From: Pseudomonadota bacterium
GTDB lineage: Bacteria; Pseudomonadota; Alphaproteobacteria; Rhodobacterales; Rhodobacteraceae
DNA length: 64,000 nt
Assembly (NCBI GenBank): GCA_039208585.1
Contig: JBCCQX010000004.1
Location: 52,031 to 116,030 of the forward strand
Direction of reading: 5' to 3'
In this document: positions 1-64,000 of the stretch, one piece after another
Position numbering within the stretch: the stretch's first letter is position 1
Layout of the letters: each line of letters starts with the position of its first letter
Translations under genes and position numbers: made by a program
The notes under the pieces: model-generated
What the model was told of the DNA's origin: nothing
What the model saw: the letters and a program-made list of their open reading frames with translations, nothing else
Databases searched by the model: none

Positions 1-24
1 GTTCCGTCGCTTTAGGCTGCGCCC

Positions 25-969
25 ATGACACATGACAAACCCGTATTGGGTATCCTCCTCATGCTTGGTTTTTGCATTCTGGCCCCCATGGCGGATGCGA
101 TTGCAAAGCTTCTAAGCAACCGTGTGCCAATCGCGGAGGTTGTGTTCATTCGCTTTGCGCTTCAGGTGCTGATCCTCGCTCCACTGGTCTGGAGTACGGG
201 ACGCATCTGGCTGACCCCCGCCCGAGTGCGGCGCGTTTTGCTTCTGCGCACGGTGGTGCACATCGCAGCGATATGGACGATGCTGACTGCGCTTACCTAT
301 CTGGAACTGGCCGATGCTGTCGCGATTGTCTTTGTCATGCCCTTTTTCTTGCTGCTTTTGGGCAGGACCTTTTTGAATGAGCAGGTCGGTCTGAAACGCC
401 TATCCGCCTGCATCGTCGGTTTTTTGGGCGCGCTTTTGGTGATCCAGCCGAGCTTTATCACCGTGGGCTGGCCAGCGCTGCTGCCAGTGCTGGTTGCCTT
501 GCTCTTCGCGTTTTACATGCTGCTGACGCGCCACATTGCAAAGGCATCTGATCCGATTGCTCAGCAAGCGATAAGCGGGATGATGGCGATGCTTATTCTC
601 GCCCCGCTTTTGGTGATCGGCACCTGGGTGGACGCGCCTCTCGTCTCATCAATCTGGCCAACCCAGAACGAGTGGGCGCTGTTGATTGCCCTGGGCATCA
701 TCGGCACGCTGGCGCATCTCATGATGACATGGTCTTTGCGCTATGCCCCCTCAACCACGCTGGCACCGATGCAGTATTTGGAAATCCCGGTTGCCACCCT
801 TTTGGGGCTGGTGATCTTTCAGGATCTGCCCGATGCCCTCGCGAGCCTCGGCATCATGCTGATCATCTCGGCAGGGCTTTACATTCTCATGCGGGAGCAG
901 GCCATTTCTCGGCGCCCGGCTCAAGCAATTGCGCCGCAATACGCGCCAGATAGCGACGCGGCAAGATGA
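25..969 (+). CDS. DMT/EamA family transporter
   Basis: About 10 hydrophobic helices in two EamA-like repeats; typical motifs 'FLNEQVG..R' and 'LAPMQYLEIP'. Confidence 0.9.
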   Translation: MTHDKPVLGILLMLGFCILAPMADAIAKLLSNRVPIAEVVFIRFALQVLILAPLVWSTGRIWLTPARVRRVLLLRTVVHIAAIWTMLTALTYLELADAVAIVFVMPFFLLLLGRTFLNEQVGLKRLSACIVGFLGALLVIQPSFITVGWPALLPVLVALLFAFYMLLTRHIAKASDPIAQQAISGMMAMLILAPLLVIGTWVDAPLVSSIWPTQNEWALLIALGIIGTLAHLMMTWSLRYAPSTTLAPMQYLEIPVATLLGLVIFQDLPDALASLGIMLIISAGLYILMREQAISRRPAQAIAPQYAPDSDAAR

Positions 970-1576
970 CCAACATATTGGGGCGATCCATCTGAAGCTG
1001 CACCGGCCCTTGGGCGATATTCGATGTTCCGATCTTTGTCCCTGGCTGAAAGGCCAATCCGTTAATCGGCCAAGCGATCCCGGTGCTATGCCCCGCGCAG
1101 CGACCCATCGGGAAAAGCGACACCACATCCCCTGCTCTGGCATCAAACTGAATGCTGGGAGGCGCAAGAAAAACGATCTCTGACACACCCAGAAGCACGC
1201 AAGGCTGATGCGGAAAAGCAAGCAGCGTGTGCAGTGCGGCAAGCTGATGATCAACACGCCCGCCTAAAAAGCCAATTCCGATCACCAGTGGCGTGTCGAT
1301 CCCTCTGAGTGCCTTCTCAAAATCAGTGGAGAATTGTTCTGTGACCGGATGCTGACGCGAGGTCGGAATGCTTTGCCGCGCAACGTCTGAAATGGAGTCA
1401 AAATCACCAATGACCGCTTCGACGGGAACATTGCGCGCATGCGCGAAATTCGCACCACCGTCTGCCGCCACATAAGCTGGCGCAACCGCGCTTGCGGCCT
1501 GAAGATCACCCTCTGACACGGGTCCCCCACCGATCAGCGTCACTGGCACCTGGGTTGCAAAAACGCACGCCGTCAT
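887..1576 (-). CDS. thiN: Thiamine diphosphokinase
   Basis: Motifs AADGGA, GDFDS, TDFEKAL and GGRVDHQ are characteristic of ThiN. Confidence 0.9.
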   Translation of the reverse strand: MTACVFATQVPVTLIGGGPVSEGDLQAASAVAPAYVAADGGANFAHARNVPVEAVIGDFDSISDVARQSIPTSRQHPVTEQFSTDFEKALRGIDTPLVIGIGFLGGRVDHQLAALHTLLAFPHQPCVLLGVSEIVFLAPPSIQFDARAGDVVSLFPMGRCAGHSTGIAWPINGLAFQPGTKIGTSNIAQGPVQLQMDRPNMLVILPRRYLARIAAQLLEPGAEKWPAPA

Positions 1577-1709
1577 CGCCGGGCACCCAGGTGGGAAACG
1601 GTGAAATAAATGGCATGCACGAGGATAAGCATGCGAAACAGATGGACTAAATTTCTACGAAAGGCCATGCTACCTACAGGATGGAAATGCTGGTTGGGGG
1701 ATCAGTCGG

Positions 1710-2993
1710 ATGAAAGAAGACGGGCAAGACCGCAAAGTTCTGACAGTGTCTTACGGCGCATTTTCCTGTACGCTTGAAGGGTTTGACGAACCTATTGAAG
1801 CGCTCAAAGTCGTCACGGAGTATTTTCGTGAGCTCAGCGCACGCGATCAATATTTCGCGTCCGAGCCGCAAAAACCAGATCAAGGATCCCTATCCAAGGT
1901 GGTCCAAGAGGAAGAGAAGAAAGACATCACGCTGCAAGAGAAAAACGGCGAATTGGTGTTAACGGCGCGCAACGCATCGGATCCGGCGGTCGCGCAAACA
2001 GATGCGCCGGAAGCTGCAGAGCCTGAAACGCAGACCGAGAACGCGCGCACGCCAGTCGAGCGGCAGACCACGATCGTCGCGGGGCAGTTAGATGCCGAGG
2101 TTGAGGCATTTTTCGCGGGCAGCAGCAATGACGCGGAACCGCCGAACCCTGCGCAAGGCGCCCCCACGACAGCAGATCCAGAAACACCGGCTACCGCATC
2201 AGAAACTGCGCGCCAACCAGAGGCGACGCTCGAAGAAAAGCTGGCGCGCATTCGCAGTGCCGTGGCGGACAATGACGCGGGCACCGCCGAGCAGCCAGAA
2301 GGGGATGCCGAGGTAAAACTCGACGACGTGCCACCGGATGTGATCGCCAAAGCACGCGCCCTGGCTGAAGCGATGGACGATGAAACAGACGTGATCGAGA
2401 ATATCTTTGAGGATGTGCCCAGCAAACCGTTTGCGCCGCCTCAACAAAGCGCGGGCAATGATCAGCAGGCAACGGCGGAAACACCGCCCTCAGATCAAGC
2501 AGCCTCGTCCGCGTCGGCAAGCGCTGCGGCTGCAAAAGCCGCGCGGCAGAAGACTGCGTTGCGCAAACCACCGAAAGTGCAGCCTTATCTTGAGCTTGCC
2601 CGGCCGACCATTGACTTTGGCTTTTCAAAAAAGCCCGTCGCCGGCGCTTCCAAGCCCGCGCAAAAGGCATCTGCTGACAACGCCGCCATTCAGACGGAGC
2701 CCGCTGCTGATCAGGAAAAATCAGAAGAGGCTGAGCAAGAGATATCGCGGCTGGTAACGCAAACGAACCAGCAAATGACCGATGAAACGCATCAAGATCG
2801 TCAGGATGACTTCGAACATCTGCGCGCCGCTGCTGCCGTGCAAGAGACGTTGCCGCCCCCAGGAGATAACGATCAGGACGAGGCGCTCTACCGCGCGGAT
2901 CTTTCGGCCGCACTAGAGGGGAAGGCAGAGGTTGCATCGATGCCACTGCTGCGTCTCAGCGAAGAACAGCGTGTCGATACCGCGTCCGCGTAA
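1710..2993 (+). CDS. Hypothetical protein: short ordered N-terminal domain, long acidic Ala/Pro/Glu/Gln-rich low-complexity linker, short helical C-terminal motifs
   Basis: 427-aa ORF with ATG start. The N-terminus 'VLTVSYGAFSCTLEGFDEP..EYFREL' resembles a Rhodobacteraceae conserved hypothetical family (recalled, not searched). Confidence 0.75.
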   Translation: MKEDGQDRKVLTVSYGAFSCTLEGFDEPIEALKVVTEYFRELSARDQYFASEPQKPDQGSLSKVVQEEEKKDITLQEKNGELVLTARNASDPAVAQTDAPEAAEPETQTENARTPVERQTTIVAGQLDAEVEAFFAGSSNDAEPPNPAQGAPTTADPETPATASETARQPEATLEEKLARIRSAVADNDAGTAEQPEGDAEVKLDDVPPDVIAKARALAEAMDDETDVIENIFEDVPSKPFAPPQQSAGNDQQATAETPPSDQAASSASASAAAAKAARQKTALRKPPKVQPYLELARPTIDFGFSKKPVAGASKPAQKASADNAAIQTEPAADQEKSEEAEQEISRLVTQTNQQMTDETHQDRQDDFEHLRAAAAVQETLPPPGDNDQDEALYRADLSAALEGKAEVASMPLLRLSEEQRVDTASA

Positions 2994-3012
2994 GCGGTAA
3001 AGGCGGAAGCGC

Positions 3013-3202
3013 TAAAGCATTTCGAGTTAAACCTGGATCACTTGTTCGCTGCCTCTCCCTACGGTCAAACGCGAAAAGTGATAAATGATGGCTCAAGTTA
3101 AACTCGAAAAGCTGTAGGGGTGGAACGGCGCAACTCAACAGGGCCGGTTGGGCGAGACGCCGATAGGGACGGGTTGTCTCAGGTTTAAGGCCGCGTGCTT
3201 TA
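3013..3202 (+). mobile_element. MITE-like element, copy 1
   Basis: Terminal inverted repeats TAAAGCA-N7-TTAAACCTG at both ends (3013 and the reverse complement ending at 3202), TA at both boundaries, internal GGAACGGCGC..CAACAG core shared with the other copies. Confidence 0.75.
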
Positions 3203-3373
3203 ACCTGAAACCAAAGTGCTGCATCTTCCCATGGTCGAACGCGCTTTTGACGCCAAGTCCTGCAAGGAAACGTGCGGTAAACCCACCAATCTCCCCCACC
3301 ATCCATCTGCGGGCGATGGGCTGCTGGTCAGCAGCCAGCAAGGCGCCGGCACAACACCTGGCGGGGCGAAGCG

Positions 3374-4279
3374 CTAGCGGCCCAGGCAGTGGCGCATGAT
3401 GGCCTTTTGCGCGTGAAGCCGGTTCTCTGCCTCGTCAAAGATCACGGAATGCTTTCCATCCATGACTGAGCTGGTCGCCTCATCCTCGCGATGCGCGGGA
3501 AGGCAATGCATGAAGAGCGCGTCCTGCTTGGCACGGGCCATCAGCGCATCATTGACCTGATAGCCGCGCAACTGGTTGTGCCGTCGTTCGCGCGCCGATT
3601 GCGGATCATGCATCGACACCCAGGTGTCCGTGACCACAAGATCGGCGTCGCGCACCGCCGTCTCAGGATTTCTTTCGATGCGGTAGAGCCCCTGTAGCGC
3701 AGGTTCGGGATCAAGCGGGGGTGGGCCCGTGAATGTCAGGTCAAAATCAAATTGCCGTGCCGCATGGGCGAAACTGGCGAATACATTGTTGCCGTCCCCA
3801 GACCAGACCACCTTTTTGCCTTTGATGGGTCCGTTGTGTTCTTCGAAGGTCATGATATCCGCCATGATCTGGCAGGGATGAGTGCGGTTGGTCAGACCAT
3901 TGATCACCGGCACACTGGCGTATTCGGCCATCTCAAGCAATGTCTGTTCCTCGAACGTGCGGATCATGATAAGGTCAACATAGCGGCTGAGAACGCGGGC
4001 GGTATCTGCGATCGTCTCGCCGTGGCCCAATTGCATATCCGTGCCAGAAAGCACCATGGTCTGCCCCCCCATCTGGCGCACGCCGACGTCAAAACTGACC
4101 CGGGTGCGGGTCGAGGGTTTCTCGAATATCAGCGCCACCATGTGGTCTTTGAGGGGCTGTTCATCATCGGGGGCCCCTTTGGGGCGCCCCTGGCGCGCGG
4201 CCTTCATGTTGAGTGCTTGATCAATGATCTGGCGCAAGGCGGGTTTGGGCGTTTGGTCAATGTCGATAAAATGCGTCAT
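3374..4279 (-). CDS. argF: Ornithine carbamoyltransferase
   Basis: STRTR, HPCQ and FMHCLP motifs. Start trimmed to the ATG at 4279 (MTHFIDID). Confidence 0.97.
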
Positions 4280-4303
4280 CACTGTCTCTTGATAGAGAGC
4301 GCT

Positions 4304-4348
4304 GGGGGTTTTCCACCCCCAGACCCCCGGAAAGTATTTCAAGCCAAA
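4304..4348 (-). repeat. Short interspersed GC-hairpin repeat, family B copy 1
   Basis: Reverse complement reads CTTTTGGCTTGAAATACTTTCCGGGGGTCTGGGGGTGGAAAACCCCC, matching the copies at 26164, 31404, 34851 and 57701. Flanked by AGCGCT at 4298 and 4349. Confidence 0.75.
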
Positions 4349-4352
4349 AGCG

Positions 4353-5525
4353 CTATGGGGTGAGTGCCCCCGCAGCGGCGTCAAGACGATGAACCGCCTC
4401 GGCGATCTCCTCATCGCTGATGTTGAGTGGTGGCAGGATACGCACGACATGATCGGCCGCTGGCACGGTGATAACGCCCTCGGCGTAGCCCGCTTTGACC
4501 ATTTCCCCTGGCGGTATCTTGCACTTGAGCCCGAGCATCAGGCCCGACCCCCGGACCGCTTCGAAGACGGCCGGGTGATTGGCAACGAGCCCTTCCAGGC
4601 GCTGACGCAGCAGACCGGCCTTGCGGTTCACCTCGGCCAGAAAACCGGGCTCTGCCACGATGTCGAGCACCGCGCAGCCCACCGCGCAGCCCAACGGGTT
4701 GCCGCCGTAGGTCGATCCATGGGTCCCAGGCGTCATGCCTTTTGCCGCTCTCTCTGATGCCAAGACTGCGCCGAGCGGGAAGCCGCCCCCGATGCCTTTG
4801 GCCACCATCATGATGTCCGGGGCGATGCCCGCCCATTCATGCGCGAACAATCGCCCGGTGCGGCCCACGCCGCATTGCACCTCATCCAAGATCAACAATA
4901 GATCACGCGCGTCGCAGAGCGCGCGCAAGCCTTTGAGCGTTTGATCTGGGAGGAGACGTATGCCGCCTTCGCCTTGCAGGGGTTCGACCATGATCGCGCA
5001 GGTTTTTTCGGTTATCGCCGCTTCGACCGCGGCGAGATCATCGAACAGGACATGCACGAAACCGGGCAAGAGCGGGCCGAAACCCTTGGTCATTTTTTCC
5101 GACCCTGCTGCCGCGATCCCGGCGGATGAACGGCCATGAAAGGACCCTTCAAATGTGATGATCTCCACCCGCTCAGGCTCTGCCTTTTCGTAGAAATATT
5201 TGCGCGCCATTTTCACCGCAAGCTCGCAACTTTCCGTGCCGGAGTTGGTGAAAAACACCGTGTCTGCGAAACTCAGCGCGACGAGCCTGTCTGCAAGCGC
5301 TTGCTGCTGCGGGATGTGGTAGAGGTTTGAGGTATGCCAAAGTTGGCCCGCTTGACGCGTCAACGCCTCAACCAACGCGGGATGCGCATGGCCCAGGGCA
5401 TTCACCGCGATCCCCGCGCCGAGATCGAGGAAGCGTCGGCCATCCGCCTCGGTCAGCCAGGATCCAGCGCCGGCGACAAAGCTCATCGGCGCACGTGTGT
5501 AAGTCGGCAAAACGGAAGGGATCAT
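4353..5525 (-). CDS. argD: Acetylornithine aminotransferase
   Basis: Class III aminotransferase motifs ([26 protein letters not shown]), upstream of argF. Start MIPSVLPTY follows an AAGGA Shine-Dalgarno. Confidence 0.95.
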
Positions 5526-5649
5526 CTGGATCATCCTTTATAAAACCGCGAGAATGCCAAAAAGGCATGGGCGGTGTGAAGCGTCAAGGCTGTTTGGGAA
5601 AACGCGATGTTAACGCACGCGCGACCTGTTTGATCGCACCGCAAATGGG

Positions 5650-5688
5650 CTAACGTCGTCGGACAGAGATTTTTTTAACTCGTCTCAT
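5650..5688 (-). CDS. Putative Arg-rich leader peptide MRRVKKISVRRR (uORF of argD-argF)
   Basis: ATG AGA CGA GTT AAA AAA ATC TCT GTC CGA CGA CGT TAG read directly from the sequence: 5 of 12 codons are Arg, three of them consecutive before the stop. It lies directly upstream of Arg biosynthesis genes. Confidence 0.7.
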   Translation of the reverse strand: MRRVKKISVRRR

Positions 5689-5694
5689 ATCGTT

Positions 5695-5723
5695 CGCTTA
5701 GCGGCAACGCGAGCGTTTGCCAA
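5695..5723 (-). promoter_or_regulatory. Putative sigma70 promoter for the leader peptide/argDF transcript
   Basis: TTGGCA-N17-TAAGCG. The A of the uORF ATG is the 7th nt after the -10 hexamer, which suggests a leaderless transcript. Confidence 0.55.
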
Positions 5724-5771
5724 GCGTTTTCTCCGCTTGCGTTGACATCAGCGCGGGGGCAAAGACGCAGG

Positions 5772-6680
5772 ATGTTTGAAGCGAAAGCACAAAATAACGC
5801 CTTGGCCGCACTGTTGATCGTGATTGCCACCGCGTTTATTGCCGCGACAATGCTATTTGCCAAGGCGCTGAGCGATGCAACCGTTGGTACACCGCTGCAT
5901 CCTTTGCAAATCAGCCATGGGCGGTTTGCGTTCGCTTTTCTGGGGATCGCTGCTGCGGCAGCAGTGGTTCGGCCAAGAATATCGATGCCGCACTGGGATC
6001 TACATGTGGCACGCACAGCCTGCGGGTGGGCGGGATCGACCCTGATGTTTGCCTCTGTGGCTTTCATCCCCCTGGCGGATGCCACGGCCATTTCTTTTCT
6101 CAATCCCGTCTTTGGCATGATCTTGGCGATCCCGCTGCTGGGCGAGCGCGTGGGTCGCATCCGTTGGGCGGCAGCGCTGCTGGCACTCAGCGGGGCATTG
6201 ATTTTGCTACGACCGACGCCGGAGAGCTTTCAACCGGCCGCGCTTTTGGCGTTGGGCGCGGCGATGATCATGGGGCTTGAGCTGAGCTTCATCAAAAAAC
6301 TGGCGAGCCGCGAAAACCCCTTTCAGGTGCTTTTGGTCAATAATTTCCTGGGCCTGGTGATCGCCAGCATCGCGGTGATTTTCGTTTGGCAGGCACCCAA
6401 CAGCATGCAATGGCTGCTCTTGATCGCCTTGGGTCTGTGCATGGCCATTGCGCAAGCCTGTTTCATCAATGGGATGGCACGGGCCGATGCCAGCTTTGTG
6501 GCGCCTTTCAGCTATGCGACATTGATCTTTGCGGCGCTCTATGACGTCGTGTTTTACGGATTTCTACCAGATGCGATCAGCCTTTTGGGCGCGGGCATCA
6601 TTGTCGCTGGCGCTGTGATGTTGGCACTACGAGAAGGCCGCCCAAGGCCAACGCATCAACCGCATAACCAGCGGCTTTAA
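5772..6680 (+). CDS. DMT/EamA family transporter
   Basis: Multiple TM helices in two EamA repeats ('LLGERVG..RW', 'APFSYATLIFA'). Start trimmed to the ATG at 5772. Confidence 0.9.
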   Translation: MFEAKAQNNALAALLIVIATAFIAATMLFAKALSDATVGTPLHPLQISHGRFAFAFLGIAAAAAVVRPRISMPHWDLHVARTACGWAGSTLMFASVAFIPLADATAISFLNPVFGMILAIPLLGERVGRIRWAAALLALSGALILLRPTPESFQPAALLALGAAMIMGLELSFIKKLASRENPFQVLLVNNFLGLVIASIAVIFVWQAPNSMQWLLLIALGLCMAIAQACFINGMARADASFVAPFSYATLIFAALYDVVFYGFLPDAISLLGAGIIVAGAVMLALREGRPRPTHQPHNQRL

Positions 6681-6814
6681 GACACCCGGGCTTAATCTAG
6701 CTCCAACCAGCTTAGCGCCGGCCCGTGGGCGCGGATCGGCGCGGCCCAACAGAAACGGTGGGGCAGGTGGATAAGCGGGAACGGGCTCTATCAAGTTTAA
6801 AGCCGGATGCTTTG
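6678..6814 (+). mobile_element. MITE-like element, copy 2
   Basis: Left TIR TAAGACA-N7-TTAATCTAG starts at the TAA stop of the DMT gene; right TIR (reverse complement) CAAAGCA-N7-TTAAACTTG; core CTTAGCGCCG..GGCGCGGCCCAACAG. Confidence 0.75.
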
Positions 6815-6914
6815 ATGCATATTCCTTGCACGCAGACGCAGAGCGACTAAACTAGAGGGATGTTTTGCAAAAGCGGTCCGATCCTGGGCCGCTTTTTACC
6901 TGAGGAAGTCGGTG

Positions 6915-7481
6915 ATGTCCTGGACAGAAGAGCGTGTGGAGATACTCAAGAAGCTTTGGGGTGAGGGGCAATCGGCCAGTCAGATCGCCAAAGAGCTGGG
7001 CGGTGTGACGCGCAATGCGGTCATCGGCAAGGTGCACCGACTGGGATTGTCTAATCGCGCCACCAGCACGACCAACAAACCCGACGCAAAGGGAAAACCA
7101 GCCGCCAAAACGGAAGCGAAAACCAAGGCACCTGCCCAATCCACCGCACCGGAGATGAAGACAGAACCGGCGAACCCACCGAAATCTACATTACCTGCGC
7201 GCAAACAAATCATTCCGGCCGGTCAACCCCTGCCCCCGCAACCTTCCGCCAATGAGATTTCGCCGGAAGCGCTGGCAAAGGTGAATGAGGTTGAGAAGAA
7301 GGCGCGCAAGATCAGCTTGATGGAATTGACCGAACGCACCTGCAAATGGCCGGTCGGAGACCCTGCGACCGACGATTTCTGGTTTTGCGGTTTGCCGGTT
7401 CAACAGGGTAAACCTTACTGCGAGGCACATGTCGGTGTGGCCTTTCAACCGATGTCATCGCGCCGAGATCGGCGTCGATAA
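6915..7481 (+). CDS. gcrA: Cell-cycle regulator GcrA
   Basis: N-terminus MSWTEERVE..W.EG.SASQIA..LGGVTRNAVIGKVHRL and C-terminus CKWP.GDP...FWFCG...PYC..H. Confidence 0.95.
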   Translation: MSWTEERVEILKKLWGEGQSASQIAKELGGVTRNAVIGKVHRLGLSNRATSTTNKPDAKGKPAAKTEAKTKAPAQSTAPEMKTEPANPPKSTLPARKQIIPAGQPLPPQPSANEISPEALAKVNEVEKKARKISLMELTERTCKWPVGDPATDDFWFCGLPVQQGKPYCEAHVGVAFQPMSSRRDRRR

Positions 7482-7627
7482 CAGTGCTACACATCGTTTT
7501 GAGCGTCGCTGGAAGCACTTCCAAGCTCAGCGCAGAAGCGATCGCGCTGTAATCAAGAGTAAACAAACGGTGAATTGCGCTTTGCCCGCGGCCGTGATTG
7601 ATGGCCCGAGGAAAGATCGAGGCACTG

Positions 7628-9244
7628 ATGGCTGATACCATTCGCGCAGCAGACGCTTTGGCGAGACGTCTCTATCAGGCCGGATGTCGCGTCGCATTCG
7701 GCATGCCGGGCGGCGAGGTGTTGACGTTAATCGATGCGTTAGAGAGCGCGGGGATCCGATTTATTCTGGCAAAGCACGAAAATGCCGCAGGATTTCTGGC
7801 AGAGGGGGTGCATCACCGCGACCACGCGCCTGGCATCCTGGTCGGGACGATTGGGCCAGGCATCATGAACGGGGTCAACACCATCGCCAATGCGTTGCAG
7901 GATCAGGTGCCGCTGATCGTACTTTCAGGCTGTGTGGATGCCGATGAAGGCCAACGCTACACGCACCAAGTCATCGACCAGCAAGGCGTTTTAAAGCCGA
8001 TCACCAAAGCGAGCTTTCGGTTGAGCGCGGGGGCCGCGCATATCATCGCGGATAAGGCGGTGAGTATCGCAACCGAGGGGCACATGGGGCCCGTGCACAT
8101 TGATGTCCTCATCGGCGTGGCTGACGCGCGTGTTGCCGCAGCAGCACCGCGCCCCCGCGCGGTCGCGTCGCCTGTCGCGCCGACGGGTGCGGATTTGAAC
8201 AGCGCGCAACGCTGGTTGGCACAGGCGGAACGCCCCGTAATGATCATCGGCGTCGGCGCCATGAACCAAAACGCAGCGGCAGAGATCACGCAGTTTGCAG
8301 AGCAATTTCAAATCCCGGTGATCAGCAGCTACAAGGCCAAAGGCATGCTGCGCGAAGATCACCCGCTGTCGCTGGGTGGCGCCGGGCTTTCCCCCCTGGC
8401 GGATCGGCATTTGCTGCCGTTCATTCGGGAAGCAGATCTGATCATCTGCGTGGGCTATGATCCAGTAGAAATGCGGCCCGGCTGGCGCGATGTGTGGGAT
8501 CCTGCGACCCAAAGGGTGGTGGATATCAGCGCTGAACCCAACCATCATTTCATGCATCAAGGGACCTTGAATTTCGTCGCAGATTGCGCGGCAACGCTCA
8601 ATGCTTTGAGCGCGGATGTCACGCCGCGCGCCACCTGGGTTAACGGACAAATTGACCTCACCAGGGAGGCGCTGAGCGCCGCCTTTCCGACAGAAGACGC
8701 CTGGGGGCCCGCCGCCGTTATTGACACCTGCCGTCGAATATTGCCGCGCGACGCACTGGCAACAGCAGACAGTGGGGCGCATCGCATTTTATTGAGCCAG
8801 ATGTGGCGCTGCTATGCCCCGCGCGCGCTGATGCAATCCTCTGCGCTGTGTACGATGGGCTGCGCTGTGCCACTGGCCATCGGCGCAAAATGGGCCAGTC
8901 CTGATCGCGATGTCGTCTGTTTCGCGGGTGACGCGGGCTTCCTGATGGTTCTGGGCGAACTCGCAACGGCGGCAGAATTAAAGATCGCGCCCATTTTCGT
9001 CGTTTTTGTCGACGCCTCACTGGCGTTGATCGAGAAAAAGCAGCGAGAGCGGCAGATGACCAACCTGGGCGTCGATTTCGCCACGCATGATTTTGCCGCG
9101 ATGGGACGCGCATTGGGAGGGCGCGGCATCACGGTGCGTGATCGTGCCAGCCTGGAGAGCGCGCTGAAAGAGGCGATGACGGCAGATGTTTTCACCGTCA
9201 TCGCAGCAGAGATTGAGCGGGGAGCCTACGATGGCCGCATCTAA
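7628..9244 (+). CDS. ThDP-dependent enzyme (acetolactate synthase-like superfamily)
   Basis: FGMPGG, HENAAGFLA (catalytic Glu), GPG, MG..VP.AIGA and a GDAG ThDP-binding motif. Confidence 0.88.
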   Translation: MADTIRAADALARRLYQAGCRVAFGMPGGEVLTLIDALESAGIRFILAKHENAAGFLAEGVHHRDHAPGILVGTIGPGIMNGVNTIANALQDQVPLIVLSGCVDADEGQRYTHQVIDQQGVLKPITKASFRLSAGAAHIIADKAVSIATEGHMGPVHIDVLIGVADARVAAAAPRPRAVASPVAPTGADLNSAQRWLAQAERPVMIIGVGAMNQNAAAEITQFAEQFQIPVISSYKAKGMLREDHPLSLGGAGLSPLADRHLLPFIREADLIICVGYDPVEMRPGWRDVWDPATQRVVDISAEPNHHFMHQGTLNFVADCAATLNALSADVTPRATWVNGQIDLTREALSAAFPTEDAWGPAAVIDTCRRILPRDALATADSGAHRILLSQMWRCYAPRALMQSSALCTMGCAVPLAIGAKWASPDRDVVCFAGDAGFLMVLGELATAAELKIAPIFVVFVDASLALIEKKQRERQMTNLGVDFATHDFAAMGRALGGRGITVRDRASLESALKEAMTADVFTVIAAEIERGAYDGRI

Positions 9245-10421
9245 AGGCGCGTTGAGCGGTCTATTCGTGTTGGACCTGAGCCGGATCCTGGCCGGTCCGA
9301 CGTGCACCCAACTTTTGGGCGATCTGGGCGCGACTGTGATCAAGGTCGAAAACCCCAAAACAGGCGGCGATGACACGCGCAGCTGGGGCCCCAATTATGC
9401 GCAGGATGGGTCGGGGCGTGCAACAGATCTTTCCGCATATTTCATGGCGGCGAACCGCAATAAGCGATCGTTGAGCGCAGATCTTTCGACACAGGACGGG
9501 CAAGATCTGCTGCGTCACCTCGCAGCGCGGGCCGACGTGGTGATCGAGAACTTTAAACCGGGCGGGCTGACGAAATTTGGGCTTGATCATGAAACACTGT
9601 GCAAGGCGTATCCTGGGCTGGTCTATTGCTCTATCTCGGGATTTGGTCAGACCGGGCCAAACCGCGCGCAGCCAGGCTACGATCTGATGGCCCAGGGCTA
9701 TGGCGGGATCATGTCGCTTACCGGCGATCCCGAAGGCGCGCCGATGAAAGTGGGGGTGGGCATCGCTGACGTGATGTGCGGCATGTATGCCACCATCGGT
9801 ATCCTCGCGGCGCTTCGGCATCGCGACCAAACCGGCGAAGGCCAGCACATTGATCTGTCGCTGGTCGATGCATCGATGGCTTGGCTCATCAACGAAGGCA
9901 CGAATTTTCTCAGCTCAGGGCAGTTGCCTCAGCGGCGCGGCAACGCTCATCCCAACATCGTGCCCTACGACGCATTTGACTGCGCGGATGGTCACATACT
10001 GCTTGCAGTCGGCAATGATGCGCAGTTCGCGCGGTTCTGCGATGTCATTGGACGGGCTGCTCTGTCGGAAGATGCGCGGTTCAAAACCAATCTGGGGCGG
10101 ATCGAACACCGCGAGGCTCTGATGGCTGTTCTGCATCCAGCATTGAAGCGATTTGAGAAGGGTGCGCTTTTGGCGAAACTCAGGGCGGTTCAAGTGCCCT
10201 GCGGTCCAATCCACACTGTAGCGGAGGCGCTGAGTTCTGATCAGGCGCGGGCACGAGGCGCCGTGATTGAGATGGCTTGCAGCGGGGTTGTCGATGATCG
10301 CCTGCGCTTGTTGGGAAATCCCCTGAAGCTGTCTGCAACTCCAGTGCGCTATGATCGCCCCCCGCCAAGATTTGGGCAGGACACCGAAGAGGTGCTGGCG
10401 ATCTGGGGACCTGCATCTTAA
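9231..10421 (+). CDS. CaiB/BaiF family (family III) CoA-transferase
   Basis: VLDLSRILAGP, ANRNKRS, ENFKPG, YDLMAQG and HPNIVPY motifs. Overlaps the upstream gene by 14 nt. Confidence 0.92.
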   Translation: MAASKGALSGLFVLDLSRILAGPTCTQLLGDLGATVIKVENPKTGGDDTRSWGPNYAQDGSGRATDLSAYFMAANRNKRSLSADLSTQDGQDLLRHLAARADVVIENFKPGGLTKFGLDHETLCKAYPGLVYCSISGFGQTGPNRAQPGYDLMAQGYGGIMSLTGDPEGAPMKVGVGIADVMCGMYATIGILAALRHRDQTGEGQHIDLSLVDASMAWLINEGTNFLSSGQLPQRRGNAHPNIVPYDAFDCADGHILLAVGNDAQFARFCDVIGRAALSEDARFKTNLGRIEHREALMAVLHPALKRFEKGALLAKLRAVQVPCGPIHTVAEALSSDQARARGAVIEMACSGVVDDRLRLLGNPLKLSATPVRYDRPPPRFGQDTEEVLAIWGPAS

Positions 10422-10427
10422 ACCAAC

Positions 10428-10563
10428 TAAAGCCTTCGACCTCACCCTTGCCTCAACTGACTTAGCGTCGCCCCATGGGCGCGGAACGGCGCTTCCCAAC
10501 AGGTACTTTTGGGCGCAACGGTGAGAGTGAACCCATGGTATAAGGTCTAAGTCAGATGCTTTG
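10428..10563 (+). mobile_element. MITE-like element, copy 3
   Basis: TAAAGCC left end; core CCCTTGCC..ACTTAGCG..GGAACGGCGC..CCCAACAG; right TIR (reverse complement) CAAAGCA-N6-TTAGACCTT. Confidence 0.7.
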
Positions 10564-10807
10564 AAGCAGCGATAGAACGTCCCAAACATCTCGGCAGCAG
10601 CATCTCTGTTGCCGCGAAGGGAAAGGTCCCGGGTCATGCCCGGGACGGCGTCAGCACCACGCGTCGCGACAATTTCCATCAACCGCTGACACATTCCGTC
10701 ACGAAAGCGACGCCGCACTTCACTTTGGCGTGTGAGTGACATGTTGGCGGCTACGCGCCTGATAAAACTGAGGTATCTAAGATCAAGCAAGAGAAGAAAG
10801 CGTTGGC

Positions 10808-12157
10808 ATGGAATATGACATCTGCGGTGCACCAGTCTCGTTACCCGATCGCACGGCGCGCGCGCATTGGAATGGGGTGATCCGCGCCTTTCTCGCGCAT
10901 GGCAAACAAACACCCCATCATTTGAGTGCTGCCTTGGAAGACGCGCCGATGTTTGCGATGGGCCATGCTGCACGCGGTCTGTTTTCGCTGATGTTGGGGC
11001 GCGCAGAGATGTGGCCCCTGGCCGAAAGTGCCTGTCGCGCGGCACATCATGCGGCGAAAGAAGCCGGCGCCAACCAGCGCGAGCGAGGATGGATTGACGC
11101 GCTTGATCGCTGGCTTGTCGATGATCCGACAGGGTCGGTTGCTGCCCTTGAAAACGTGTTGAACGCCTGCCCGCAAGACACGCTGACGGTTAAGGTCATT
11201 CACGCCATTCGCTTTATCCTGGGCGATGCTGCGGGCATGCGCCGGTCGGTTGAACGGATGCTACCGGCCCACGGGCCAGACCACCCGCTGCGCGGATATC
11301 TTTTGGGGTGCTACGCCTTCACCCTGGAAGAAACCGGAGACTATGCACGCGCCGAGCAGGTGGGGTTGCAAGGGCTCGAGCTAACCCGCGATGACGCCTG
11401 GGGGCTACATGCTGTGGCCCATGTTTATGACATGTGCGCGCGGCCCGATTGCGGCATTTCATTGATCGAACAGAACCGAGATGCTTGGGACGGCGCGAAC
11501 AACTTCCGCTACCATGTTTGGTGGCACAAGGCGCTGCTGCATCTTGACCGTGGCGAATTCGACGTCGCGCTTGCGCTCTATGACGACCAAATCCGCGCCG
11601 AAAAAACCGACGATTACCGCGACATCGCCAATGCCACGTCGCTGCTGATGCGGCTTGAGTTAGAAGGTGTAGCGGTGGGCGACCGATGGGAAGAACTGAG
11701 CATCTTCGCGGCAGCCCGCATCGACGATAGCTGCGTCGTGTTTGCCGATCTTCACTATCAACTGGCCCTCGCGGGCACTGCAAACACCGAGGCGATTGCG
11801 GCCATGTCGCAGCGGTTCGCGCGGGATGCATTGCAACCGGGAGACATGGCGGCACGCACGGCGGACCCCGGCTTGGCGGCAATGGCGGGCCTAAATGCTT
11901 TTTCGGAAGGGCGATATGGCGCGGCGTTCAAGCATCTGTGCCAGGCACGCGGCAACATGCACACCATCGGCGGCAGCCACGCCCAGCGCGATGTCTTTGA
12001 ACGGATGACCATTGACGCCGGACTGCGTGCAGGTCATGTCGAAGGCGCAGAAAAGATATTGCTGGAACGGCTTGCCCTGCGCGGCGGCAATCAGGATCGC
12101 TTTGCAGCTACCAGGTTTCACCAGCTTGCGCAGGCGCGGCGTATCCCCGCGCAGTAG
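10808..12157 (+). CDS. Tetratricopeptide-repeat protein, TTC38-like
   Basis: Motifs 'AFTLEETG.Y..AE', 'DAWGLHAVAHV', 'HVWWH.AL' and 'GGSHAQRDVF' recall the TTC38 family. Confidence 0.8.
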   Translation: MEYDICGAPVSLPDRTARAHWNGVIRAFLAHGKQTPHHLSAALEDAPMFAMGHAARGLFSLMLGRAEMWPLAESACRAAHHAAKEAGANQRERGWIDALDRWLVDDPTGSVAALENVLNACPQDTLTVKVIHAIRFILGDAAGMRRSVERMLPAHGPDHPLRGYLLGCYAFTLEETGDYARAEQVGLQGLELTRDDAWGLHAVAHVYDMCARPDCGISLIEQNRDAWDGANNFRYHVWWHKALLHLDRGEFDVALALYDDQIRAEKTDDYRDIANATSLLMRLELEGVAVGDRWEELSIFAAARIDDSCVVFADLHYQLALAGTANTEAIAAMSQRFARDALQPGDMAARTADPGLAAMAGLNAFSEGRYGAAFKHLCQARGNMHTIGGSHAQRDVFERMTIDAGLRAGHVEGAEKILLERLALRGGNQDRFAATRFHQLAQARRIPAQ

Positions 12158-12175
12158 AGTGAACGGGAAGACCTC

Positions 12176-13432
12176 ATGACGCTCGCCGATGTCACCACCC
12201 CACCCTCTCCCAGCGCTGCTGCGGTGGCGGCGCAAGCTGCACCGCGGATCCGCGATTTACGGTTGGATTTCTTTCGTGGGATCGCGATGTTCATCATTTT
12301 GATTGCGCATACGCCCGGCAATTTCCTGACCTCTTGGATCCCGGCGCGTTGGGGCTTTTCTGACGCGACAGAGATCTTTGTCTTTTGCTCTGGCATGGCA
12401 AGCGCCATCGCCTTTGGCGGAACCTACGATCGTGCGGGCTGGCGATTGGGATCGGCCCGCGTGCTGTTTCGGGTTTGGCAGGTCTACTGGGCGCATGTCG
12501 GATTGTTTTTCGCCACGCTCGCCATGACGGTTTACCTCACCGAATTGGACATCACCGGGCGGAACTATTGGGGTCAACTGAACCTCTGGATGATGTTCGT
12601 TGAAAGCGACAAATGGGACAATTCAAACATCCTGCTGAGCTTCATGACGCTGCGCTATGTCCCGAATTATTTCGACATTCTGCCGATGTACATGATCGTG
12701 CTGCTGATGATGCCAGTGGTCATCGCCCTGTCACGGATCGATCTTCGGCTTGTCGCCGCTTTTGTCATCGGCGTGTGGATCATGGGACAAACCGCGCTGC
12801 TGAACCAATTTGGCCTCGGTCATCTGCACTTTGAATTCTCGGCCGAACCTTGGACGGACCGAACCTGGTTTTTTAACCCCTTTGGCTGGCAACTGATCTT
12901 TTTCACGGGCTTTGCTTTCATGCGCGGTTGGCTTCCAAAACCACCTGTCGCGCCCAGTTTGCTTCTGCTCGCTGCCGTCGTGGTCATCGCCAATATTCCG
13001 TTCAGCAACATCGGGATCAGAGAGCTGGGCTTTGACTGGGCACGCGGATGGCGCAATGAGTACAAACCGCTCATCGACAAATCAGACTTTGGCATCCTGA
13101 GATACGTGCATTTTCTGGCCCTCGCGTATCTGGTGTGGGTCGCTGCGGGGGATAAGGGTGCGCGCTTGCTGTCGCGCGGGGTCGGGCTGCTGTCGCGCGC
13201 TTGGGATGGGGTGTTGGCGATCATCCTGAAAGTTGGGCAACAAAGCTTGGCTGTTTTCGTGGTCAGCATGTTCACTGCGCGTGTCATGGGCTTTGCGATG
13301 GACGTGCTCGGGCGCGACACAGCGACATCTTTGATGGTCAACCTTGCTGGCGCTTGCGTCTTGATTGCGACCGCCTATGGCGCTGGCTGGTTCAAGGGCC
13401 AGCCGTGGCGGCAGAAAAGGGCGACCGCATGA
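12176..13432 (+). CDS. opgC: OpgC-family glucan acyl(succinyl)transferase
   Basis: RD.RLDFFRG.A, GFSDATEIFVF.SG, FDILPMY, FFNPFGWQLIF and KVGQQSL.VF motifs; adjacent to opgG/opgH. Confidence 0.88.
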   Translation: MTLADVTTPPSPSAAAVAAQAAPRIRDLRLDFFRGIAMFIILIAHTPGNFLTSWIPARWGFSDATEIFVFCSGMASAIAFGGTYDRAGWRLGSARVLFRVWQVYWAHVGLFFATLAMTVYLTELDITGRNYWGQLNLWMMFVESDKWDNSNILLSFMTLRYVPNYFDILPMYMIVLLMMPVVIALSRIDLRLVAAFVIGVWIMGQTALLNQFGLGHLHFEFSAEPWTDRTWFFNPFGWQLIFFTGFAFMRGWLPKPPVAPSLLLLAAVVVIANIPFSNIGIRELGFDWARGWRNEYKPLIDKSDFGILRYVHFLALAYLVWVAAGDKGARLLSRGVGLLSRAWDGVLAIILKVGQQSLAVFVVSMFTARVMGFAMDVLGRDTATSLMVNLAGACVLIATAYGAGWFKGQPWRQKRATA

Positions 13433-14955
13433 TCCGCCGCGACGTGCTGAAATCCCTGATGGCTTTTGCGGCGGTGCCCACCGCCACTTTGGCGGAAGAG
13501 CCGGGGCTGCAGCTGAGCGATGCCCCCGTGCCTTTCAACGCCGACACTGTGACAAACCGCGCCCGCGATTTGGCCCAACGAAAATTCGTGCCGCGCCCGC
13601 TGATCCCGGAAAGCTGGCGTACGTTGAGCTATGACCAATACCGCAAAATCTGGTTTGACAGCCGCAACGCGCTTTGGACCGGTTCTGACAAACCGCAGCG
13701 CGTGGATGTTTTCCCACCCGGCCTCTATTTCCCACAGGCCGTGGCGCTGCACGCTGTCGAACGCGGGCAGTCGCGCGCGATCCACTTTGACATGGGTGTG
13801 TTTGACACAACGGATAAGTTCCCGCCGGTCGCGCTTGACGAGACGCTTGGCTATTCCGGCCTCAGGCTGCGGGCAGAACTGGCGCAGCAGGGCATCTTCC
13901 AAGAATACACCGTGTTCCAAGGCGCAAGCTATTTCCGCGGGATCGGGACGGGCGATATCTACGGCCTTTCCGCACGCGGCCTCGCGCTGAAAACCGGCGA
14001 CCCGGCGGGCGAAGAGTTCCCCGATTTCACCGCTTTTTGGATTGAGGCGCCCGCGCCTGGGTCCGCTACGGTGGTGTTGCACGCCTTGCTTGACAGCCCG
14101 TCCTGCACAGGCGCCTACAAATTTGAGATCACGCATGGGCCGGTTCTGGAAATGCAGGTCGACGCAACGCTTTTTGCGCGCACCGAAATGCGGCACGTCG
14201 GCATCGCGCCCTTAACCTCGATGTTTTTATACGACGCAAAGATGCGTGATCGGTTCTCGGATTTTCGACCGGCGGTGCATGACAGCGATGGGCTGCTCAT
14301 CCACAACGGCGCGGGCGAGGTCATTTGGCGGCCGCTCTCCAATCCGCGAAAGCTCCAGATCAGTGCTTTCGCAGATCAGAACCCGCGTGGGTTTGGACTG
14401 TGCCAGCGCAAACGGCGATTTTCTGACTTCAACGATCTTGAGGCGCTCTATCATCAGCGGCCGGCCGTGTGGATCACGCCGCAAGACGATTGGGGACCAG
14501 GAGCGGTCACGCTGGTGGAAATCCCTGCCGATCGCGAAATCTATGACAACATTGTCACCTATTGGCGGCCTGCCGCACCGATCCCCGCAGGGTCACAGCA
14601 CCAGATGCGCTATCGCCTGGATTGGGGTGCCGATCCGGTGGCAGCCTCGGCTGACATGCCGCTGCAAGTGCTGAACACCGCCATCGGCGGACGGCCGGAA
14701 GGTGGCCAAATCATCGCGATTGATTTTACAGCCTCTGATCAGGTCCCAGACGATCTGAGCGCGCTCGACATACTCGTCAGGTCCTCTGCGGGAGAGGTGA
14801 GCGAAGGCATCGTTCAGCGCAATCCTGATACGGGCGGACCACGCTTGGCGTTCACGTTTTATCCGGGCGATGCGGAACTGGCTGAATTTCGCGCGCAGCT
14901 AAGGCTCGGCACCGCGCCCTTGAGCGAAGTTTGGCTTTATCGATGGACGGCGTAG
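13429..14955 (+). CDS. opgG: Periplasmic glucan biosynthesis protein G/D family, Tat-exported
   Basis: Twin-arginine signal MIRRDVL; FQGASYFR, YGLSARGLAL, EEFPDF, RPAVHDSDGL and EIYDNIVTYW motifs; ATGA overlap with opgC. G versus D paralog not resolved. Confidence 0.9.
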   Translation: MIRRDVLKSLMAFAAVPTATLAEEPGLQLSDAPVPFNADTVTNRARDLAQRKFVPRPLIPESWRTLSYDQYRKIWFDSRNALWTGSDKPQRVDVFPPGLYFPQAVALHAVERGQSRAIHFDMGVFDTTDKFPPVALDETLGYSGLRLRAELAQQGIFQEYTVFQGASYFRGIGTGDIYGLSARGLALKTGDPAGEEFPDFTAFWIEAPAPGSATVVLHALLDSPSCTGAYKFEITHGPVLEMQVDATLFARTEMRHVGIAPLTSMFLYDAKMRDRFSDFRPAVHDSDGLLIHNGAGEVIWRPLSNPRKLQISAFADQNPRGFGLCQRKRRFSDFNDLEALYHQRPAVWITPQDDWGPGAVTLVEIPADREIYDNIVTYWRPAAPIPAGSQHQMRYRLDWGADPVAASADMPLQVLNTAIGGRPEGGQIIAIDFTASDQVPDDLSALDILVRSSAGEVSEGIVQRNPDTGGPRLAFTFYPGDAELAEFRAQLRLGTAPLSEVWLYRWTA

Positions 14956-16805
14956 CACAGCAGATGGCCATGCCAGCGCCCGCACCCCTGGCGATGCGGC
15001 CGCAGAATTTACGCCAGGCACCCTTGGGCCAGCGCCAGCCAACATCAGCACGGCAGTCTGTGTTGTGGCGGATCGGCGTCTTTGTTCCCGCGCTGCTTGG
15101 CACGGGTGCCTTGGTCTACAGCCTACACGGTTGGCTCTCATCTGCTGGGATGACCGGGCTGGAGTGGGCGCTTCTAATCTTGATAGGCGCGATGGTGATT
15201 TGGGCAGCGCTTTCGGTGAGCACCGTCGGGATGGCGCTCTTCAGCCGCTGTGCCCGCCCGCATCTGGCTGCGCAGCAGCACGAACAAGGCGATGCGCTGC
15301 AGGTGGCGTTGCTGATGCCGATCTACGAAGAGAGCCCATGGGATGTCCTTGGCAATGCCGCGGCGATGCTCAACGATCTGGCGGATCTAAAGGGGCGCCA
15401 TCGCTATTCACTGTTCATCCTGTCGGACACGCAAACCACCGAGATCGCAGCGCAGGAATGGCGCAGTTTTCAGCGCCTGAGCGCGGAGCAGAGCGGCCAA
15501 AGCGCCATCTATTACCGACGTCGCACCAGCAACAAAGACAAAAAGGTCGGCAATCTGGTGGACTGGATTACGGGTTGGGGGGCGGATTACGATGCGATGC
15601 TGGTCCTTGACGCTGACAGCCTGATGACGGGCCGCGCGATTGAGCAACTGTCAGAAGAGCTTGCAGCCGACCCGCAGGCTGGCCTGATCCAGAGCTTTCC
15701 CATGCTGATCGAGGCGCACAGCCTTTTCGCCCGCATGCAACAATTCTCGAACGTGGCATACGGGTGGCTTTTGGCCGAGGGCTTCGCCCTATGGTCGCGG
15801 GCGGAAGGCAACTACTGGGGGCACAATGCCATCATCCGCACGCGTGCCTTTGCCCAAAGCGCCGGATTACCCTATCTTGGTCGCCGTCAGAGCCTGATCC
15901 TGAGCCACGACTTCGTCGAAGCGGGGCTCTTGCGTCGTGCGGGCTGGCGCGTCCGTTTCTTGCCGCACATCACAGGCAGTTTTGAAGAGACACCGCACAC
16001 GGTAATCGACTATGTCAAACGCGACAGGCGTTGGTGCCGGGGAAACCTGCAGCATCTGCGACTGTTGGGAACAGCGGGGCTGCATCCCGTGTCGCGCTTT
16101 CATCTTTTTCAGGGTGCGATGAGCTATCTGCTCTCTCCCGCTTGGTTTTTCCTGCTCGTCATGTGGGCGCTCTTGGGCAAAGATCAGGACGCGAATGTCG
16201 TGCGGTACTTCAATGAAGCCAACCCGCTGTTTCCCGACTGGCCGCCAGCGATGAGCCACATCGATTCTGCGATGTTTTTAGGCATCATGTATCTGATGCT
16301 GCTGACACCAAAGATTGCAGGCGCCGTGCTGATCGCCGTGCGGCCCTCTGCGGTGCGGGTATTTGGCGGTCATCTGGCTTTTCTAAGCGCATTCACGGTG
16401 GAGGTGATGCTGTCTGTCGCCTATGCGCCAATGCTCATGATCCAGCAGACCAAAGCAGTGGCTCGCGCACTCGTCAGCCGGTCGGAGCCTTGGACCCCGC
16501 AGCAGAGACGATACCGGGTCTATCCGCTGGCTGTGCTGGTGCGTTTTCACTGGTTAGAGACGCTGCTGGGGGCACTGCTGTGCGCGGGCATGGTCAGCGG
16601 GCTGGTATCGCTTTGGTTGCTTCCCATCGGTCTTAGCCTAGTGTTCGCAGTGCCCTTGTCAGCCGTCTCTGCGGTTCGCATTGGTCCGGGCACGCCGCGC
16701 GGCCTGCGCTTGGACAGCCCGCACACGCTGCGCACCCCACCCATTATGCAACAGGCGAAAGCCGCGCGAGAAAAGCTGCGCGCACATCTGCTGATCGCAG
16801 AGTGA
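14943..16805 (+). CDS. opgH: Glucan biosynthesis glucosyltransferase H
   Basis: LMPIYEE, LSDT, KVGN, VLDADSLM, YWGHNAIIR, SHDFVEA and RD.RWC.GNLQH GT2 motifs plus C-terminal TM helices. Exact start uncertain. Confidence 0.93.
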   Translation: MDGVAQQMAMPAPAPLAMRPQNLRQAPLGQRQPTSARQSVLWRIGVFVPALLGTGALVYSLHGWLSSAGMTGLEWALLILIGAMVIWAALSVSTVGMALFSRCARPHLAAQQHEQGDALQVALLMPIYEESPWDVLGNAAAMLNDLADLKGRHRYSLFILSDTQTTEIAAQEWRSFQRLSAEQSGQSAIYYRRRTSNKDKKVGNLVDWITGWGADYDAMLVLDADSLMTGRAIEQLSEELAADPQAGLIQSFPMLIEAHSLFARMQQFSNVAYGWLLAEGFALWSRAEGNYWGHNAIIRTRAFAQSAGLPYLGRRQSLILSHDFVEAGLLRRAGWRVRFLPHITGSFEETPHTVIDYVKRDRRWCRGNLQHLRLLGTAGLHPVSRFHLFQGAMSYLLSPAWFFLLVMWALLGKDQDANVVRYFNEANPLFPDWPPAMSHIDSAMFLGIMYLMLLTPKIAGAVLIAVRPSAVRVFGGHLAFLSAFTVEVMLSVAYAPMLMIQQTKAVARALVSRSEPWTPQQRRYRVYPLAVLVRFHWLETLLGALLCAGMVSGLVSLWLLPIGLSLVFAVPLSAVSAVRIGPGTPRGLRLDSPHTLRTPPIMQQAKAAREKLRAHLLIAE

Positions 16806-16889
16806 TGTGCGTGCCTCATAGCGTTTCGCAGTTTCTGTTATGCCGCTGCATCCAGAATACCCAGCATCGAAAGAAGGCGCGGGTGCTCT

Positions 16890-17033
16890 GAACGCCATCG
16901 GCCTTAAACCTTAGACAGCTTGCCCAAACCAACTTAGCGCGGGTCCGAGGGGGCGGAACGGAGCGGCCCAACAGGATCTGTTGGGCGGGTGAGTGACAGG
17001 GACAGGTTCTCAGATTTAAACGCGCAAGCTTTT
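16890..17033 (+). mobile_element. MITE-like element, copy 4
   Basis: TTAAACCTTAGA..TTGCCCAAACCAACTTAGCG..GGGGCGGAACGG; perfect hairpin CCCAACAG-GAT-CTGTTGGG; right TIR ends at 17033. Confidence 0.75.
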
Positions 17034-17161
17034 GGGGCGTCATCGAGGGGGAAAAGCGCAAAACGGCGGGTGCCCATGACCCTTCAGGCAAGATCGCGCC
17101 GCGATCAACGCTGCACATGAAAGCCGAAACGCCGCTCACCCACGCCAGGAAAGCAGCCGTA

Positions 17162-17656
17162 CTACATCGGTCGCACCGGCAGGTTTTGCGCGAGCCAACC
17201 CGGGCCTGCCTGCGATCCCAGCATGCCTTCCGGCACATCTATGATCTGTGAGAATCCCGCCGCTTCAAGGCGGTTTGCCAAACGCGCGGATCGTACGCCG
17301 CGCGCGCAGATCAAAGCGATCGGCACATCCTGGCGCTGCGCAGCATGCGCCTGTAGCGCACGCATAAAATCATCGCGGCGCATGTCGATGGGGATCGCGC
17401 CCTGCCCCACCCCGGTGCGGGACCATTCGTCGGGGCGGCGGATATCAATCAGCAGCAGGTCGCCCGCGCGCGCGGCGCGATATACCTCTTGAACGGTCAT
17501 CTTCATCGTGCCGACTTGACCGCGTTGCGCGCTCCACTGGGCCGTGCCGACCGCCCCTATGGCCGTGAAAGCCACTGCACCAACGATCAATCCGCGCCGC
17601 ATATGCTGCGACGCGGAAAAGCGCGGACCATTATCTGACAGCTTGTTTGCGCTCAC
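17162..17656 (-). CDS. Rhodanese-like domain protein with N-terminal hydrophobic segment
   Basis: LIDIRRPDEW and active-loop ICARGVRS motifs. GTGA overlap with the upstream YHS gene. Start may lie further downstream. Confidence 0.85.
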   Translation of the reverse strand: MSANKLSDNGPRFSASQHMRRGLIVGAVAFTAIGAVGTAQWSAQRGQVGTMKMTVQEVYRAARAGDLLLIDIRRPDEWSRTGVGQGAIPIDMRRDDFMRALQAHAAQRQDVPIALICARGVRSARLANRLEAAGFSQIIDVPEGMLGSQAGPGWLAQNLPVRPM

Positions 17657-18180
17657 TCGCTAATCGGGGCACTTGAGGTGAACTTCGGGATCACGCGCGT
17701 TGAGCCCGGATCATCCTCAATAGAGACCCAATTATTTTCAGCCAACGTGATGTTTCCGGGAATGTCCTCTTCCCAGAAACTCACCACATTCTCTGTGATG
17801 TTGAGATAGAGCTTGTCATCAACGATCCGCCAGAGGTTGGGGTTGCCAGGCACCTTGCCACCTTTCGACACGCCATAGGCGCAGTGCCCGTCATATTGCG
17901 GGGCGTATTGCGCTGGATTGGCAAGGAACTTGGCGCGGTTCTCCTCAGAGGAAAAGGCGAATGTTGCCCCATTGTAATCTGCGGTGATGGATGTGCGTCC
18001 TTTGACCCCCTCGGGCTGTGCACTGCCCACGGCAGCTTGCGGAAGATCAAAATATGCGACCACGTCATAGCCCGAGACGGCAAATCCCGTGCTGTCGATG
18101 TATTGCTCGCCCGCGAAAGCCTGTGTGGCAAATGTGAGCGCAGTGGCGGCTGCGGCCATTGTTGAGGTAAAGCGGTTCAC
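17653..18180 (-). CDS. Exported YHS-domain protein (Cys member of the YHS (seleno)protein family)
   Basis: Signal peptide; GYDVVAYF, F.FSSEENR.KF..NP..YAPQY.G.CAYG and W.IVD.KLYLN motifs. GTG start after an AAGGAG Shine-Dalgarno. Confidence 0.85.
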   Translation of the reverse strand: MNRFTSTMAAAATALTFATQAFAGEQYIDSTGFAVSGYDVVAYFDLPQAAVGSAQPEGVKGRTSITADYNGATFAFSSEENRAKFLANPAQYAPQYDGHCAYGVSKGGKVPGNPNLWRIVDDKLYLNITENVVSFWEEDIPGNITLAENNWVSIEDDPGSTRVIPKFTSSAPISE

Positions 18181-18307
18181 GATGCTCTCCTTTTTCGTGT
18201 GACATGGAAAAGGATGTAGAAGAGTGCGCCGGGTGCTGCACCCCACGAGCGCGTGACCTCGCGCCCTCGTGACACGCAGCAACCGAATGCTGCAGAGAAC
18301 GGCGCAA

Positions 18308-19090
18308 TTATTTCAAAATGGGGGGTTTTGAAGGGTCCGCGCCCGGTGGCAACCGGGGGGTATGTTGCAACGCCTCACCCTGGGGCAGGTCAAAACGCAA
18401 TCCGACCTTTGCCAGTTTTGTAACAACAGGATCATCGGGCGCGAAAAACCCCACGTCCATTGCCCCAGCATCAATGCCAGAAAAGGTCAACGCTTCTGAC
18501 GCCGCGCGGACGAGCGCATCTTGCGCGCGCTCGATCGCGCCGACAAAGGCCAAAAGATGCCCGCGCCCCCCGCCGTCATAGACAACGCCCACCAGAAACG
18601 CGCCCGCGGCCATCGCGGTTGCGGTGGCAAGTTTCGCGTCAATCGCGGCAATCAGGGTTTCCGGCAATCCTGCGGGGGGCACCACCCGTTCAATGCGCGC
18701 CTCAACGGCGCCGGGTTGATGCGCGAGCGTCTCGCGCAGCCAGGCCATCGCGCCCGCTGGCAATAGGATTTCAGATGGCGCCACGCCGATGTTCACGGCC
18801 ATCCCCAGATCCTGGCCCTCCAGCATGCCGGCGATGGCACGACCAGAAAGCGCCACATAAGGCGCCGGAGCGCCCACGTATGCGGCCAAACGCTCCGTCC
18901 GGTCAAAGACGGTGACATAGGTCTCTTGAAACAACTTTGGCGTCACTTGATCCCCGTCGGGCTCGGCTTCCAGCAGCAGGTAAAGCTCCACATCAGCGAC
19001 CCGTTCGTAAAAGCGCAGGCGCGCCGTATCGTCCTCGGGCGCTTGGGTCATCGTGGCATGGGCCAGATCAAGCGGGGTTTGCTCAGTCAT
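18308..19090 (-). CDS. SseB family protein
   Basis: 'ARLRFYERVAD.EL.LLL', 'VFD..ERLA.YVG..APYVALSGR' and 'LRFDLP' resemble Rhodobacteraceae SseB-like proteins. Confidence 0.7.
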   Translation of the reverse strand: MTEQTPLDLAHATMTQAPEDDTARLRFYERVADVELYLLLEAEPDGDQVTPKLFQETYVTVFDRTERLAAYVGAPAPYVALSGRAIAGMLEGQDLGMAVNIGVAPSEILLPAGAMAWLRETLAHQPGAVEARIERVVPPAGLPETLIAAIDAKLATATAMAAGAFLVGVVYDGGGRGHLLAFVGAIERAQDALVRAASEALTFSGIDAGAMDVGFFAPDDPVVTKLAKVGLRFDLPQGEALQHTPRLPPGADPSKPPILK

Positions 19091-19670
19091 TCAGCACCTC
19101 TTTCACCGCGCGTTGCAAACGTGGGATCACCTCGGCCTCAAACCAGGGGTGCCTTTTGAGCCACGCCGTGTTGCGCCAAGAGGGATGCGGCAACGCAAAA
19201 ATACCCGGCGGATGCTCGCGCCAGGCAGCGACCGAGGCGGTGACGGAGCGAAACTGCGGCAGGTGATAGCGCATGGCATAACCACCGATCAACACCGTGA
19301 GCCGAACATCCGGCACCATGCGCAACGCCGCTGCTCGCCAGGTGCGCGCGCAAAGCGGCGGCGGCGGCAAATCGCTCCCTTTGTCGTCATAGCCGGGAAA
19401 GCAAAAGCCCATCGGAATGATCGCAACCTGAGTGCGATCATAGAATGTCGCCTCATCCATTCCCAACCAGCGCCGCAGCCGCGTGCCCGAATTGTCCCAG
19501 AACGGCGTGCCCGCCTGATGCACGCGCAAGCCCGGTGCCTGAGACGCGATCAGGATGCGCGCGCCCGGTGCGAACCAAACCACGGGGCGCGGTTCGTGGG
19601 CTGTCGCGGTGGCGGCAAAGCGGTCGGCACACAATCGACAGGTGGTCAAACTTTCGCGGACATCTTCCAT
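19083..19670 (-). CDS. Uracil-DNA glycosylase superfamily protein
   Basis: C..C at the N-terminus; SQAPG, FCFPG, DLPPP..C and LPHPSWRN motifs. Confidence 0.88.
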   Translation of the reverse strand: MEDVRESLTTCRLCADRFAATATAHEPRPVVWFAPGARILIASQAPGLRVHQAGTPFWDNSGTRLRRWLGMDEATFYDRTQVAIIPMGFCFPGYDDKGSDLPPPPLCARTWRAAALRMVPDVRLTVLIGGYAMRYHLPQFRSVTASVAAWREHPPGIFALPHPSWRNTAWLKRHPWFEAEVIPRLQRAVKEVLND

Positions 19671-19737
19671 GCTGCGGAAATACGCCAAAAGAAGCCGGGG
19701 CCAAGCATGGCGTCCGCGATTTTTCGGCGCAGGCAGA

Positions 19738-19800
19738 TTTATTTCGACATTTTTCGAAATGAAGCTTGCCTTCTGCTTTTATTTCTATATTTCTAGAAAT
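19738..19800 (+). promoter_or_regulatory. Tandem palindromic operators, probably ArsR-binding
   Basis: ATTTC-N10-GAAAT occurs twice, 40 bp apart (19741-19760 ATTTCGACATTTTTCGAAAT; 19781-19800 ATTTCTATATTTCTAGAAAT); the second abuts the arsR ATG. Confidence 0.65.
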
Positions 19801-20145
19801 ATGAAAACACAGACAAACCCCACCCCGCCCCTTACGCTTGCTGCGGCAAGCTTTGCCGCCCTTGGTTCTGAACAACGCCTGAGCGTGTTACGCACGCTTG
19901 TGCGCGCGGGCAGCGATGGTTTGAGCATCGGCGATCTTGGCGCGCGCACAGGCGTGACCGGATCGACACTCACGCACCACCTCAAACTGCTTACCGCGAC
20001 CGGATTGGTGAAACAGAAAAGAGACGGCCGCAGCACGATTTGCGCGGCAGTTGCCTATGAAGAGATCCAAGCACTCGCGCGGTTTTTACTGACAGAATGC
20101 TGCGCGGATGCACAACACGCATGCGAGGGACACGACAATGACTGA
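19801..20145 (+). CDS. arsR: ArsR/SmtB family regulator with C-terminal CC-x6-C
   Basis: FAALG..QRL.V...L, HTH with 'STLTHHL..L...GLV', and C-terminal TECCADAQHAC. Confidence 0.85.
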   Translation: MKTQTNPTPPLTLAAASFAALGSEQRLSVLRTLVRAGSDGLSIGDLGARTGVTGSTLTHHLKLLTATGLVKQKRDGRSTICAAVAYEEIQALARFLLTECCADAQHACEGHDND

Positions 20146-21163
20146 CCTTTCCCAACCTCAAGGCACATTCAAGCGCTGGAATCCCGGCGCATGGGGTGTC
20201 ATCGCGGCATTGATCGCGGCGGTGGCGGTCTTTGAACCTGCTGCACTTGGCGAGACGCTGTCGTTTACGGCGCGCGCCCTGACGGGCACTGCACCCTTCA
20301 TTGCTTTCGCTGTTTTTGCCGTTGCCTATCTAAAAGCGACGGGGGCCGAAAATCTGCTCGCACGCGCCTTTGAAGGCAACCCCGCGCGCATGATCGTGAT
20401 GGCTGCCTTGCTCGGTGGTATGTCGCCTTTTTGTTCGTGCGAGGTAATCCCCTTTATCGCAGCACTTCTGGCGGTGGGTGCGCCACTGGGCGCTGTCATG
20501 GCCTTCTGGCTGTCCTCCCCGCTGATGGACCCGGCAATGTTCGCCATCACCTCAGGCGCGCTGGGATGGGAGTTTGCGATCGCAAAAACCATCGCGGCGG
20601 TTGGTCTTGGCTTATTTGGCGGGTTCGGCGTGCTGCTTGCGTCTCAAACAGCGCTGTTTGCTGATCCGCTGCGCGAACGACCCGCCATCGGCGGGTGCTG
20701 CGGTGCGAAAAAGCCGTTCTCAGGTCAACCGGTGTGGGTCTTTTGGTCACATGAGGAGCGCCGCAAGACCTTCATCAACACAGGCGTGGAAAACGCGCTT
20801 TTCCTGCTAAAATGGTTGACGCTGGCCTATGTGATCGAAGCCTTGATGCTGCGCCACATCCCGGCAGAGACCATCGCGATGGTCCTGGGTGGCGATGGGT
20901 TTCTGCCGATCCTGCTCGGCGCTCTTGTGGGTGCACCTGCCTATTTGAATGGTTATGCCGCCGTCCCTCTGATCGACGCTTTGCTCTCGCAAGGGATGGC
21001 ACAAGGCGCGGCCATGTCCTTTGTCATCGCAGGCGGTGTCAGTAGCATCCCGGCAGCCATCGCAGTCTGGGCTTTGGTAAAACCGCGCATTTTTGCGGCC
21101 TATCTGGGGTTTGCCATGACTGGCGCCTTAATTGCTGGCAGCCTTTGGCAGATGATCGCCTAA
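20138..21163 (+). CDS. Permease of the DUF318/ArsP family
   Basis: SPFCSCEVIP motif, central GCC linker, two TM halves; overlaps arsR. Confidence 0.8.
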   Translation: MTDLSQPQGTFKRWNPGAWGVIAALIAAVAVFEPAALGETLSFTARALTGTAPFIAFAVFAVAYLKATGAENLLARAFEGNPARMIVMAALLGGMSPFCSCEVIPFIAALLAVGAPLGAVMAFWLSSPLMDPAMFAITSGALGWEFAIAKTIAAVGLGLFGGFGVLLASQTALFADPLRERPAIGGCCGAKKPFSGQPVWVFWSHEERRKTFINTGVENALFLLKWLTLAYVIEALMLRHIPAETIAMVLGGDGFLPILLGALVGAPAYLNGYAAVPLIDALLSQGMAQGAAMSFVIAGGVSSIPAAIAVWALVKPRIFAAYLGFAMTGALIAGSLWQMIA

Positions 21164-21196
21164 AGCCATGGGCCTCAAACCTGAAACCCTTGTTTG
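21161..21196 (+). mobile_element. MITE-like element, left-end fragment (copy 5)
   Basis: TAAAGCC-N7-TCAAACCTG..CCCTTG starts at the TAA stop of the permease gene; the rest of the element is absent. Confidence 0.55.
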
Positions 21197-21389
21197 TTGC
21201 CGCTTCCTTCGGCCCGACGCGAAACGTGATGCGTGATATTTCAAGTGAACGTCGAAACGTCTTAGGTCACGGACCCTAGCCGCTGGATTGTCGTTGTAGA
21301 TTTACATACGAATCGGGCGTAACATGCGGTAATTGCATGTTGCGCCCTAAATTTTTACGCGCAGCGAATGAATGGCCTGGCGGAGACGG

Positions 21390-22049
21390 ATGCTAGAGTT
21401 CGAAAATGTCTCAAAGTCTTTTTGGACCGGATTTGATCGGAAGGTCATTCTGGACCAAGTGTCTTTCCGCGTCACGCTTGGAAATTCCATGGGCATTCTC
21501 GCACCCAATGGCACCGGGAAAACCACCCTGATCAAAATGATGGCCGGTCTTGAAAAGCCGGACGAAGGGGAAATTCGCAGAGGATGCAACATCTCGTTCC
21601 CGCTCGGTTTCATGGGGGGCGTGGTGAACAAACTCTCCGCGATGGAGAATGCCCGCTACATCGCGCGGTTGTATGGGATGGACCCGGATTACATCGAAAG
21701 CTTTTGCCGGTGGCTGTGTGATATCGGAGAGTACTTCGACCAACCGTTGGCCATCTACTCTTCTGGGATGCAAGCAAAGTTCAGTTTCTCTCTTTTACTG
21801 GCCTTGGATTTTGACATCTACCTCATCGATGAGGGGATGCCCGCAGCGATGGATGTTGAATTCAGCAAGCGAGCAGGGTTCATCCTAGAAGAGCGTTTGA
21901 GCACCACAACGATCATTATCGTTTCTCACAGTCCAGATATCGTTGAAAAGTTTGCCCGAACTGCGGCAGTATTATTGAACGGGCAGCTTTACGTATTCGA
22001 CACATTGGAAGAAGCAAGGCAACTCTATGACTACCGAACCAAAGTCTAG
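21390..22049 (+). CDS. kpsT: Capsule/polysaccharide export ABC ATPase, KpsT-like
   Basis: Walker A APNGTGKTT, signature YSSGM, Walker B YLIDE, 'SFPLGFMGG'. Confidence 0.85.
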   Translation: MLEFENVSKSFWTGFDRKVILDQVSFRVTLGNSMGILAPNGTGKTTLIKMMAGLEKPDEGEIRRGCNISFPLGFMGGVVNKLSAMENARYIARLYGMDPDYIESFCRWLCDIGEYFDQPLAIYSSGMQAKFSFSLLLALDFDIYLIDEGMPAAMDVEFSKRAGFILEERLSTTTIIIVSHSPDIVEKFARTAAVLLNGQLYVFDTLEEARQLYDYRTKV

Positions 22050-23658
22050 ACGGTTTCGCCTGAGGCGGTCGGCAGGCGCAGCGTCACCCAACAGAAAGGC
22101 GCAACAACACATCGCGCAGCCCGCGCCGACAAACCAGATGTCGGGCGCGCCCACGCCGACGACGCCATCGATGACATCAGCGAAAGGCACGCCGCCGCAG
22201 ACCTCGCAAGACGCCATCGAAGCCGTCCGTCGCGAGGGGCTGACAGGACGGCAATTGCGCATGGCAAGACGGGTCGCTCAAAAAAACGGGCTGGCCCCCC
22301 AATCTGATTTCGAGGCCGTTCATTTGCTGCGGGCCAAAGGCATTGATCCATTCCAGCGGGCCAACATGCTGGAGCTGGTTGTGCCACCAGAAGGGGACAC
22401 ACGGGCACCACATCCGCCAAAGGGCGAAGCACTAAGCCGGATACAGCTTCCGCAAACCATCCCCTCGTCCGATGTGACCGCGCCACAGAATACAGAGCTC
22501 AGCCCCGTGGCGCAGCGACAGCAAGAGATTGCCAAGATCCAGCGTGAGATTTTGCGCAGACGCCAGCGCAAGCTGGGGCTTTTGCTCGTGCGCTTGGCGT
22601 TTTTTGTTTTCCTACCAACGGCGGCTTTGGGGTATTACTTCTATTCGCTCGCGACGCCGATGTATGCGACTACCAGCCAATTTCTTATCATTCAGAACGA
22701 AGGCGGTGGCGGCGGCAGTGCCTTCGGCAGCCTTTTACCAACGCAGTTTGCCAATTCAGCAGACAGCATTGCCACGCAAGCATATCTGCAGTCCAAGGAC
22801 GCCATGCTAAGACTGGATGCGGATCGCGGGTTCAAAGATCACTTTTCCGACACGTCAATCGACCCGCTACAACGTCTCGAGCCTGATGCCACCAACGAAG
22901 CGACGTATAAAATTTACAAACGCAACGTGAAGATAGGATATGATCCCACCGAAGGCGTCATTCGCATGGAGGTTGTCGCGGCCGACCCCGAGGTTTCGGC
23001 GGAATTTTCCCGGAAACTGCTGACCTACGCGGAAGAGCGGGTCAATGAACTCTCGCTGCAGAAACGGGAAGACGCGATGCGTGACGCGCGGATTGGATTT
23101 GAAAAAGCGCAAGAAAACCGGCGGCGCTCTCAGGAAAAGCTGATCACACTGCAGGTGGAGAATGGCGTGGACCCGGAAGCGGAAATCGCGGCATTGCGCA
23201 GCCAGATCACCAATGTCGACACCCAAATCATTGAAAAGGAAATTGAACTGTCGGCGTTGCTGGACAATGCGCGCCCGAATGCCGCGAAAGTTGACGGCGC
23301 AAGAGGCGATATCCGCCGTCTCAACGAACAGCTTCAAAAGTTGAACGAACGGCTCAATTCAGCCACAGCGGGCGAAAATTCACTTGCGCAGCGGGCAGTG
23401 GCCATTCAACTCGCTCAGGCAGACCTGGCAAACGCGGATCTGATGCTGCAAAGCTCGCAAACATCGATGGAACAAGCGCAGACAGAGGCGAACAGACAGG
23501 TGCGATATCTAACCGTGGCCGTCTCTCCGGTGCCGCCGCAAGAGCCGACCTATCCGCGCAAGTTCGAAAACACCATCATGGCTTTCTTGGTCTTCACAGG
23601 GATCTATCTGATGCTGTCTTTGACCGCGTCCATTCTGCGCGAACAAGTCGCCTCATGA
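22027..23658 (+). CDS. kpsE: Capsule export inner-membrane protein, KpsE-like, with a long N-terminal extension
   Basis: TM 'FFVFLPT...YYFY..ATPMY', 'YLQSKDAM..LD', coiled coil, 'RQVRYL...V.P..P..PTYPR' and C-terminal TM. Confidence 0.8.
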   Translation: MTTEPKSRRFRLRRSAGAASPNRKAQQHIAQPAPTNQMSGAPTPTTPSMTSAKGTPPQTSQDAIEAVRREGLTGRQLRMARRVAQKNGLAPQSDFEAVHLLRAKGIDPFQRANMLELVVPPEGDTRAPHPPKGEALSRIQLPQTIPSSDVTAPQNTELSPVAQRQQEIAKIQREILRRRQRKLGLLLVRLAFFVFLPTAALGYYFYSLATPMYATTSQFLIIQNEGGGGGSAFGSLLPTQFANSADSIATQAYLQSKDAMLRLDADRGFKDHFSDTSIDPLQRLEPDATNEATYKIYKRNVKIGYDPTEGVIRMEVVAADPEVSAEFSRKLLTYAEERVNELSLQKREDAMRDARIGFEKAQENRRRSQEKLITLQVENGVDPEAEIAALRSQITNVDTQIIEKEIELSALLDNARPNAAKVDGARGDIRRLNEQLQKLNERLNSATAGENSLAQRAVAIQLAQADLANADLMLQSSQTSMEQAQTEANRQVRYLTVAVSPVPPQEPTYPRKFENTIMAFLVFTGIYLMLSLTASILREQVAS

Positions 23659-24488
23659 CCGATGTAACAGTCGGATCGGTGATGATCGGCGGCGACCACC
23701 CGCTCACCATCATCGCCGGCCCCTGCCAGTTGGAAAGCTTGGATCACGCGCAGATGATCGCCGGCACCCTGCATGAGGCCTGCGCGAAGGCAGGCGCTCA
23801 ATTCATATTCAAGGCAAGCTATGACAAGGCAAATCGCACATCTTTGACCGGCAAACGCGGGCTGGGGATTGATGCGGGTCTACAGGTGCTGCGCGACGTG
23901 GGGCAGTCTGTTGGCGTGCCGGTGCTTACCGATGTGCACTCAGAGGCGCAATGCGCCACAGCGGCAGAAGCGGTCGATGTGCTGCAGATCCCCGCGTTTT
24001 TGTGCCGTCAGACAGACATGCTGCTGGCTGCCGGGGCTACGGGGGCTGCGATCAATGTCAAGAAAGGCCAGTTCCTCGCCCCGTGGGAGATGACTAACAT
24101 CGTGGAAAAGATCGAATCCACGGGAAACAAGCGGATCCTGCTGACAGAGCGTGGCACATCCTTCGGTTACAACACGCTGGTCGTCGACATGCGCAGCCTG
24201 CCGCAGATGGCGCGTACTGGCTACCCGGTGGTCATGGACGCAACGCATTCAGTTCAACAGCCGGGTGGGCGCGGCGGCTCTTCAGGGGGGCAGCGCGAAT
24301 TTGCCCCCGTCATGGCGCGCGCGGCCGCCGCCATCGGTGTGAGTGCGATTTTCATCGAAACCCACCAAGATCCGGAAAACGCGCCCTGCGACGGTCCTAA
24401 CATGATCTATCTCGACGACATGCCCGCGCTCATTGAGACGCTGATGCGCTTTGATACGCTGGCCAAACAACATCCGATCACACTTTAA
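23655..24488 (+). CDS. kdsA: 2-dehydro-3-deoxyphosphooctonate (KDO-8-P) synthase
   Basis: AGPC, KASYDKANRTS, QIPAFLCRQTD, KKGQF, ERG.SFGY and DATHSVQQPG motifs. Confidence 0.97.
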   Translation: MTDVTVGSVMIGGDHPLTIIAGPCQLESLDHAQMIAGTLHEACAKAGAQFIFKASYDKANRTSLTGKRGLGIDAGLQVLRDVGQSVGVPVLTDVHSEAQCATAAEAVDVLQIPAFLCRQTDMLLAAGATGAAINVKKGQFLAPWEMTNIVEKIESTGNKRILLTERGTSFGYNTLVVDMRSLPQMARTGYPVVMDATHSVQQPGGRGGSSGGQREFAPVMARAAAAIGVSAIFIETHQDPENAPCDGPNMIYLDDMPALIETLMRFDTLAKQHPITL

Positions 24489-24504
24489 ACCGATGGGCTT
24501 CACC

Positions 24505-26001
24505 GTGACCAAACCCGCCACAACAGTGCGCCAAAACACCTGGGCCTTTCTACGCGACCCGATGATCAACCCAACCGGCTTTCGCGAATATGACGCCCGA
24601 TGGCGATACCCTGAAGACATCAATCTGCCCGGCGTCACTGCGCTGGGCCTGGGGTTGGGAACGCAAATGCACCGGGCCGGGGTCAAACCCGAAATTGTCG
24701 TCGGAAATGATTATCGCGCCTACGCTTTAGAAATTAAAAACGCACTCACGCTGGGGCTGATGCAGGCGGGTATCGCCGTGAAAGACATCGGGCCGGCGCT
24801 CAGCCCTATGGCCTATTTTGCCCAACGTCATCTTGGCGATATCGCAGTGGCCATGGTGACGGCCTCTCACAACCCAAATGGCTGGACCGGGGTGAAAATG
24901 GGCTTTCATGCCCCGCTCACCCACGGCCCGGAGGACATGAGCAGCTTGCGCGACATTGTCCTGAACGGCGCTGGCATCCCACGCCCGGGCGGTGCATATC
25001 GTTTCATCCCAGGCATAAAAGACGCCTATCTCGACGATTTGGTAGGGGATTTCAAAATGACCCGCCCGCTCAAAGTGGTCTGCGCCACCGGCAATGGGAC
25101 CGCCTCTGCGCTTGCGCCCATGCTGTTTGAGCGGCTCGGGGTCGAGGTCATCAACCGCCACACGACGCTGGATTACACCTTTCCGCATTACAACCCAAAC
25201 CCCGAAGCACTCGAAATGCTGCACGACATGAGCGCTCAGGTCAAAGCACATGATGCCGACCTCGCGCTGGGATTTGACGGAGATGGTGACCGCTGCGGTG
25301 TTGTCGATAACGAAGGGGAAGAGATCTTTGCCGACAAAATGGGCGTGATCCTCGCCCGAGATCTGGCCAAACTCTATCCAGGCGCAACATTCGTTGCTGA
25401 CGTGAAATCCACAGGGCTTTTCGCAACCGATCCGGTGCTGCAACACCACGGCATCAAAGCGGACTACTGGAAAACCGGACACAGCCACATGAAGCGCCGC
25501 GTTCAAGAGATCGGTGCCTTGGCCGGTTTTGAAAAATCCGGACACTACTTTTTCGCCGCCCCGCTGGGCCATGGCTATGATTGCGGCCTGCGGGTGGCCG
25601 TTGAAATCTGCAAACTGATGGATCGCAACCCAGGCAACAGCATGGCGGATCTGCGCCGCGCGCTGCCGCGCACCTGGGCAACGCCCACCATGTCCCCTTT
25701 CGCGGCGGATACCGAAAAATACGACATGCTGGCGCGGATCACGGATAAGCTGCAGGCCAAGAAATCAGCGAAAGAGCACATCGGCGGGCGCAAAATCAAA
25801 GACATCGTCACGGTAAATGGCGCACGCGTGATGCTCGAGAATGGTGGCTGGGGGCTGGTGCGCGCCTCCTCAAATACGCCCAACCTCGTCGTGGTCTGTG
25901 AAAGCCCCCATTCCGAGGCTGAGATGCGGGCCATCTTTGAAGACATCGACGCGGTGATCCAGTCAGAACCCAATGTCGGAGCCTACGATCAGAAAATCTA
26001 G
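24505..26001 (+). CDS. Phosphomannomutase/phosphoglucomutase (AlgC/ExoC-like)
   Basis: FREYD, TASHNP (phosphoserine loop), FDGDGDR, GFEKSGH and VRASSN motifs. GTG start at 24505 is inferred. Confidence 0.93.
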   Translation: MTKPATTVRQNTWAFLRDPMINPTGFREYDARWRYPEDINLPGVTALGLGLGTQMHRAGVKPEIVVGNDYRAYALEIKNALTLGLMQAGIAVKDIGPALSPMAYFAQRHLGDIAVAMVTASHNPNGWTGVKMGFHAPLTHGPEDMSSLRDIVLNGAGIPRPGGAYRFIPGIKDAYLDDLVGDFKMTRPLKVVCATGNGTASALAPMLFERLGVEVINRHTTLDYTFPHYNPNPEALEMLHDMSAQVKAHDADLALGFDGDGDRCGVVDNEGEEIFADKMGVILARDLAKLYPGATFVADVKSTGLFATDPVLQHHGIKADYWKTGHSHMKRRVQEIGALAGFEKSGHYFFAAPLGHGYDCGLRVAVEICKLMDRNPGNSMADLRRALPRTWATPTMSPFAADTEKYDMLARITDKLQAKKSAKEHIGGRKIKDIVTVNGARVMLENGGWGLVRASSNTPNLVVVCESPHSEAEMRAIFEDIDAVIQSEPNVGAYDQKI

Positions 26002-26163
26002 CGATTTTCCACCGAAACCTGAAACACTTGCCCGCTGGCTCTCCCTTCAGCCCTACGCGAAAAGAGATGCGTGATAGCTCAAGCGAAAGCCAAAACACTC
26101 TCATCGCGCGCCAGTCGATTGCTTCACATGAACCGCACCCCGCCTCTTTTCACTGCGCCGCAG

Positions 26164-26210
26164 ATCTTTTGGCGGAAAATACTTCGGGGGCCTGGGGGCA
26201 GCGCCCCCAG
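26164..26210 (+). repeat. Family B repeat, copy 2
   Basis: ATCTTTTGGCGGAAAATACTTCGGGGGCCTGGGGGCAGCGCCCCCAG, between convergent genes. Confidence 0.75.
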
Positions 26211-26237
26211 CAGAGCATGACGTGCCGCTTCAGCGGC

Positions 26238-26885
26238 TCATTCAGAAAGCGCCGCGGCGCAAAAGGTCGCGATACGCGCCGGGTCCTTGACACCGGGCGC
26301 GCTTTCCACCGCGCTTGACACATCTACCTGAGGGGCGCCCGTCAGCTGCACCGCCTGCGCAACATTCGCCGCTGTCAGCCCACCCGCCAGCATCCAGGGA
26401 ATGGGCCAATCGCGGCGCGCGATGAGCTGCCAGTCAAACGTCAATCCATTGCCCCCGGGCAGATCAGACCCCTCGGGCGGCTTAGCGTCCACCAAAATCT
26501 GATCCGCCACCCCAAAATACGCCTTAAGTCGCGCCACATCTGATGCGCCGGACACGCCGACCGCTTTCATGACAGGCCGACCCGAGATGGATTTCACAGC
26601 CTCCACCCGATGCGGTGTCTCTTCACCGTGCAATTGGACCATATCCAGTGGAACCTGCCCCATCAGTTCTGCTAGGAATTGATCGCTGGGATCAACGACA
26701 AGACCCACTTTACGAATGTTTGCCGGCACCTTCTGCGCGAGCGTCGCAGCGGTCGCCGGCGCAACGTAGCGCGGTGATTTTTCAAAGAACACAAATCCAA
26801 CGTAGTGCGCCCCGGCAGCCGCCGCCGCATCGATATCCTGCGCAGCGGTCAGACCGCATATCTTAATCTGCAGATCCCGCGGCAT
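26238..26885 (-). CDS. trpF: Phosphoribosylanthranilate isomerase
   Basis: IKICGL, GFVFF.KSPR, VQLHG.E, LAGGL and DVSSAVE motifs. Confidence 0.96.
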   Translation of the reverse strand: MPRDLQIKICGLTAAQDIDAAAAAGAHYVGFVFFEKSPRYVAPATAATLAQKVPANIRKVGLVVDPSDQFLAELMGQVPLDMVQLHGEETPHRVEAVKSISGRPVMKAVGVSGASDVARLKAYFGVADQILVDAKPPEGSDLPGGNGLTFDWQLIARRDWPIPWMLAGGLTAANVAQAVQLTGAPQVDVSSAVESAPGVKDPARIATFCAAALSE

Positions 26886-26891
26886 CTTGCG

Positions 26892-27242
26892 TCAGCGGGC
26901 CTCATCCAGCAGCGCCAGAATATCATCCTGGCCCGCTGTCTTTTCCCCTCTCAGCCGGGCAATCTCGCGTTCTAAGCGGCGCATCTCACGCGCTTGGCGC
27001 GCCGCGGCCGCGCGTTGACCATATTCACGGATCCATTCCCATATGAACCCGACCAATAGACCCGCGATGATGCTCCCCAAAATCACAACGAACAGGGGCA
27101 GCGTGATCGTGGGATTCAACGCAAACCACCCCGCGATTTCACCGGGCAGCAGTTGCAACGACACGGCGTCTCGGTTCGCCAAGGCGATGGCGATGAGGGT
27201 GAACGCGAAAACCAAAATGCAACCGTAACGAAGATAGCGCAT
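26892..27242 (-). CDS. LapA family (DUF1049) membrane protein
   Basis: Two TM segments with 'ANR..V.L' and 'LPLF' followed by a coiled tail; the position after ihfB is typical. Confidence 0.8.
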   Translation of the reverse strand: MRYLRYGCILVFAFTLIAIALANRDAVSLQLLPGEIAGWFALNPTITLPLFVVILGSIIAGLLVGFIWEWIREYGQRAAAARQAREMRRLEREIARLRGEKTAGQDDILALLDEAR

Positions 27243-27526
27243 CAGCCCTTGCCGTTCAGCCGATCGCGCAACAGCTTTCCAGTCTTGAAAAACGGCACGT
27301 GTTTTTCATCCACATGCACCGTTTCGCCGGTGCGCGGGTTGCGACCGATGCGCGCGTCGCGCTTTTTGACCGAGAAGGCCCCGAAACCGCGCAGTTCGAC
27401 GCGATCACCATTCGACATGGCACCTGTAATCTCATCGAAAATCGTGTTTACGATCCGCTCGACGTCACGTTGATAGAGATGCGGATTTTCATCTGAAATC
27501 TTTTGGATGAGTTCGGACCGTATCAT
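27242..27526 (-). CDS. ihfB: Integration host factor beta subunit
   Basis: [24 protein letters not shown] and [14 protein letters not shown] motifs. Confidence 0.97.
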
Positions 27527-27765
27527 CGCGCTATCCCCCTGAGACGTCATACATTTCTTGTTTTGTAGCGCGACTATAGAAACAAAGATCTCAGGCGTGA
27601 AGTGAGCGAGCTACGCAACATGGAGATTTTCCGGTGCCACAGACCCGTTCGTGACATTTTTTGCAGCTATTTTCTGATGCCGCAAAGCAAAGACGCGCCC
27701 GTACCCTAGCTCTGCCGGATGGGTGCCGCTGATTCGCGCTTTACGCGTAGGCAAAGCGGGGTTGA

Positions 27766-27795
27766 CAAAAAAGGCCCCGGACTTGATCCGGGGCC
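27766..27795 (-). terminator. REP-like hairpin acting as a probable rho-independent terminator of rpsA
   Basis: Minus strand reads GGCCCCGG-ATCAAGT-CCGGGGCC followed by TTTTTT, 25 nt after the rpsA stop. Same unit as the repeats at 51186 and 57817. Confidence 0.7.
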
Positions 27796-27819
27796 TCTCA
27801 CATTCATGCGCGTAGAGTA

Positions 27820-29493
27820 TCAGTCATCGCCTTTGAGCGCGGCGCCCAAAATGTCGCCCAGAGAGGCACCGGAATCAGATGAACCATATTGCTCAACCGC
27901 TTCCTTCTCTTCTGCAATCTCTCGCGCCTTGATCGACACGCCCAAGCGATGCGCCTTCGTATCCACATTGGTGATGCGCACGTCTACCTTATCCCCGATA
28001 GAGAAACGCTCAGGCCGCTGCTCAGCGCGGTCACGCGACAAATCCGACCGGCGAATGAAAGACTTCATGCCTTCATATTCCACTTCGATCCCGCCGTCTT
28101 CGATGGCGGTGACAGTCACGGTGACAACAGATCCGCGTTTAACACCGCCCACGGCGGCAGCGAACTTGTCACCGCCGACACCTTTGATCGACAGGCTGAT
28201 GCGTTCTTTCTCGACATCCACCTCGGACACGACGGCCTGTACCAGATCGCCTTTGCGATAGTCCTGGATCGCCTCTTCCCCGCGTTGATCCCAACTGATG
28301 TCGCTCAGATGCACCATGCCGTCGATGTCCCCTGGCAAACCGACAAACAGGCCGAACTCGGTGATGTTTTTCACTTCGCCCTCAACCTCTGTGCCCTCTG
28401 GATGGGTCTCTGCAAAAACCTCCCATGGATTGCGCATCGTTTGTTTCAATCCCAGAGAGACGCGGCGCTTCGTGCCGTCAATTTCCAGCACCATCACCTC
28501 CACCTCCTGAGAGGTCGATACGATCTTACCCGGATGCACGTTATTCTTGGTCCAAGACATCTCTGAGACGTGCACAAGCCCTTCAACACCCGGCTCCAAC
28601 TCAACAAAGGCACCGTAGTCCGTGATGTTGGTCACGCGCCCCATATGCGACGATTCAAGCGGATATTTCGCAGCGACAAGATCCCAAGGATCTTCTTGCA
28701 ACTGCTTCATGCCTAGGCTGATGCGGTGGGTTTCTTTGTTGATCTTGATCACCTGGACCTTGATGGTCTCACCGATGGTCAAAATTTCTGACGGATGATT
28801 TACACGCCGCCACGCCATGTCTGTCACGTGCAGCAGCCCGTCGACACCGCCAAGGTCGACGAATGCACCGTATTCGGTGATGTTCTTGACCACGCCGTCC
28901 ACCGATTGCCCTTCAGAGAGGTTGCCAATCACCTCGGCCCTCTGTTCAGCACGCGATTCCTCAAGGATCGCGCGACGCGACACCACGATATTGCCCCGAC
29001 GGCGATCCATCTTAAGAACTTGGAAAGGCTGTTTGAGACCCATCAAAGGGCCTGCATCCCGCACCGGACGCACATCCACCTGAGATCCGGGCAGAAAGGC
29101 GACGGCCCCCCCAAGATCAACGGTAAAGCCCCCCTTCACCCGCCCAAAGATCGCGCCTTCCACACGCTCTTCCGCGGCATAGGCTTTCTCAAGACGGTCC
29201 CACGCCTCTTCGCGGCGGGCCATTTCGCGGCTGATCACCGCTTCACCCTTTGAATTCTCGACCTGACGCAGGAACACTTCCACCTCGTCGCCCACGTCAA
29301 CTTTGGGGGCTTCACCAGGTTCCGCAAATTCTTTTAACTCAACGCGGCCTTCCATTTTGTAGCCGACATCAATGATGGCTTGGCCCGCCTCGATGGCGAT
29401 CACCTTGCCTTTAACAACAGAGCCCTCCTCGGGCGTGTCCATCTCGAAGCTTTCATTCAAGAGCGCTTCAAACTCATCCATCAAATTCGCCAT
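27820..29493 (-). CDS. rpsA: 30S ribosomal protein S1
   Basis: Six S1 repeats (ITEYGAFV, GLLHVTDM, VHPGKIV and others). Start MANLMDEFEALL. Confidence 0.98.
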   Translation of the reverse strand: MANLMDEFEALLNESFEMDTPEEGSVVKGKVIAIEAGQAIIDVGYKMEGRVELKEFAEPGEAPKVDVGDEVEVFLRQVENSKGEAVISREMARREEAWDRLEKAYAAEERVEGAIFGRVKGGFTVDLGGAVAFLPGSQVDVRPVRDAGPLMGLKQPFQVLKMDRRRGNIVVSRRAILEESRAEQRAEVIGNLSEGQSVDGVVKNITEYGAFVDLGGVDGLLHVTDMAWRRVNHPSEILTIGETIKVQVIKINKETHRISLGMKQLQEDPWDLVAAKYPLESSHMGRVTNITDYGAFVELEPGVEGLVHVSEMSWTKNNVHPGKIVSTSQEVEVMVLEIDGTKRRVSLGLKQTMRNPWEVFAETHPEGTEVEGEVKNITEFGLFVGLPGDIDGMVHLSDISWDQRGEEAIQDYRKGDLVQAVVSEVDVEKERISLSIKGVGGDKFAAAVGGVKRGSVVTVTVTAIEDGGIEVEYEGMKSFIRRSDLSRDRAEQRPERFSIGDKVDVRITNVDTKAHRLGVSIKAREIAEEKEAVEQYGSSDSGASLGDILGAALKGDD

Positions 29494-29662
29494 GTAGCGT
29501 TGTGTATCCTTATCAATGTGTATCCGGCCGCGCGGTTGTCTCCGCCGGTCTTGCGCATGCTTTGGTCCAAAGGCCGCCGGTCCGCAAAAGAAGAAGGGCC
29601 GGTATGGTCCGACCCTGCTCACAAACTGTGCCCGGTGCTGTCATCGCCCCTTAGACAGCGCC

Positions 29663-29691
29663 GCTATAGGGGAACTGTGTCCCCGTTGCAA
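29663..29691 (-). promoter_or_regulatory. Putative sigma70 promoter of rpsA
   Basis: TTGCAA-N17-TATAGC on the minus strand, about 170 nt upstream of the ATG. Confidence 0.55.
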
Positions 29692-29807
29692 GACGGCAGT
29701 CACGCCTGCATAGTGCAAAGGCGCGCTGTTCCATCTCCTCGGGAAGATCCGCGAAAAGCCACTGCGCCAAATGTAAGGCCCAATCAGAAGAGGACATCGC
29801 AGGTTTC

Positions 29808-30272
29808 ATGCGCTATCCGTTCACCCCCAAATCGACGCGGTATCTGCTGCCCGGGCAATTTTGGCCAATCGAACTCTCCTCCGGTCGGTTCGCTTGCGGG
29901 CGCGTTCTGCAAACCGCACAAAACCATGGGTTCTCCGATCAGCGCGGGTTTCTCGCGGGCCTCATGGACTGGTCGAATGTCTCCCCGCCCGTGAAAGATG
30001 ACCTGAGGGGCGTCCCGATCTGTGAGATCGGTAAGGCGCATGTCAAAACCATCACCCATCTTGGCGCTCAGATCACGGACTGCTGCCCCTTACCGGAAGA
30101 TGCCATCCCCCGCCGCCTGGATCGGGCCGCCAGCCCGGGATGCAGGCTGCTGCGCGGATATAAAGACCAAGGGGCGGCCGCACCGGAAGATCAAAGCAAA
30201 CTGCCGGTTTTGGGCACCTGGGGCTACGGTTTTATCGTCCTGCTCGCAGAACGAAGGTTCGGCAGCGCCTGA
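29808..30272 (+). CDS. Hypothetical protein, N-terminus resembling Imm26-type immunity proteins
   Basis: 154-aa ORF; 'PGQFWPIELSSGRFACGRVL' resembles the recalled Imm26 pattern G..F.IPL..G.Y..GRV. Confidence 0.6.
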   Translation: MRYPFTPKSTRYLLPGQFWPIELSSGRFACGRVLQTAQNHGFSDQRGFLAGLMDWSNVSPPVKDDLRGVPICEIGKAHVKTITHLGAQITDCCPLPEDAIPRRLDRAASPGCRLLRGYKDQGAAAPEDQSKLPVLGTWGYGFIVLLAERRFGSA

Positions 30273-30389
30273 AACGCCGCCTCCGTCAAAGAGTGATCGC
30301 AAAACGACCTCGGTTCGTCGAACGTTTGCCGCCCCCGTTCCGCGCAGGACCAGGTTGATACGCGGTCATACCGTCTAAAACGCCCGCCG

Positions 30390-31322
30390 CTACAGCATCA
30401 TCTGGTAAGTGACAGGCACATAGCGGAAGCGGCCTGCCGTTACCTCTTCCACAAAGCCCATGCCCGGGAACGGCATGTGATACCCGATCAGCGGGATGCG
30501 ATCCGCGGCGAGCATGCTTAACACCCGCTTGCGCGTTGCCGCAGCGGCCGCCTTGTCCATGTCAAAACGCACTTCCCACTCGGGATAGGCCAGTGACCAC
30601 ACATAGTGATTGGCCATATCCGCCATCAACAGAACCTGCTGACCGCCTGCTTCAATCATGTACACCATGTGCCCCGGCGTATGGCCAAACGCGGCCATCG
30701 CGGTCACACCGGGCACAACGCTGTCGCCGTCCTTCAGAAAGCTCATCTGATCCGCGAAGGGGCGTACTTTTCCGTCAAACCGCTCATTGCCCGCGGCAGC
30801 CCAATGGTCATACTCCACCTGCCCCGTGACATAGCGCGCATTGGGATAGGTGGCCGCGCCCGCATCATCGGTCAACCCGCCGATGTGATCGCCGTGCATA
30901 TGGGTCAGCACCACGACGGTTACATCCTGCGCGCTCACGCCACTGGCAGTGAGCGCGGCAAGCGTCCCTGCAGCGGAGAGGCCAGTATCGAACAGCACAA
31001 TATCAGACCCGGTTCGCACCACAGTTGGTGTAAAGAAGAACTGCGATCTATCAGCGGGGATGAAATTCTCCGCGCTCACCCGAGCAAACTCCTCGGCTGA
31101 CACGTTCATCCCGAAAATCGTTTGTATGTCACCGACCGTGCGCGTGCCCGCCAAAAGCGTCGAGACCTGAAATTCGTTCAATGCAAAGCTGTTGTGAATG
31201 GCATTTGTCGGCGCCGCATGGCCGCCTGCCTGCAATGCGCTCGACCCGCCAAGCGCCGCCGCAAACGGCAACCCCGCCCCCGTCAACAGCGCCTGCCGCC
31301 GTGAAATCGAAACCTGTGACAT
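30390..31322 (-). CDS. Tat-exported MBL-fold metallohydrolase (methyl-parathion-hydrolase-like)
   Basis: SRRQALL Tat signal; FDTG, THMHGDHIGG, GHTPGH, AD and YHMPFPG motifs. Confidence 0.88.
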   Translation of the reverse strand: MSQVSISRRQALLTGAGLPFAAALGGSSALQAGGHAAPTNAIHNSFALNEFQVSTLLAGTRTVGDIQTIFGMNVSAEEFARVSAENFIPADRSQFFFTPTVVRTGSDIVLFDTGLSAAGTLAALTASGVSAQDVTVVVLTHMHGDHIGGLTDDAGAATYPNARYVTGQVEYDHWAAAGNERFDGKVRPFADQMSFLKDGDSVVPGVTAMAAFGHTPGHMVYMIEAGGQQVLLMADMANHYVWSLAYPEWEVRFDMDKAAAAATRKRVLSMLAADRIPLIGYHMPFPGMGFVEEVTAGRFRYVPVTYQMML

Positions 31323-31403
31323 CAAATATTCCTCCCATCGTTTCGCGGAGAACTAGCGCGCCCACCGCCGGTGTCGATACGGCGCCGCCACATCGCTCAA
31401 ACG

Positions 31404-31448
31404 CTTTCATCTTGCCAGAAAACTCCGGGGTCCGGGGCAGCGCCCCGG
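31404..31448 (+). repeat. Family B repeat, copy 3
   Basis: CTTTCATCTTGCCAGAAAACTCCGGGGTCCGGGGCAGCGCCCCGG. Confidence 0.75.
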
Positions 31449-31476
31449 GGGTCTACCGCCCGCGCCAAGGCTGCGC

Positions 31477-32037
31477 TTAAAGCGCTTCGCCCTTCTTGCG
31501 CAGTTCTTCGAGCAGGTCCTGATAGATCTGATTGCTATCGCCACCGCCAAAAATCGCAGCACCGCCGGTATAGCCCGACCCATAGGTCTTTGCCACGGTC
31601 ACTGTTTGCACCAAACCTGAAATGAATTGGTCTTTCTCCAGCGGGGACAGCGGATGAATGAACACCCCCCAAAGCCGCCCCTGAGCCACGGCATAGCGCG
31701 CATCAAGTGCAGCATCGAAATTGGCCTGCATCATCCGCATCAGATCGCCCGGTTCCAGTCCCTCGGCACTGGCGATGGGCACCATCGCCCGCATGCGATC
31801 CGCCCGTGGATCGGCGATAACGATCACGGGCACATCGTCCAAGGTGAACTCCAATGCGGATCCGCGGGCGATCACATCCGGGTCTAAAGCCTGCACAATC
31901 ATCGCCAACCGGCGCATCGTCATGGGCGGTTCAGATCCGACGTCCGAAACCTCCGGAACGGGCGCGGGTGCTGGGCTCTCTTGCGCTGAGACCTGCAGCG
32001 GCAGCAAAAGTAAGATCAACCAAACAAATTTTGACAT
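31477..32037 (-). CDS. Exported hypothetical protein, possible YbjN/type III chaperone-like fold
   Basis: Signal peptide MSKFVWLILLLLPLQVSAQ; 'LMRMMQANF..ALDARYAV..G.LW' resembles this fold. GGAG Shine-Dalgarno upstream. Confidence 0.65.
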   Translation of the reverse strand: MSKFVWLILLLLPLQVSAQESPAPAPVPEVSDVGSEPPMTMRRLAMIVQALDPDVIARGSALEFTLDDVPVIVIADPRADRMRAMVPIASAEGLEPGDLMRMMQANFDAALDARYAVAQGRLWGVFIHPLSPLEKDQFISGLVQTVTVAKTYGSGYTGGAAIFGGGDSNQIYQDLLEELRKKGEAL

Positions 32038-32319
32038 GAAAATCTCCCTTCTGCACCAAGCTTAACCCGAATGGGGTGTAATGCGAGACACCTTTGGGTG
32101 AACACCGCGCGGTCAACACGCAGTTTCTTAACGTGTCATGCCTATGTCTCTGCCTCGGTTAACCAGCTGCGTGGTGACGCGCGCAGCATCCACGGTCTTC
32201 GCTCTGGTGACAGAGCCTCTGTGTACCGCGCATGCCGGCAGATCCCGGCCACAGATAGGACCACCCCGCCAGGGGCGGCGCCGCTTCTTTTGATCCAACC
32301 GACCGAAAGGTCACACAGT

Positions 32320-32943
32320 CTACCGGGCTTCCAGCCGCTTGGCATCGATCACCGCCACAGCGGCCGCAATCGCATCCATAATCGACAGGCTGGACGTATC
32401 GATCTCGACCGCGTCAGGCGCAGGTGCCATGGGCGCGTCCGCACGCGTTCGATCGCGCGTGTCCCGCGCCATCACATCGCCAAGCACATCTTCAAAAGAG
32501 GTGTGGATCCCTTTCTCAGAAAGTTCCGCCAATCTTCGTGCAGCCCGGACGCGCGGATGCGCCACAACGAACAGCTTGACCGGAGCGGCAGGGCAGATCA
32601 CCGTGCCAATGTCGCGGCCATCCAACACCGCCCCGCCGGGACGCGCAGCAAAGCGGCGCTGAAACGCCACCAATGCCGCGCGGACCTGAGGCACCGCCGC
32701 CACCCTGCTGGCGGCATCCGCAACCTCGGGCGTCCGCAGGTTCGCCTGCGTCAGATCCACGTCTTCGACCGCCTGTGCCGCAGCAACTGCGTCGGCCCCG
32801 CGCAACACCTGAGCGCCAACCGCACGGTAGAGCAACCCCGTGTCCAAATGCGCAAAGCCGAAATGATCGGCGACCGCTTTGGCAATGGTGCCCTTCCCCG
32901 AGGCGGCAGGCCCATCAATCGCAACGGTAAACCCTTGGGGCAT
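32320..32943 (-). CDS. cmk: Cytidylate kinase
   Basis: [35 protein letters not shown] and RD..RADAP motifs; follows aroA. Confidence 0.96.
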
Positions 32944-33443
32944 CACCGCGTCCAACCTGGCCCACGCAGCCACGCCGCACCGGTCAAATACAGCCCCAGG
33001 CCAAGCGTGACCCATTTGCTCACCGTCAACGCACTGGCCCGCGCCACCAGATCGGCATCCACTGTGGCCGTGCTGCGCAATATCTCAGCGACCAGCGCAT
33101 TTTCCCACAGATCAGCCACCAGATACGCGGCGGCAAAAAACGCCGCACAGATCTGCGAAAACCGCCAGCCAGCACCCGCCAAGATCCACAGCCCAAAAAG
33201 CAGCGTCGCCGCCAGCAAAACCGGAAACGCGGTATCAAGCGTGCGAAACACGCCGAGATAGAGCCGTCGCTGCTCTGCGCTCAACGCATCGACAAAGGCC
33301 TGCGCAGCCGCGGTGTCATACCCGGCAAGCCGCACGTCAAAAATGGGCTGCTCGGATGGGGCGATCCACCCGCCCGACAGCACCAGCAACGCGGCAAAGA
33401 CGATGCCCGCCGCCCCCAGCAACATCCACCAAATCGCGCTCAC
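32943..33443 (-). CDS. Hypothetical membrane protein (about 4 TM)
   Basis: Hydrophobic segments; 'LDTAFP' and 'DLWEN' motifs; overlaps both aroA and cmk, suggesting translational coupling. Confidence 0.75.
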
Positions 33444-34792
33444 GCCGTCTCTCGCGTCAGGTTGGCGCCCAGCGCGGTCATCAACGGTTCGAAAATTGGA
33501 AAAGACGTGGCAATCGGACCCGCATCATCGATCGCGACAGGCCGCTGCGCCGCCATCCCCAAGATCAGAAAGGACATCGCGATGCGGTGATCCAGATGCG
33601 TCGCGCAGCGCCCGCCGCCGGGCACCTGGCCGGGACCGCATCCCGAGACAATCCACCAATCAGGTCCTTCCTCCACCTCGACACCGTTGGCCCTCAGCCC
33701 CGCCGCCATCGCTGCGATCCGGTCACTCTCTTTCAACCGCAGTTCCTTGACGCCCCGTATCACCGTCTTGCCTTGCGCGCAGGCCGCGACGACGGAAAGC
33801 ACGGGATATTCGTCAATCATCGAGGCCGCCCGGCTGGGCGGCACCGCCACCCCTTTGAGATGGGGGGAAAACCGCGCTCTCAGGTCGGCCACAGGCTCAC
33901 CGCCCTCGACCCGCGCGTTTTCATACGCCAAAGCGGCCCCCATCTCGCGCAGCGTGGTGAAAAGCCCCGCACGCGTGGGGTTCAGCCCAATCCCAGGCAC
34001 CAGAACGTCAGACCCAGGCACGATCACCGCCGCGCAAACCGGAAAGGCCGCAGAACTCGGATCGCGGGGGACGACAATGTGCTGGGGACGCAGCTCCGGC
34101 TGACCGGCCAGCGTGATCACACGCGCCTCATTGGTCTGCGTGACCTCGATCTCAGCCCCAAAACCCGCGAGCATGCGCTCGGTATGGTCGCGTGTCGCCT
34201 CTTGCTCGCGCACCACGGTCCGACCCGGCGCATTGAGCCCGGCAAGCAGCACGGCCGATTTGACCTGGGCGGAGGGCACCGGCACGTCATAGCTCACCGG
34301 CACCGGATCGCGCGCACCCACCAAAGTCATCGGCAAACGGCCCCCAGAGCGTCCGAAAGACTGGCAGCCAAACTGCCTCAAAGGGGCCGTGACACGCGCC
34401 ATCGGACGACTATTCAAACTGGCATCTCCAGTAAAGGTGGCGGTGATCGGGCAGGTCGCCATAGCGCCCATCAACAACCGTACCCCGGTGCCAGAATTAC
34501 CGCAGTCAATCACCCGGTCGGGTTCGGCAAAACCGCCGACCCCGACGCCATGCACCGACCATCGCCCGTCGCCAAGCTGGTCAACCTCTGCGCCAAAGGC
34601 ACGCATCGCCGCAGCGGTGTCCAGCACGTCTTGCCCTTCCAACAGCCCCTCAATCCGTGTCTCACCGACCGCCATGGCCCCCAGAATGAGCGACCGATGC
34701 GAGATTGATTTATCCCCCGGCACCCGCGCAACCCCTGAAAGGGCGCCCGCTGCCTGGGCGGACATCGGTATCGGTTCTGCCTGATGTGACAT
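33440..34792 (-). CDS. aroA: 3-phosphoshikimate 1-carboxyvinyltransferase
   Basis: [38 protein letters not shown] and DHRIAMSF motifs. Confidence 0.98.
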
Positions 34793-34850
34793 GGGCCCCT
34801 CCTCAACACGACTGCTCTACCCGAGCGCTGCGCGCGCGTCCATGCCCTGT

Positions 34851-34898
34851 CTCTTTTGGCCCAAATACTTCAGGGAGTTTGAGGGACAGCGTCCCTCA
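34851..34898 (+). repeat. Family B repeat, copy 4
   Basis: CTCTTTTGGCCCAAATACTTCAGGGAGTTTGAGGGACAGCGTCCCTCA; the hairpin arms differ from other copies but still pair (GAGGGAC/GTCCCTC). Confidence 0.7.
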
Positions 34899-34939
34899 TC
34901 CCCTTCAGATCGCATGCGGGCAAAGCCCGCTCCATTGGA

Positions 34940-35635
34940 TCACAGGCGGCGAAAGGTCAGGTAGGTGGGGACGCGACCCGCCCGCAGCGCTTTTTCTTCG
35001 TAACGCGTGGCGCGCCAATCCGGCCAGGGAACGCGCCAATCTCGCGCGCAACATGCCTCCCAGACAAAGCCAAACCGCGGCACCTGTTCCAAAGTCTGCC
35101 GCACATAGTCACCGATGTCGGTCGCGACCTGAAACGTCGCGCCGGGGCGCAGTACGCGCGCCAAGGGTGCCAGATGCTCCGGCGTCACAAAGCGGCGTCG
35201 ATGGTGACGCGCCTTTGGCCAGGGGTCTGGATAAAGCAAGAAAGCGCGCTCAATCACCCCCTCCGGCAACACATCGAAAAGATCGCGCACGTCACCGGGA
35301 TGGATCCGGATCGTGTCAACACCGGCGCGCCTGATTTTGCCCAAGAGTGTGGCCACGCCATTCAGATAAGGCTCGCACCCGATCATCCCCACCTCCGGAT
35401 GCAAAACCGCTTGATGCACCAGATGCTCTCCAGATCCAAATCCGATTTCCAACCAGACACTGCGCCCGGCGAAAACAGCATCCAGGTCCAGGGGCTCGCG
35501 GGCGGGGTTCTCTGCCCAGGGCACCTGCCCAAGCGACAGCCGCGCCAGATCCTGCGCCACATAGGTCTGATGCGACGCCTTGAGCGGTTTGCCCTTCATT
35601 CGGCCGTAAAAATTACGATGCGGACGCTTAGACAT
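34940..35635 (-). CDS. trmB: tRNA (guanine-N7)-methyltransferase
   Basis: LEIGFGSGEHL, GCEPY, YPDPWPKARHHRRR and ATD motifs. Confidence 0.96.
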   Translation of the reverse strand: MSKRPHRNFYGRMKGKPLKASHQTYVAQDLARLSLGQVPWAENPAREPLDLDAVFAGRSVWLEIGFGSGEHLVHQAVLHPEVGMIGCEPYLNGVATLLGKIRRAGVDTIRIHPGDVRDLFDVLPEGVIERAFLLYPDPWPKARHHRRRFVTPEHLAPLARVLRPGATFQVATDIGDYVRQTLEQVPRFGFVWEACCARDWRVPWPDWRATRYEEKALRAGRVPTYLTFRRL

Positions 35636-35682
35636 GCGCAGGGCTTACCGCGCGCGGACGCATTGAGCAACGCCGCGCGCGC

Positions 35683-36327
35683 CTATTGGGTCAGCACGCC
35701 CGCAGACAACAGCACGGCGCGATTTGGATACCACATGCCGGTGTCGGGTTTGCGAATGGTGCGGATCGCAAATGCCGGGTCCACACCGCGCGACAGCATG
35801 TACATCAGCCTGGTATAGGTCTCGGTCTGCGTGTCCAAATACATCCAGGCGGCGAAATCAAAGGGGGTTTCCCAATTTTCCTCTTCCTGATTGGCGGCGA
35901 AATATTCTTCGATGCTTGACGCGCTCCACCGCACTTGGTGAAAACCAATGCGGCCACCCGGCGCCATCGTGCGGTTTTGGCCCGCCAGAAAGATCGTCAC
36001 GCAAGAGCTTTCGCAGCGATCCTGCACCTGGGTATCCAGCGCAAAGTCAATCACCAGATCAGCGATCGCATTGGCGGCGTAAAACCCGCCACCGCTGGAA
36101 TTGAAGACGAGCTTTTCAACGTGATCATGGGCGCGCAGCAACGCACGCAAGCGGTCCCGATCCTCAAAGGTAATGTCATCCGAAAACCCTGGCTCCACAA
36201 CGTCCGACGCATAGAAAAGCTCAGTTCCCGTGATCTTAAACCGCTGCTCCTCTGCCTGCGCCATCAAAGGAAGCGCCAGCACCGCGCACACAGCGACGGC
36301 CCACCGAAAAACCGCGGAGCGTGTCAT
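35683..36327 (-). CDS. Exported protein with ClpP/crotonase-like motifs
   Basis: Signal peptide; FNSSGG, CESSC.TIFLAG and IGFHQ resemble a ClpP-like periplasmic family. Confidence 0.7.
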   Translation of the reverse strand: MTRSAVFRWAVAVCAVLALPLMAQAEEQRFKITGTELFYASDVVEPGFSDDITFEDRDRLRALLRAHDHVEKLVFNSSGGGFYAANAIADLVIDFALDTQVQDRCESSCVTIFLAGQNRTMAPGGRIGFHQVRWSASSIEEYFAANQEEENWETPFDFAAWMYLDTQTETYTRLMYMLSRGVDPAFAIRTIRKPDTGMWYPNRAVLLSAGVLTQ

Positions 36328-36328
36328 C

Positions 36329-37510
36329 TTAAACCGCCGCTTTCAGGGGATCGACCAAATCCGTCTTCTCCCAGGAAAAGCCGCCGTCCGCCTCGGGCGC
36401 GCGGCCGAAATGGCCGTAGGCCGCCGTGCGCTGATAGATCGGTTTGTTCAGTTGCAGATGCTCTCTGATGCCGCGCGGGGTTAAGTCCATCGTGGTGCTG
36501 ATCGCCCGCTCAATCGCCGCGCCGTCGACCTGGCCAGTGCCGAAAGTATCGCAATAAATCGACAGGGGTTTGCTGACCCCGATGGCATAGCTCAACTGGA
36601 TGGTGCATTTTCGTGCCATACCCGCCGCGACCACGTTTTTGGCCAGATACCGCGCCGCATAGGCGGCCGAGCGATCCACTTTGGTCGGGTCTTTGCCGGA
36701 AAATGCACCGCCCCCGTGGGGGGCCGCGCCCCCATAGGTGTCGACAATGATCTTGCGTCCGGTCAAACCGGCATCCCCATCAGGCCCGCCGATCACAAAA
36801 GTGCCCGTGGGGTTTACCCACCACTCCGTCTGATCCGAAATCCAGCCTTCGGGCAGGACCTCCCGAATGTAGGGTTCCACGATGGCGCGAATATCGGCGC
36901 TGGTTTGATTTTCATCCGCATGCTGCGTGGACAGCACGATGGAGGTGACGCCCATCGGCCGGCCAGCTTCGTATCGCACCGATAGTTGGCTTTTCGCGTC
37001 GGGGCGCAGCGTGGGCTCTGATCCGTCTTTTCGCGCATCCGCTAAACGGCGAAGGATCGCATGCGCGTAGTGGATCGGCGCAGGCATCAACTCGGGCGTT
37101 TCATCGGTGGCAAAGCCGAACATGATGCCTTGATCCCCCGCCCCCTCGTCTTTGTCATATGCTGCATTCACGCCCTGCGCTATGTGGGCGGATTGTTCGT
37201 GCAGCAGATTGGTTATCTTGCAGGTCGCGTGGTGAAACTGGCTCTGCTCATAGCCGATATCTTTGATGCAGGCGCGCGCAATACCCTCGATCCGGCCCAT
37301 GTAGGCGTGAAGTTTATCTTTGTCACTCAACCCGACCTCTCCACCGATGACGACGCGGTTGGTCGTGGCGAATGTCTCTGCCGCCACGCGGGCCTCTGGC
37401 TCCTCGCTCAAAAACGCATCAAGCACAGCGTCTGAGATCCGATCACAGAGCTTATCGGGATGACCCTCTGAAACCGACTCAGAGGTGAATACATAGTTTT
37501 GACGGGACAT
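36329..37510 (-). CDS. metK: S-adenosylmethionine synthetase
   Basis: [33 protein letters not shown] and GHFGR motifs. Confidence 0.98.
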
Positions 37511-37513
37511 GAG

Positions 37514-37562
37514 CGCTCCACTAGAGAATTGATGCCACGTCAGGAAGCCGTTGTGGCACAGC
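37514..37562 (-). ncRNA. SAM/SAH riboswitch
   Basis: Minus strand reads GCTGTGCCACAACGGCTTCCTGACGTGGCATCAATTCTCTAGTGGAGC immediately 5' of the metK ATG, matching the Rhodobacterales SAM/SAH consensus (CACAACGGCTTCCTG.CGTG...AGTGGAGC). Confidence 0.88.
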
Positions 37563-37593
37563 TTCTTCGGCTTAAAGACCGCGTGAAAGCGGG

Positions 37594-39087
37594 TCAACGC
37601 CTATTGCGGATGATCCGCCAAGAGAAAGCAGTCAATCCCATTAAAACGAGCGCGATCAAGGGAACGTCCCCCGTTCTGCTGTAGAGCGTCGGCGCGCGCG
37701 GATGGGGCAGCGGTGCATCCAGAAAACCGGCCTGGTTCAAGGGCAAGGCGCGGGTGACGCGGCCCCAGGGATCGATCATCGCAGAGATCCCGGTGTTTGC
37801 CGATCGGGCAAGCGGCAGCCCCTGTTCGATAGCGCGCATGCGCGCCTGGGCCAGATGCTGGCGCGGCCCAGCAGATCTGCCAAACCAAGCGTCATTGGTA
37901 AGCTGCATCAGAAACTGCGGGCGCGCGGGGGCAGCGTTCACGTCATGGGCAAAGACCACCTCGTAGCAGATCAGCGGCAAAGCCTGACCCAAAGGCCCCA
38001 AATCGATCAGCCGCGCCCCCGGTCCTGCAGAAAGGCCGCGCCAGGCTTGGCTGGAGAGACCAAAAATCCCCAGCCGGTCCATCACCGAACTGAAGGGCAC
38101 GTATTCTCCAAAAGGGACCAGGTGGTGCTTGTCATAGGTTTGCTGCACCTCTCCGCCGGGTCCGACCACCGCCATCGCATTGTAGACCTGCCCCGCCTCC
38201 AACCGGATCGCCCCCAGCACGACCGGGCTCCCCTCTGACGCGGCGGCAATCTCTGCCAGGGCGGCAGGCGCGCTGCGCAGCGGCCAAGGCACCGCCACCT
38301 CGGGCCAGATCACCAGGTCAGGCGGGGCATCGCCCGTCCCCGGCGGTGTAGCGGTAAATGCGAGTTGACGGTCAAAAAACAACATGTCCTTCGCGGGATC
38401 CATCCGGTCGCGCTGCGCGGCGTTGGGTTGCACCAGCCGCACGCTGTGCGCGGTGAGCTGCGGCGGCGGCACCAGGGGGGGCATCAGCAACGCGGCCAGG
38501 ACCGTGGTCAACAAAACCACCTGGGCAAAACGCCACCGCGCATCCCGCAACACGATGGACAAGGCCGCCGCGGCGGCAAAGGTCATGGCGTTGAGCACAT
38601 AGGGTCCGACCCAGGACAAGGTCTGCCCCAGCACTGTGTCGACCAAAGCTTGCGCTGGCATCGCCCAGGGGAACCCCGTGAACATGTAGGCGCGCAAAAG
38701 CTCAGCCGAGGTCCAAAAGAAGACGAGCGGCCCGCACCCCCGCTCTGCCAATCGGCGTGCCAGCGCAAAGGCCAGCGCCCAGAACAGGGCCAGGCCGCCC
38801 GCCATCAGGACCAGCGCAAAAGGAGCCATCCAACCGTGGCGGGCCACATCCACCATAAACGGGGAAACGATCCACTGCAGTACATGAGCGAAAAAACCGG
38901 CACCGAAAGCCCAGCCAAAAACCGCCGCCTCGTTCACGCTACGCTGCGAGGCAAACAGCCTGAAGACCACGATCAGGGCGGCGAAAAGGACGATGGGATA
39001 GCCGTAGGGTTCTTGCCCGAACCCGGCGATTGCGCCGAGCGCGCCTGCCCCCGCAACCCGTCGCCAGGTCGCGGCGCGCAAGATCAT
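37594..39087 (-). CDS. lnt: Apolipoprotein N-acyltransferase
   Basis: [32 protein letters not shown] and RSANTGIS motifs. Confidence 0.95.
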
Positions 39088-39995
39088 CCCGCAGCCCCGA
39101 TGGTGCGGACGCGCAGGCGCTTTATCCGTCGAGGATCGGCATCAATCACCTCAAATTCAGGTCCGTCAGGGTGCAGCACCACCTCCCCCCGGGCGGGGAC
39201 ACGGCCTGAAAGCATAAAGACCAAACCACCGAGCGTATCAATCTCTTCTTCGTCCACGGCATCGTGATCTGTCAGGGAATGACCGATCTCGGCCTCGAAG
39301 TCTTTCAACGGCGTTTTTGAGAGCGCGAGATACGTGCCCGGCTTCTCGACAGTCCAATAGATGCCTTCGTCAATGTCGTGTTCATCTTCGATCTCACCAA
39401 CCACCTGTTCGATTAGATCCTCGATGGTGACAAGACCGTCGACGCCGCCATATTCATCGATCACCAGCGCCATGTGCCGACGCTCCGCCTGCATCTTGGT
39501 CAGCAGAACGCCGATGCTCATGCTGGGCGGGACAAACAGCAGCGGGCGCACCAGATCGGCAAGATCAAAGTCTTTGGGCGCGCCATTGAACCCGTACTGC
39601 AATGCCAAATCCTTCAGATGCGCCATGCCGATGGGCGTATCGAGCGTCCCATCGTAAACCGGCAAACGCGTCAAACCACTGTCTTTGAATGTCTTGACCA
39701 ACTCGTCCATGTCGGCGGTCACAGGCACCGCAACAATATCCGCCGTTGGGATTGAAACATCATCAACCCGCATCCGCCTGAGGTTGAGCATGCCCGGCGG
39801 GCTCACATCATCTGCAGGTGTCAAGTGACTGTCATCTACCGTGTCGGCGTCCGAAGCGCTGAGCGCCCCGATTACCCGCGAGAAAAAGCCGCCATTGCGC
39901 GCGGCCGTCTCGTGCTCACCCGGCTCTGGTTCATCAAACAGCGCGCCCCGCGCTGCGTCAGATGATCCGCCGGATGCTTCTTCCTTGTCGCCCAT
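39084..39995 (-). CDS. CBS-domain Mg/Co efflux-associated protein (CorC/HlyC family)
   Basis: Tandem CBS domains (TRLPVY, VIDEYGGVDGLVTIED) plus a CorC_HlyC C-terminus (DTLGGLV..LSGRVP). Confidence 0.9.
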   Translation of the reverse strand: MGDKEEASGGSSDAARGALFDEPEPGEHETAARNGGFFSRVIGALSASDADTVDDSHLTPADDVSPPGMLNLRRMRVDDVSIPTADIVAVPVTADMDELVKTFKDSGLTRLPVYDGTLDTPIGMAHLKDLALQYGFNGAPKDFDLADLVRPLLFVPPSMSIGVLLTKMQAERRHMALVIDEYGGVDGLVTIEDLIEQVVGEIEDEHDIDEGIYWTVEKPGTYLALSKTPLKDFEAEIGHSLTDHDAVDEEEIDTLGGLVFMLSGRVPARGEVVLHPDGPEFEVIDADPRRIKRLRVRTIGAAG

Positions 39996-40040
39996 GTGAT
40001 CCTGTCTTGTGAAATGCGATCCTGAACCGCTTGATGCACA

Positions 40041-40538
40041 CTAATATGGATTATCTACGCCCAGTTTGCCAAGTATTTCGATCTCCAACCCCTCCATCAG
40101 GGCTGCATCTGCGTCATTTATGTGATCATACCCCAACAGGTGCAACATCCCATGGACCAATAGATGGCTTGCGTGATGCTGAACCGATCTGTTCGCCTCC
40201 GCGGCCTCCCGGGTACATGTCTCATAGCTGATGGCAATGTCACCCAACGCGATAACCCCTTCAAAATCGGGCGCGGGCAGCGGCGGAACATCGCCCGGCT
40301 GCGCCAGGGCCCATTCTTGCGCGGGCCAGCTCAACACATTGGTGGGCTGGGGTTTTCCACGGAACTCCGCGTTCAGAGCGGCGATGCGCGCGTCATCGCA
40401 GGCCAGCACGGAAATCTCTGCAAGAGTTGCATCAATGTTCATCTTATTAAGGGTTTGGGCGATGGCGGCTTTGGCCAACCCATCAATATCCAGCGCCTCC
40501 CAACGGGAGTCGGCGATATTGATCGCTACATTCTCCAA
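40041..40538 (-). CDS. ybeY: rRNA maturation RNase YbeY
   Basis: PTNVLSWP, LGDIAIS and HGMLHLLGYDH motifs. Confidence 0.95.
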   Translation of the reverse strand: MENVAINIADSRWEALDIDGLAKAAIAQTLNKMNIDATLAEISVLACDDARIAALNAEFRGKPQPTNVLSWPAQEWALAQPGDVPPLPAPDFEGVIALGDIAISYETCTREAAEANRSVQHHASHLLVHGMLHLLGYDHINDADAALMEGLEIEILGKLGVDNPY

Positions 40539-40553
40539 ACGGCACCCAGGCGG

Positions 40554-41597
40554 TTAGGTCTGGCCAACATCGGCCTCGTAAGCCTCAATAATCGCAGCGA
40601 CTAATGGATGCCGAACCACGTCTTTAGAGGTGAAATAGTTGAAGCTGATCTTTGGGATGGCGCTTAGCAACCGCTCCGCATCGGCCAAACCCGACGAAAT
40701 TCCCCGCGGCAAATCAATCTGCGTCCGGTCCCCTGTAATCACCATGCGAGACCCTTCGCCCAGCCGTGTCAGGAACATTTTCATCTGCATCGTGGTGGCA
40801 TTCTGCGCCTCATCCAACACTACAAAGGCGTTTGAAAGCGTTCGCCCGCGCATGAAGGCCAAGGGCGCGATCTCAATCCGCTTTTCCTCGCGCAGCTTCG
40901 TCACCTGTTTGCCGGGCAAGAAATCGTTCAGCGCGTCATAGAGCGGCTGCATGTAGGGATCGACCTTTTCATCCTGCGTCCCAGGCAGAAAGCCCAGCTT
41001 TTCACCGGCTTCGACGGCTGGACGGCTCAGAATGATCCGGTCAACATGTCCGCCAATAAACATGGAGACACCGACAGCCACCGCCAGATACGTTTTCCCC
41101 GTGCCTGCAGGCCCAATCCCAAAAGCCAGTTCATGATCAAACAGCGCTTTGACGTAGGCTTTTTGCGCCTCCGTGCGGGGCTCCACCCGCTTTTTGCGGG
41201 TGTGGATCTCTACCGTTTCGCCGATGGCCATTTCGATTTGATCGCCACTGCGTACCCCCGTCTCCGGTCCGGGACCGCCCATGCGCAGCATGCTCTCAAC
41301 ATCCGCCTGTTCAACCGATCGGCCACTTTCAAGACGGGCATAGAGCGCATTCAAGATCGTGGCGGTCTGGGTCTCCGCATCCGTCTCACCCATCACGCGA
41401 AGCTGATTGCCGCGACGCAGGATCTGGACATCCAACGCCTTTTCGATGGCCGCCAAATGCGCGTCATACGCACCGCAAAGATCGATCAAAAGACGATTGT
41501 CGGGAAATTCAATAATCAACTGAGCAGTGGGCCTTTTGATGCCGTGTCGGTGTTCATTCACATAATGGCGACTTATCTCGCCCGCGCAACCGATCAA
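40554..41597 (-). CDS. phoH: PhoH-family ATPase (YbeZ-like)
   Basis: GPAGTGKTYLA, RPAVEAGE.LGFLPG, MRGRTL, DEAQN and VVRH motifs. True start uncertain (possibly the GTG at 41561). Confidence 0.92.
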   Translation of the reverse strand: MIGCAGEISRHYVNEHRHGIKRPTAQLIIEFPDNRLLIDLCGAYDAHLAAIEKALDVQILRRGNQLRVMGETDAETQTATILNALYARLESGRSVEQADVESMLRMGGPGPETGVRSGDQIEMAIGETVEIHTRKKRVEPRTEAQKAYVKALFDHELAFGIGPAGTGKTYLAVAVGVSMFIGGHVDRIILSRPAVEAGEKLGFLPGTQDEKVDPYMQPLYDALNDFLPGKQVTKLREEKRIEIAPLAFMRGRTLSNAFVVLDEAQNATTMQMKMFLTRLGEGSRMVITGDRTQIDLPRGISSGLADAERLLSAIPKISFNYFTSKDVVRHPLVAAIIEAYEADVGQT

Positions 41598-41683
41598 ATC
41601 TCATCGCTGCTTTTCTTCCAAAAACCAAACGGGCCGGCAATACGCACTGCCGACCCGTCTTGTGTTACGCAAAAGATGTGAAA

Positions 41684-41998
41684 TCAGTTGGGATCGCCGA
41701 ACCGAGAGCCACGCTTGAAATCGCCCACGGTCTGCGTCGGTGGGGCGATCCCAGAACAGACAGGCCGACCTGTCTTCCGGTCGAGGCGTGCAGAGAGATA
41801 TCCCTCAATACCGTCGTCGATGATCCAATGATCGCAGCCATTTGGATCAACCCATATCCCCGCCTGCAACTCGTTTAGCGGCTTGCGATCAAAACCACGG
41901 TCGATGGTTTTATCGGACGGCAACCCGCGATAACCTTCTGGGCCACACGCTGCCATGCCGAGCAGCATCAAACCCGCAAAAATGTGCTTTGTACGCAT
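41684..41998 (-). CDS. Small lipoprotein with a WVDPxGCxHW...PVC motif
   Basis: Signal peptide with lipobox MAAC (Cys18); GGAG Shine-Dalgarno upstream. Confidence 0.8.
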   Translation of the reverse strand: MRTKHIFAGLMLLGMAACGPEGYRGLPSDKTIDRGFDRKPLNELQAGIWVDPNGCDHWIIDDGIEGYLSARLDRKTGRPVCSGIAPPTQTVGDFKRGSRFGDPN

Positions 41999-42007
41999 GA
42001 TGCCCTC

Positions 42008-42637
42008 CTATCGCACGCAAAGAATGTCAACGCGGCGATTTTGGGCCCTACCCTCGACGGTCGCATTAGAAGCTATGGGTTGGCGTTCGCCAAATCCACG
42101 GATGTCAATAACGTTCGCACCCGCGGCAGCAGCCACACGGGCCACGGCGTTCGCCCGGTTCAGGCTAAGTGTTATGTTGTATGCGTCAGACGCACGGCTG
42201 TCGGTGTGACCCGTGATAATGTATCCACGCGCCGGATTTGCATTGAAGAATGCGATCAGCGCCTCGCGACGCTGGGGCGATATGTCAAACTTGTCGGTCG
42301 CAAAATACTGATCGGCGGACAGTGATCCGCATGCATTCGGCTCCCGACATACGGGGATGCCGTGACGATTGACGTGCGGGGTCATGAAACCCTCCTCACC
42401 GTCATCCATCACCCAATGCTCGCATCCGTCAGGATCAACCCAGATCGTCGGGATGTACTGCCCCCCGTCACGCACCCGCTGCGAGGGCGTGTTGGGGTTC
42501 GTCACCTCATCAGGCAAATTTGCGTTTATCGAGCTGTTGCCCCGACCTTGCGCATGTACACCTGAACTGCTTAACACAAACAGGGCGAGCGCAAATGCCG
42601 TCAAGGCACTGCAGTTCGCCTTAAAATTACTCACCAC
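42008..42637 (-). CDS. Exported OmpA C-terminal (peptidoglycan-binding) domain protein
   Basis: GTG start 8 nt after AGGAG; signal peptide; GHTDSRAS..YN..LS..RA and NRRVDI motifs; N-terminal WVDPDGCEHW motif. Confidence 0.88.
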   Translation of the reverse strand: MVSNFKANCSALTAFALALFVLSSSGVHAQGRGNSSINANLPDEVTNPNTPSQRVRDGGQYIPTIWVDPDGCEHWVMDDGEEGFMTPHVNRHGIPVCREPNACGSLSADQYFATDKFDISPQRREALIAFFNANPARGYIITGHTDSRASDAYNITLSLNRANAVARVAAAAGANVIDIRGFGERQPIASNATVEGRAQNRRVDILCVR

Positions 42638-42786
42638 GATAACAACTCCTACGTAGCCCCCCAGGCCAGTGTGCAGCGCGGTTTCTTTCAAAACTCTTAA
42701 TATTACGATTTCTCTTTTCTGATCAATCTCATTTGAGACTAAATTCAAGTATCATAGCAAATCGTTCCATGATCAACCTGAAACAG

Positions 42787-44127
42787 TTACATTTTTGTCG
42801 CACACGCGCTCGTCTCTCGCGCTTGGAGTGAATTTGCCTTCGCATCGATAATGCTGACGGTCACCAAATCACCCACCTGCGAGGTCGCAGCGTCAATGTG
42901 GACGGCGTGCAAATACTCTGATTTCCCCAGCATTTGCCCAGGTTCACGCCCTTTGCGCTCAACCAAGACTGACACATCGCGGCCTACCATGCTGTCTTGT
43001 ATTTGACGTTGGTGATGCGTGATCAATTTCTGCAGACGCTGCAACCGCTCATCCGCCACCGCGGCATCGACCAGAGGACGCTCAGCGGCGGGGGTGCCTG
43101 GGCGGGTGGAATACTTGAAGGAATAGGCATAGCCGTATTTCACCTCCTCGACCAAGGCCATCGTAGCCTCAAAATCTGCGTCGCTTTCCTCGGGGAAACC
43201 CACGATGAAATCGCCTGACATCACGATGTCGGGGCGCGCGGCACGAATGCGTTCAATCAGCCGCAAATAGCTTTCCGCCGTGTGACGCCGGTTCATCCGT
43301 TTGAGAATGCGATCAGAGCCGGACTGCACCGGAAGATGCAGATAAGGCATCAGTTTTTCCACCTCGCCATGCGCCGCGATCAGATCATCATCCATGTCAT
43401 TGGGGTGACTGGTGGTGTAACGGATCCGGTCAAGCCCGTCGATTTTTGCCAGCGCTTTGATCAGCGCCGCCAGCGACATGTCACCCGTCTCATCCTGCCC
43501 GTGATAAGCGTTCACGTTCTGGCCCAACAGCGTAATTTCCCTCACACCGCGCTCGACCAAATCGCGCGCTTCTGACAGCACCTGATGCGCCGGGCGGCTT
43601 ACCTCAGCCCCTCGGGTGTAGGGCACCACGCAGAAAGCGCAAAATTTATCGCACCCTTCCTGGACCGTCAGAAAAGCCGCGGGCGCGCGGCGTGCCTTAG
43701 GGCGTGCTTTGAGGTGGTTAAATTTATCCTCAAGGGGGAAATCCGTGTCGAGCGCGCGGGTGCCGCTGCGCACCTGACGTGTCATTTCGGGCAAACGATG
43801 ATATGATTGTGGCCCAACCACAAGATCCACGGCGGGCTGGCGGCGCACAATCTCTTGCCCCTCTGCCTGCGCCACACATCCCGCAACGCCGATTTTCAAA
43901 TCCGGTTTGGCATCTTTGATCAGCTTCAAGCGGCCAAGCTCGGAATAGATCTTTTCCGCCGCGCGTTCTCGAATGTGGCAGGTGTTCAGCAGGATCATAT
44001 CAGCGTCCTTTGGATCCTGCGTCTCCACATAGCCCTCGCCGCCCATTGCCTCGGCCATACGCTCACTGTCGTAGACATTCATCTGACAGCCATAGGTTTT
44101 GATGTAGAGTTTTTTGGGTGCGGACAT
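42787..44127 (-). CDS. miaB: tRNA-2-methylthio-N6-dimethylallyladenosine synthase
   Basis: [23 protein letters not shown] (radical SAM) and a C-terminal TRAM domain. Confidence 0.97.
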
Positions 44128-44243
44128 GGCGATAAACAAGCTGTTGTGCATTGGCAAAAGCTGTAGCAGCGCGCAGGATCTCTTGCAATGCGACCGAATT
44201 TGACAGAGCTTCGCAGGCACAACAAACTAGCCCTTGCCGCATC

Positions 44244-45113
44244 ATGCAACACGCCAGCATCAAGAGTTTTATCCAAGCGCAGGCCAGCGCCCCGCTGAAA
44301 GGCCCGATTGCCATTGTTCTGGTGGAAGACGCGGTAGAAATCGAAAGCACGTTGCGTCACCATTTAGGACTGGGATTTCGCAGCGTCATTGCCCTCATGC
44401 CGCCCGTCTTTGATCTGCCGAGCGATCTGACGGCGCGTATCCACCGGATACATTACAACATGTCGCGGCAAAAAGCGGCGGAGACCGCCATCAACACGCT
44501 GATGCCCGCGTTGCGAAACGAATGGGTCTTTTACTGCTATAACGCTGAATATCTCTTCTACCCGTTTTGCGAAACGCGCAACGTGATCGAAATGCTTGCG
44601 TTTCATGAGGAAGAGCGGCGCGATGCGATGCTGTGCTATGTCGTTGACCTTTATGCGGATGATCTTCATCGCTTTCCAAATGCTGTCTCACTCGACCAGG
44701 CGACGATGGATCGGTCGGGGTATTACGCGCTTGCCCGCCGCGACGAAAAACGCGGGGGCGACCCAAAAGAACGACAGCTTGATTTCTTCGGGGGGCTCAG
44801 GTGGCGGTTTGAGGAACATGTCCCCAAAAACCGCCGCAAAATCGATCGTATCGCCCTATTCCGCGCCCGAAAAGGGTTGCAGCTGCGCTGGGATCACACC
44901 TTTGACGACGAAGAATACAACACCTATGCGTGCCCTTGGCATCACAATATCACGGCGGCGATCTGCTCTTTCCGCACGGCCAAGGCGCTGAAAACCAACC
45001 CTGGAAGCACCTTCGATATCGAGAGCTTCAACTGGCACAATTCGACCCCGTTTTCTTGGGACTCAAAACAGCTGCTTGATCTCGGGCTGATCGAACCGGG
45101 ACAGTGGTTTTAA
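44244..45113 (+). CDS. Conserved hypothetical protein, possibly GT-A/GT2-like
   Basis: 289-aa ORF with good coding character. The glycosyltransferase resemblance ('YNAEYLFYP', 'YVVDLYA') is weak. Confidence 0.65.
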   Translation: MQHASIKSFIQAQASAPLKGPIAIVLVEDAVEIESTLRHHLGLGFRSVIALMPPVFDLPSDLTARIHRIHYNMSRQKAAETAINTLMPALRNEWVFYCYNAEYLFYPFCETRNVIEMLAFHEEERRDAMLCYVVDLYADDLHRFPNAVSLDQATMDRSGYYALARRDEKRGGDPKERQLDFFGGLRWRFEEHVPKNRRKIDRIALFRARKGLQLRWDHTFDDEEYNTYACPWHHNITAAICSFRTAKALKTNPGSTFDIESFNWHNSTPFSWDSKQLLDLGLIEPGQWF

Positions 45114-45309
45114 ACCTGTGAGTTTAAATCCAGGATCCCTTGCCCAAAACGACGTAGCGCCAGTCCGAGGGGTGGCGCAATCGCGCCGCCCGTCAAACCC
45201 AGGGTTTGCCTTCGGCAAAACGGGGGCGGACAAGCGCGGCTCAACAGAAGCTGTTGAGCGGGTGGGTGAGAGGGAACCGGCTGCATCAGGTTTCGGGCCG
45301 AAAGCTCTA
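45111..45309 (+). mobile_element. MITE-like element, copy 6 (long variant)
   Basis: Starts at the upstream TAA stop; GATCCCTTGCCCAAA core; hairpin CTCAACAG-AAG-CTGTTGAG; right TIR (reverse complement) TAGAGCT-N7-CGAAACCTG; extra internal segment at about 45172-45221. Confidence 0.72.
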
Positions 45310-45418
45310 GTCAGAGCCCACAAGCCACATAATTCCCGAGCCGTCATCAGCACGTTTGCTTCGTGAACGAAAAGATCATCCGCACCATCAAGCCGGGCGA
45401 CACTGGTGGTTATTCGCG

Positions 45419-45847
45419 TTATACGCGGCGCAACCTGATCACCACATCGACGGAGGCGATTTCCGCACCGTCGGGCGCGTCGGGCAATGCAGCAATCACC
45501 AATTCGTCTGACGGGGCATCCGTCAGCTTGCCCTCATCCTCCCAAAAGAAGTGGGGGTGATCATGGGTGTTCGTGTCAAAGTAACTTTTGGAGCCATCCA
45601 CCGTCACCTCTTGCAACAGACCGGCGTCACAGAAAGCGCGCAAGGTGTTGTAAACGGTGGCGAGGGATACCGCCTCCCCATGCCCTTTTGCTGATTCAAA
45701 CAGGCTTTCAGCAGTCACATGCCGATGTTTGCCGTCCCCGATGAGCAAGCTTGCCAAGGTCACGCGCTGGCGGGTCGGGCGCACACCGCCATCTACCAAC
45801 CACCTGGTGCCATTTTCCACGTGCAACTGATTCATCGATCGCTCCAT
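45419..45847 (-). CDS. irr: Fur-family iron response regulator Irr
   Basis: RPTRQR..L, RHVTAESL, SLATVYNTL, YFDTN..DHPHF.WED; divergent from fabA, as is typical for alphaproteobacterial irr. Confidence 0.88.
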   Translation of the reverse strand: MERSMNQLHVENGTRWLVDGGVRPTRQRVTLASLLIGDGKHRHVTAESLFESAKGHGEAVSLATVYNTLRAFCDAGLLQEVTVDGSKSYFDTNTHDHPHFFWEDEGKLTDAPSDELVIAALPDAPDGAEIASVDVVIRLRRV

Positions 45848-45983
45848 CTACGTCCCTACCGCTATATAAGCCCTTTTGCGACCTGTTTTCAATTGGCAAA
45901 GCGTTTTCATCGCTCTTGCAGCGCTGGGGAACGCGATGATAGACCGCCTGAAACGCTAAAAGCCCGAGCAGGAGCGCGCACGC

Positions 45984-46493
45984 ATGGCCGATTACCCAAC
46001 GCAGTTTGACAAAGAGGGGTTGCTAAAATGCGCGCGCGGCGAACTTTTCGGCCCCGGCAATGCGCAGCTGCCCGCACCGCCCATGCTGATGATGGACCGG
46101 ATCACCGATGTTTCCGCCGACGGGGGCGCGCATGGCAAAGGTCACATCGTGGCGGAGTTCGACATCTCACCCGATCTGTGGTTTTTCGACTGTCATTTCC
46201 TTGGCAACCCGATCATGCCGGGATGTTTGGGGCTGGATGGCCTTTGGCAGTTGACAGGCTTTAACCTGGGCTGGCGCGGGTGGCGGGGGCGCGGATACGC
46301 GCTTGGCGTAGGAGAGGTGAAGCTGACCGGGATGGTGCGCCCAGATCGCAAGTTAGTGACCTATAAGATCGATTTTACCAAGGCGATCCAGACACGGCGT
46401 TTGACCTTGGGTGTCGCCGACGGGATCGTGGAAGCTGACGGCGAAATCATCTACCAAGTCAAAGACATGAAGGTCGCGCTGAGCGAAAGCTAA
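45984..46493 (+). CDS. fabA: 3-hydroxyacyl-ACP dehydratase/isomerase
   Basis: [31 protein letters not shown] motifs. Confidence 0.96.
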
Positions 46494-46636
46494 CACCTTC
46501 GCCCTTAAAGCTGGTACACTCCGACTCTATGAGCGTCCTGCCCAACAGCTTACGCTGGGCCGCGCCGTTCCGCCCCCACGGGGCGGCGCTAAGTCGGTTT
46601 GGGCAAGGGATCTTGGGTTCAAGACCGGATGCATTA
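46491..46636 (-). mobile_element. MITE-like element, copy 7 (inverted)
   Basis: Reverse complement reads TAATGCA-N7-TTGAACCCAAGATCCCTTGCCCAAACCGACTTAGCGCCGCCCCGTGGGGGCGGAACGGCGCGGCCC; the other TIR starts at the fabA TAA stop. Confidence 0.78.
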
Positions 46637-46736
46637 ACCCGCCAGCGTTTCCAGCGGCGTCTCCCTCGACGTCGATGCTCTGCGCATCCCTAAAGCAGCT
46701 CTAGATATTCGCGCGACAGCCCAAAGGCCGCACACT

Positions 46737-48428
46737 TTAACCGCGCAACTGAGAGAGCTTGGGCATCAACTCAAGCAGTTGGGACGTGTAAGGATGCTGA
46801 GGGTCGGTGAATAAATGCTCGGTTTCCTGCACTTCGACCAATTGGCCTTGCCGCATGACACCGACGCGGTCGCACATCTGGCGCACCACGGGCAAATCGT
46901 GGCTGATGAACAGCATGGTAAGACCCAGATGCTCTTGCAGATCTTTCAGAATATTCAGGATCTGCGCCTGGATTGAGACGTCAAGCGCGCTGGTCGGCTC
47001 ATCGCAGATCAAAAACCGCGGCTGCGTCGCCAAAGCCCGCGCGATCGAGATACGCTGACGTTGACCACCGGAAAATTCATGCGGGAATTTTTGCCAGGCA
47101 TCCTTGGCCAAGCCCACCCTGTCCAGCAACTCGCGCACGCGCGGCGCAACCTCTACGCGCGCCAGCAGTTTGTGATGGAGCAGCGGTTCAGCCACGATAT
47201 CACCCACCTTCATGCGCGGGTTGAGGCTTGAGAAGGGATCCTGAAAGATCATCTGAATTTGACGGCGGTAGCGCGCAAGGCCGCGAGTGTCCATCTTGGT
47301 TACGTCTTCTTCGTCAAAGAAAATCTGCCCCGCGTCCACCTGGTGAAGAGTGGCGATCATGCGCGCCACGGTCGACTTGCCAGACCCGCTTTCGCCCACC
47401 AAGCCAAAAACCTCGCCGTCCCGGATGTGGAAAGAGACATCGTCCACCGCGGTGAAATAGCGCCTTTGCGATGGTAGGAGAGAGGACTTTTCAATGAAGC
47501 GCTTGGAGATCCCCCGGACCTCAACCAGCGTCCCACTTTTCGACCGTTTGGTTTGATCCCAGTTGCGCGCCAGATCTTCGATTTTGAAAATCGTATCCCG
47601 CCCGCCATAGCTGACCTGCGGGAACCGCGCGACCTTTCGGTGGGGCCGCGGCACGGCGGCGATCAGGGACCGCGTATACGCATGGGTGGGCGCACCGAGG
47701 ATCTGCGCGGTGGTGCCACTTTCCACAACTTGGCCCGCATACATCACCGTCACCTGCTCTGTCGTATCGGCGATCACCCCCATGTCATGGGTCACAAGGA
47801 TCACCCCCACCTGTCGCTCGACCGCGAGTTCTTTGATCAGGTCAAGCACCTGCGCCTGGATTGAGACGTCAAGCGCGGTCGTTGGTTCGTCTGCGACGAT
47901 CACCGAGGGTTCCGAGCACAGCGCCAGCGCGATCACCACCCGTTGCCGCATGCCGCCAGAAAACTGATGCGGGTACTGATTGAACCGTTCTGTCGGATTG
48001 GGGATCGACACGCGGTCCAGCAAGGCAATCGCGCGCTCTTTTGCCTCGGCCGCGCTGACACTTAGATGCAGTTGGATCGTCTCAACCAATTGCTCGCCCA
48101 CCGTAAACAGAGGGTTGAGAGAGGTCAGCGGGTCCTGAAAGATCATCGCGATCTCTTTGCCGCGAAGCCGCCGTTTCTCTTCGGCACTCAGGTGGTCAAT
48201 CCGGCGTCCGCTCAGCCACACCTCGCCCTGAGCAATGCGCGCGGGCGGGTCCAGCAGGCCGATCACCGCATTGCCCGTCATCGATTTGCCCGCCCCGGAT
48301 TCCCCCACGACGCCCCGGATTTCCCCAGGACGGATTTCATAGCTGACGTCTTGCACGGGCCTAACAAGACCGTGCCGCGTTGGTATTTCAACGGTCAGAT
48401 CACGAATAGAGAGGACGGGATGTGTCAT
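46737..48428 (-). CDS. Peptide/nickel-type ABC transporter, fused double ATPase (DppD/F-like)
   Basis: Two Walker A motifs (GESGAGKS, GESGSGKS), FSGGMRQR/FSGGQRQR signatures and DEPT motifs. Confidence 0.95.
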   Translation of the reverse strand: MTHPVLSIRDLTVEIPTRHGLVRPVQDVSYEIRPGEIRGVVGESGAGKSMTGNAVIGLLDPPARIAQGEVWLSGRRIDHLSAEEKRRLRGKEIAMIFQDPLTSLNPLFTVGEQLVETIQLHLSVSAAEAKERAIALLDRVSIPNPTERFNQYPHQFSGGMRQRVVIALALCSEPSVIVADEPTTALDVSIQAQVLDLIKELAVERQVGVILVTHDMGVIADTTEQVTVMYAGQVVESGTTAQILGAPTHAYTRSLIAAVPRPHRKVARFPQVSYGGRDTIFKIEDLARNWDQTKRSKSGTLVEVRGISKRFIEKSSLLPSQRRYFTAVDDVSFHIRDGEVFGLVGESGSGKSTVARMIATLHQVDAGQIFFDEEDVTKMDTRGLARYRRQIQMIFQDPFSSLNPRMKVGDIVAEPLLHHKLLARVEVAPRVRELLDRVGLAKDAWQKFPHEFSGGQRQRISIARALATQPRFLICDEPTSALDVSIQAQILNILKDLQEHLGLTMLFISHDLPVVRQMCDRVGVMRQGQLVEVQETEHLFTDPQHPYTSQLLELMPKLSQLRG

Positions 48429-48554
48429 CGTTCGCTGTATTTCAACCTTGATAAACTATGTCGAGCTAGTTATGTCAGAAGAGGCAGAGAAAAGCAGCAG
48501 GTGCGCCCATGAAAACGTCGTTTCCGCCCATCGTTATCGTATAACTGAGCACTG

Positions 48555-49226
48555 TTACGGCGCATCGCACTTGGCAAGAGCGATCGACCGGTCCAAAGCC
48601 TCAAGTGCGCAACGGGCAGCATAAGTGGCTCTCTTGCCCTCTTCAAAATACGCTTCAATGACCTGTTTTCGCTTTGAGATGTCCTTTTTCTCAAACAGCC
48701 CAGCGGTAAACGCTTTGATCAGTTCAACCACGTATTCATCCGCTTGATAATACTTGATCACAGGCGCGATTACATCTTCCGGCAGATCCGCCAATTCGTC
48801 CTTGATATGGTCAAAGACGTCATTCTCTTTCGCAACCACGCCGATTGGCATCGAATGCTCTGCGCGTTTTGCATTTTCAACGCCAGCGATCAAAGCCTGC
48901 TTGCGCGTTGCCGCCGTGCCACCCTCAAATTGAGCGATGTAATTTTCAAGCTGCATCGAAATCTCGGCCCGAATTGCCACCAGCAACCGGCGTTGGCGCG
49001 CATGACGACGCTCATCTTCTCTGCGCTTCTCCCAGGTGATGCGCAGGTTCCAGAGCATAACTGCCCCGATCAACGCCACGATATAGCCGCTCACACGGAT
49101 AAGATCGGACGCGTAAGTGGTCGCGAATGCGGTCATGGCGCCGCGATACTCCACCAAAACGATGAAGGCAGCCAGACACAACAAAAGCACGGCAAGCGCG
49201 CCAAATCCTGACGAGGCCGACCTCAT
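48555..49226 (-). CDS. Orphan membrane protein (2 N-terminal TM plus helical domain) inside the ABC operon
   Basis: ATG at 49226 overlaps the permease stop (ATGA); two hydrophobic helices followed by charged 'EKRREDERRHARQRR'. Confidence 0.7.
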   Translation of the reverse strand: MRSASSGFGALAVLLLCLAAFIVLVEYRGAMTAFATTYASDLIRVSGYIVALIGAVMLWNLRITWEKRREDERRHARQRRLLVAIRAEISMQLENYIAQFEGGTAATRKQALIAGVENAKRAEHSMPIGVVAKENDVFDHIKDELADLPEDVIAPVIKYYQADEYVVELIKAFTAGLFEKKDISKRKQVIEAYFEEGKRATYAARCALEALDRSIALAKCDAP

Positions 49227-50191
49227 CTTAACCTGGGGTTCAGCGCATCGCGCAGCCAGTCGCCCAGTAGGTTCACCGACAGTGCCAACGCCAGCAAAGT
49301 GCAGGCGGGGAAAAACAAGATCCACCACTCGCCTGAAAACAGAAAACCCTGGCCGATGCGGATCAATGTGCCCAACGAGGGCTGGGTGGGCGGCGCGCCC
49401 ACGCCCAGAAAGCTCAGCGTTGCCTCTGCAATGATCGCCAGCGCGAGGGAAATCGTGGCGATCACCAGCACCGGAGACAGCACATTGGGCAGAATGTGGC
49501 GCACCATGATCGCCAAGGGTCTGCGCCCGATGAGTTGAGCGGCGGCGACATAATCTTTGCTCTTTTCGACCAGCGTCGCCCCGCGCACGACGCGGGCAAA
49601 CTGCACCCAGTCAGACAGCCCGATGGCCAGGATCAGCACCCAAATCGCCATTTGATCGCGGTATTCAACCGGCGTGATGCCTTTGGCGATGCCGAAGATC
49701 AGCATGGCAACCAAGATGGAGGGGAAGGTCAACTGCACGTCTGCCGCACGCATAATGATGGTTTCGGTCCAGCCGCCGATGTATCCCGCCAGCAGCCCGA
49801 GGATGATGCCCAGCACCATCGCAAACAGCACCGCCGCCACGCCAACAAACAGCGATATGCGCATGCCGTAGAGAATGGTCGAAAACACGTCACGCCCTTG
49901 ATCATCTGTGCCGAACAGAAAAATCTCCCCCGTGAAGGCGTTGGGCGCCATGGGGGGAGTGAACCCGTTCATCAAGTTCAAGCTGGCCGGATCGAATGGG
50001 TTCGTCGGCGCAATCAACGGTGCCAAAATAGCCGAGAATACCAGCAATGCCGCCACCCCGGCAGAGATGAGGGCAACGGGGGATCGGCGAAACGCATAAA
50101 ACACATCGCTGTCTAGCGCCCGCCGAAGCGTGGACGGCATCTTGTGTCCCTCTTCCACCATGGGGGTTTGCGGAACGGGTTGGTCCGTCAT
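49223..50191 (-). CDS. ABC transporter permease (DppC-like)
   Basis: GTDDQGRDVFS, EAA-type loop 'DYVAAA...G', RHILPN and GDWLRDALNPR motifs. Confidence 0.95.
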   Translation of the reverse strand: MTDQPVPQTPMVEEGHKMPSTLRRALDSDVFYAFRRSPVALISAGVAALLVFSAILAPLIAPTNPFDPASLNLMNGFTPPMAPNAFTGEIFLFGTDDQGRDVFSTILYGMRISLFVGVAAVLFAMVLGIILGLLAGYIGGWTETIIMRAADVQLTFPSILVAMLIFGIAKGITPVEYRDQMAIWVLILAIGLSDWVQFARVVRGATLVEKSKDYVAAAQLIGRRPLAIMVRHILPNVLSPVLVIATISLALAIIAEATLSFLGVGAPPTQPSLGTLIRIGQGFLFSGEWWILFFPACTLLALALSVNLLGDWLRDALNPRLR

Positions 50192-51159
50192 GGTCGCGTC
50201 ACCCGCAATCTTGGATCAATGAAGGCATAGAGAATATCCACCAGCAAATTGATCAGCACGAACATCACCGAAATCAGCATCAGATAGGCAGCCATCACCG
50301 GTATATCCACGAATTGAATCGCGTTGATAAACAACAGGCCCAACCCTGGCCACTGAAAAACCGTCTCTGTGATGATGGCGAAAGCAATGATCGCGCCCAA
50401 CTGCAGCCCGATGATGGTGATAACGGGGATCATCGTGTTCTTGAGCGCGTGGCGAAAGTTGATCACCCGGTCGCTTAACCCGCGCGCGCGCGCGAAACGG
50501 ATGTAGTCTTGGCGCAATACCTCCAGCATTTCGGACCGCACCAGACGCATAATCAGCGTCATCTGATACAGGCCCAGGGTGATCGACGGCAGCACCAGAG
50601 CTTTCAAGCCACTTTGCGTCAGCAAACCCGTGCTCCAACCGCCAATGTCAACCAGATCACCGCGCCCAAAGCTGCGCAACCACCCTAATTCGACGGCAAA
50701 GACGTAGATCAGCAGAATGCCGATCAGAAACGTGGGCAGAGACACGCCAATCAAGGAAACCGACATGATGAGATTGGCAACAAACCCGTCGCGCCGAATG
50801 GCTGTGAAGACACCCAAAGCAATGCCCAGGACCACGGCAAAGACGGCTGAAACGGCGGCGAGTTCCAGGGTGGCGGGTGCCCGTTCCAAAATGATTTCGG
50901 ACACCTCGCGCCCCTGACGGTAGCTAACGCCGAAATTCCCCTCGATAGCGCCCTGTAGAAAGCGGAAATACTGAACTGGAAACGGCTGATCGAGGCCGAG
51001 TTGAACGCGCAAGCGCTCCACATCTTCTATGGTGCGCTCTTGACCGAGCATGTTATCAATGGGATCGCCCACAAAGCGAAACATCGAAAACGCCACCGCC
51101 CCCACGATCAACAACACGAGCACGGACTGGCCGATCCGCCGAATGATGAATGACAGCAT
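50188..51159 (-). CDS. ABC transporter permease (DppB-like)
   Basis: GNFGVSYR, PATLELA, 'QDYIRFARARGL', HALKN, ETVFQWPGLG and DPRLR motifs. Confidence 0.95.
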   Translation of the reverse strand: MLSFIIRRIGQSVLVLLIVGAVAFSMFRFVGDPIDNMLGQERTIEDVERLRVQLGLDQPFPVQYFRFLQGAIEGNFGVSYRQGREVSEIILERAPATLELAAVSAVFAVVLGIALGVFTAIRRDGFVANLIMSVSLIGVSLPTFLIGILLIYVFAVELGWLRSFGRGDLVDIGGWSTGLLTQSGLKALVLPSITLGLYQMTLIMRLVRSEMLEVLRQDYIRFARARGLSDRVINFRHALKNTMIPVITIIGLQLGAIIAFAIITETVFQWPGLGLLFINAIQFVDIPVMAAYLMLISVMFVLINLLVDILYAFIDPRLRVTRP

Positions 51160-51185
51160 GGCGCCTCCTTTTCAGTGCCTGCGCA

Positions 51186-51245
51186 GCCCCGGGCTTGACC
51201 CGGGGCCTCCCGGCCGCCCAAGAGGTCCCGGGTCACGCCCGGGAC
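51186..51245. repeat. Paired REP-like palindromes (family C)
   Basis: GCCCCGGGCTTGACCCGGGGC (51186-51206) and GTCCCGGGTCACGCCCGGGAC (51225-51245). Confidence 0.75.
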
Positions 51246-51267
51246 GGGTCTCGCTTAGGTTTACCGC

Positions 51268-51489
51268 AGTCTATCGTGACACACCGTAAGATAAAGAAGT
51301 TATCGGGTCGCTGCACCATATTGGTACTCAAGCACGCACCACACACCAGAGGTTGCACGTAGAGCGTCACGAGGCGACCTTTCCCTGTAGGATCTTCGCG
51401 GCATCGTACATCGCCTGGCGCTTCACCGCGTCGATCTCAGAGTGGATCATCGGTAGCAACTCATCAATGCGCGCATTCGCATACAGGTT
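51268..51489 (-). pseudogene. 3' remnant of a second family-5 ABC substrate-binding protein gene
   Basis: Translates as NLYANARIDELLPMIHSEIDAVKRQAMYDAAKILQGKVA, then after a 1-nt frameshift VTLYVQPLVCGA...VQRPDNFFILRCVT. This resembles family-5 SBP C-termini; no start or 5' part is present. Confidence 0.78.
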
Positions 51490-51545
51490 TAATTAAGTCT
51501 TTTTTCAATACACTTGATATTGCCAATTCACAAATAACCCTCGCA

Positions 51546-53450
51546 TCATCTTTTTCTGCGCGTTATTCTATTTTCCCCAGCCGTCTGCGGGATCTCTTCA
51601 TTTGGACGAACTGTTTGCTCTTCCTCTTCAGCTAAAGCGCACATAGAAGAGCTTGCCCAACGGGATTTATCACAGGCAAACGTTAAAGTTCCCAACACGA
51701 CCCCCAAAACGGTTGCTAGAACCAGAACCCAATTTGTAAATTTAATCTGCTGACGCCTTATCTCCGATGCAAGACTCTCGAGCCTTCCATTAATGCGTTG
51801 AATGAAAACTGACTGCCCTTCCACGAAGGCAAATGTTGCGTATAGCCTTCGTCTCATGAGCTCTTGATATGACTGATAACCCGGTATTTTCCCTTCGTTT
51901 AAGTCACCGATCCGCTCTCGATAAGAGCGGGCGTAGTAAGTGGATCGAGCGATCCGGTATTGTAGTCCCCCAACAAGCATTCTCTTCCCATTTTTGCGCT
52001 GTTCGCTGTCAGGGTCGCCGTATATCGCGTTAAAGACCTCCTCATCTGCAAAACCAGTCTCCTCTATTTTGCGAAGTTTCGCAGAAAGTTCTCTATAATT
52101 CTGGGCAAGTTTCAAAGCGCCTCTGGGGGAATCGAGTGCTGCAATCGTCTCTTTTTCAAGTTCCTCCATTTCATATTTTGCATGATATAGTCTCGGAAGC
52201 TGCCGTACTGCCATCAATCTTAAGGTACCGAGCGAAAACAGACGAAAAAGTAGACGGCTCAGCTGCCAAGGGTCCGTCAGACTCGACGCCTTCATCAGCG
52301 TGAGGGGATTTCGTGTTTCACCCGTGTTTTCAACCGCTTCAAATCCCAGAGAGGATACGTATAGCACAGATTGATTTAAGAACGTTGCCGCAACAATTTC
52401 AGATTTACCTTCGTCGTGACGCGCATTGGCCCATATAGGTCGATACTTACTAAGCTCGTTCGCAACAAACTCATCCGCAAACAGACTCTTTTGAGATGCT
52501 GACCCACGAGCTATTGCTTCAATGCCAGGCAACTTTGCACGTTGATAATGAAATTTGTGCCGGTTGTCTTTTTGACGCTGGCCTGCTTCTTCTGACGGCT
52601 CATCAACGGTCTGTAATTCAACTTTTGGGAATTTAGCTTTTGGATGCTGAGGCGACACGAGGCGAAAATCGCCAAAATACTGCAGCGAAGCTTTTCTGGA
52701 CACAGGAGCCAATAAAGCAGAGGCGCCACCACCGCTGTGGCTTTGCTTATGTAAAGATGCATCAACTTTCTCCCAAATTTCTTCAAACAGTATCTTACGC
52801 AGGCATGCGTTATCCTCTGGCGCTGGTTTAAGGTGAGGCACATCGCGCACACCCATAAGATACTGAAGCTTCGATGCAATCTCTGAGTTATAACCGAGCC
52901 GATAGAACATATCTGTGTTAAAAGGTAATTCGATGATTTGCGTCATCGTCATGTATTCACCGAAGATATCGCCGCGTAAAAGCAGACGCAGATGATATGC
53001 ATCCTGATCGGTAGGCAGGTGGTCGCAGCGATGCTCTGGCGGCAAAGCATCGTTTTCATTGTATTTTATCGGCGCGCCGTCCTTGCCAAAGGGGATCGGG
53101 ACGGGATGCGAAAGATACGGCTTTGAAATGCGCAAATGCGCTGGTCGATCCCCTAATTTATTGTTATTGCTTGCTGGAAGCGACAAATCTGGGTTGGCAT
53201 CGAAAATCCACCTATCCTGCGTGTTGTCGCTTAGACAGGAAGGGTCACAAGCCTTTAGTAAATTTTGAAAAGCGACAATACTTTTTAAAACTTTGTCTTT
53301 CGAATTTTCAAGTTCTTCGCTTGGAACGAACGAGATATGCCTGCCTAAAAGTGGCCCGGCTAGCCACGGATACACACGACGATGGGTTTCCCTGTGTATC
53401 TCATTGTAATGCGCGATTGGTTCGAAATAGTGCTTCGAGGGATCATACAT
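51546..53450 (-). CDS. AT-rich orphan; C-terminal third resembles DUF3422 membrane proteins
   Basis: 634-aa ORF; 'RLLFRLFSLGTLRLMAVRQLP' and 'YRIARSTYY...RIGDLNEGKIPGYQSYQELMRRRL' are followed by a C-terminal TM. G+C is 24/60 at 53221-53280 versus 38/60 in fabB at 55501-55560. Confidence 0.75.
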   Translation of the reverse strand: MYDPSKHYFEPIAHYNEIHRETHRRVYPWLAGPLLGRHISFVPSEELENSKDKVLKSIVAFQNLLKACDPSCLSDNTQDRWIFDANPDLSLPASNNNKLGDRPAHLRISKPYLSHPVPIPFGKDGAPIKYNENDALPPEHRCDHLPTDQDAYHLRLLLRGDIFGEYMTMTQIIELPFNTDMFYRLGYNSEIASKLQYLMGVRDVPHLKPAPEDNACLRKILFEEIWEKVDASLHKQSHSGGGASALLAPVSRKASLQYFGDFRLVSPQHPKAKFPKVELQTVDEPSEEAGQRQKDNRHKFHYQRAKLPGIEAIARGSASQKSLFADEFVANELSKYRPIWANARHDEGKSEIVAATFLNQSVLYVSSLGFEAVENTGETRNPLTLMKASSLTDPWQLSRLLFRLFSLGTLRLMAVRQLPRLYHAKYEMEELEKETIAALDSPRGALKLAQNYRELSAKLRKIEETGFADEEVFNAIYGDPDSEQRKNGKRMLVGGLQYRIARSTYYARSYRERIGDLNEGKIPGYQSYQELMRRRLYATFAFVEGQSVFIQRINGRLESLASEIRRQQIKFTNWVLVLATVLGVVLGTLTFACDKSRWASSSMCALAEEEEQTVRPNEEIPQTAGENRITRRKR

Positions 53451-53470
53451 TTAAATCAAAAATTCATGCA

Positions 53471-53499
53471 AAGAGGGCGGCGCATGTCGCGCGCCGCCC
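53471..53499 (-). terminator. Probable intrinsic terminator after the SBP gene
   Basis: Minus strand reads GGGCGGCGC-GCGACAT-GCGCCGCCC then TCTTT, 7 nt after the stop. Confidence 0.7.
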
Positions 53500-53506
53500 A
53501 AATATC

Positions 53507-55087
53507 TTAGTTCATCGTGAAATATTTCACCTTTGGCTGATCTTCAGGATCAACCTCGATGCCGACACCGTCCGCCATGCCCCAGTTCAGAACTTGGTGG
53601 TGGATCGGGATGTAAAGCGCTTCATCCTGCACCACGCGCCAGATCGCTGCGATATCTGCGTTGCGCGCATCAAGGTCGGTGTTGGACGCCAGTGATTTGA
53701 TCTTGGCGTCAAGATCATCGTTGTCAAAACCGGTTCCGTTCCACGTGCCGATGTCGCTTTCGCGGCCATGCACCAGGAAGTTGAACACATATTCCGAATC
53801 GTATGTCGGCACGCCCCAACCCAGCATGTAGAAATCAGTTGCCCCATTGGTGATCTTCGGGAAATGCTGCGCTTTCGGGATGGCATCAAGGTTCACTGTG
53901 ATGCCGATCTGACCCAGCATGCCCACGGCCGCCTGGCAAATCGCCTCGTCATTGATGTAGCGATCATTTGGGCAGTCCAATCGGATCGAGAACCCATCGC
54001 CATAGCCTGCCTCGGTCATCAGCGCCTTGGCGGCATCGATGTCCGTGCTGCTCTCAGCGTCCATCTCAGCGGTCCAACCGTTCACGAAGGGCGGCGCGAT
54101 CATGCCGGCAGGCTCAGACTGACCCCGCATCACGACTTGCTGGATAGCATCGCGGTTGATCGCCATGGACATTGCCTTGCGCACCCGCACATCCGCGAGC
54201 GGGTTGGCACCGTCGACATTGTCTGCCTCGATGTCATCCGGGCCCTGGTTCATGCCGAAAAAGATCACCCGGTTCTGAGGCGCCTTTTTGACGACCAAAC
54301 CGTCCGCCGCGTCAACGCGCTGCAAGTCTTGCACGGGCATGTCTTGCAAAAAGTTCACCTCGCCCGACAACAAGGCCGCAACGCGTGTCGCCGCATTTTG
54401 GATCGGGGTGTAGATGATTTCCGTCACCTCCATCGGGAATTGATCGCGCCCCCAATACTCCTCGTTACGCTCCATCACGGTACGCACATCTGGCTCACGG
54501 CTCACCAGTTTATACGGCCCTGTCCCATTGGCATTGGTCGTGGCAAAGGTAATCTCGCCGCCTTCGAAATCTTGCACGTTCACCGTGTCATTCGCCTCGG
54601 TCCAGCCCTGATCCATGATGAACAGATTGGTCAAATTCGATGGCAAAATCGGGTTGGGCCCGTCGGTCACCATCTCGATGGTGAAATCGTCAACCGCGCG
54701 CACCTCGGTGATTGAACCGATCAATTCCTTCATGTCCGAATTTGGTTGTTTTGCCCGTTCAAAGCTAAACACGACGTCCGCCGCGGTGAATTCGGCACCG
54801 TCATGGAATGTCACCCCTTGGCGCAGGTTGAAGACCCAGACATTTGGATCATCCGCGCTGGGTGCCCAATCTGTGGCCAAGGCAGGCTCAAAAGCACCGG
54901 TCGTATCGCGGATGATCAGCGGTTCATACATTTGGTGGCGGATCGTATGCGTCGGCCCTTCGTTTTGTGCATGCGGATCGAGCGTCAGCGCGTCACCCGC
55001 GCGCGCCCATCGCAGCGTCTCGGCATTTGCCAGCGCCGTCGTTGACAACAGCGCAGCGACCGTGAGCAAACCAGTCAATTTAGTCAT
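53507..55087 (-). CDS. ABC transporter substrate-binding protein, family 5 (DppA-like)
   Basis: Signal peptide; TLDPHAQNEG, 'W.FNLRQGVTFHDG', GTGPYKL and RVRKAMSMAINR motifs. Confidence 0.95.
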   Translation of the reverse strand: MTKLTGLLTVAALLSTTALANAETLRWARAGDALTLDPHAQNEGPTHTIRHQMYEPLIIRDTTGAFEPALATDWAPSADDPNVWVFNLRQGVTFHDGAEFTAADVVFSFERAKQPNSDMKELIGSITEVRAVDDFTIEMVTDGPNPILPSNLTNLFIMDQGWTEANDTVNVQDFEGGEITFATTNANGTGPYKLVSREPDVRTVMERNEEYWGRDQFPMEVTEIIYTPIQNAATRVAALLSGEVNFLQDMPVQDLQRVDAADGLVVKKAPQNRVIFFGMNQGPDDIEADNVDGANPLADVRVRKAMSMAINRDAIQQVVMRGQSEPAGMIAPPFVNGWTAEMDAESSTDIDAAKALMTEAGYGDGFSIRLDCPNDRYINDEAICQAAVGMLGQIGITVNLDAIPKAQHFPKITNGATDFYMLGWGVPTYDSEYVFNFLVHGRESDIGTWNGTGFDNDDLDAKIKSLASNTDLDARNADIAAIWRVVQDEALYIPIHHQVLNWGMADGVGIEVDPEDQPKVKYFTMN

Positions 55088-55404
55088 AAGTGCCTCCCCT
55101 TAGGCTTTGTGAGCATTGATTCTCATCGACAGAGGATGCCCAGCCGCGCCGGGACATCAAGCGGAAAGGTCGTGTGGCGCATCGCGACCGCTTCGCACCA
55201 CCAGAACACGCGCAGCGCCCACACAAGATGCAATACGCATGAGATCAATCCGTCGAACACAGCAGCATCGGTATCAAGCAGTCGCACCACCGTCACGCGA
55301 TGAAAAGAACCGCGGCTCCGCCGAAAAGGCGCCCAAACCAATCGTCTTGCGCCCCTGCGCCCGGATACCCTACATAGGCGCTGTGCATTAAAGGAGTGCT
55401 GCGC

Positions 55405-56634
55405 ATGCGTCGCGTCGTCGTCACAGGCTTGGGCATCGTCTCATCCATCGGGAACAACGCGGCAGAGGTGGTGAACGCGCTGCGCCTGGGGCAGAGCGGT
55501 ATCGAAGCCAGCGATGAGATGGCCGCCCATGGATTTCGTAGCCAGGTCGCGGGCACCCTCAAAATCGATGTCACCGAACACATCGACAAACGCAGCTTGC
55601 GCTTCATGGGGCCGGGCGCCGCCTATTCTCACATCGCGTTGCAGCAGGCCATCGCCGATGCGGGGTTGAGCGACGCGCTTGTCAGCCATTCGCGTACCGG
55701 ATTGGTGGCGGGCTCCGGCGGGCCGTCCACCTCGGCGATGAAAGCGGCCCACGACATCGTTGATCGCACCGGTGCTACCAAACGCATCGGTCCCTTCGCA
55801 GTACCCAAATGCATGTCGTCGACAATCAGCGCGAATCTCGCGACCGCCTTCAAGGTGAAGGGCATCAACTATTCCATCACCTCTGCCTGTTCGACGTCGC
55901 TCCACTGCATCGGCAATGCGGCCGAGCAGATCATGTTGGGCAAACAAGACGTGATGTTTGCGGGCGGTGGCGAAGAACTGGACTGGACGCTGAGCTGTCT
56001 CTTCGACGCGATGGGCGCCATGAGCAGCAAATTCAACGACACGCCGCAACGCGCCAGCCGCGCTTTTGACGCAGACCGTGATGGGTTTGTGATCACCGGC
56101 GGCGGCGGCATGGTCGTTCTGGAAAGCCTTGATCACGCCCGCGCCCGGGGGGCGAAAATCTATGCTGAGATCACCGGCTTCGCAGCAACCTCTGACGGAC
56201 ATGACATGGTGGCCCCTTCTGGCGAAGGCGGTGCGCGGGCGATGCAACTGGCGCTTGGCACGCTGCCCGAGGGGCGCAAAGTAAGTTACATCAATGCCCA
56301 TGGCACCTCAACGCCCGTGGGCGACGTCCCCGAGATCGAGGCGGTGCGCCACGTCTTTGGTGCGGGTGATACGCCCCCGGTGAGCTCGACCAAGTCGCTC
56401 ACAGGTCATGGTCAGGGGGCCGCTGGCGCGATGGAGGCGATCTTTTGCCTGCTGATGCTGGAGCATGACTTCATCGCACCTTCCATCAACGTGGATAGGC
56501 TGGACCCTGCGCTTGACGCGGCCGAGATCGCAACGCAGCGCGTTGACAACGCTGGGCTCGATTCAGTGATGACCAACTCTTTTGGGTTCGGCGGTACGAA
56601 CGGGTCGATGATCCTTTCCAAATTCACGGGGTAG
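55405..56634 (+). CDS. fabB: Beta-ketoacyl-ACP synthase I
   Basis: RRVVVTGLG, SACSTSLH, NAHGTST, KSLTGH and NSFGFGGTN motifs; AAGGAG Shine-Dalgarno. Confidence 0.95.
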   Translation: MRRVVVTGLGIVSSIGNNAAEVVNALRLGQSGIEASDEMAAHGFRSQVAGTLKIDVTEHIDKRSLRFMGPGAAYSHIALQQAIADAGLSDALVSHSRTGLVAGSGGPSTSAMKAAHDIVDRTGATKRIGPFAVPKCMSSTISANLATAFKVKGINYSITSACSTSLHCIGNAAEQIMLGKQDVMFAGGGEELDWTLSCLFDAMGAMSSKFNDTPQRASRAFDADRDGFVITGGGGMVVLESLDHARARGAKIYAEITGFAATSDGHDMVAPSGEGGARAMQLALGTLPEGRKVSYINAHGTSTPVGDVPEIEAVRHVFGAGDTPPVSSTKSLTGHGQGAAGAMEAIFCLLMLEHDFIAPSINVDRLDPALDAAEIATQRVDNAGLDSVMTNSFGFGGTNGSMILSKFTG

Positions 56635-56643
56635 AACGGGCAT

Positions 56644-57435
56644 ATGTCGGGAGTGCTGAAAGGGAAACGCGGGCTCATCATGGGCGTAGCGAATGAACGG
56701 TCCATCGCCTGGGGCATCGCCAACGCCATGGCGGAAGCAGGGGCGGAACTGGCGTTCACCTATCAAGGCGATGCTTTCGGCGCACGCCTGAAACCGCTGG
56801 CAGAGCGGATCGGCGCCGATTTCATGGTCGATGCGGATGTGACCGACGACACATCGCTCGATAAAGCCTTTGACAGTTTGGCACATCGCTGGCCCACGAT
56901 TGACTTCGTGGTCCACGCCATCGCCTTTTCAGACAAATCTGAGCTCACCGGCCGCTTCCTGAATACCAGCCGCGCCAATTTCAAACATTCACTCGATATC
57001 TCAGCCTACAGCTTTATCGAGATTGCGCGCCGGGCCCATCCGATGATGGTTGAAAACGGCGGTACGCTGCTCACGCTGACATACCAAGGCTCAAATCGTG
57101 TCGTGCCCAACTACAATGTCATGGGCGTGGCCAAAGCTGCACTGGAAAGTGCCACGCGCTATCTCGCAAATGATCTTGGGCCAGATGGCATCCGCGTGAA
57201 CGCGATATCACCCGGCCCCATGAAAACCCTCGCGGGGGCTGCCATCGGCGGCGCCAGGCGCACTTACAAACATGCCGATCAAAACGCCCCCCTGCGCGCC
57301 AATGCGACCCTGGCGGCCGTCGGCGGCACAGCGGTCTATCTGGCCTCAGAGGCAGGCGCCTGCACCACGGGAGAGGTCATTCGCGTAGACGGTGGTTTTC
57401 ACGTGCTGGGCATGCCACAACAGCAAAACCTCTAA
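56644..57435 (+). CDS. fabI: Enoyl-ACP reductase
   Basis: GVANERSIAWGIA, YNVMGVAKAALE and NAISPGP motifs; follows fabB. Confidence 0.93.
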   Translation: MSGVLKGKRGLIMGVANERSIAWGIANAMAEAGAELAFTYQGDAFGARLKPLAERIGADFMVDADVTDDTSLDKAFDSLAHRWPTIDFVVHAIAFSDKSELTGRFLNTSRANFKHSLDISAYSFIEIARRAHPMMVENGGTLLTLTYQGSNRVVPNYNVMGVAKAALESATRYLANDLGPDGIRVNAISPGPMKTLAGAAIGGARRTYKHADQNAPLRANATLAAVGGTAVYLASEAGACTTGEVIRVDGGFHVLGMPQQQNL

Positions 57436-57700
57436 GGCCAGAACCCATGCACCCCATCCCCTCAGCGGCCCCGCCTTTTTGCCCCCCAAGATGCGGCACA
57501 TTTGATCAAAAAAGACCCACGATGCCTGCTCAAATTCCCCTGGTCCAGAACAAAACCAATTGAACTGATGACACGGGACCAGGGTCTCGACCTTAAAGTG
57601 TCTCGAGAAAAAATTTAAAGACCCATACTCTGCCGCGCCTTTGGCGCTCTCAGGGTCTTGCATTCATTTTATCTCAACGCTTCTCGAAACGCTTGAGCTC

Positions 57701-57766
57701 TTTTTCATCTTGCCTGAAAACTCCGGGGGGAGGTCGCGCGGCGCGCGACCTGGGGGCTGGCCCCCC
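57701..57766 (+). repeat. Family B repeat, copy 5, with an inserted hairpin
   Basis: TTTTTCATCTTGCCTGAAAACTCCGGGGGG-[AGGTCGCGCGGCGCGCGACCT]-GGGGGCTGGCCCCCC. Confidence 0.72.
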
Positions 57767-57816
57767 ACGCCATACCCCGCGCAGAACCCTTTCCGGGCAT
57801 TGGCGCCGTCACGGTT

Positions 57817-57872
57817 CCAGACCTGATCCAGGACCGCCGCCGTTAGAAGAGGTCCCGGATCACGTCCGGGAC
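57817..57872. repeat. Paired REP-like palindromes (family C)
   Basis: Degenerate CCAGACCTGATCCAGG plus GTCCCGGATCACGTCCGGGAC, the same layout as 51186-51245. Confidence 0.68.
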
Positions 57873-58984
57873 AAAACAGCCGTCCGCCAAAGCGCGATCT
57901 TGAGACCGCCGTGATCTAACCGAGGGGATTGAGAGACCCAGTCGAGCCCAGTGGCCTTTGCCAAACCCGGCTCGCTGGTCACCATCCCCACGCGCCATCC
58001 CTGAAACCGGCTCCGCATGACCTCGCCGAAAGCGGCATAGAGCCCATAGAGCAGTTTTTTGCTGCCGATCCGGCCGCCGTAGGGCGGGTTGACCATCACA
58101 AGACCGAGGCCGATATCCTGAGGCGGCATCAAAGCTGCGATCGGCAAACAATTGACACTTATTCTGTCGCCAACCCCGGCCCGCGCAGCATTGGCCGCCG
58201 CCATCTGCACCGCGCCTTGATCGCGATCAGACCCAAAAAACCGCGCCTCACCGACTGCCTGCCGGGGTCGGTCGCGCAGCTTTTGCCAGGCTGCTGCATC
58301 AAAGGACGCCAGCGTCTCAAAAGCAAAAGACCGCGCTCGTCCCGGCGCCAACCCTGCCGCGATTTCTGCCGCTTCAATCAAAAAGGTGCCCGAGCCGCAC
58401 ATCGGATCCAGCACAGGTTCCCGCCCATCATATCCACAGGCACGCAAAAACAGCGCCGCGAGAGTCTCGCGCAGGGGCGCCTTGCCCACGGCTGTCTTGT
58501 GTCCGCGTTTGTGCAAAGCCACGCCTGACGTATCGACACTCAGAACCACGCGATTGTCGTCGATGCGCGCCTTGATAATGCATGCGGCGTCATCTTGAAC
58601 GCGGATGCCGTGGCACTCCTGCAGGGCCCGCGCGATACGCTGCTGAGCCGCACCTGCGTGATAAATGCGCGAAGCATGGCAACGCACCTCTACCCGCACG
58701 GGAACCTCTGATCGCAGCACCTGATGCCAGGGGAATTTGCGCGCGCGCTTGTCCAATTGCGCCAGATGAAATGCCATGAAGCTGCCGATGCGCGCCAGCA
58801 CCCGCACGGCACCCCGCAGGTCCAGATTGGCACGCCACACGTCAGGCCAACCGCCCCTCACAGCGACACCGCCGGGAAGCACGCGTGGGTCCTGAAAACC
58901 TTTTTCCGCAGCCTCCGCGCACAGCAGATGTTCCAAACCTGGCGGGCAGACCAGAAAAATCTCAAAAGGGTCTGGCGCGGTCAT
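57860..58984 (-). CDS. THUMP-domain RNA methyltransferase (RlmL N-terminal-like)
   Basis: PPGLE..L..E, DTSG..LHKRG, APLRETLAA, DPMCGSGT and NPPYG motifs. Confidence 0.88.
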   Translation of the reverse strand: MTAPDPFEIFLVCPPGLEHLLCAEAAEKGFQDPRVLPGGVAVRGGWPDVWRANLDLRGAVRVLARIGSFMAFHLAQLDKRARKFPWHQVLRSEVPVRVEVRCHASRIYHAGAAQQRIARALQECHGIRVQDDAACIIKARIDDNRVVLSVDTSGVALHKRGHKTAVGKAPLRETLAALFLRACGYDGREPVLDPMCGSGTFLIEAAEIAAGLAPGRARSFAFETLASFDAAAWQKLRDRPRQAVGEARFFGSDRDQGAVQMAAANAARAGVGDRISVNCLPIAALMPPQDIGLGLVMVNPPYGGRIGSKKLLYGLYAAFGEVMRSRFQGWRVGMVTSEPGLAKATGLDWVSQSPRLDHGGLKIALWRTAVLSRT

Positions 58985-59098
58985 GCCGTATCTCACCTCG
59001 TTTCTTCCAGCGCGTGATACATGCCGAACATCGTCGATACAATTTGAGACCTTCCCCCGCCGGCGATCCCATGACACTGTACCAGAGAAAGGACCGCC

Positions 59099-59785
59099 AT
59101 GCCGATCACAACTTGTGTCTTTGATGCCTATGGCACGTTGTTTGACGTCGCAGCCGCTGCGCGTCAGGCCGCGCAAGAGCCCGACTTTGCCGCTATCAAG
59201 GACGATTGGCCCCTGTTGGCAGAGCACTGGCGGCTCAAGCAGCTGCAATATTCATGGCTGCGCGCCATCACCGAGGCCCATGTGGATTTTTGGGAGGTGA
59301 CGCAGAACGGGCTCGACTGGGCGCTCGAAAAAACCGGTCATGCCGAGGATGCAGCCCTGCGCGCGCGTCTCTTGGCGCTGTATTGGGAACTGCAAGCCTA
59401 CCCGGAAGTCCCCGCGATGCTGCGCGCCTTGAAGGAAGGGGGGCGAAACACTGCGATCCTGTCGAATGGATCGCCGGAGATGCTCGCCGGGGCGGTCGGT
59501 TCTGCGGGCCTGAGCAGTGATGTGGATGTCTGCCTGTCGGTGCAAAGCGTCGGGGTCTTCAAACCGGATGCACGGGTCTACGACCTGGTTGGGCAGCATT
59601 TTGGCTGCGCGACTGAAGAGGTGCTTTTCGTGTCGTCAAACGGCTGGGACGCCGCGGCGGCAACAGGCTATGGCTTTACCACCGTATGGGTCAACCGGAC
59701 CGGCGAACCCATGGATAGATTGCCCTGGACGCCTGCGTATACATTGACGGATTTGACCTCCATCCCTGAACATGCGGGGCTTTGA
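59099..59785 (+). CDS. Haloacid dehalogenase, type II
   Basis: FDAYGTLFDV, KQLQYSW, SNG, FKP..VY and VSSNGWDA motifs. Confidence 0.92.
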   Translation: MPITTCVFDAYGTLFDVAAAARQAAQEPDFAAIKDDWPLLAEHWRLKQLQYSWLRAITEAHVDFWEVTQNGLDWALEKTGHAEDAALRARLLALYWELQAYPEVPAMLRALKEGGRNTAILSNGSPEMLAGAVGSAGLSSDVDVCLSVQSVGVFKPDARVYDLVGQHFGCATEEVLFVSSNGWDAAAATGYGFTTVWVNRTGEPMDRLPWTPAYTLTDLTSIPEHAGL

Positions 59786-60609
59786 TGGCGCATTTCACCA
59801 CTTCTGACAGTCTCTCGCTCTACTACTCTGATGAAGGCGAAGGGCTGCCCATTCTCTGCCTCGCGGGTTTGACACGGACAACAGCGGATTTTGACGATGT
59901 GACCCCACATCTTGCCGGGCACAGGTTGATCAAAATGGATTACCGCGGCCGCGGCCAATCCGATTTTGACCCGAACTGGCAAAATTACACGCTGCCCGTC
60001 GAATGCCGCGACGTGTTGGAATTGCTGGATCATCTGAGCGTGGCGCAGGTTGCCATCCTCGGCACCTCGCGCGGGGGCATGAACGCCATGGGCTTGGCGG
60101 CCAGTGCAAAAGACCGGCTGTTGGGCGTGGCGCTCAACGACGTGGGGCCGGTGCTCGACCCCAAAGGACTGGCGGTTATCATGACCTACCTCGGTCGCAA
60201 TCCGGCTGCAAAGACCCACGCCGAGGCTGCAGCGGCTTTGGCGTTTGTCTTTCCAGAGTTTGAGGATGTGCCCCCCGAACGCTGGCTGCGCGAGGCGCAA
60301 AAGAACTTCGTGCAAACGGCGCAGGGCTTGCAGATTACCTATGATCCCCACCTGCGCGACGCTGTGGAAGCCGCCATGGCACAGGATGAGATTGATCTTT
60401 GGCCCTTTTTTGACGCGCTAGAGGGGCTGCCCCTGGCGCTGATACACGGGGCAAGCTCATCTCTCCTGCGTGACGATACCGTCACTGAAATGCAGCGGCG
60501 CAGACCCGATTTGATCCTGGGCAGGGTGCCCGGGCGCGGGCATGTCCCTTTTCTTGATGAACCAGAAGCGGTTGCAGCCCTGCGCGCCTGGTTGGAGAAG
60601 ATTGCGTGA
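59785..60609 (+). CDS. Alpha/beta hydrolase
   Basis: DYRGRG.S, GTSRGG nucleophile elbow and GHVP motifs; TGATG overlap with the upstream gene. Confidence 0.9.
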   Translation: MAHFTTSDSLSLYYSDEGEGLPILCLAGLTRTTADFDDVTPHLAGHRLIKMDYRGRGQSDFDPNWQNYTLPVECRDVLELLDHLSVAQVAILGTSRGGMNAMGLAASAKDRLLGVALNDVGPVLDPKGLAVIMTYLGRNPAAKTHAEAAAALAFVFPEFEDVPPERWLREAQKNFVQTAQGLQITYDPHLRDAVEAAMAQDEIDLWPFFDALEGLPLALIHGASSSLLRDDTVTEMQRRRPDLILGRVPGRGHVPFLDEPEAVAALRAWLEKIA

Positions 60610-61577
60610 ACATCGATATGATCCGCGCGGCGGCGGCACGACTTGCCGGGCACGCGCGACAAACACCGCTGCTTAACTCCTCTTTCATCGACGCGCTTGC
60701 CGGACGGCGGGTATGGATCAAGGCGGAATGTCTGCAGCACACCGGCAGCTTTAAGTTTCGCGGTGCCTGGTCGGCGCTTTCCGCACTTGACCCCGATGTC
60801 AGGGCGCGGGGGGTCATCGCCTTTTCAAGCGGCAACCACGCGCAGGGCATCGCCCTGGCGGCGAAACTACACCGTGTTCCTGCCGTCATCGTGATGCCCT
60901 CTGACAGCCCACAGATGAAGCTTGACAATACCCGGGCCTATGGGGCCGAGGTTGTCACATATGACCGCGCATCAGAAGATCGTGACGTCATCGGCGCACA
61001 GCTAAGCCAAGAGCGCGGCCTGACGCTGATCAAACCCTTCGACGCGCCCGAGGTGATCGCGGGGCAAGGCACTTGCGGGCTTGAGATTGCCAAGCAGGCC
61101 CACGCAGAAGGCATCAAGAATGCCGATGTGATCGTGTGTTGTGGCGGTGGTGGCTTTACCTCTGGCATCGCCCTAGCGCTAGAGGCCGATGCGCCTCACC
61201 TGCGGGTGCGCCCCGCAGAGCCGGAGGGCTTTGACGACGTGGCCCGCTCCCTGCGCTCTGGCACGGTCGAGCGCAACGCGCAGACAGCCGGTAATATCTG
61301 CGATGCGATCATCACCCCGCAACCCGGAGAGATCACATGGCCGATCATGAAACGCCTGCTCGGCCCCGGTTTGGTGATCTCAGAGACTGAAGCGCTGCGC
61401 GCCATGCAGCATGCCTGGGCGCGGCTGAAGGTGGTGGCCGAACCAGGTGGTGCCGCAGCGCTGGCGGCGGCGCTGTTTCGGCGCGATCAGATAGAAGGTG
61501 ATGACGTTATCGTGACCCTTTCAGGGGGCAATGTGGACCCGGGCCTTTTTGTCAAAGCGCTCTCTTTGCCCGCATGA
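60606..61577 (+). CDS. PLP-dependent serine/threonine dehydratase family protein
   Basis: GSFKFRGA, SSGNHAQG, GQGT.GLE, GGGG and AEPGGA motifs. Confidence 0.9.
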   Translation: MNIDMIRAAAARLAGHARQTPLLNSSFIDALAGRRVWIKAECLQHTGSFKFRGAWSALSALDPDVRARGVIAFSSGNHAQGIALAAKLHRVPAVIVMPSDSPQMKLDNTRAYGAEVVTYDRASEDRDVIGAQLSQERGLTLIKPFDAPEVIAGQGTCGLEIAKQAHAEGIKNADVIVCCGGGGFTSGIALALEADAPHLRVRPAEPEGFDDVARSLRSGTVERNAQTAGNICDAIITPQPGEITWPIMKRLLGPGLVISETEALRAMQHAWARLKVVAEPGGAAALAAALFRRDQIEGDDVIVTLSGGNVDPGLFVKALSLPA

Positions 61578-61805
61578 CCCCGATCAAGATCACCAGTGTC
61601 CACGGGGCTTGTGAGGGTATCAACCATATCTTACCGACGCATCGCGTCATGCTCATTTGGTCAAATCACATCGGTGAGACGCGCTATTTCAGCGGTCTGA
61701 ACACTCATTTGATCGATGCCAGCGACCTGGCGGCGCCGTATCACACGCTGGCGTGGGACCGCTGGACATCATGGGGGCAATCGACGTGAAAAAGGAGGAG
61801 ACGCG

Positions 61806-62594
61806 ATGAGGATGTTTGACACGGGCGCGGTGCGCCTGCACTACCGCGTGGATGGGCCCGCAGAAGGCGCGCCGGTGGTTTTTTCAAACTCACTGGGCAC
61901 CGACATGCGGCTGTGGGATCTGGTCCTGCCGCATCTTCCCGCGGGGTTGCGCATCATCCGGTATGACAAACGCGGCCACGGGCTGTCCTCCTGCCCCGAT
62001 GCGCCGTATTCGATGGGGGCGCTGGTCTCTGATGTGGAACGGCTGATGGATCATCTCGAGGTCGAAAACGCCGTCTTTGTGGGGCTGTCGATCGGCGGGA
62101 TGACAGCGCAGGGTCTTGCGGCAAAGCGGCTGGATCTCGTGCGGGCGCTGGTACTGTCGAACACGGGGGCTAAGATCGGCACACCGAATGTCTGGGATGA
62201 GCGCATCGCCGCGGTGCAGGCAGGCGGGATTGAGGCGCTTGCCGATGCCGTAATGACGCGCTGGTTCTCGGATGATTTCCGCAAAACCGCAGAACTTGAA
62301 CTGTGGCGCAACATGCTCGTGCGCGGCGAAGATGAAGGCTATCTGGGGTGTTCGGCCGCGATTTCAGGGGCGGATCTTTACAGCGTGACCAGCGGCTTGC
62401 GCCTGCCCGCGCTGGGGATCGCAGGATTGGAAGACGGGTCCACCCCGCCCGATCTGGTGCGCGAGACGATTGATCTGATCCCAGGGTCCAAATTTCACCT
62501 GATCCGAAAGGCGGGCCACCTGCCCTGCGTCGAACAACCCGAAGAATACGCCCGCGTATTGACCAACTTCCTGCATGAGATCGGCCATGTCTGA
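61806..62594 (+). CDS. pcaD: 3-oxoadipate enol-lactonase
   Basis: NSLGTD..LWD, YDKRGHG.S, GLSIGG, WDERI..V and GHLPCVEQP motifs. Confidence 0.92.
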   Translation: MRMFDTGAVRLHYRVDGPAEGAPVVFSNSLGTDMRLWDLVLPHLPAGLRIIRYDKRGHGLSSCPDAPYSMGALVSDVERLMDHLEVENAVFVGLSIGGMTAQGLAAKRLDLVRALVLSNTGAKIGTPNVWDERIAAVQAGGIEALADAVMTRWFSDDFRKTAELELWRNMLVRGEDEGYLGCSAAISGADLYSVTSGLRLPALGIAGLEDGSTPPDLVRETIDLIPGSKFHLIRKAGHLPCVEQPEEYARVLTNFLHEIGHV

Positions 62595-62964
62595 TCGGCA
62601 CGCGCAAGGCATGAAGACGCGACGCGCCGTTCTGGGCGATGCCCATGTCGACCGCGCAGCGCAGGCGCAGACGGCAGATGATGAACCGTTTCAGACGCTG
62701 ATCACAGAGGCAGCCTGGGGCACCGTCTGGGCATCTGATGCCATCAGCCTGCGAGAACGCTCAATGCTGACCCTGGCGCTGCTGGCGGCGATGGGTAATT
62801 TCGATGAAGTCGAAATGCACGTCCGCGCCTGCGCGCGCACCGGGGCCAGCAAAAGCGATGTGATGGAGGCTTTTCAACATGTCGCGATCTATTGCGGGGT
62901 GCCCAAAGCCAACCACGCGATCAGAATCGCGAAACGGGTCTGGGCCGAGGAGCCAAGCGCTTGA
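62587..62964 (+). CDS. pcaC: 4-carboxymuconolactone decarboxylase
   Basis: GM.TRRAVLGD.HV, AWG.VW, RERSMLTL and AIYCGVP.AN motifs. Confidence 0.92.
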   Translation: MSDRHAQGMKTRRAVLGDAHVDRAAQAQTADDEPFQTLITEAAWGTVWASDAISLRERSMLTLALLAAMGNFDEVEMHVRACARTGASKSDVMEAFQHVAIYCGVPKANHAIRIAKRVWAEEPSA

Positions 62965-64000
62965 CCGCATCTGTATTCGACAGCCCGCTGTATGCCAGAT
63001 TGTTCCATGCGGGCGAGGCAGCCCGGCTCTTTTCCGATACCGCTGCGATACGCGCGATGCTGCTGGTGGAAGGCGCATTGGCAAAGGTTCAAGGCGAGCT
63101 GGGCGTGATCCCCGAATTGAGCGCGGCAGCGATCCATCGGGCAAGCATGGAAATCCAGATTGATCCAGGGGCCATCGCGGCTGAGACAGGCCAAAACGGC
63201 GTTCCCATTCCCGGCCTCGTCGCTGCCTTTCGGGCAGAGATGAACGCGCCGGAGCATGCGCAATACGTCCACTGGGGCGCCACCTCGCAAGACATCATCG
63301 ACACGGGCTTGATGCTGCGCCTGCGCCAATCGCTTGCCCTTGCAGAGGCAGATTTGCGGGGCATCCTTAAATCACTAGCGGCAGAGGCAGAGGCGCATGC
63401 CACGCTTCCGATGGCCGCGCGCACCTACGGTCAGCAGGCAACGCCGACGTCCTGGGGCGCTGTGCTGGCACAGTTTGGCATGCCGCTGCTAGAGGCAGTG
63501 AAAAGCCTCGACGGGCTTCGACAGAACGCCTTGTGGGTCTCCTTATCAGGCGCGGCAGGCACGTCCGCCGCATTCGGAGATCACGGCGATCAGACGCGCG
63601 CTGCGCTGGCCGCCGCGCTGGGCCTGAACGACCCCGGGCGATCTTGGCACACAGATCGCGGCCCACTCATCCGCATTGCCGATTGGCTGGGTCACGTGAT
63701 GATCGCGCTTGGGCACATGGGGCAAACGCTCATCGGGCTTTGCACCACCGAAGTGGCCGAGGTGAGCCTGGGGATCGCCGGTGCCTCTTCAACGATGCCG
63801 CAAAAACAAAACCCGGTCGGCCCATCGGCTTTGGCGGCTTTGTCAGCGCATTTTGCAGGGCTGCGCGGCACATTTCAAACCGCCGCCACCCATCAACATC
63901 AACGCGACGGCGCGGCATGGTTTGCCGAGTGGCTGGTGATCCCACAAATGGTGCTTTGCGCCGCATCTGCCCTGCAGCATGCCAAGGCACTGGCCCAAAA
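62961..64000 (+). CDS. pcaB: 3-carboxy-cis,cis-muconate cycloisomerase, partial at the window end and absent from the ORF track
   Basis: Manual translation from the TTG at 62961 gives MTASVFDSPLYARLF..., VHWGATSQDIIDT, ARTYGQQA and SSTMPQKQNP (fumarase/lyase signature). Confidence 0.9.
   Translation, partial: MTASVFDSPLYARLFHAGEAARLFSDTAAIRAMLLVEGALAKVQGELGVIPELSAAAIHRASMEIQIDPGAIAAETGQNGVPIPGLVAAFRAEMNAPEHAQYVHWGATSQDIIDTGLMLRLRQSLALAEADLRGILKSLAAEAEAHATLPMAARTYGQQATPTSWGAVLAQFGMPLLEAVKSLDGLRQNALWVSLSGAAGTSAAFGDHGDQTRAALAAALGLNDPGRSWHTDRGPLIRIADWLGHVMIALGHMGQTLIGLCTTEVAEVSLGIAGASSTMPQKQNPVGPSALAALSAHFAGLRGTFQTAATHQHQRDGAAWFAEWLVIPQMVLCAASALQHAKALAQ

Follow-up and report, generated by a model that had tools for sequence, protein, structure and literature searches.

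A conserved arginine-codon leader ORF upstream of argD-argF in Rhodobacteraceae, a candidate arginine-sensing leader peptide

Background

How do Rhodobacteraceae adjust arginine biosynthesis to supply, and could a short open reading frame rich in arginine codons (uORF), lying just ahead of argD-argF, act as the sensor? The regulation of arginine synthesis in alphaproteobacteria is poorly understood. The roseobacter group ranks among the most abundant marine heterotrophs and among the best studied. To our knowledge, textbook ribosome-mediated attenuation comprises operons for Trp, His, Leu, Thr, Phe and Ile/Val, and not Arg. In our literature search no attenuator with Arg codons came up for any operon of arginine biosynthesis, and argD is not mentioned in a survey of sRNAs in Ruegeria pomeroyi. 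The repressor ArgR is reported to be absent outside Gammaproteobacteria (PMC5343134), and no ArgR/AhrC homologue was found in the source genome of the locus considered here (best E = 3.8).

The locus lies on a stretch of 64,000 nucleotides (the window; contig JBCCQX010000004.1, positions 52,031 to 116,030, assembly GCA_039208585.1) from a member of the Rhodobacteraceae. An ORF of 10-20 codons is too short for the cut-off of every gene caller, which leaves an annotation gap at such sites. A sequence-only reading of the window had proposed that a translated, probably leaderless uORF senses arginine through stalling at its Arg codons and through alternative antiterminator and terminator folds downstream. 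In this study we assess the locus in its source genome and across the family, and weigh the mechanisms by which it might act.

Results

Organization of the argD leader

The minus strand encodes the uORF as claimed, with the codons ATG AGA CGA GTT AAA AAA ATC TCT GTC CGA CGA CGT TAG, and the TTGGCA and TAAGCG hexamers of the proposed promoter (P1) are likewise in place, separated by a spacer of 17 nt (Table 1). The N-terminus of ArgD (MIPSVLPTY) is conserved, as is the sequence AAGGAUGAUCC at the argD ribosome binding site (RBS). argD and argF are separated by 73 nt containing a 7-bp GC hairpin (4322-4302). A 161-aa minus-strand ORF (5675-6160) has no family match and is the antisense shadow of the divergent EamA/DMT gene.

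Table 1. Features of the argD-argF leader region in the window, numbered from the first nucleotide of the window
Feature	Position	Strand	Evidence or remark
argF, ornithine carbamoyltransferase	3374..4279	-	NCBIfam NF001986, 409 bits
argD, acetylornithine transaminase	4353..5525	-	NCBIfam NF002325, 604 bits
argD RBS AAGGA (5538-5534) and start ATG (5525-5523)	5523..5538	-	sequence read
Hairpin H2, CCGC..AUGCC-UUUUU-GGCAU..GCGG + UUUUAU	5540..5574	-	-13.8 kcal/mol; just before argD SD
C/A-rich tract CCCAAACAGCC, then invariant TTGAC (5587-5583)	5583..5598	-	alignment
Weak hairpin Hb, CGCGUG...CAUCGCG + UUUU, at family H1 position	5599..5621	-	-6.5 kcal/mol
Hairpin Ha, GGUGCGAUC-AAACA-GGUCGCGC	5619..5640	-	-12.4 kcal/mol
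Leader ORF, MRRVKKISVRRR-stop	5650..5688	-	12 codons + TAG; sequence read
Arg run CGA CGA CGT, putative sensor codons	5653..5661	-	sequence and conservation
P1 -10-like hexamer TAAGCG	5695..5700	-	sequence read; 6 nt 5' of uORF ATG
P1 -35-like hexamer TTGGCA	5718..5723	-	sequence read
Divergent EamA/DMT-family transporter gene	5772..6680	+	weak TIGR00950/RarD matches

Taken in the source genome alone, the leader is not beyond chance. Short ATG ORFs containing RRR number 371 in that genome, seven of them intergenic and preceding a gene, and the fold of the window leader is no better than that of shuffled sequence (z = -0.62). A consensus scan returned neither a terminator nor a minus-strand promoter. 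Among the seven intergenic ORFs only that of argD adjoins an arginine gene, the proteins downstream of the other six being judged by their first residues only, and no second copy was found in the source genome ahead of another arg gene. Searches against Rfam gave no relevant match for the window leader (E <= 10) or for 20 related leaders (E <= 1). A covariance-model match at window positions 41410-41486 was rejected as spurious, as it falls within a coding region. The significance of the leader thus derives entirely from its conservation across genomes.

Conservation across Rhodobacteraceae

All 25 Sulfitobacter species sampled carry a uORF of 10-16 aa with an invariant C-CGA-CGA-CG[CT], while argD itself is only 78-81% identical among them. 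The sequence-only reading had proposed aligning argD upstream regions across the family in search of a conserved Arg run and stop, and this comparison finds both in 86-102 of 145 genera. With one genome per genus, and counting ORFs of at most 24 aa that start 215-100 nt before argD, an ATG ORF with RRR or a longer run precedes argD in 86/145 genera, compared with 3/145 on the reverse strand and about 1/145 in shuffles; adding RR variants (e.g. M..IRRA-stop) raises the count to 102/145, against 3 in the control. In an independent set of named genomes, comprising Sulfitobacter, Ruegeria, Roseovarius, Tateyamaria, Marivita, Phaeobacter, Leisingera, Salipiger and others, the uORF was present in 78 of 80.

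Across the family the uORFs span 9-24 codons, start with ATG, end in RRR(R) and lie 105-230 nt 5' of argD. Their N-terminal residues and length vary, and what is kept is the Arg run and a nearby stop: no more than five codons separate the run from an in-frame stop in 88 of 89 leaders, and no more than seven in all 89. The stop context is UGA-C in 31/89.

Reading frame and codon choice

A short ATG ORF in the CGA frame reads the conserved CGACGNCGN block in 84 of 85 leaders; the corresponding counts for the other two frames are 0 and 1, despite the variable distance from the ATG to the run. Family-wide, the run consists of 163 CGA, 171 CGC, 13 CGT, two CGG and one AGG codons, so that 347/350 (99%) are CGA, CGC or CGT, the codons of a single tRNA, tRNA-Arg(ACG/ICG), and half of the sensor codons are the I:A-wobble codon CGA. 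Outside the run, 12 of the 83 Arg codons in the same uORFs are CGG. Genome-wide Arg usage in the source genome is 9.6% CGA, 20% CGG and 10% AGR, and the tRNA-Arg genes found there are ACG (two), CCG (two) and TCT (one). These counts indicate that selection is acting on codon identity beyond the encoded residues, with CGG and AGR kept out of the run and not out of the rest of the uORF.

Promoters and transcripts

Relative to the uORF ATG, leaders from 87 genera show enrichment of T at -35/-34 and conservation of TA at -12/-11 and of C at -1, with the -10 box lying 6-8 nt before the ATG; no purine-rich Shine-Dalgarno (SD) sequence precedes the uORF in this set. The geometry of P1 predicts a transcription start at or beside the A of the ATG. 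Because of this short distance and of the missing SD, the uORF is probably leaderless, in keeping with the earlier suggestion. RNA-seq contigs from a related genome cover the leader from about -220/-185; there the transcript seems to begin ~20 nt before the uORF, which in that organism would not be leaderless. Six runs had contigs short enough to show boundaries, and in three of these the breaks fall between -69 and -12 before argD; the deepest two runs yielded 10-kb contigs that were uninformative. Some runs of this genome contain the leader RNA as a contig of its own.

A second conserved element lies between uORF and argD. TTGAC is identical in 78/78 aligned leaders. Genera that lack the uORF have it as well, there with N17-GATAAC after it, and the block probably represents the -35 box of a proximal promoter (P2). 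If this promoter is active, attenuation upstream would modulate only part of argD transcription. A sigma-54 promoter (TGGCAC-N5-GGGC) was considered and rejected, as many genera have other bases in place of the GG at -24 (TTGCAC, ATGCAC, TATCAC) and the spacing is not constant.

Structure of the leader RNA

Each of the three hairpins described by the sequence-only reading (GCGATC/GGTCGC, CGCGTG/CATCGCG-TTTT and ATGCC/GGCAT ahead of the argD SD) is present on the minus strand. Ha pairs GCGAUC with GGUCGC (5637-5632 with 5626-5621) and includes a GAUC motif (5635-5632) that is conserved in the family and in most genera precedes the post-stop hairpin by a few nt. Hb pairs CGCG(UG) with (CAU)CGCG (5621-5603) and is followed by UUUUCC. 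The H2 stem pairs AUGCC with GGCAU within CCGC/GCGG (5574-5546), and a hairpin at this position is predicted in most genera. In an alignment of 52 leaders that was model-fitted to the structure, each of the five pairs of H1 has changes on both sides, and the helix between Arg codons and post-stop segment, together with H1, is 89.6% paired compared with 79.3% in shuffles, the alignment again being fitted to the structure.

The alternative antiterminator and terminator folds claimed for the locus showed no conserved design. The U-tract after the post-stop hairpin is peculiar to the source genome, C-rich tails standing in its place in the other Sulfitobacter and most genera, and no GC hairpin with U-tract is conserved between uORF and argD at the level of genus or family. 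RNAalifold on MAFFT alignments returned no pairs, either for the Sulfitobacter leaders or for the block from TTGAC to H2 in 78 genera; the variable hairpins are not aligned by sequence. The fold z-scores of the leaders reach only -0.5 to -0.9. Constrained partition-function folds of 82 leaders, with the ribosome set either on the second Arg codon or on the stop, revealed no consistent switch, in a thermodynamic treatment that ignores kinetics. H1 forms in all ribosome states, and on stalling its formation is lower in 11 and higher in 21 of the 82. A 7-bp pairing of GUCCGAUC, the post-stop segment, with the AUCGUUGAC block is possible, with equal duplex energies for cognate and non-cognate partners and no covariation; neither the TTGAC block nor H2 covaries with this segment in the duplex test. 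Whether the ribosome stands on the Arg codons or on the stop, the same hairpins remain free in the window, because the two footprints differ by only 9 nt, and with the stall site only 0-15 nt from the stop, classical footprint logic has little room.

Composition of the leader and Rho

Over ~120 nt the sense strand of the leader contains a fraction of 0.40-0.45 C and 0.13-0.29 G. The mean GC skew is -0.243 in 89 genera, compared with +0.024 (sd 0.127) upstream of 1454 genes of the source genome, and in 68-75 of 83 leaders the antisense RNA is more stable than the sense RNA by 2-4 kcal/mol. The leader is rut-like, being C-rich, G-poor and poorly structured downstream of the uORF or overlapping it. 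The source genome also contains a rho gene, whose product matches E. coli Rho with 67% identity over 416 aa. The C-richness might alternatively serve the avoidance of SD-like sequences.

Discussion

Proposed mechanism

The results point to an arginine-sensing leader peptide controlling argD-argF, a reading to which we assign a probability of about 0.72. What stands of the sequence-only reading is the Arg-codon peptide itself, probably translated and sensing arginine, which is strongly supported by conservation in over 100 genera, by the 84/85 frame count, by codon choice restricted to one tRNA-Arg isoacceptor and by the fixed -10 distance; its specific fold switch does not stand as a conserved design. 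The sequence comparisons establish the ORF with its frame and codon bias, the geometry of its promoter, its linkage to argD and the composition of the leader, whereas translation, stalling, the direction of regulation and the role of Rho are inferred.

In the mechanism that we propose, transcription from the sigma-70-type promoter P1 would begin at or beside the ATG and yield a leaderless mRNA in most genera. A 70S ribosome would translate the 9-24 codons and reach a run of three to six Arg codons located 0-5 codons before the stop, almost solely CGA, CGC and CGU, which are the codons of the inosine-modified tRNA-Arg(ACG). When charged tRNA-Arg is scarce the ribosome would be held on the run, and when it is plentiful the ribosome would complete the uORF and depart. 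After its departure, the Arg codons may base-pair with the stretch that surrounds and follows the stop, and a long leader, rich in C, poor in G and weakly folded, would be left bare. Ribosome occupancy would in this way decide whether transcription from P1 runs ~110-190 nt further into argD-argF, most likely through Rho-dependent termination in the leader being allowed or blocked, while the proximal TTGAC promoter would supply basal argD expression independent of arginine. Rho-dependent attenuation is our leading guess for the read-out, given the base composition and weak structure of the leader and the presence of Rho, though a tentative one, to which we give somewhat less than even odds. The composite picture, in which most Rhodobacteraceae control arginine synthesis repressor-free through a leaderless, terminator-less leader tuned to tRNA-Arg(ICG), whose ribosome on the run shields the C-rich leader from Rho, is more doubtful still.

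Alternative explanations

A classical trp/his-type attenuator, in which stalling would form an antiterminator and arrival at the stop would permit a terminator, either Hb with UUUU (5621-5599) or H2 with UUUUAU (5574-5540), has several features in its favour: four U come after each of the two hairpins in the window, where Ha and Hb overlap by 1-3 nt, the post-stop hairpin carries compensatory changes in most genera, and a Cys-uORF before cysS in Rhodobacterales does have a classical terminator (PMC8632094). We nevertheless consider it unlikely, given that the U-tracts give way to C-rich tails in other Sulfitobacter and most genera, that Hb reaches just -6.5 kcal/mol and the terminator scan was empty, that by footprint geometry a ribosome at the first CGA or at the stop leaves Ha free, and that the constrained folds lack a consistent switch. 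A translational or mRNA-stability read-out, in which occupancy of the uORF would refold the leader and expose or hide the argD RBS or an RNase site with no termination involved, has precedents in mycobacterial Cys uORFs (10.1101/834739), S. aureus rbfL (PMC13009471) and Salmonella speF orf34 (PMC6386406). A pyrimidine tail after H2 (CUUCC) pairs with the SD in many predicted folds, and a GAUC(C) motif is conserved both before H1 and in the argD RBS (AAGGAUGAUCC). The Arg run, however, lies 125-170 nt from the argD SD without complementarity to AAGGA, the candidate pairings are of 4-5 bp in predicted folds, and transcripts from the proximal promoter would miss most of the leader, all of which makes this route improbable.

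Codon selection bears on the idea that the nascent poly-Arg peptide itself senses free arginine, as in AAP or TnaC, or that peptide or leader RNA acts in trans, in the manner of peTrpL/rnTrpL. The exclusion of CGG and AGR from the run and not from the remaining uORF, together with the free variation of the N-terminal part and length of the peptide, renders such action very improbable, even though the Arg run is C-terminal and beside the stop, the context of that stop is UGA-C in 31/89 leaders, a weak termination signal in E. coli work, and the leader RNA appears as a separate contig in some RNA runs. Finally, the CGACGC repeat might be a DNA operator or other non-coding element with an incidental ORF; the block is indeed conserved at the nucleotide level and forms a direct repeat, CGACGC CGACGC. 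This explanation is close to refuted by the frame counts (84/85 against 0 and 1, at variable ATG distance), by the in-frame stop 0-5 codons after the run in 88/89 leaders and by a -10 box fixed relative to the ATG and not to the repeat.

If the leader-peptide reading is true, a family-wide leader would supply the missing roseobacter regulator and add arginine to the amino acids whose synthesis is attenuated. It would also provide a system for the study of isoacceptor-specific sensing (CGA/CGC/CGU only), of leaderless uORFs outside Actinobacteria and of attenuation without a canonical terminator.

Comparison with known systems

The argD leader resembles trpL, hisL, leuL, thrL, pheL and ilvL in being a short ORF ahead of a biosynthetic operon, with tandem codons for the amino acid concerned and an otherwise variable sequence, in which the ribosome would serve as sensor of tRNA charging. 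It differs from these in the amino acid, arginine, in its probably leaderless rather than SD-led start, in the placement of the codons 0-5 from the stop, in lacking a conserved pair of intrinsic terminator and antiterminator, and in the probable second promoter before the gene. The Cys-codon uORF uORFC-8-2 of cysS occurs in the same order, has tandem cognate codons within a stem and was predicted purely by comparative analysis, but its motif closes with a U-run terminator and the gene under its control encodes a tRNA synthetase (Brewer et al. 2021, PMC8632094); the argD leader is not mentioned in the main text and one supplementary file of that work (PMC8632094).

Consecutive Arg codons also report arginine in Salmonella speF orf34, where a long leader is subject to Rho-dependent termination with which uORF translation interferes, whereas for argD the link to Rho is drawn from composition; orf34 further differs in having 34 codons, an SD-led start and a conserved peptide domain, in controlling polyamine synthesis and in acting partly through RNase G (PMC6386406). 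In S. aureus rbfL, a small uORF whose target is a biofilm regulator, rare Arg codons read by a low-abundance tRNA likewise sense arginine limitation, but there are only two of them (AGA, AGG) and starvation lowers downstream expression by RBS occlusion (PMC13009471). Mycobacterial leaderless polycysteine sORFs (Canestrari et al. 2020, 10.1101/834739) share with the argD leader a run of cognate codons before genes for the metabolism of that amino acid, and stalling there reports supply. In the mycobacterial case a stalled ribosome prevents the duplex in which the RBS of the next gene is sequestered, whereas the Arg run of argD is >100 nt from the RBS and has no complementarity to it. The predicted partner of the Arg run is the post-stop segment and not the argD RBS, and phylum and amino acid differ as well.

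Further Rho-dependent uORF attenuators are tnaC and mgtL. In fungi, the arginine attenuator peptide (AAP) encoded by the arg-2/CPA1 uORF has 24-25 conserved residues and senses free arginine in the exit tunnel. Like the argD leader, it belongs to a uORF that controls a gene of arginine biosynthesis and responds to arginine, a property that we would expect of the argD leader also; unlike AAP and TnaC, the argD leader conserves only its Arg run, in which selection acts on codon identity.

Organization of the argD-argF leader

The genes argD and argF are preceded by a short Arg-codon leader ORF (uORF) with its own predicted promoter (P1) and by the hairpins Ha, Hb and H2, and the listing of these elements in the sequence-only reading was accurate on the minus strand. 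A 161-aa minus-strand ORF overlapping P1 matches no family and is the antisense shadow of the divergent EamA-type transporter gene. The argD-argF spacer holds a 7-bp GC hairpin (CUGGGGG-UGGAAAA-CCCCCAG, 4302-4322, minus strand) without a U-tract.

Features of the argD-argF leader region (window positions)
Feature	Position	Strand	Basis or detail
P1 -35-like hexamer TTGGCA	5723-5718	-	sequence reading; 17-nt spacer to -10
P1 -10-like hexamer TAAGCG	5700-5695	-	sequence reading; 6 nt to uORF ATG
uORF ATG AGA CGA GTT AAA AAA ATC TCT GTC CGA CGA CGT TAG, encoding MRRVKKISVRRR and stop	5688-5650	-	sequence reading
Hairpin Ha, GGUGCGAUC-AAACA-GGUCGCGC	5640-5619	-	-12.4 kcal/mol
Weak hairpin Hb, CGCGUG..CAUCGCG, then UUUUCCC	5621-5603	-	-6.5 kcal/mol
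C/A-rich tract, then TTGAC	TTGAC 5587-5583	-	sequence reading
Composite hairpin H2, then UUUUAU	5574-5546	-	-13.8 kcal/mol
argD Shine-Dalgarno (SD) AAGGA	5538-5534	-	argD start ATG at 5525
argD, acetylornithine transaminase	4353-5525	-	604 bits
argF, ornithine carbamoyltransferase	3374-4279	-	409 bits; 73-nt spacer after argD
Divergent EamA/DMT-family transporter gene	5772-6680	+	weak match to carboxylate/amino acid/amine transporters

From the window genome alone, the uORF is not beyond chance: 371 short ATG ORFs with RRR occur across that genome, seven of them in an intergenic position before a gene. Folding of the window leader is no more stable than that of shuffled sequence (z = -0.62), a consensus scan of it reported no terminator, and an Rfam scan of it found nothing.

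Conservation across Rhodobacteraceae

The window genome was assembled from a marine metagenome and falls in the genus Sulfitobacter. A uORF of 10-16 codons lies 163-200 nt before argD in 25 of 25 Sulfitobacter species sampled, whose argD proteins are only 78-81% identical; its core C-CGA-CGA-CG[CT] is invariant, with the stop 0-3 codons after it and a variable N-terminal part. For the family, we took 450 nt from one genome in each of another 148 Rhodobacteraceae genera and counted the 145 full-length sequences. An ATG ORF of at most 24 codons with at least three consecutive Arg codons, starting 215-100 nt before argD, was found in 86 of these 145 genera, as against 3/145 on the reverse strand and about 1/145 in shuffles. 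When two-Arg forms (e.g. M..IRRA-stop) were included, the count was 102/145 versus 3. Such uORFs, whose Arg run and nearby stop the sequence-only reading had proposed to seek by aligning argD upstream regions, occur in 86-102 of 145 genera. The uORF was also present in 78 of 80 genomes of an independent named set (Ruegeria, Roseovarius, Tateyamaria, Marivita, Phaeobacter, Leisingera, Salipiger, Tritonibacter, Thalassovita, Planktotalea, Yoonia and others).

In the shorter two-Arg uORF, M-x(5-7)-I-R-R-A-stop (AUC CGA CGA GCC UGA), the C-terminus hardly varies; this form occurs in Salipiger, Marivita-like and other genera (leaders L038, L041, L046, L053, L055, L057, L062, L074, L098, L118, L138, L243, L246 and others). 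Genera whose argD diverges most (~68% identity or less, GTG frequently being the start codon; L144, L149-L152, L159, L163, L167, L168, L171, L173-L177) lack the uORF. These carry TTGAC-N17-GATAAC and a strong GC hairpin with a 5-8 U tract abutting the argD SD, which looks like a different 5'-leader element, either an attenuator resembling a terminator or a stabiliser of the 5' end.

Coding frame and codon choice

Among the 85 leaders with CGACGNCGN, 84 carry a short ATG ORF in the frame reading CGA as a codon, compared with 0 and 1 in the other two frames, and the distance from ATG to CGACGNCGN varies by whole codons; a purely non-coding repeat is thereby ruled out. The Arg runs comprise 3-6 codons, mostly 4, and in 88/89 leaders are separated from the stop by 0-5 codons; the median uORF has 14 codons.

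Within the runs we counted CGA 163, CGC 171, CGT 13, CGG 2 and AGG 1 times, while CGG accounts for 12 of 83 Arg codons outside the run in the same uORFs. Arg usage in the window genome is CGC 43.5%, CGG 20%, CGT 17%, CGA 9.6% and AGR 10%, and the tRNA-Arg genes found there are ACG (two), CCG (two) and TCT (one); CGA, the I:A wobble codon, is about five-fold enriched in the run. Taken together, run counts, genome usage and tRNA genes indicate that the putative sensor is written almost only in codons of the inosine-containing tRNA-Arg isoacceptor. In yeast, CGA repeats are slow to translate (PMC3753928).

The observation of an Arg-codon leader ORF in the window is confirmed. Our main reading, to which we give a probability of about 0.7, is that it encodes a genuine leader peptide, present across the family, that would sense arginine through tRNA-Arg(ICG).

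Several further regularities were observed. The uORFs mostly start with AUG AUC (Met-Ile; L002-L025, L031-L258), in many a His-Ile or Asp-Ile pair (CAU AUC / GAU AUC) stands about 4 codons ahead of the Arg run, and the GAUC word common to AUGAUC starts recurs ahead of the family post-stop hairpin, H1. The argD ribosome-binding site, AAGGAUGAUCC, resembles an extended complement of the 16S rRNA 3' end.

Predicted promoters of the leader and of argD

In 87 genera anchored on the uORF ATG, T dominates at -35/-34 and TA at -12/-11, C stands at -1 in 74%, and no purine-rich SD precedes the ATG. Because 6-8 nt separate the end of the -10 box from the A of the ATG, transcription would probably begin at the ATG itself, leaving the uORF leaderless. 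An exception is leader L086 of a related genome (G076; region -260 to -198 from argD), whose uORF MTLELQLRRDLPRA seems not to be leaderless: its promoter CTTGCG-N17-CTACCT predicts a start ~20 nt upstream of the uORF ATG (-198), and the ends of the RNA contigs fall between -185 and -220 from argD, in two runs at -217 and -220.

The TTGAC pentamer (window and L031-L178), which follows an A-rich tract and lies ~50-60 nt before argD, shows no variation among the aligned leaders and is kept also in genera without the uORF; TTGAC-N17-GATAAC of the divergent clade reads as a clear sigma-70 promoter. About 17 nt after TTGAC, a GCAC conserved at 90% or more forms part of an inverted repeat, which in many genera reads GTGCC-N3-GGCAC. 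TTGAC is probably the -35 box of a putative proximal argD promoter, P2, with a spacer that is probably operator-like or RNA-hairpin-forming. The activity of P2 is uncertain, since its -10 region in uORF-bearing genera is atypical (..GGCAC.., or TATCAC in Ruegeria) and falls within the H2 inverted repeat. With an active P2, control by the leader would extend only to the P1-derived share of argD-argF transcription.

Possible read-out of the leader

The sequence-only reading had envisaged alternative folds downstream of the uORF, one of them ahead of TTTT. Family leaders contain a helix that pairs the Arg codons with nucleotides at or beyond the stop codon, followed by conserved GAUC, the GC hairpin H1 with compensatory changes (Hb takes its position in the window), a pyrimidine/A-rich tail (..CCAAAAUCG), TTGAC, H2 ending in GGGCUUC, and the argD SD. 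When 52 leaders were aligned to a covariance model, pairing in the first helix and in H1 came to 89.6% versus 79.3% in shuffles and all 13 of their pairs had changed on both sides, figures that lend support only, since the alignment was fitted to the structure. In unbiased tests, RNAalifold predicted no structure on the leader alignments, and mean fold z-scores were weak (-0.5 to -0.9). A terminator/antiterminator model of the folds is not conserved: the leaders showed no conserved U-tract after any hairpin, no consistent hairpin switch between folds with the ribosome at the Arg run and at the stop, and no covariation for long-range pairing. In the window the two ribosome footprints are 9 nt apart, and both leave Ha free.

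C-rich, G-poor, poorly structured leaders are the signature of Rho-utilisation sites. Over ~120 nt the sense strand has C at 0.40-0.45 and G at 0.13-0.29; GC skew averages -0.243 and falls below zero in 99% of leaders, against +0.024 (sd 0.127) upstream of 1454 window-genome genes. Given that this composition is conserved, that the antisense RNA is the more stable strand in 68-75 of 83 leaders, and that the window genome has a Rho gene, we rank Rho-dependent termination modulated by ribosome occupancy first, as a tentative best guess drawn from composition, ahead of classical intrinsic termination and, lastly, a translational or mRNA-stability effect. In L086, RNA contigs show that the leader is transcribed, and they break between leader and argD at -69 to -12 in 3 of 6 runs with informative short contigs, which is compatible with premature ends, short of proof. 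The contig of one run carries an adapter junction at -12 relative to the argD start codon, pointing to a discrete 5' end of an RNA within the SD region.

Comparison with known systems

ArgR has been reported absent outside Gammaproteobacteria (PMC5343134), and tblastn of the window genome with approximate ArgR and AhrC queries returned nothing (best E = 3.8). In the literature we searched, no attenuator with Arg codons turned up for any operon of arginine biosynthesis. In design the argD leader comes nearest to the classical attenuators, to the Cys-uORF before cysS in Rhodobacterales (PMC8632094), to the leaderless polycysteine uORFs found in mycobacteria (10.1101/834739), to S. aureus rbfL (PMC13009471), and to Salmonella speF orf34 (PMC6386406), a uORF with two Arg codons whose action involves both Rho and RNase G.

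Follow-up and report, generated by a model that had tools for sequence, protein, structure and literature searches.

Envelope connectors described to date

In Pal, one chain carries both a lipid anchor and, beyond a flexible linker, an OmpA-like domain that attaches non-covalently to peptidoglycan. The Braun lipoprotein (Lpp) is a short alpha-helical coiled coil with a C-terminal lysine for covalent attachment to peptidoglycan, and YfiB is an OmpA-like outer-membrane lipoprotein that sequesters the periplasmic protein YfiR. RmpM (PIII) of Neisseria is an exported, disulfide-containing protein devoid of a lipid anchor, whose short N-terminal segment contacts an outer-membrane partner. The OmpA-like C-terminal domain of RmpM binds peptidoglycan non-covalently, and the protein contacts PorA/PorB porin complexes, stabilising the membrane (PMC4226279). 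Alphaproteobacteria lack Braun's lipoprotein, and it is understood only in part how their outer membrane is fixed to the wall, the described routes being Tol-Pal and, in some orders, beta-barrel proteins with a covalent attachment (PMC9275681). In Rhodobacter, peptidoglycan-bound outer-membrane proteins still await identification (PMC10470522). A small outer-membrane lipoprotein of Rhodobacter sphaeroides that associates with peptidoglycan and had not been characterised before, DalA (RSP_1200), is widespread in Rhodobacterales and scaffolds L,D-transpeptidases; the OmpA-family protein RSP_1033 was co-precipitated with it (PMC10470522).

The 64-kb window (the whole stretch of DNA that was analysed) contains two neighbouring genes, referred to as A and B, coding for a periplasmic OmpA-like protein and a lipoprotein, respectively, that share a small two-cysteine module. 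No description of this pair was found in the literature searched. Jointly, A and B hold the same three elements as Pal, with similar linker lengths. With a probability of about 0.4, they form a two-piece, Pal/RmpM-like non-covalent link between membrane and peptidoglycan. The modules of A and B would then dock on each other, so that B, by its lipid anchor, and A, by its wall-binding domain, would together connect the membrane, most likely the outer one, to peptidoglycan in a non-covalent way. Such an arrangement would represent a Pal split over two chains, and would also be RmpM-like, with a dedicated lipoprotein as membrane partner.

The pair differs from each of these systems. Pal carries anchor and wall domain on one chain, whereas these are found here on two chains, each with an extra mini-domain; also, Pal does not share the confined distribution of the module family, which is restricted to Rhodobacteraceae. 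Protein A itself was rejected as a Pal, as it scored below the cut-offs of the Pal models TIGR02802 (54.5 bits, cut-off 125.35) and NF008067 (39.4, cut-off 261), lacks a lipobox (its cleavage site lies between VHA and QG, the lipobox being on B) and is encoded between miaB and phoH instead of at tolB in a tol-pal cluster. In a comparison by architecture, A agreed with RmpM, both being periplasmic OmpA-like proteins; however, RmpM partners with beta-barrel porins and shows no sequence relation to A in its N-terminal segment, whereas the presumed partner of A is a dedicated lipoprotein with a paralogous module. YfiB is likewise an OmpA-like envelope protein that works with a small partner in the periplasm encoded alongside, and it ranked among the top PDB entries in the sequence search with the OmpA domain of A. 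Yet, YfiB is itself the lipoprotein, its partner YfiR has an unrelated fold and regulates a diguanylate cyclase, and no cyclase gene occurs near A and B. Assignment of A to YiaD, YfiB or another named OmpA-like lipoprotein was discarded too, since its scores against NF053611 (88.8 versus 175), NF053585 (73.8 versus 128) and NF053612 (69.3 versus 250) stayed below the cut-offs; the matches to the YiaD/YfiB-type NCBIfam models spanned the OmpA-like part only. Finally, B is set apart from DalA, as the latter is described, by size (about 9 kDa versus about 18 kDa), neighbourhood (miaB-phoH versus an adjoining L,D-transpeptidase gene) and distribution (one family versus 93% of Rhodobacterales plus Terrabacteria).

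Organisation of the two-gene unit

Genes A and B are both located on the minus strand, and their open reading frames were found where the first-pass annotation had placed them. Gene A (42008..42637) codes for an exported protein of 209 amino acids, consisting of a module and an OmpA-like part; its GTG start codon at 42637 is preceded by AGGAG, a GTG at 42640 being an equally good start, and its TAG stop codon occupies 42008-42010. Gene B (41684..41998) codes for a lipoprotein precursor of 104 amino acids, with an ATG start codon and a stop codon at 41684-41686. Indeed, B starts 9 nt downstream of A, as had been claimed and as follows from the coordinates 42008-42637 and 41684-41998. This 9-nt spacer (GAGGGCATC; 41999..42007, minus strand) contains a Shine-Dalgarno site, and both genes share the same frame. 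Among 62 related loci, the gap mostly measured 10-14 nt, with GGAG or GAGG right behind the stop codon. A spacer so short and conserved suggests that translation is coupled. Downstream of B, a single strong intrinsic terminator (41627..41660, minus strand), with a stem of 15 pairs followed by a T-run, closes the two-gene unit ahead of phoH. Upstream of A, the interval up to miaB (42638..42786, minus strand) is AT-rich (GC 0.39 versus 0.55-0.60 in the flanks) and is presumed to be the promoter region of the unit. A search of this leader against Rfam matched no family, and none of the CtrA, sigma-E and sigma-70 motifs sought in 79 upstream regions was common to them. A and B are thus probably co-transcribed as one unit, with coupled translation.

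Protein A, a module joined to an OmpA-like domain

Protein A, soluble and periplasmic, is built of a signal peptidase I site, a disordered N-terminus, the module and an OmpA-like domain. Its type I signal peptide, as read from the sequence (MVSNFKANCSALTAFALALFVLSSSGVHA; 42551..42637, minus strand), is followed by cleavage between SSGVHA and QG, and equivalent signal peptides occurred in homologues of A. Together with the lipobox of B, this agrees with the initial claim that both proteins are exported. The public gene call for A (P0121) begins later and does not include the signal peptide. The N-terminal region of the mature protein (42446..42550, minus strand) is variable and of low complexity; it was poorly conserved in alignment A4 and corresponded with pLDDT values below 50 at residues 1-4 and 9-32 of the read-through model described below. 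Only five residues separate the module from the OmpA-like domain.

The OmpA-like peptidoglycan-binding domain (42017..42331, minus strand) is flanked by a cysteine pair of its own (..NAC-G.. and ..IL-C-VR), and relatives with two OmpA domains carry such a pair in each of them. It matched the Pfam OmpA model (PF00691) with 50.8 bits (cut-off 27.2), over model positions 1-98 of 98 and residues 148-238 of the long open reading frame, and it matched 31 solved OmpA-like domains at E <= 1e-8, including those of PA0833, OprF (C-terminal domain), YfiB and Pal. In OmpA-like domains, the aspartate of the GHTD motif and the arginine of the NRA motif bind the diaminopimelate carboxylate of peptidoglycan, as established by structural work. 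Both motifs are present in A, G114, H115, T116, D117, R132 and A133 being invariant in 22 paired sequences. Judged from these residues, A is predicted to bind peptidoglycan through its OmpA-like domain. A had 3723 homologues, annotated as 'OmpA family protein' in genera such as Sulfitobacter and Tateyamaria. The first-pass annotation had presented a peptidoglycan-binding domain as what the partner of the lipoprotein adds; as a constant feature, this is weakened, as the OmpA domain was missing from the A-type partner in Litoreibacter and Aestuariibius and was degenerate in some others. Hence, wall binding cannot be the invariant function, and the module pair represents the constant part.

Protein B, a small lipoprotein with motifs of its own

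The signal peptide and lipobox of B (MRTKHIFAGLMLLGMAA-C; 41945..41998, minus strand) end in LLGMAA-C18, with Cys18 as the lipid-modified residue, which was invariant in 61 aligned lipoproteins. B would most likely sit in the outer membrane. The mature protein is about 9 kDa in size, ends with ...GDPN, and has a conserved linker of about 30 residues between lipid and module. AlphaFold modelled it as a beta-sheet, with no helix of four or more residues. The analogy to Lpp, as suggested before, hence fails for B, which is modelled as a sheet instead of a coiled coil and lacks a C-terminal lysine. All 1582 homologues of B were named 'hypothetical protein' or 'lipoprotein', and the precomputed Pfam annotation of 120 listed homologues contained no domain.

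The lipoprotein was originally considered to be essentially the module alone, but B turned out to possess a conserved N-terminal motif and C-terminal tail. The former (D29-K-T-I-D-R-G-F-D-R-K-P-L41; 41876..41914, minus strand; pLDDT 58-72) has the consensus D29-K-T-x-D-R-G-x-D-x-K-x-L41; K30, D33, G35 and L41 were invariant in 19 sequences, and the aspartate and glycine were kept in the divergent clade. The latter (SGIAPPTQTVGDFKRGSRFGDPN; 41687..41755, minus strand) has the conserved core P-P-x-x-x-G-D-F/Y, and confidence in the monomer model dropped toward this end (block means of 80 and then 49, with residues 84-87 below 50). Such strongly conserved motifs outside the module would be needless for a mere tether. 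They may indicate that the pair scaffolds or regulates some periplasmic enzyme or machine, in the manner of YfiB, which sequesters YfiR, or of DalA with L,D-transpeptidases. In that case, the two modules would serve as a binding platform, and the motifs particular to B would touch the client. The facultative OmpA domain and the presence of a PG_binding_1 protein next to variant loci fit with this explanation, as does the precedent of small lipoproteins with divisome or peptidoglycan-remodelling roles in Rhodobacterales (PMC10470522). It is nevertheless unlikely, as no conserved third gene accompanied the pair in the 80 Rhodobacterales loci fetched, the flanks being a highly conserved housekeeping block (miaB, phoH, ybeY, corC and lnt), and no client protein can be named.

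The shared two-cysteine module

Both module peptides quoted by the first-pass annotation were retrieved from the translations of A and B, and BLASTP alignment of the two proteins confirmed a common two-cysteine module, with 19/34 identities (56%) and 28/34 positives (E 2e-13 over 34 residues). The module measures about 35 residues. Its copy in A (IWVDPDGCEHWVMDDGEEGFMTPHVNRHGIPVC; 42347..42445, minus strand) and its copy in B (IWVDPNGCDHWIIDDGIEGYLSARLDRKTGRPVC; 41756..41857, minus strand) were delineated from this alignment and from a consensus derived from 112 unique A-B pairs, hence 224 modules. Both module cysteines (C12 and C37) were invariant (224/224), and G11, C12, W15, D18, G20, E22, G23, G33, P35 and C37 were invariant or nearly so in both module types. 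In addition, some positions were conserved in one type only, R28 and D30 of B modules being examples. The consensus proposed initially thus held across the 112 pairs, except that H14 is not invariant (kept in 103/112 A modules and 81/112 B modules) and that D19 is often glycine in A.

In the AlphaFold model of mature B, the module contained strands E30-33, E39-44 and E49-53, with block mean pLDDT values of 81-96; in the read-through model, strands E35-38, E43-49 and E54-58 were assigned to the module of A. The module is therefore modelled as a three-stranded antiparallel beta-sheet, confidently so in B alone, and is probably closed by a C12-C37 disulfide. Searches against Pfam and NCBIfam matched the module to no family, B and the module part of A giving no Pfam match at E <= 1. 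A profile search of the PDB returned only matches of 9-15 residues (designed propellers and the PQQ-type entry 3hxj), none of which passed alone, and the best Foldseek match against the PDB had an E value of 0.93. Kinship with designed beta-propellers was rejected, as those matches span 9-10 residues, which is below domain level. In agreement with the first description of the module as unnamed, it defines an uncharacterised small extracytoplasmic domain family, which merits a database entry.

It had been suggested that the conserved D/H/D/D/E residues bind a metal. If so, the module might chiefly be a structural element that binds Ca2+ or Mg2+ and stabilises the envelope of these bacteria, most hosts being marine. 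DPDG and DDG turns, as found in the module, resemble calcium-binding loops. Moreover, D18 and E22 were invariant in both types, D10 was invariant in A modules and D or N in 102/112 B modules, and D8 was present in 103-105 of the 112 modules. However, 31/112 lipoproteins had G, N, A, V, T or I in place of H14, and 30/112 A-type modules had G in place of D19, rendering the proposed site doubtful. Also, the Asp-Gly turns are explained equally well as beta-turn formers, and the modelled sheet would place its two acidic turns at opposite ends. Membership of a known calcium-binding module was rejected on the same variability of H14 and D19, there being no Pfam match to Excalibur, EF-hand or another calcium motif at E <= 1. 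Cation binding as the main role is therefore quite improbable.

Modelling and covariation of the proposed A-B contact

As A and B share the same frame, docking was modelled by single-chain folding of the A-stop-B read-through, with the TAG as glycine, using an alignment in which 21 read-through rows were paired and 78 rows were unpaired. This pseudo-fusion yielded no confident A-B contact (pTM 0.48), and the module pLDDT amounted to 55-64, down from more than 90 in B alone. The model neither supports nor excludes docking. Raw mutual information between A and B flagged several pairs of positions, for example A28 (R/H) with B10 (D/N), with 67 H-N and 34 R-D combinations; phylogenetically independent contrasts reduced these to 1-4 independent changes per pair (p >= 0.25). 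Furthermore, both modules are acidic, so that there is no simple charge complementarity.

Distribution and co-inheritance of the pair

The module family comprised 260 clusters among 1.84 billion proteins. A survey of taxonomic range and pairing, as recommended by the first-pass annotation, traced the module, among the sampled Alphaproteobacteria, to Rhodobacteraceae only (249/401 genera, about 62%), with a strict two-copy adjacency. A weak match in L108 may represent a remote member. Genomic loci of the pair numbered at least 576. Nearly every module-bearing genome contained exactly two copies, about 600 nt apart; single-copy genomes were very rare, and none with four or more modules occurred among the 401 Rhodobacteraceae genera sampled. 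The pair resided in the miaB-phoH interval in all 80 Rhodobacterales loci fetched, and in 74 of these A immediately preceded B on the same strand. A module-only tree was abandoned as a test of the separation of A and B, the module being too short (clades of the main group were clean, those of divergent members unresolved), and nearest-neighbour typing was used instead. Each of the 224 modules was closest to another module of the same type, and A-B identity was 51% within a genome versus 50% between genomes. This confirms that A and B are paralogues, and ancient ones; the nearest-neighbour typing of the 224 modules gave no sign of gene conversion. In one genome (G636), stop codons interrupted both genes, which is consistent with joint decay. 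Given the common module and the co-inheritance, A and B, almost always inherited together, probably act as one envelope unit.

Alternatively, A and B might be mere tandem duplicates, functionally independent and frozen in a stable housekeeping block. The miaB-phoH-ybeY-corC-lnt block tends to retain insertions, and where the pair is missing from a genome, other, unrelated envelope genes occupy that junction. Yet, adjacency was kept in three other contexts, including reversed order and fusions, demonstrating that pairing is independent of genomic context. The short spacer with its indication of coupled translation, the stop codons in both genes of G636 and the rarity of single-copy genomes add to the evidence that makes frozen duplication very improbable.

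The two-piece link between membrane and peptidoglycan is favoured by the strict pairing, the short gaps, the one terminator, the context-independent pairing and the natural fusions, as well as by the old and distinct paralogues, the joint decay in G636 and the conserved GHTD...NRA residues. In addition, the distances of about 30 residues from lipid to module in B and five residues from module to OmpA domain in A indicate a Pal-like geometry. Counted against it are the pTM of 0.48, the few covariation events, the loss of the OmpA domain in some lineages and the acidic nature of both modules. The same holds for the absence of the pair from 38% of the sampled Rhodobacteraceae genera, indicating that it is dispensable, and for the presence in the same genome of a canonical Pal-like lipoprotein (contig C7) and eight other OmpA-like proteins. 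More specifically, it may tentatively be proposed that the disulfide-closed mini-domain docks the lipoprotein homotypically to the periplasmic OmpA-like protein, as a lineage-specific 'split Pal' of Rhodobacteraceae, including marine roseobacters. The interactions of roseobacters with algae are shaped by envelope stability and vesicle release, and in these ecologically dominant marine bacteria the pair is a concrete, readily testable candidate for an additional connector or scaffold of the envelope. If the docking proposal is true, the module would be a new portable periplasmic protein-protein docking unit, found in arrays and fusions too, and the 35-residue unit could serve as a periplasmic dimerisation tag.

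Other arrangements of the module

Tandem arrays of two to three modules per chain (P0241, P0242 and P0244) recall multivalent binding repeats, and the module was repeatedly joined to OmpA-like domains, some with and some without a cysteine pair. Therefore, the module may also be a ligand-binding mini-domain, for a peptidoglycan glycan strand, lipopolysaccharide or another envelope polymer. A and B would then bind independently, through aromatic (W15, Y/F24 and often W6) and acidic residues, and be linked by co-regulation only, so that B alone would already tether the membrane. Small carbohydrate-binding domains likewise display aromatic and acidic residues on small sheets, as the tiny disulfide-closed sheet of the module does, and the lack of docking in the pseudo-fusion model agrees with independent binding. 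On the other hand, a simple binding repeat would not be expected to occur almost invariably as just two copies, each of a distinct type, W6 is lost from divergent lipoproteins in the consensus over the 112 pairs, and neither Pfam nor the PDB profile search nor Foldseek revealed similarity in sequence or fold to a known binding domain. Such independent ligand binding is thus rather unlikely.

As for the two-piece link, single-chain versions of the module family that are Pal-like exist as natural fusions of the lipo-module-OmpA (P0358) and lipo-module-module-OmpA (P0246) types, besides a lipo-module-module fusion (P0243). Reversed order was encountered in metagenome contigs L154 and L155, in which a small module lipoprotein is followed by a three-module protein with or without an OmpA domain, these pairs adjoining lysE and a PG_binding_1 gene. 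Similarly, contig L153 contained two neighbouring lipo-module-OmpA proteins.

Gene pair and shared module

Both on the minus strand and in a common reading frame, genes A (42008-42637) and B (41684-41998) are arranged head to tail, B being 3' of A. The ORF of gene A starts with GTG, 8-11 nt 3' of an AGGAG sequence, and ends in TAG, and the 9-nt spacer between this stop and the start of B (GAGGGCATC; minus strand) includes a Shine-Dalgarno sequence. Similarly, the A/B gaps of related loci are mostly 10-14 nt, with GGAG or GAGG at the stop codon. The pair is preceded by a 150-nt leader on the same strand, AT-rich by base composition (GC 0.39), and an intrinsic terminator with a 15-pair stem (41660-41627, minus strand) follows 3' of B. 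Upstream are miaB and, divergent from it, a glycosyltransferase-family-2-like gene (44151-45113, plus strand; position kept in 71 of the 80 related loci); phoH, ybeY, corC, lnt, and metK lie downstream.

Protein A consists of a type-I signal peptide (…SSGVHA↓QG), a variable stretch of about 35 residues directly followed by the module motif IWVDPDGCEHWVMDDGEEGFMTPHVNRHGIPVC, and an OmpA domain (Pfam; 50.8 bits versus a cut-off of 27.2) that begins five residues past this motif and is the only portion matched by Pfam or NCBIfam. Gene B encodes a lipoprotein precursor of 104 aa (lipobox LLGMAA-C18) with the module motif IWVDPNGCDHWIIDDGIEGYLSARLDRKTGRPVC. The module that the first-pass annotation had described in both ORFs was recovered at the coordinates given there by BLASTP of A versus B (19/34 identities; E 2e-13). 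The public calls of both genes (P0001, 94 aa, for B; P0121, 169 aa, for A) begin at later codons, which removes the lipoprotein signal peptide of B and the entire signal peptide of A; therefore, export of both proteins would escape automatic annotation.

No Pfam or NCBIfam model matched B at E <= 1, and none of 120 B homologues among the matches listed carried a precomputed Pfam domain. Comparison of the module profile with PDB sequences gave only matches of 9-15 residues (designed propellers and one PQQ-type entry), no matched stretch being significant by itself, and Foldseek of the B model against the PDB had a best E of 0.93. AlphaFold2 (mature B, 61-sequence alignment) predicted the module as a three-stranded antiparallel sheet (E30-33, E39-44, and E49-53), with pLDDT >= 90 at 36 of 87 residues and averages of 81-96 for the four 10-residue module blocks, the N-terminal 20 residues and the C-terminus being poorly defined. 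Full-text literature searches found no description of the A-B pair.

Distribution and genomic context

Only 260 module clusters emerged when 1.84 billion representative proteins were searched exhaustively by HMM, and scanning a single genome for each species yielded at least 576 module loci. All 80 fetched loci with a classified organism were from Rhodobacterales (Roseobacter, Sulfitobacter, Tateyamaria, Roseovarius, Roseivivax, Rhodovulum, Antarctobacter, Amylibacter, Dinoroseobacter, and others). Class-wide, the module occurred in 4 of 401 genomes, all from Rhodobacteraceae; within this family, it was present in 249 of 401 genomes (248 of 400 genera), almost always as exactly two copies about 600 nt apart. 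This survey of range and pairing, proposed in the first-pass annotation, confines the family to Rhodobacteraceae; the module and gene pair represent a real, conserved, uncharacterised family.

The pair occupied the miaB-phoH interval in 80/80 fetched loci, A being directly upstream of B in 74. The same junction in ten module-less genomes was empty or held unrelated, mostly envelope, genes. Among these (L156-L165, all Rhodobacteraceae), it was nearly empty (50-250 nt) in four, five had unrelated sequence, among it genes for an outer-membrane beta-barrel-like protein and for a TonB-dependent receptor, and in one no miaB lay inside 3.5 kb; envelope genes seem to have landed at this junction repeatedly.

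Conservation and origin of the modules

Among 112 unique A-B pairs, G11, C12, W15, D18, G20, E22, G23, G33, P35, and C37 were invariant or nearly so in both modules, and Y24 was nearly invariant. D10 was invariant in A modules and mostly N or D in B modules, H14 occurred in 103/112 A modules versus only 81/112 B modules, D19 was replaced by Gly in 30 A-type modules, and W6 was absent from divergent B modules. A divergent clade retains the pair, A reading WIDDDGCMHWWADGG and B reading AIAYDPDGCQxWIIDDG. The D/H/D/D/E metal site suggested earlier is not supported in that form, as H14 and D19 vary, and the Asp-Gly pairs are equally read as beta-turn formers; a smaller acidic site (D18/E22) is possible. 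A cation-binding element is an unlikely role for the module.

The nearest relative of every module was of its own type, and A-B module identity was equal within (51%) and between (50%) genomes, which upholds the paralogous pair proposed earlier and indicates that the duplication predates the family's radiation, with no apparent gene conversion between A and B modules. The lipoprotein is more than the module alone, contrary to the initial description: B-only motifs are conserved before (D-K-T-x-D-R-G-x-D) and after it (P-P-x-x-x-G-D-F/Y), also in the divergent clade. The GHTD/NRA motifs of A's OmpA domain are invariant. This domain is facultative, B's partner being module-only in Litoreibacter (SPI signal) and Aestuariibius (lipobox), and it is degenerate in some other partners. 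It possesses its own Cys pair, one at each end; in A relatives of 313-365 aa (P0122-P0127), one module is followed by two OmpA-like domains separated by a Pro-rich linker, each with such a pair. This duplication of the Cys pair together with its domain supports an intradomain disulfide for each pair.

Evidence for a proposed joint function

Adjacency persists in other arrangements on metagenome contigs. L154 and L155 encode a small module-only lipoprotein and then an SPI-exported three-module protein with or without OmpA, adjoining lysE and a PG_binding_1 gene; L153 encodes two adjacent lipo-module-OmpA proteins, and L152 a small module protein followed by a lipo-module-module-OmpA protein. 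Single-chain two-module proteins also exist, with and without OmpA. Of the observations made, adjacency across changed context and order, along with these fusions, argues most strongly that the two module proteins work together; that A and B are mere frozen tandem duplicates is very improbable. In genome G636 (L125, C7:45543-46278), in-frame stops fall exactly at the Trp-15 codon of both genes (TAA in A, TGA in B), with a further stop within the OmpA domain of A, which fits joint pseudogenisation, although the locus looks AT-drifted overall.

The best-supported reading, at a probability of about 0.4, is a two-piece, non-covalent connector. The lipid anchor, with a linker of about 30 residues, would come from B and the peptidoglycan-binding domain from A, and their two modules would form the putative joint. 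Functionally, A and B would then equal Pal divided between two chains. The window's own genome encodes a canonical Pal and eight further OmpA-like proteins elsewhere; therefore, the pair supplements Pal and does not replace it. The connector would also resemble RmpM, a non-covalent binder of peptidoglycan whose interaction partners are porin complexes (PMC4226279). The pair is most likely a variant within the lipoprotein plus OmpA-like class of envelope connectors, and the analogy with Lpp drawn earlier fails on the fold and C-terminus of B. DalA (RSP_1200), another small peptidoglycan-associated lipoprotein of Rhodobacterales, was rejected as identity of B, because size, neighbourhood, and distribution all set it apart (PMC10470522).

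A read-through pseudo-fusion model of A and B (TAG translated as Gly; alignment of 21 paired plus 78 unpaired rows) had a pTM of 0.48 and lowered module confidence. Raw A-B covariation was present, for instance A28 R/H with B10 D/N, and phylogenetic contrasts reduced it to just 1-4 independent events (p >= 0.25). As the OmpA domain is facultative and B has conserved motifs of its own, cation binding and two further roles also come into consideration, the latter being a ligand-binding module, which is doubtful, and a scaffold or regulator of a periplasmic enzyme, which is more doubtful still.

Minor observations

In Ponticoccus litoralis (L056:3083-4189), a frameshift at the C-terminus of the OmpA domain joins A and B into one ORF of 368 aa, probably a sequencing error or pseudogene. 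In genome G414 (L096/L111, C1:571378-573192), the modules are 1.7 kb apart versus the usual 0.6 kb; A seems interrupted inside the OmpA domain, and no stop codon separates the remnant of this domain from B. Genome G542 encodes a solitary lipoprotein of about 70 aa (L108; C8:67690-67782), flanked by hydantoinase-pathway genes and lacking a neighbouring partner; part of it weakly resembles the module (DGCWFIVIEDGLSGVM…NGKLVC; E 8e-5), through either distant kinship or chance. Finally, an A-type protein (P0204) occurs as a transcript in the MMETSP marine eukaryote transcriptome collection, presumably that of an associated roseobacter, a hint at expression of the A-type gene.

Follow-up and report, generated by a model that had tools for sequence, protein, structure and literature searches.

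We present an analysis of a GC-poor accessory gene, here called gene X, that lies in a 64,000-nucleotide stretch of DNA from a bacterium of the Rhodobacteraceae (hereafter the window). Two parts of the account are well supported, namely the evolution of this gene and the identity of its product, which belongs to the long form of the uncharacterised DUF3422/COG4949 family and is encoded within an operon for an ABC importer of the PepT type (peptide/nickel/opine class). The explanation that we favour for the gene as a whole, which takes its identity, evolution and mechanism together, is given a probability of about 0.55. According to this explanation, X would have been inserted into the operon once, in an ancient event; its protein would then have evolved rapidly, and alleles would have been exchanged between lineages via recombination in the conserved flanks; the gene would be transcribed from the promoter of the first substrate-binding protein gene (SBP1) by read-through across a hairpin; and the protein would act alone, not as a transporter subunit.

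The operon consists of the following features, listed from its first gene onward.

53507-55087, reverse strand: SBP1, family-5 substrate-binding protein, first gene of the operon, 526 aa, intact (Pfam SBP_bac_5, E 9.5e-89)
53475-53499, reverse strand: GC-rich hairpin, stem 10 bp and loop 5 nt, an original part of the SBP1 3' end
51546-53450, reverse strand: gene X, long-form DUF3422-like protein, 634 aa, ATG start, frame intact
51269-51483, reverse strand: fossil of the second substrate-binding protein gene (SBP2), its last 73 codons, frameshifted, found by tblastn downstream of X
51188-51243, unstranded: REP-like pair of GC-rich palindromes separating the SBP2 fossil from the gene for permease 1
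50188-51159, reverse strand: permease 1, DppB/NikB type
49223-50191, reverse strand: permease 2, DppC/NikC type
48555-49226, reverse strand: ORF257/223, a second rare accessory gene, with two N-terminal transmembrane (TM) helices and a helical domain
46737-48428, reverse strand: fused double ATPase, DppD-DppF type

The reading frame and start codon of X are as a preliminary description of this DNA had given them, and so is the low G+C content, which is 0.470 as compared to 0.574 and 0.592 in the flanks; GC3 is 0.446 in X and 0.70–0.76 in the adjoining ABC and fab genes. The hairpin (GGGCGGCGCG-cgaca-UGCGCCGCCC; folding energy -23.8 kcal/mol, z = -3.3) lies immediately past the SBP1 stop codon, and the ATG of X follows 24 nt beyond it with no Shine-Dalgarno sequence found before it, an arrangement that had also been described correctly. 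Because X begins at this distance from the hairpin, there is no space for a promoter of its own. Counterpart hairpins follow SBP1 in X-bearing as well as X-less relatives, and the distance from the hairpin to the X start codon is only 9–25 nt across the X-bearing loci, which is the reason to propose that X may be transcribed by read-through.

Gene X replaces most of the second SBP gene of the operon. The fossil that remains is similar in two frames to SBP2 of two other loci, L001 and L007 (tblastn, E 2e-19 and 2e-17). The earlier statement that X occupies the place of a lost SBP gene is correct as to the place but refers to SBP2, while SBP1 is intact and has orthologues that are 83–92% identical. 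A classic transposon or integron cassette was considered and rejected: a search of the ends of the insert for terminal direct or inverted repeats yielded none that were convincing, and no integrase or transposase gene adjoins X.

The similarity of X to DUF3422 had been proposed from two motifs, which correspond to aa 398–418 and 498–536 (nt ~52259–51843), and it proved to be real. X matches Pfam PF11902 (DUF3422) with E 2.5e-8 and 33.9 bits, where the gathering cut-off is 25, the strongest segment placing X aa 496–558 on profile positions 259–321; X was also recovered by a DUF3422 family search of the whole genome. For further comparison, canonical DUF3422 sequences were taken from the genomes of relatives. 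Global hhalign comparison of X with the canonical alignment gave Prob 99.2 and E 1.3e-18, and local comparison gave one match in the N-terminal part (X aa 17–174 with canonical 12–98, E 3.8e-5, Prob 70.7) and one in the C-terminal part (aa 331–592 with canonical 125–387, Prob 97.6, E 2.8e-12). The protein can be divided into the following parts.

52929-53402, reverse strand: N-terminal region, aa 17–174, homologous to the canonical DUF3422 N-terminus (hhalign, invariant residues)
51675-52460, reverse strand: core DUF3422 module, aa 331–592, comprising a three-stranded sheet, a helical bundle and a stalk helix (hhalign, AF2, alignment)
51672-51728, reverse strand: single predicted C-terminal TM helix, aa 575–593, VLVLATVLGVVLGTLTFAC (hydropathy scan)

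These alignments show that the entire X protein is collinear with the canonical 430-aa DUF3422 protein and enlarged by insertions. The preliminary description had seen about 400 unassignable N-terminal residues, interpreted as a novel sensor fused to a DUF3422 tail. Pfam indeed leaves them unassigned, but profile-profile comparison identifies them as the DUF3422 N-terminal region, with HRETHRRVYPWLAGPL corresponding to ELHARPFP and DIFGEYMTMT to EQHTEFVTYT. The fusion is contradicted both by the collinearity of the whole protein and by the recurrence of the same architecture in 431 representative clusters of long-form proteins, mostly 600–750 aa in length, which were detected with HMMER in a library of 1.84 billion proteins. 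Representative matches of only ~420–445 aa were examined as possible canonical proteins and rejected, being fragments of long forms.

The canonical protein is known as COG4949, “uncharacterized membrane-anchored protein”, and the same genome carries a copy on contig C22 (L004). In addition to full-length collinearity, the canonical protein and X share the motifs ELHARP (E[TA]HRR in X), HTEfxTYT (FGEYMTMT in X) and DFR, an arginine-rich helix (RIGRIVQRL and QLSRLLFRL, respectively), the pattern YRxxxxxxY...GxQxFxEFMxRR and a C-terminal membrane anchor. X differs in being ~200 aa longer, with insertions at aa ~85–150, 175–255 and 270–330, and in possessing one hydrophobic helix in its 634 residues, whereas canonical proteins of 420–450 aa have a two-helix membrane hairpin, the YYxG membrane motif of which is lost from X. 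Moreover, X has a low GC content and occurs sporadically; the canonical gene, by contrast, is found in 20 of 31 searched relatives, among them 18 of the 19 genomes that belong to the genus.

X was found in one of 113 species of the genus and is absent from the other 112; 400 further genera of the family all lack it, and among 401 genomes of the class a single one has the long form. This distribution, together with the atypical composition, bears out the earlier view of a foreign or accessory gene. X and its nearest relatives form a close clade of six members that is monophyletic with support 100/100. A word-indexed search for homologues, run with a profile of 26 sequences, gave nothing beyond the four close proteins, a scan of genome contigs added a further X locus (L007), and no relatives could be confirmed in the metagenome and viral contigs scanned.

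Conservation of sequence bears on the possibility that X has no function and is what is left of an old horizontal transfer, on its way to being lost. Low GC content, high dN, the very sparse distribution and a frameshifted copy at L007 are all consistent with such a remnant, as is the fact that the arrival of X, or a later deletion, destroyed SBP2 while the operon was retained. However, the frame of X is intact over its 634 codons, as are frames of 646–694 codons in other members of the clade, despite branch lengths of ~1 amino-acid change per site, and the L007 frameshift, which falls in an A8 run of a metagenome-assembled genome, could reflect an error in sequencing. The close clade has about 100 invariant positions, and an alignment of 11 long-form proteins has 20 along its full length; they are concentrated in the canonical DUF3422 motifs. 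The 20 residues are P33, DFR261–263, E351, Y364/S366/G369, W395, R399, G408, R411, R499/R502/S503/Y505, Q526/Y528 and R534/R535, and the invariant motifs of the core module are YVSSLGFEAV, DPWQLSRL, LGTLRL, YRIARSTYY and GYQSYQELMRRRL. We regard decay of a functionless gene as improbable.

All five close-clade loci with visible context have X in the same PepT-type ABC operon, co-oriented with it, and the junction behind SBP1 is identical in four of them, the order being SBP1, hairpin, X in the window, L007, L002 and L003. In the L001/L045 lineage the order is SBP2, hairpin, X. The orthologous operons of five congeners have no X. Such a fixed slot, which has persisted through a divergence that has saturated the synonymous sites and which leaves no space for a separate promoter, could also be expected if X were an accessory or a regulator of the importer particular to certain lineages, possibly together with the two-TM protein ORF257; an example would be a cytoplasmic gate or safety valve, anchored in the membrane and linked to the transported substrate, perhaps nickel or cobalt, these metals being suggested because the best matches are NikA-like. 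ORF257 has a GC3 of 0.61 and is translationally coupled to permease 2, the stop codon of which overlaps its ATG (ATGA), and it is known only from the window and from the L001/L045 lineage, each of them X-bearing. The SBP and permeases are closest to nickel/peptide-type models, and CorA-family channels carry Mg, Co and Ni; on the other hand, the NCBIfam matches of the transporter genes are all below the cut-offs. At least five congeners have orthologous operons that function without X or ORF257, L007 has X without ORF257, and X precedes SBP2 in four loci and follows it in one. Members of the wider family are solo genes in unrelated contexts, and the divergence described below would be unusual for a subunit. 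For these reasons we consider a role in the importer unlikely, and prefer a protein that acts on its own.

Compared at the sequence level, X is 10–20 times as divergent as the transporter genes. Close-clade X alleles are 28–52% identical, the adjoining SBP1 86–94%; dN is 0.65–0.71 for X as opposed to 0.05–0.16 for the flanking genes, the dS of which is 0.9–1.7, and branch lengths are 0.5–1.1 for X and 0.04–0.09 for SBP1. The two histories also differ. In tests that were framed after the trees had been seen, and with an L002 SBP1 that is partial (160 aa), the X data reject the pairing of the window with L007 (p-AU 6e-7), whereas the SBP1 data support this pairing (99/99) and reject that of L007 with L002 (p-AU 0.009); a single SBP1 clade for all X-bearing operons gave p-AU 0.089. 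This conflict rejects strictly vertical descent of X and points to exchange of alleles. Recent independent insertions from different donors were also considered and downgraded, given the monophyly of the clade, the identical junction and the saturated dS of the flanks. Since flank dS is already saturated, X identities of 30–50% do not require separate acquisitions.

Regarding the structure, X is predicted to have a cytoplasmic part of ~570 aa followed by a stalk helix and one TM anchor. AF2 models (pTM 0.69 for the full-length protein; 0.64 with pLDDT 77.9 for the C-terminal module) contain a beta-sheet, a helical bundle and an 85-residue helix (H528–612) that ends in the TM segment, beyond which there is a low-confidence tail of 41 aa. 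The single terminal TM helix agrees with what had been noticed from the sequence, and all close-clade members have one. A possible CorA-like character had been suggested as well. When the models were compared by Foldseek with 350,542 PDB chains, CorA ranked first for both the full-length and the C-terminal model, but the matches are not statistically significant (E 0.06–0.8, probability ≤0.69, TM-score ≤0.28). The outline of X resembles that of CorA/MIT proteins (Thermotoga maritima and E. coli CorA) in its cytoplasmic alpha/beta domain, helical bundle and very long stalk helix that enters the membrane C-terminally. If X were truly a divalent-cation channel of the CorA/MIT type, the first rank of CorA would be accounted for; however, such channels have two C-terminal TM helices where X has one, the G[MIV]N (GMN) signature is absent throughout X and 13 relatives, and a profile search of X against PDB sequences returned chance matches only and no solved CorA. 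We consider this assignment very improbable. Foldseek comparison with the BFVD viral structures found nothing.

We tentatively suggest that X, acting on its own, might be an oligomeric membrane effector or channel of CorA-like outline, gated by a signal; the conserved arginine-rich cytoplasmic domain would sense the signal, the stalk and TM helices would change membrane permeability, and the likely setting would be conflict (with phage or mobile elements) or stress. As to the defence role proposed in the preliminary description, the close clade lies in the ABC operon and not in a defence island. Among seven wider-family loci, two lie among conflict-type genes, one in an integrative and conjugative element (ICE) beside SIR2-HerA and Mrr and another among TCAD9, caspase and NADase genes, and the remaining five lie among other, mostly housekeeping, genes. 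The defence and phage models of PADLOC (PADLOC-DB 2.0) and PHROGs gave no match for X and 10 relatives, and an NCBIfam scan of X gave none either.

X shares with the wider long-form family the full-length architecture, insertion as a single gene and GC poverty relative to the flanks, the long-form gene being GC-poorer at all 12 loci examined, by 4–18 percentage points. The wider family usually has two C-terminal hydrophobic helices and varied, unrelated neighbourhoods, whereas members of the close clade have a single TM helix and are restricted to one slot in one ABC operon. It is conceivable, although we think it doubtful, that long-form GC-poor DUF3422 genes constitute an undescribed class of single-gene conflict cassettes, that is, membrane effectors that act alone, resemble CorA in outline and have their own cytoplasmic sensor, and that would be long-lived in fixed chromosomal slots as hyper-divergent alleles swapped between lineages by recombination in the conserved flanks. 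X would then hitch-hike on transcription of the ABC operon behind the SBP1 hairpin, and its lasting AT-richness would be either selected or due to escape from recombination-linked GC enrichment.

DUF3422/COG4949 is a widespread family without an assigned function, and no paper mentioning DUF3422 or PF11902 was found in the searched literature. The locus offers a clean natural experiment, in which a single monophyletic clade of the enlarged form occupies the same operon junction across several lineages. The locus suggests that a passenger gene can exploit read-through of the attenuator hairpin of a substrate-binding protein gene for its expression, and that an operon can lose a second binding protein when such a gene inserts. 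X looks like a fast-evolving, swappable passenger gene with a function that is possibly related to conflict. Its pattern (fast evolution, persistently low GC despite saturated dS in the neighbouring genes, and a conflicting history) is one that conflict genes typically show and few other genes do, which makes X a compact candidate for testing: it stands alone, its point of insertion is defined, and operons that naturally lack it are available for comparison.

The AT-rich open reading frame of 634 aa that the preliminary description had placed at 51546-53450 is real and its foreign origin holds: its G+C content is 0.47 compared to 0.57-0.59 in the 5-kb flanks, and its GC3 is 0.446 compared to 0.67-0.76 in the adjacent ABC and fab genes. 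We refer to this gene and its product as X. It is found in a PepT-type ABC importer operon, where SBP1 and SBP2 denote the first and second family-5 substrate-binding protein genes.

Features of the importer operon around X
53507-55087: SBP1, intact
53475-53499: hairpin with a 10-bp GC-rich stem directly 3' of the SBP1 stop codon (-23.8 kcal/mol, z = -3.3)
51546-53450, minus strand: X, 634 codons, frame intact
51269-51483: SBP2 fossil downstream of X, the last 73 codons in two frames
48555-49226, minus strand: ORF257/223, small protein with two TM helices at its N-terminus and a cytoplasmic helical domain

The similarity to DUF3422 is genuine. Pfam DUF3422 (PF11902) matches X with 33.9 bits (E 2.5e-8), above its gathering score of 25, the best stretch being aa 496-558; of the two motifs previously aligned by eye, the first corresponds to aa 398-418 and the second lies inside the Pfam stretch. 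The terminal TM helix was also recovered, as a single segment at aa 575-593 in a hydropathy scan. The first 400 or so residues, by contrast, had been considered unassignable and attributed to a novel fused sensor, and this part of the proposal fails. Against a profile of the canonical ~430-aa DUF3422 form, built from relatives' genomes, X aligns globally with Prob 99.2 and E 1.3e-18, and each half aligns separately: aa 331-592 with canonical 125-387 (E 2.8e-12) and aa 17-174 with canonical 12-98 (E 3.8e-5, Prob 70.7). Canonical ELHARPFP has its counterpart in ETHRRVYP, and EQHTEFVTYT in DIFGEYMTMT. A full-length alignment of 11 long-form proteins contains 20 invariant residues, those in the N-terminal half including P33, DFR261-263 and E351. 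From these alignments and motif counterparts we infer that X is a DUF3422 member over its full length that runs collinear with the canonical form but is lengthened by insertions; a separate N-terminal domain joined to a DUF3422 tail was rejected.

HMMER, run exhaustively against 1.84 billion representative proteins (E <= 0.001), places X in a long-form family of 431 clusters, nearly all 600-750 aa in length. Its close clade has six known members, namely the window, loci L001/L045, L002, L003 and L007, and a further member, P0006, and is monophyletic (100/100) in a tree against seven wider-family proteins. Canonical DUF3422 proteins have two hydrophobic helices, as the other long forms usually do, whereas the close clade has one helix and has also lost the YYxG membrane motif; X is a structural variant of DUF3422, longer and with one TM helix. 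A canonical gene (427-445 aa) is also present on another contig of the window's genome, and in 18 of the 19 genomes of the genus searched. Within the genus, X itself occurs in one of 113 species; none of the 400 other genera checked in the family has it, and among 401 genomes across the class the sole long-form match is the window.

X occupies the place of a second SBP gene that has been largely lost, as the preliminary description had supposed, 73 codons of that gene remaining 3' of it. The operon reads SBP1, hairpin, X, SBP2 fossil, REP-like palindrome, permease 1, permease 2, ORF257 and a fused ATPase. The palindrome, CCCGGGCTTGACCCGGGGCC, forms an inverted pair at 51188-51243 and recurs at 10625-10644 and 27776-27795 (four matches in the window compared to 0.01 expected). 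All five close-clade members with visible context reside in the orthologous operon, in the order SBP1, hairpin, X, SBP2 (L007 and L003), SBP1, SBP2, hairpin, X, permeases (L001/L045), or SBP1, hairpin, X followed, in place of SBP2 or permeases, by lrgA-lrgB of the murein hydrolase regulator / pyruvate transporter type (L002, 2617-3400). The terminator-like hairpin and the missing Shine-Dalgarno sequence were both confirmed, the ATG lying 24 nt past the hairpin; in four loci the X start codon is 9-25 nt past it. Relatives without X have an equivalent hairpin at the same place, and consequently the hairpin belongs to SBP1 and leaves X no room for a promoter of its own. X would be expressed by read-through of this attenuator-type element.

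Orthologous operons of five congeners lack X and run SBP1-SBP2-permeases or SBP1-permeases. The SBP2 orthologue of the closest congener (G011:C9, 5634-7200) aligns in two pieces abutting at 6311/6313, which suggests a frameshift, and other congeners have no SBP2 altogether, so the second binding protein seems generally dispensable. At 45984-56634 of the window, fabA and fabB flank the entire ABC operon of 8.6 kb, X included. Congeners have fabA, fabB and fabI next to one another, separated by anything from 122 nt to about 1 kb or more, and carry the orthologous operon on another contig; in the window's genome the operon was therefore moved or acquired as a block into the fabA-fabB spacer, which seems to be a variable site across the genus. 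Although the operons are otherwise orthologous, their ATPase genes form a mosaic (L001 14733-16690 versus window 46737-48428): the window, L007 and genome G063 share a fused 563-aa double ATPase (81-82% identical), while L001, G011, G012, G019 and G002 have two separate ATPases only 48-63% identical.

The main rival explanation is that X is an accessory part of this importer, for which its constant residence in the operon speaks, together with ORF257, a second rare gene known only from two lineages that also carry X. The ORF257 ATG overlaps the permease-2 stop (ATGA), indicating translational coupling, and its GC3 is 0.61 compared to 0.70-0.76 in its neighbours; a set of 5.8 billion proteins contains just one further cluster (55% identity, L001/L045 lineage, same position), and resemblance to holins and 2TM effectors is weak and sub-threshold. 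However, most orthologous operons have neither gene, ORF257 is missing from L007 although X is there, and X does not always stand on the same side of SBP2.

X alleles are only 28-52% identical, compared to 86-94% for SBP1 and 81-88% for the permeases. The flanking genes have dN of 0.05-0.16 and X 0.65-0.71, and branch lengths are 0.5-1.1 for X versus 0.04-0.09 for SBP1. Because dS in the flanks is saturated (0.9-1.7), low identity alone does not require separate acquisitions; a single old insertion could account for it, with a protein evolving 10-20 times as fast as its neighbours. The SBP1 tree pairs the window with L007 (99/99) and rejects L007 with L002 (p-AU 0.009, the weaker of the two tests since the L002 SBP1 has only 160 aa), whereas the X tree pairs L007 with L002 (100/100) and rejects the window with L007 (p-AU 6e-7), the tested groups having been named after the trees were seen. 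This conflict rules out strictly vertical descent, and on the simplest reading lineages would have swapped X alleles through recombination within the flanks, which are conserved. By the SBP1 data the X-bearing operons could form one clade (p-AU 0.089), and a single origin is possible. The GC3 of X in the close clade is 0.41-0.64 compared to about 0.7 in the window-locus neighbours, and overall GC is below that of the flanks in 12 of 12 family loci. This GC-poorness has persisted over a divergence that should have brought neutral sites to equilibrium; selection for AT-richness is one explanation, and the other is that such divergent alleles may escape recombination-associated GC enrichment. In L007, a MAG, the X homologue is split at 10600-10620 into frames of 214 and 440 aa by a frameshift in an A8 run; a sequencing error, a true pseudogene and a tract prone to slippage are all possible readings.

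The AlphaFold2 model of full-length X, from the 11-sequence alignment (pTM 0.69, mean pLDDT 67.6), has two beta-sheet regions, a helical bundle and an 85-residue helix (528-612) ending in the TM segment; aa 326-634 modelled alone reach pLDDT 77.9. The suggested likeness to CorA may hold for the outline. In Foldseek against the PDB the top hits of both models are CorA chains (T. maritima, E. coli and C. jejuni), but no PDB match is significant (E 0.06-0.8, TM-score <= 0.28), and X has neither the G[MIV]N motif nor a match to any solved structure in sequence searches. With the motif and a second TM helix, two defining features of CorA/MIT proteins, both missing, CorA-like in outline only is a fair description of the predicted fold.

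As for function, a full-text literature search yielded no paper mentioning 'DUF3422' or 'PF11902', and no PADLOC or PHROGs model matches X or ten relatives. At seven loci the wider-family members are solo genes in varied neighbourhoods, which speaks for a protein that would act on its own. One is in an integrative conjugative element adjoining SIR2-HerA and an Mrr nuclease, one is among TCAD9, caspase and NADase-type genes, a third adjoins a phage-type lysozyme gene and a 2332-aa ORF, and four have ordinary metabolic or housekeeping neighbours such as uvrA, secA and ftsJ. These neighbourhoods support a conflict role only weakly, and the proposed anti-phage or stress role remains a candidate. 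Conserved motifs rich in Arg on the sheet and bundle of the cytoplasmic part, the long stalk helix, the membrane anchor and the evolutionary signature make X a candidate signal-gated oligomeric membrane effector or channel, the best-supported mechanistic guess, to which we assign a chance of slightly over one in four. The locus adds two things: a clade that is monophyletic and bound to a single operon junction, and a disagreement, with statistical support, between the tree of the cassette and that of its flanks.
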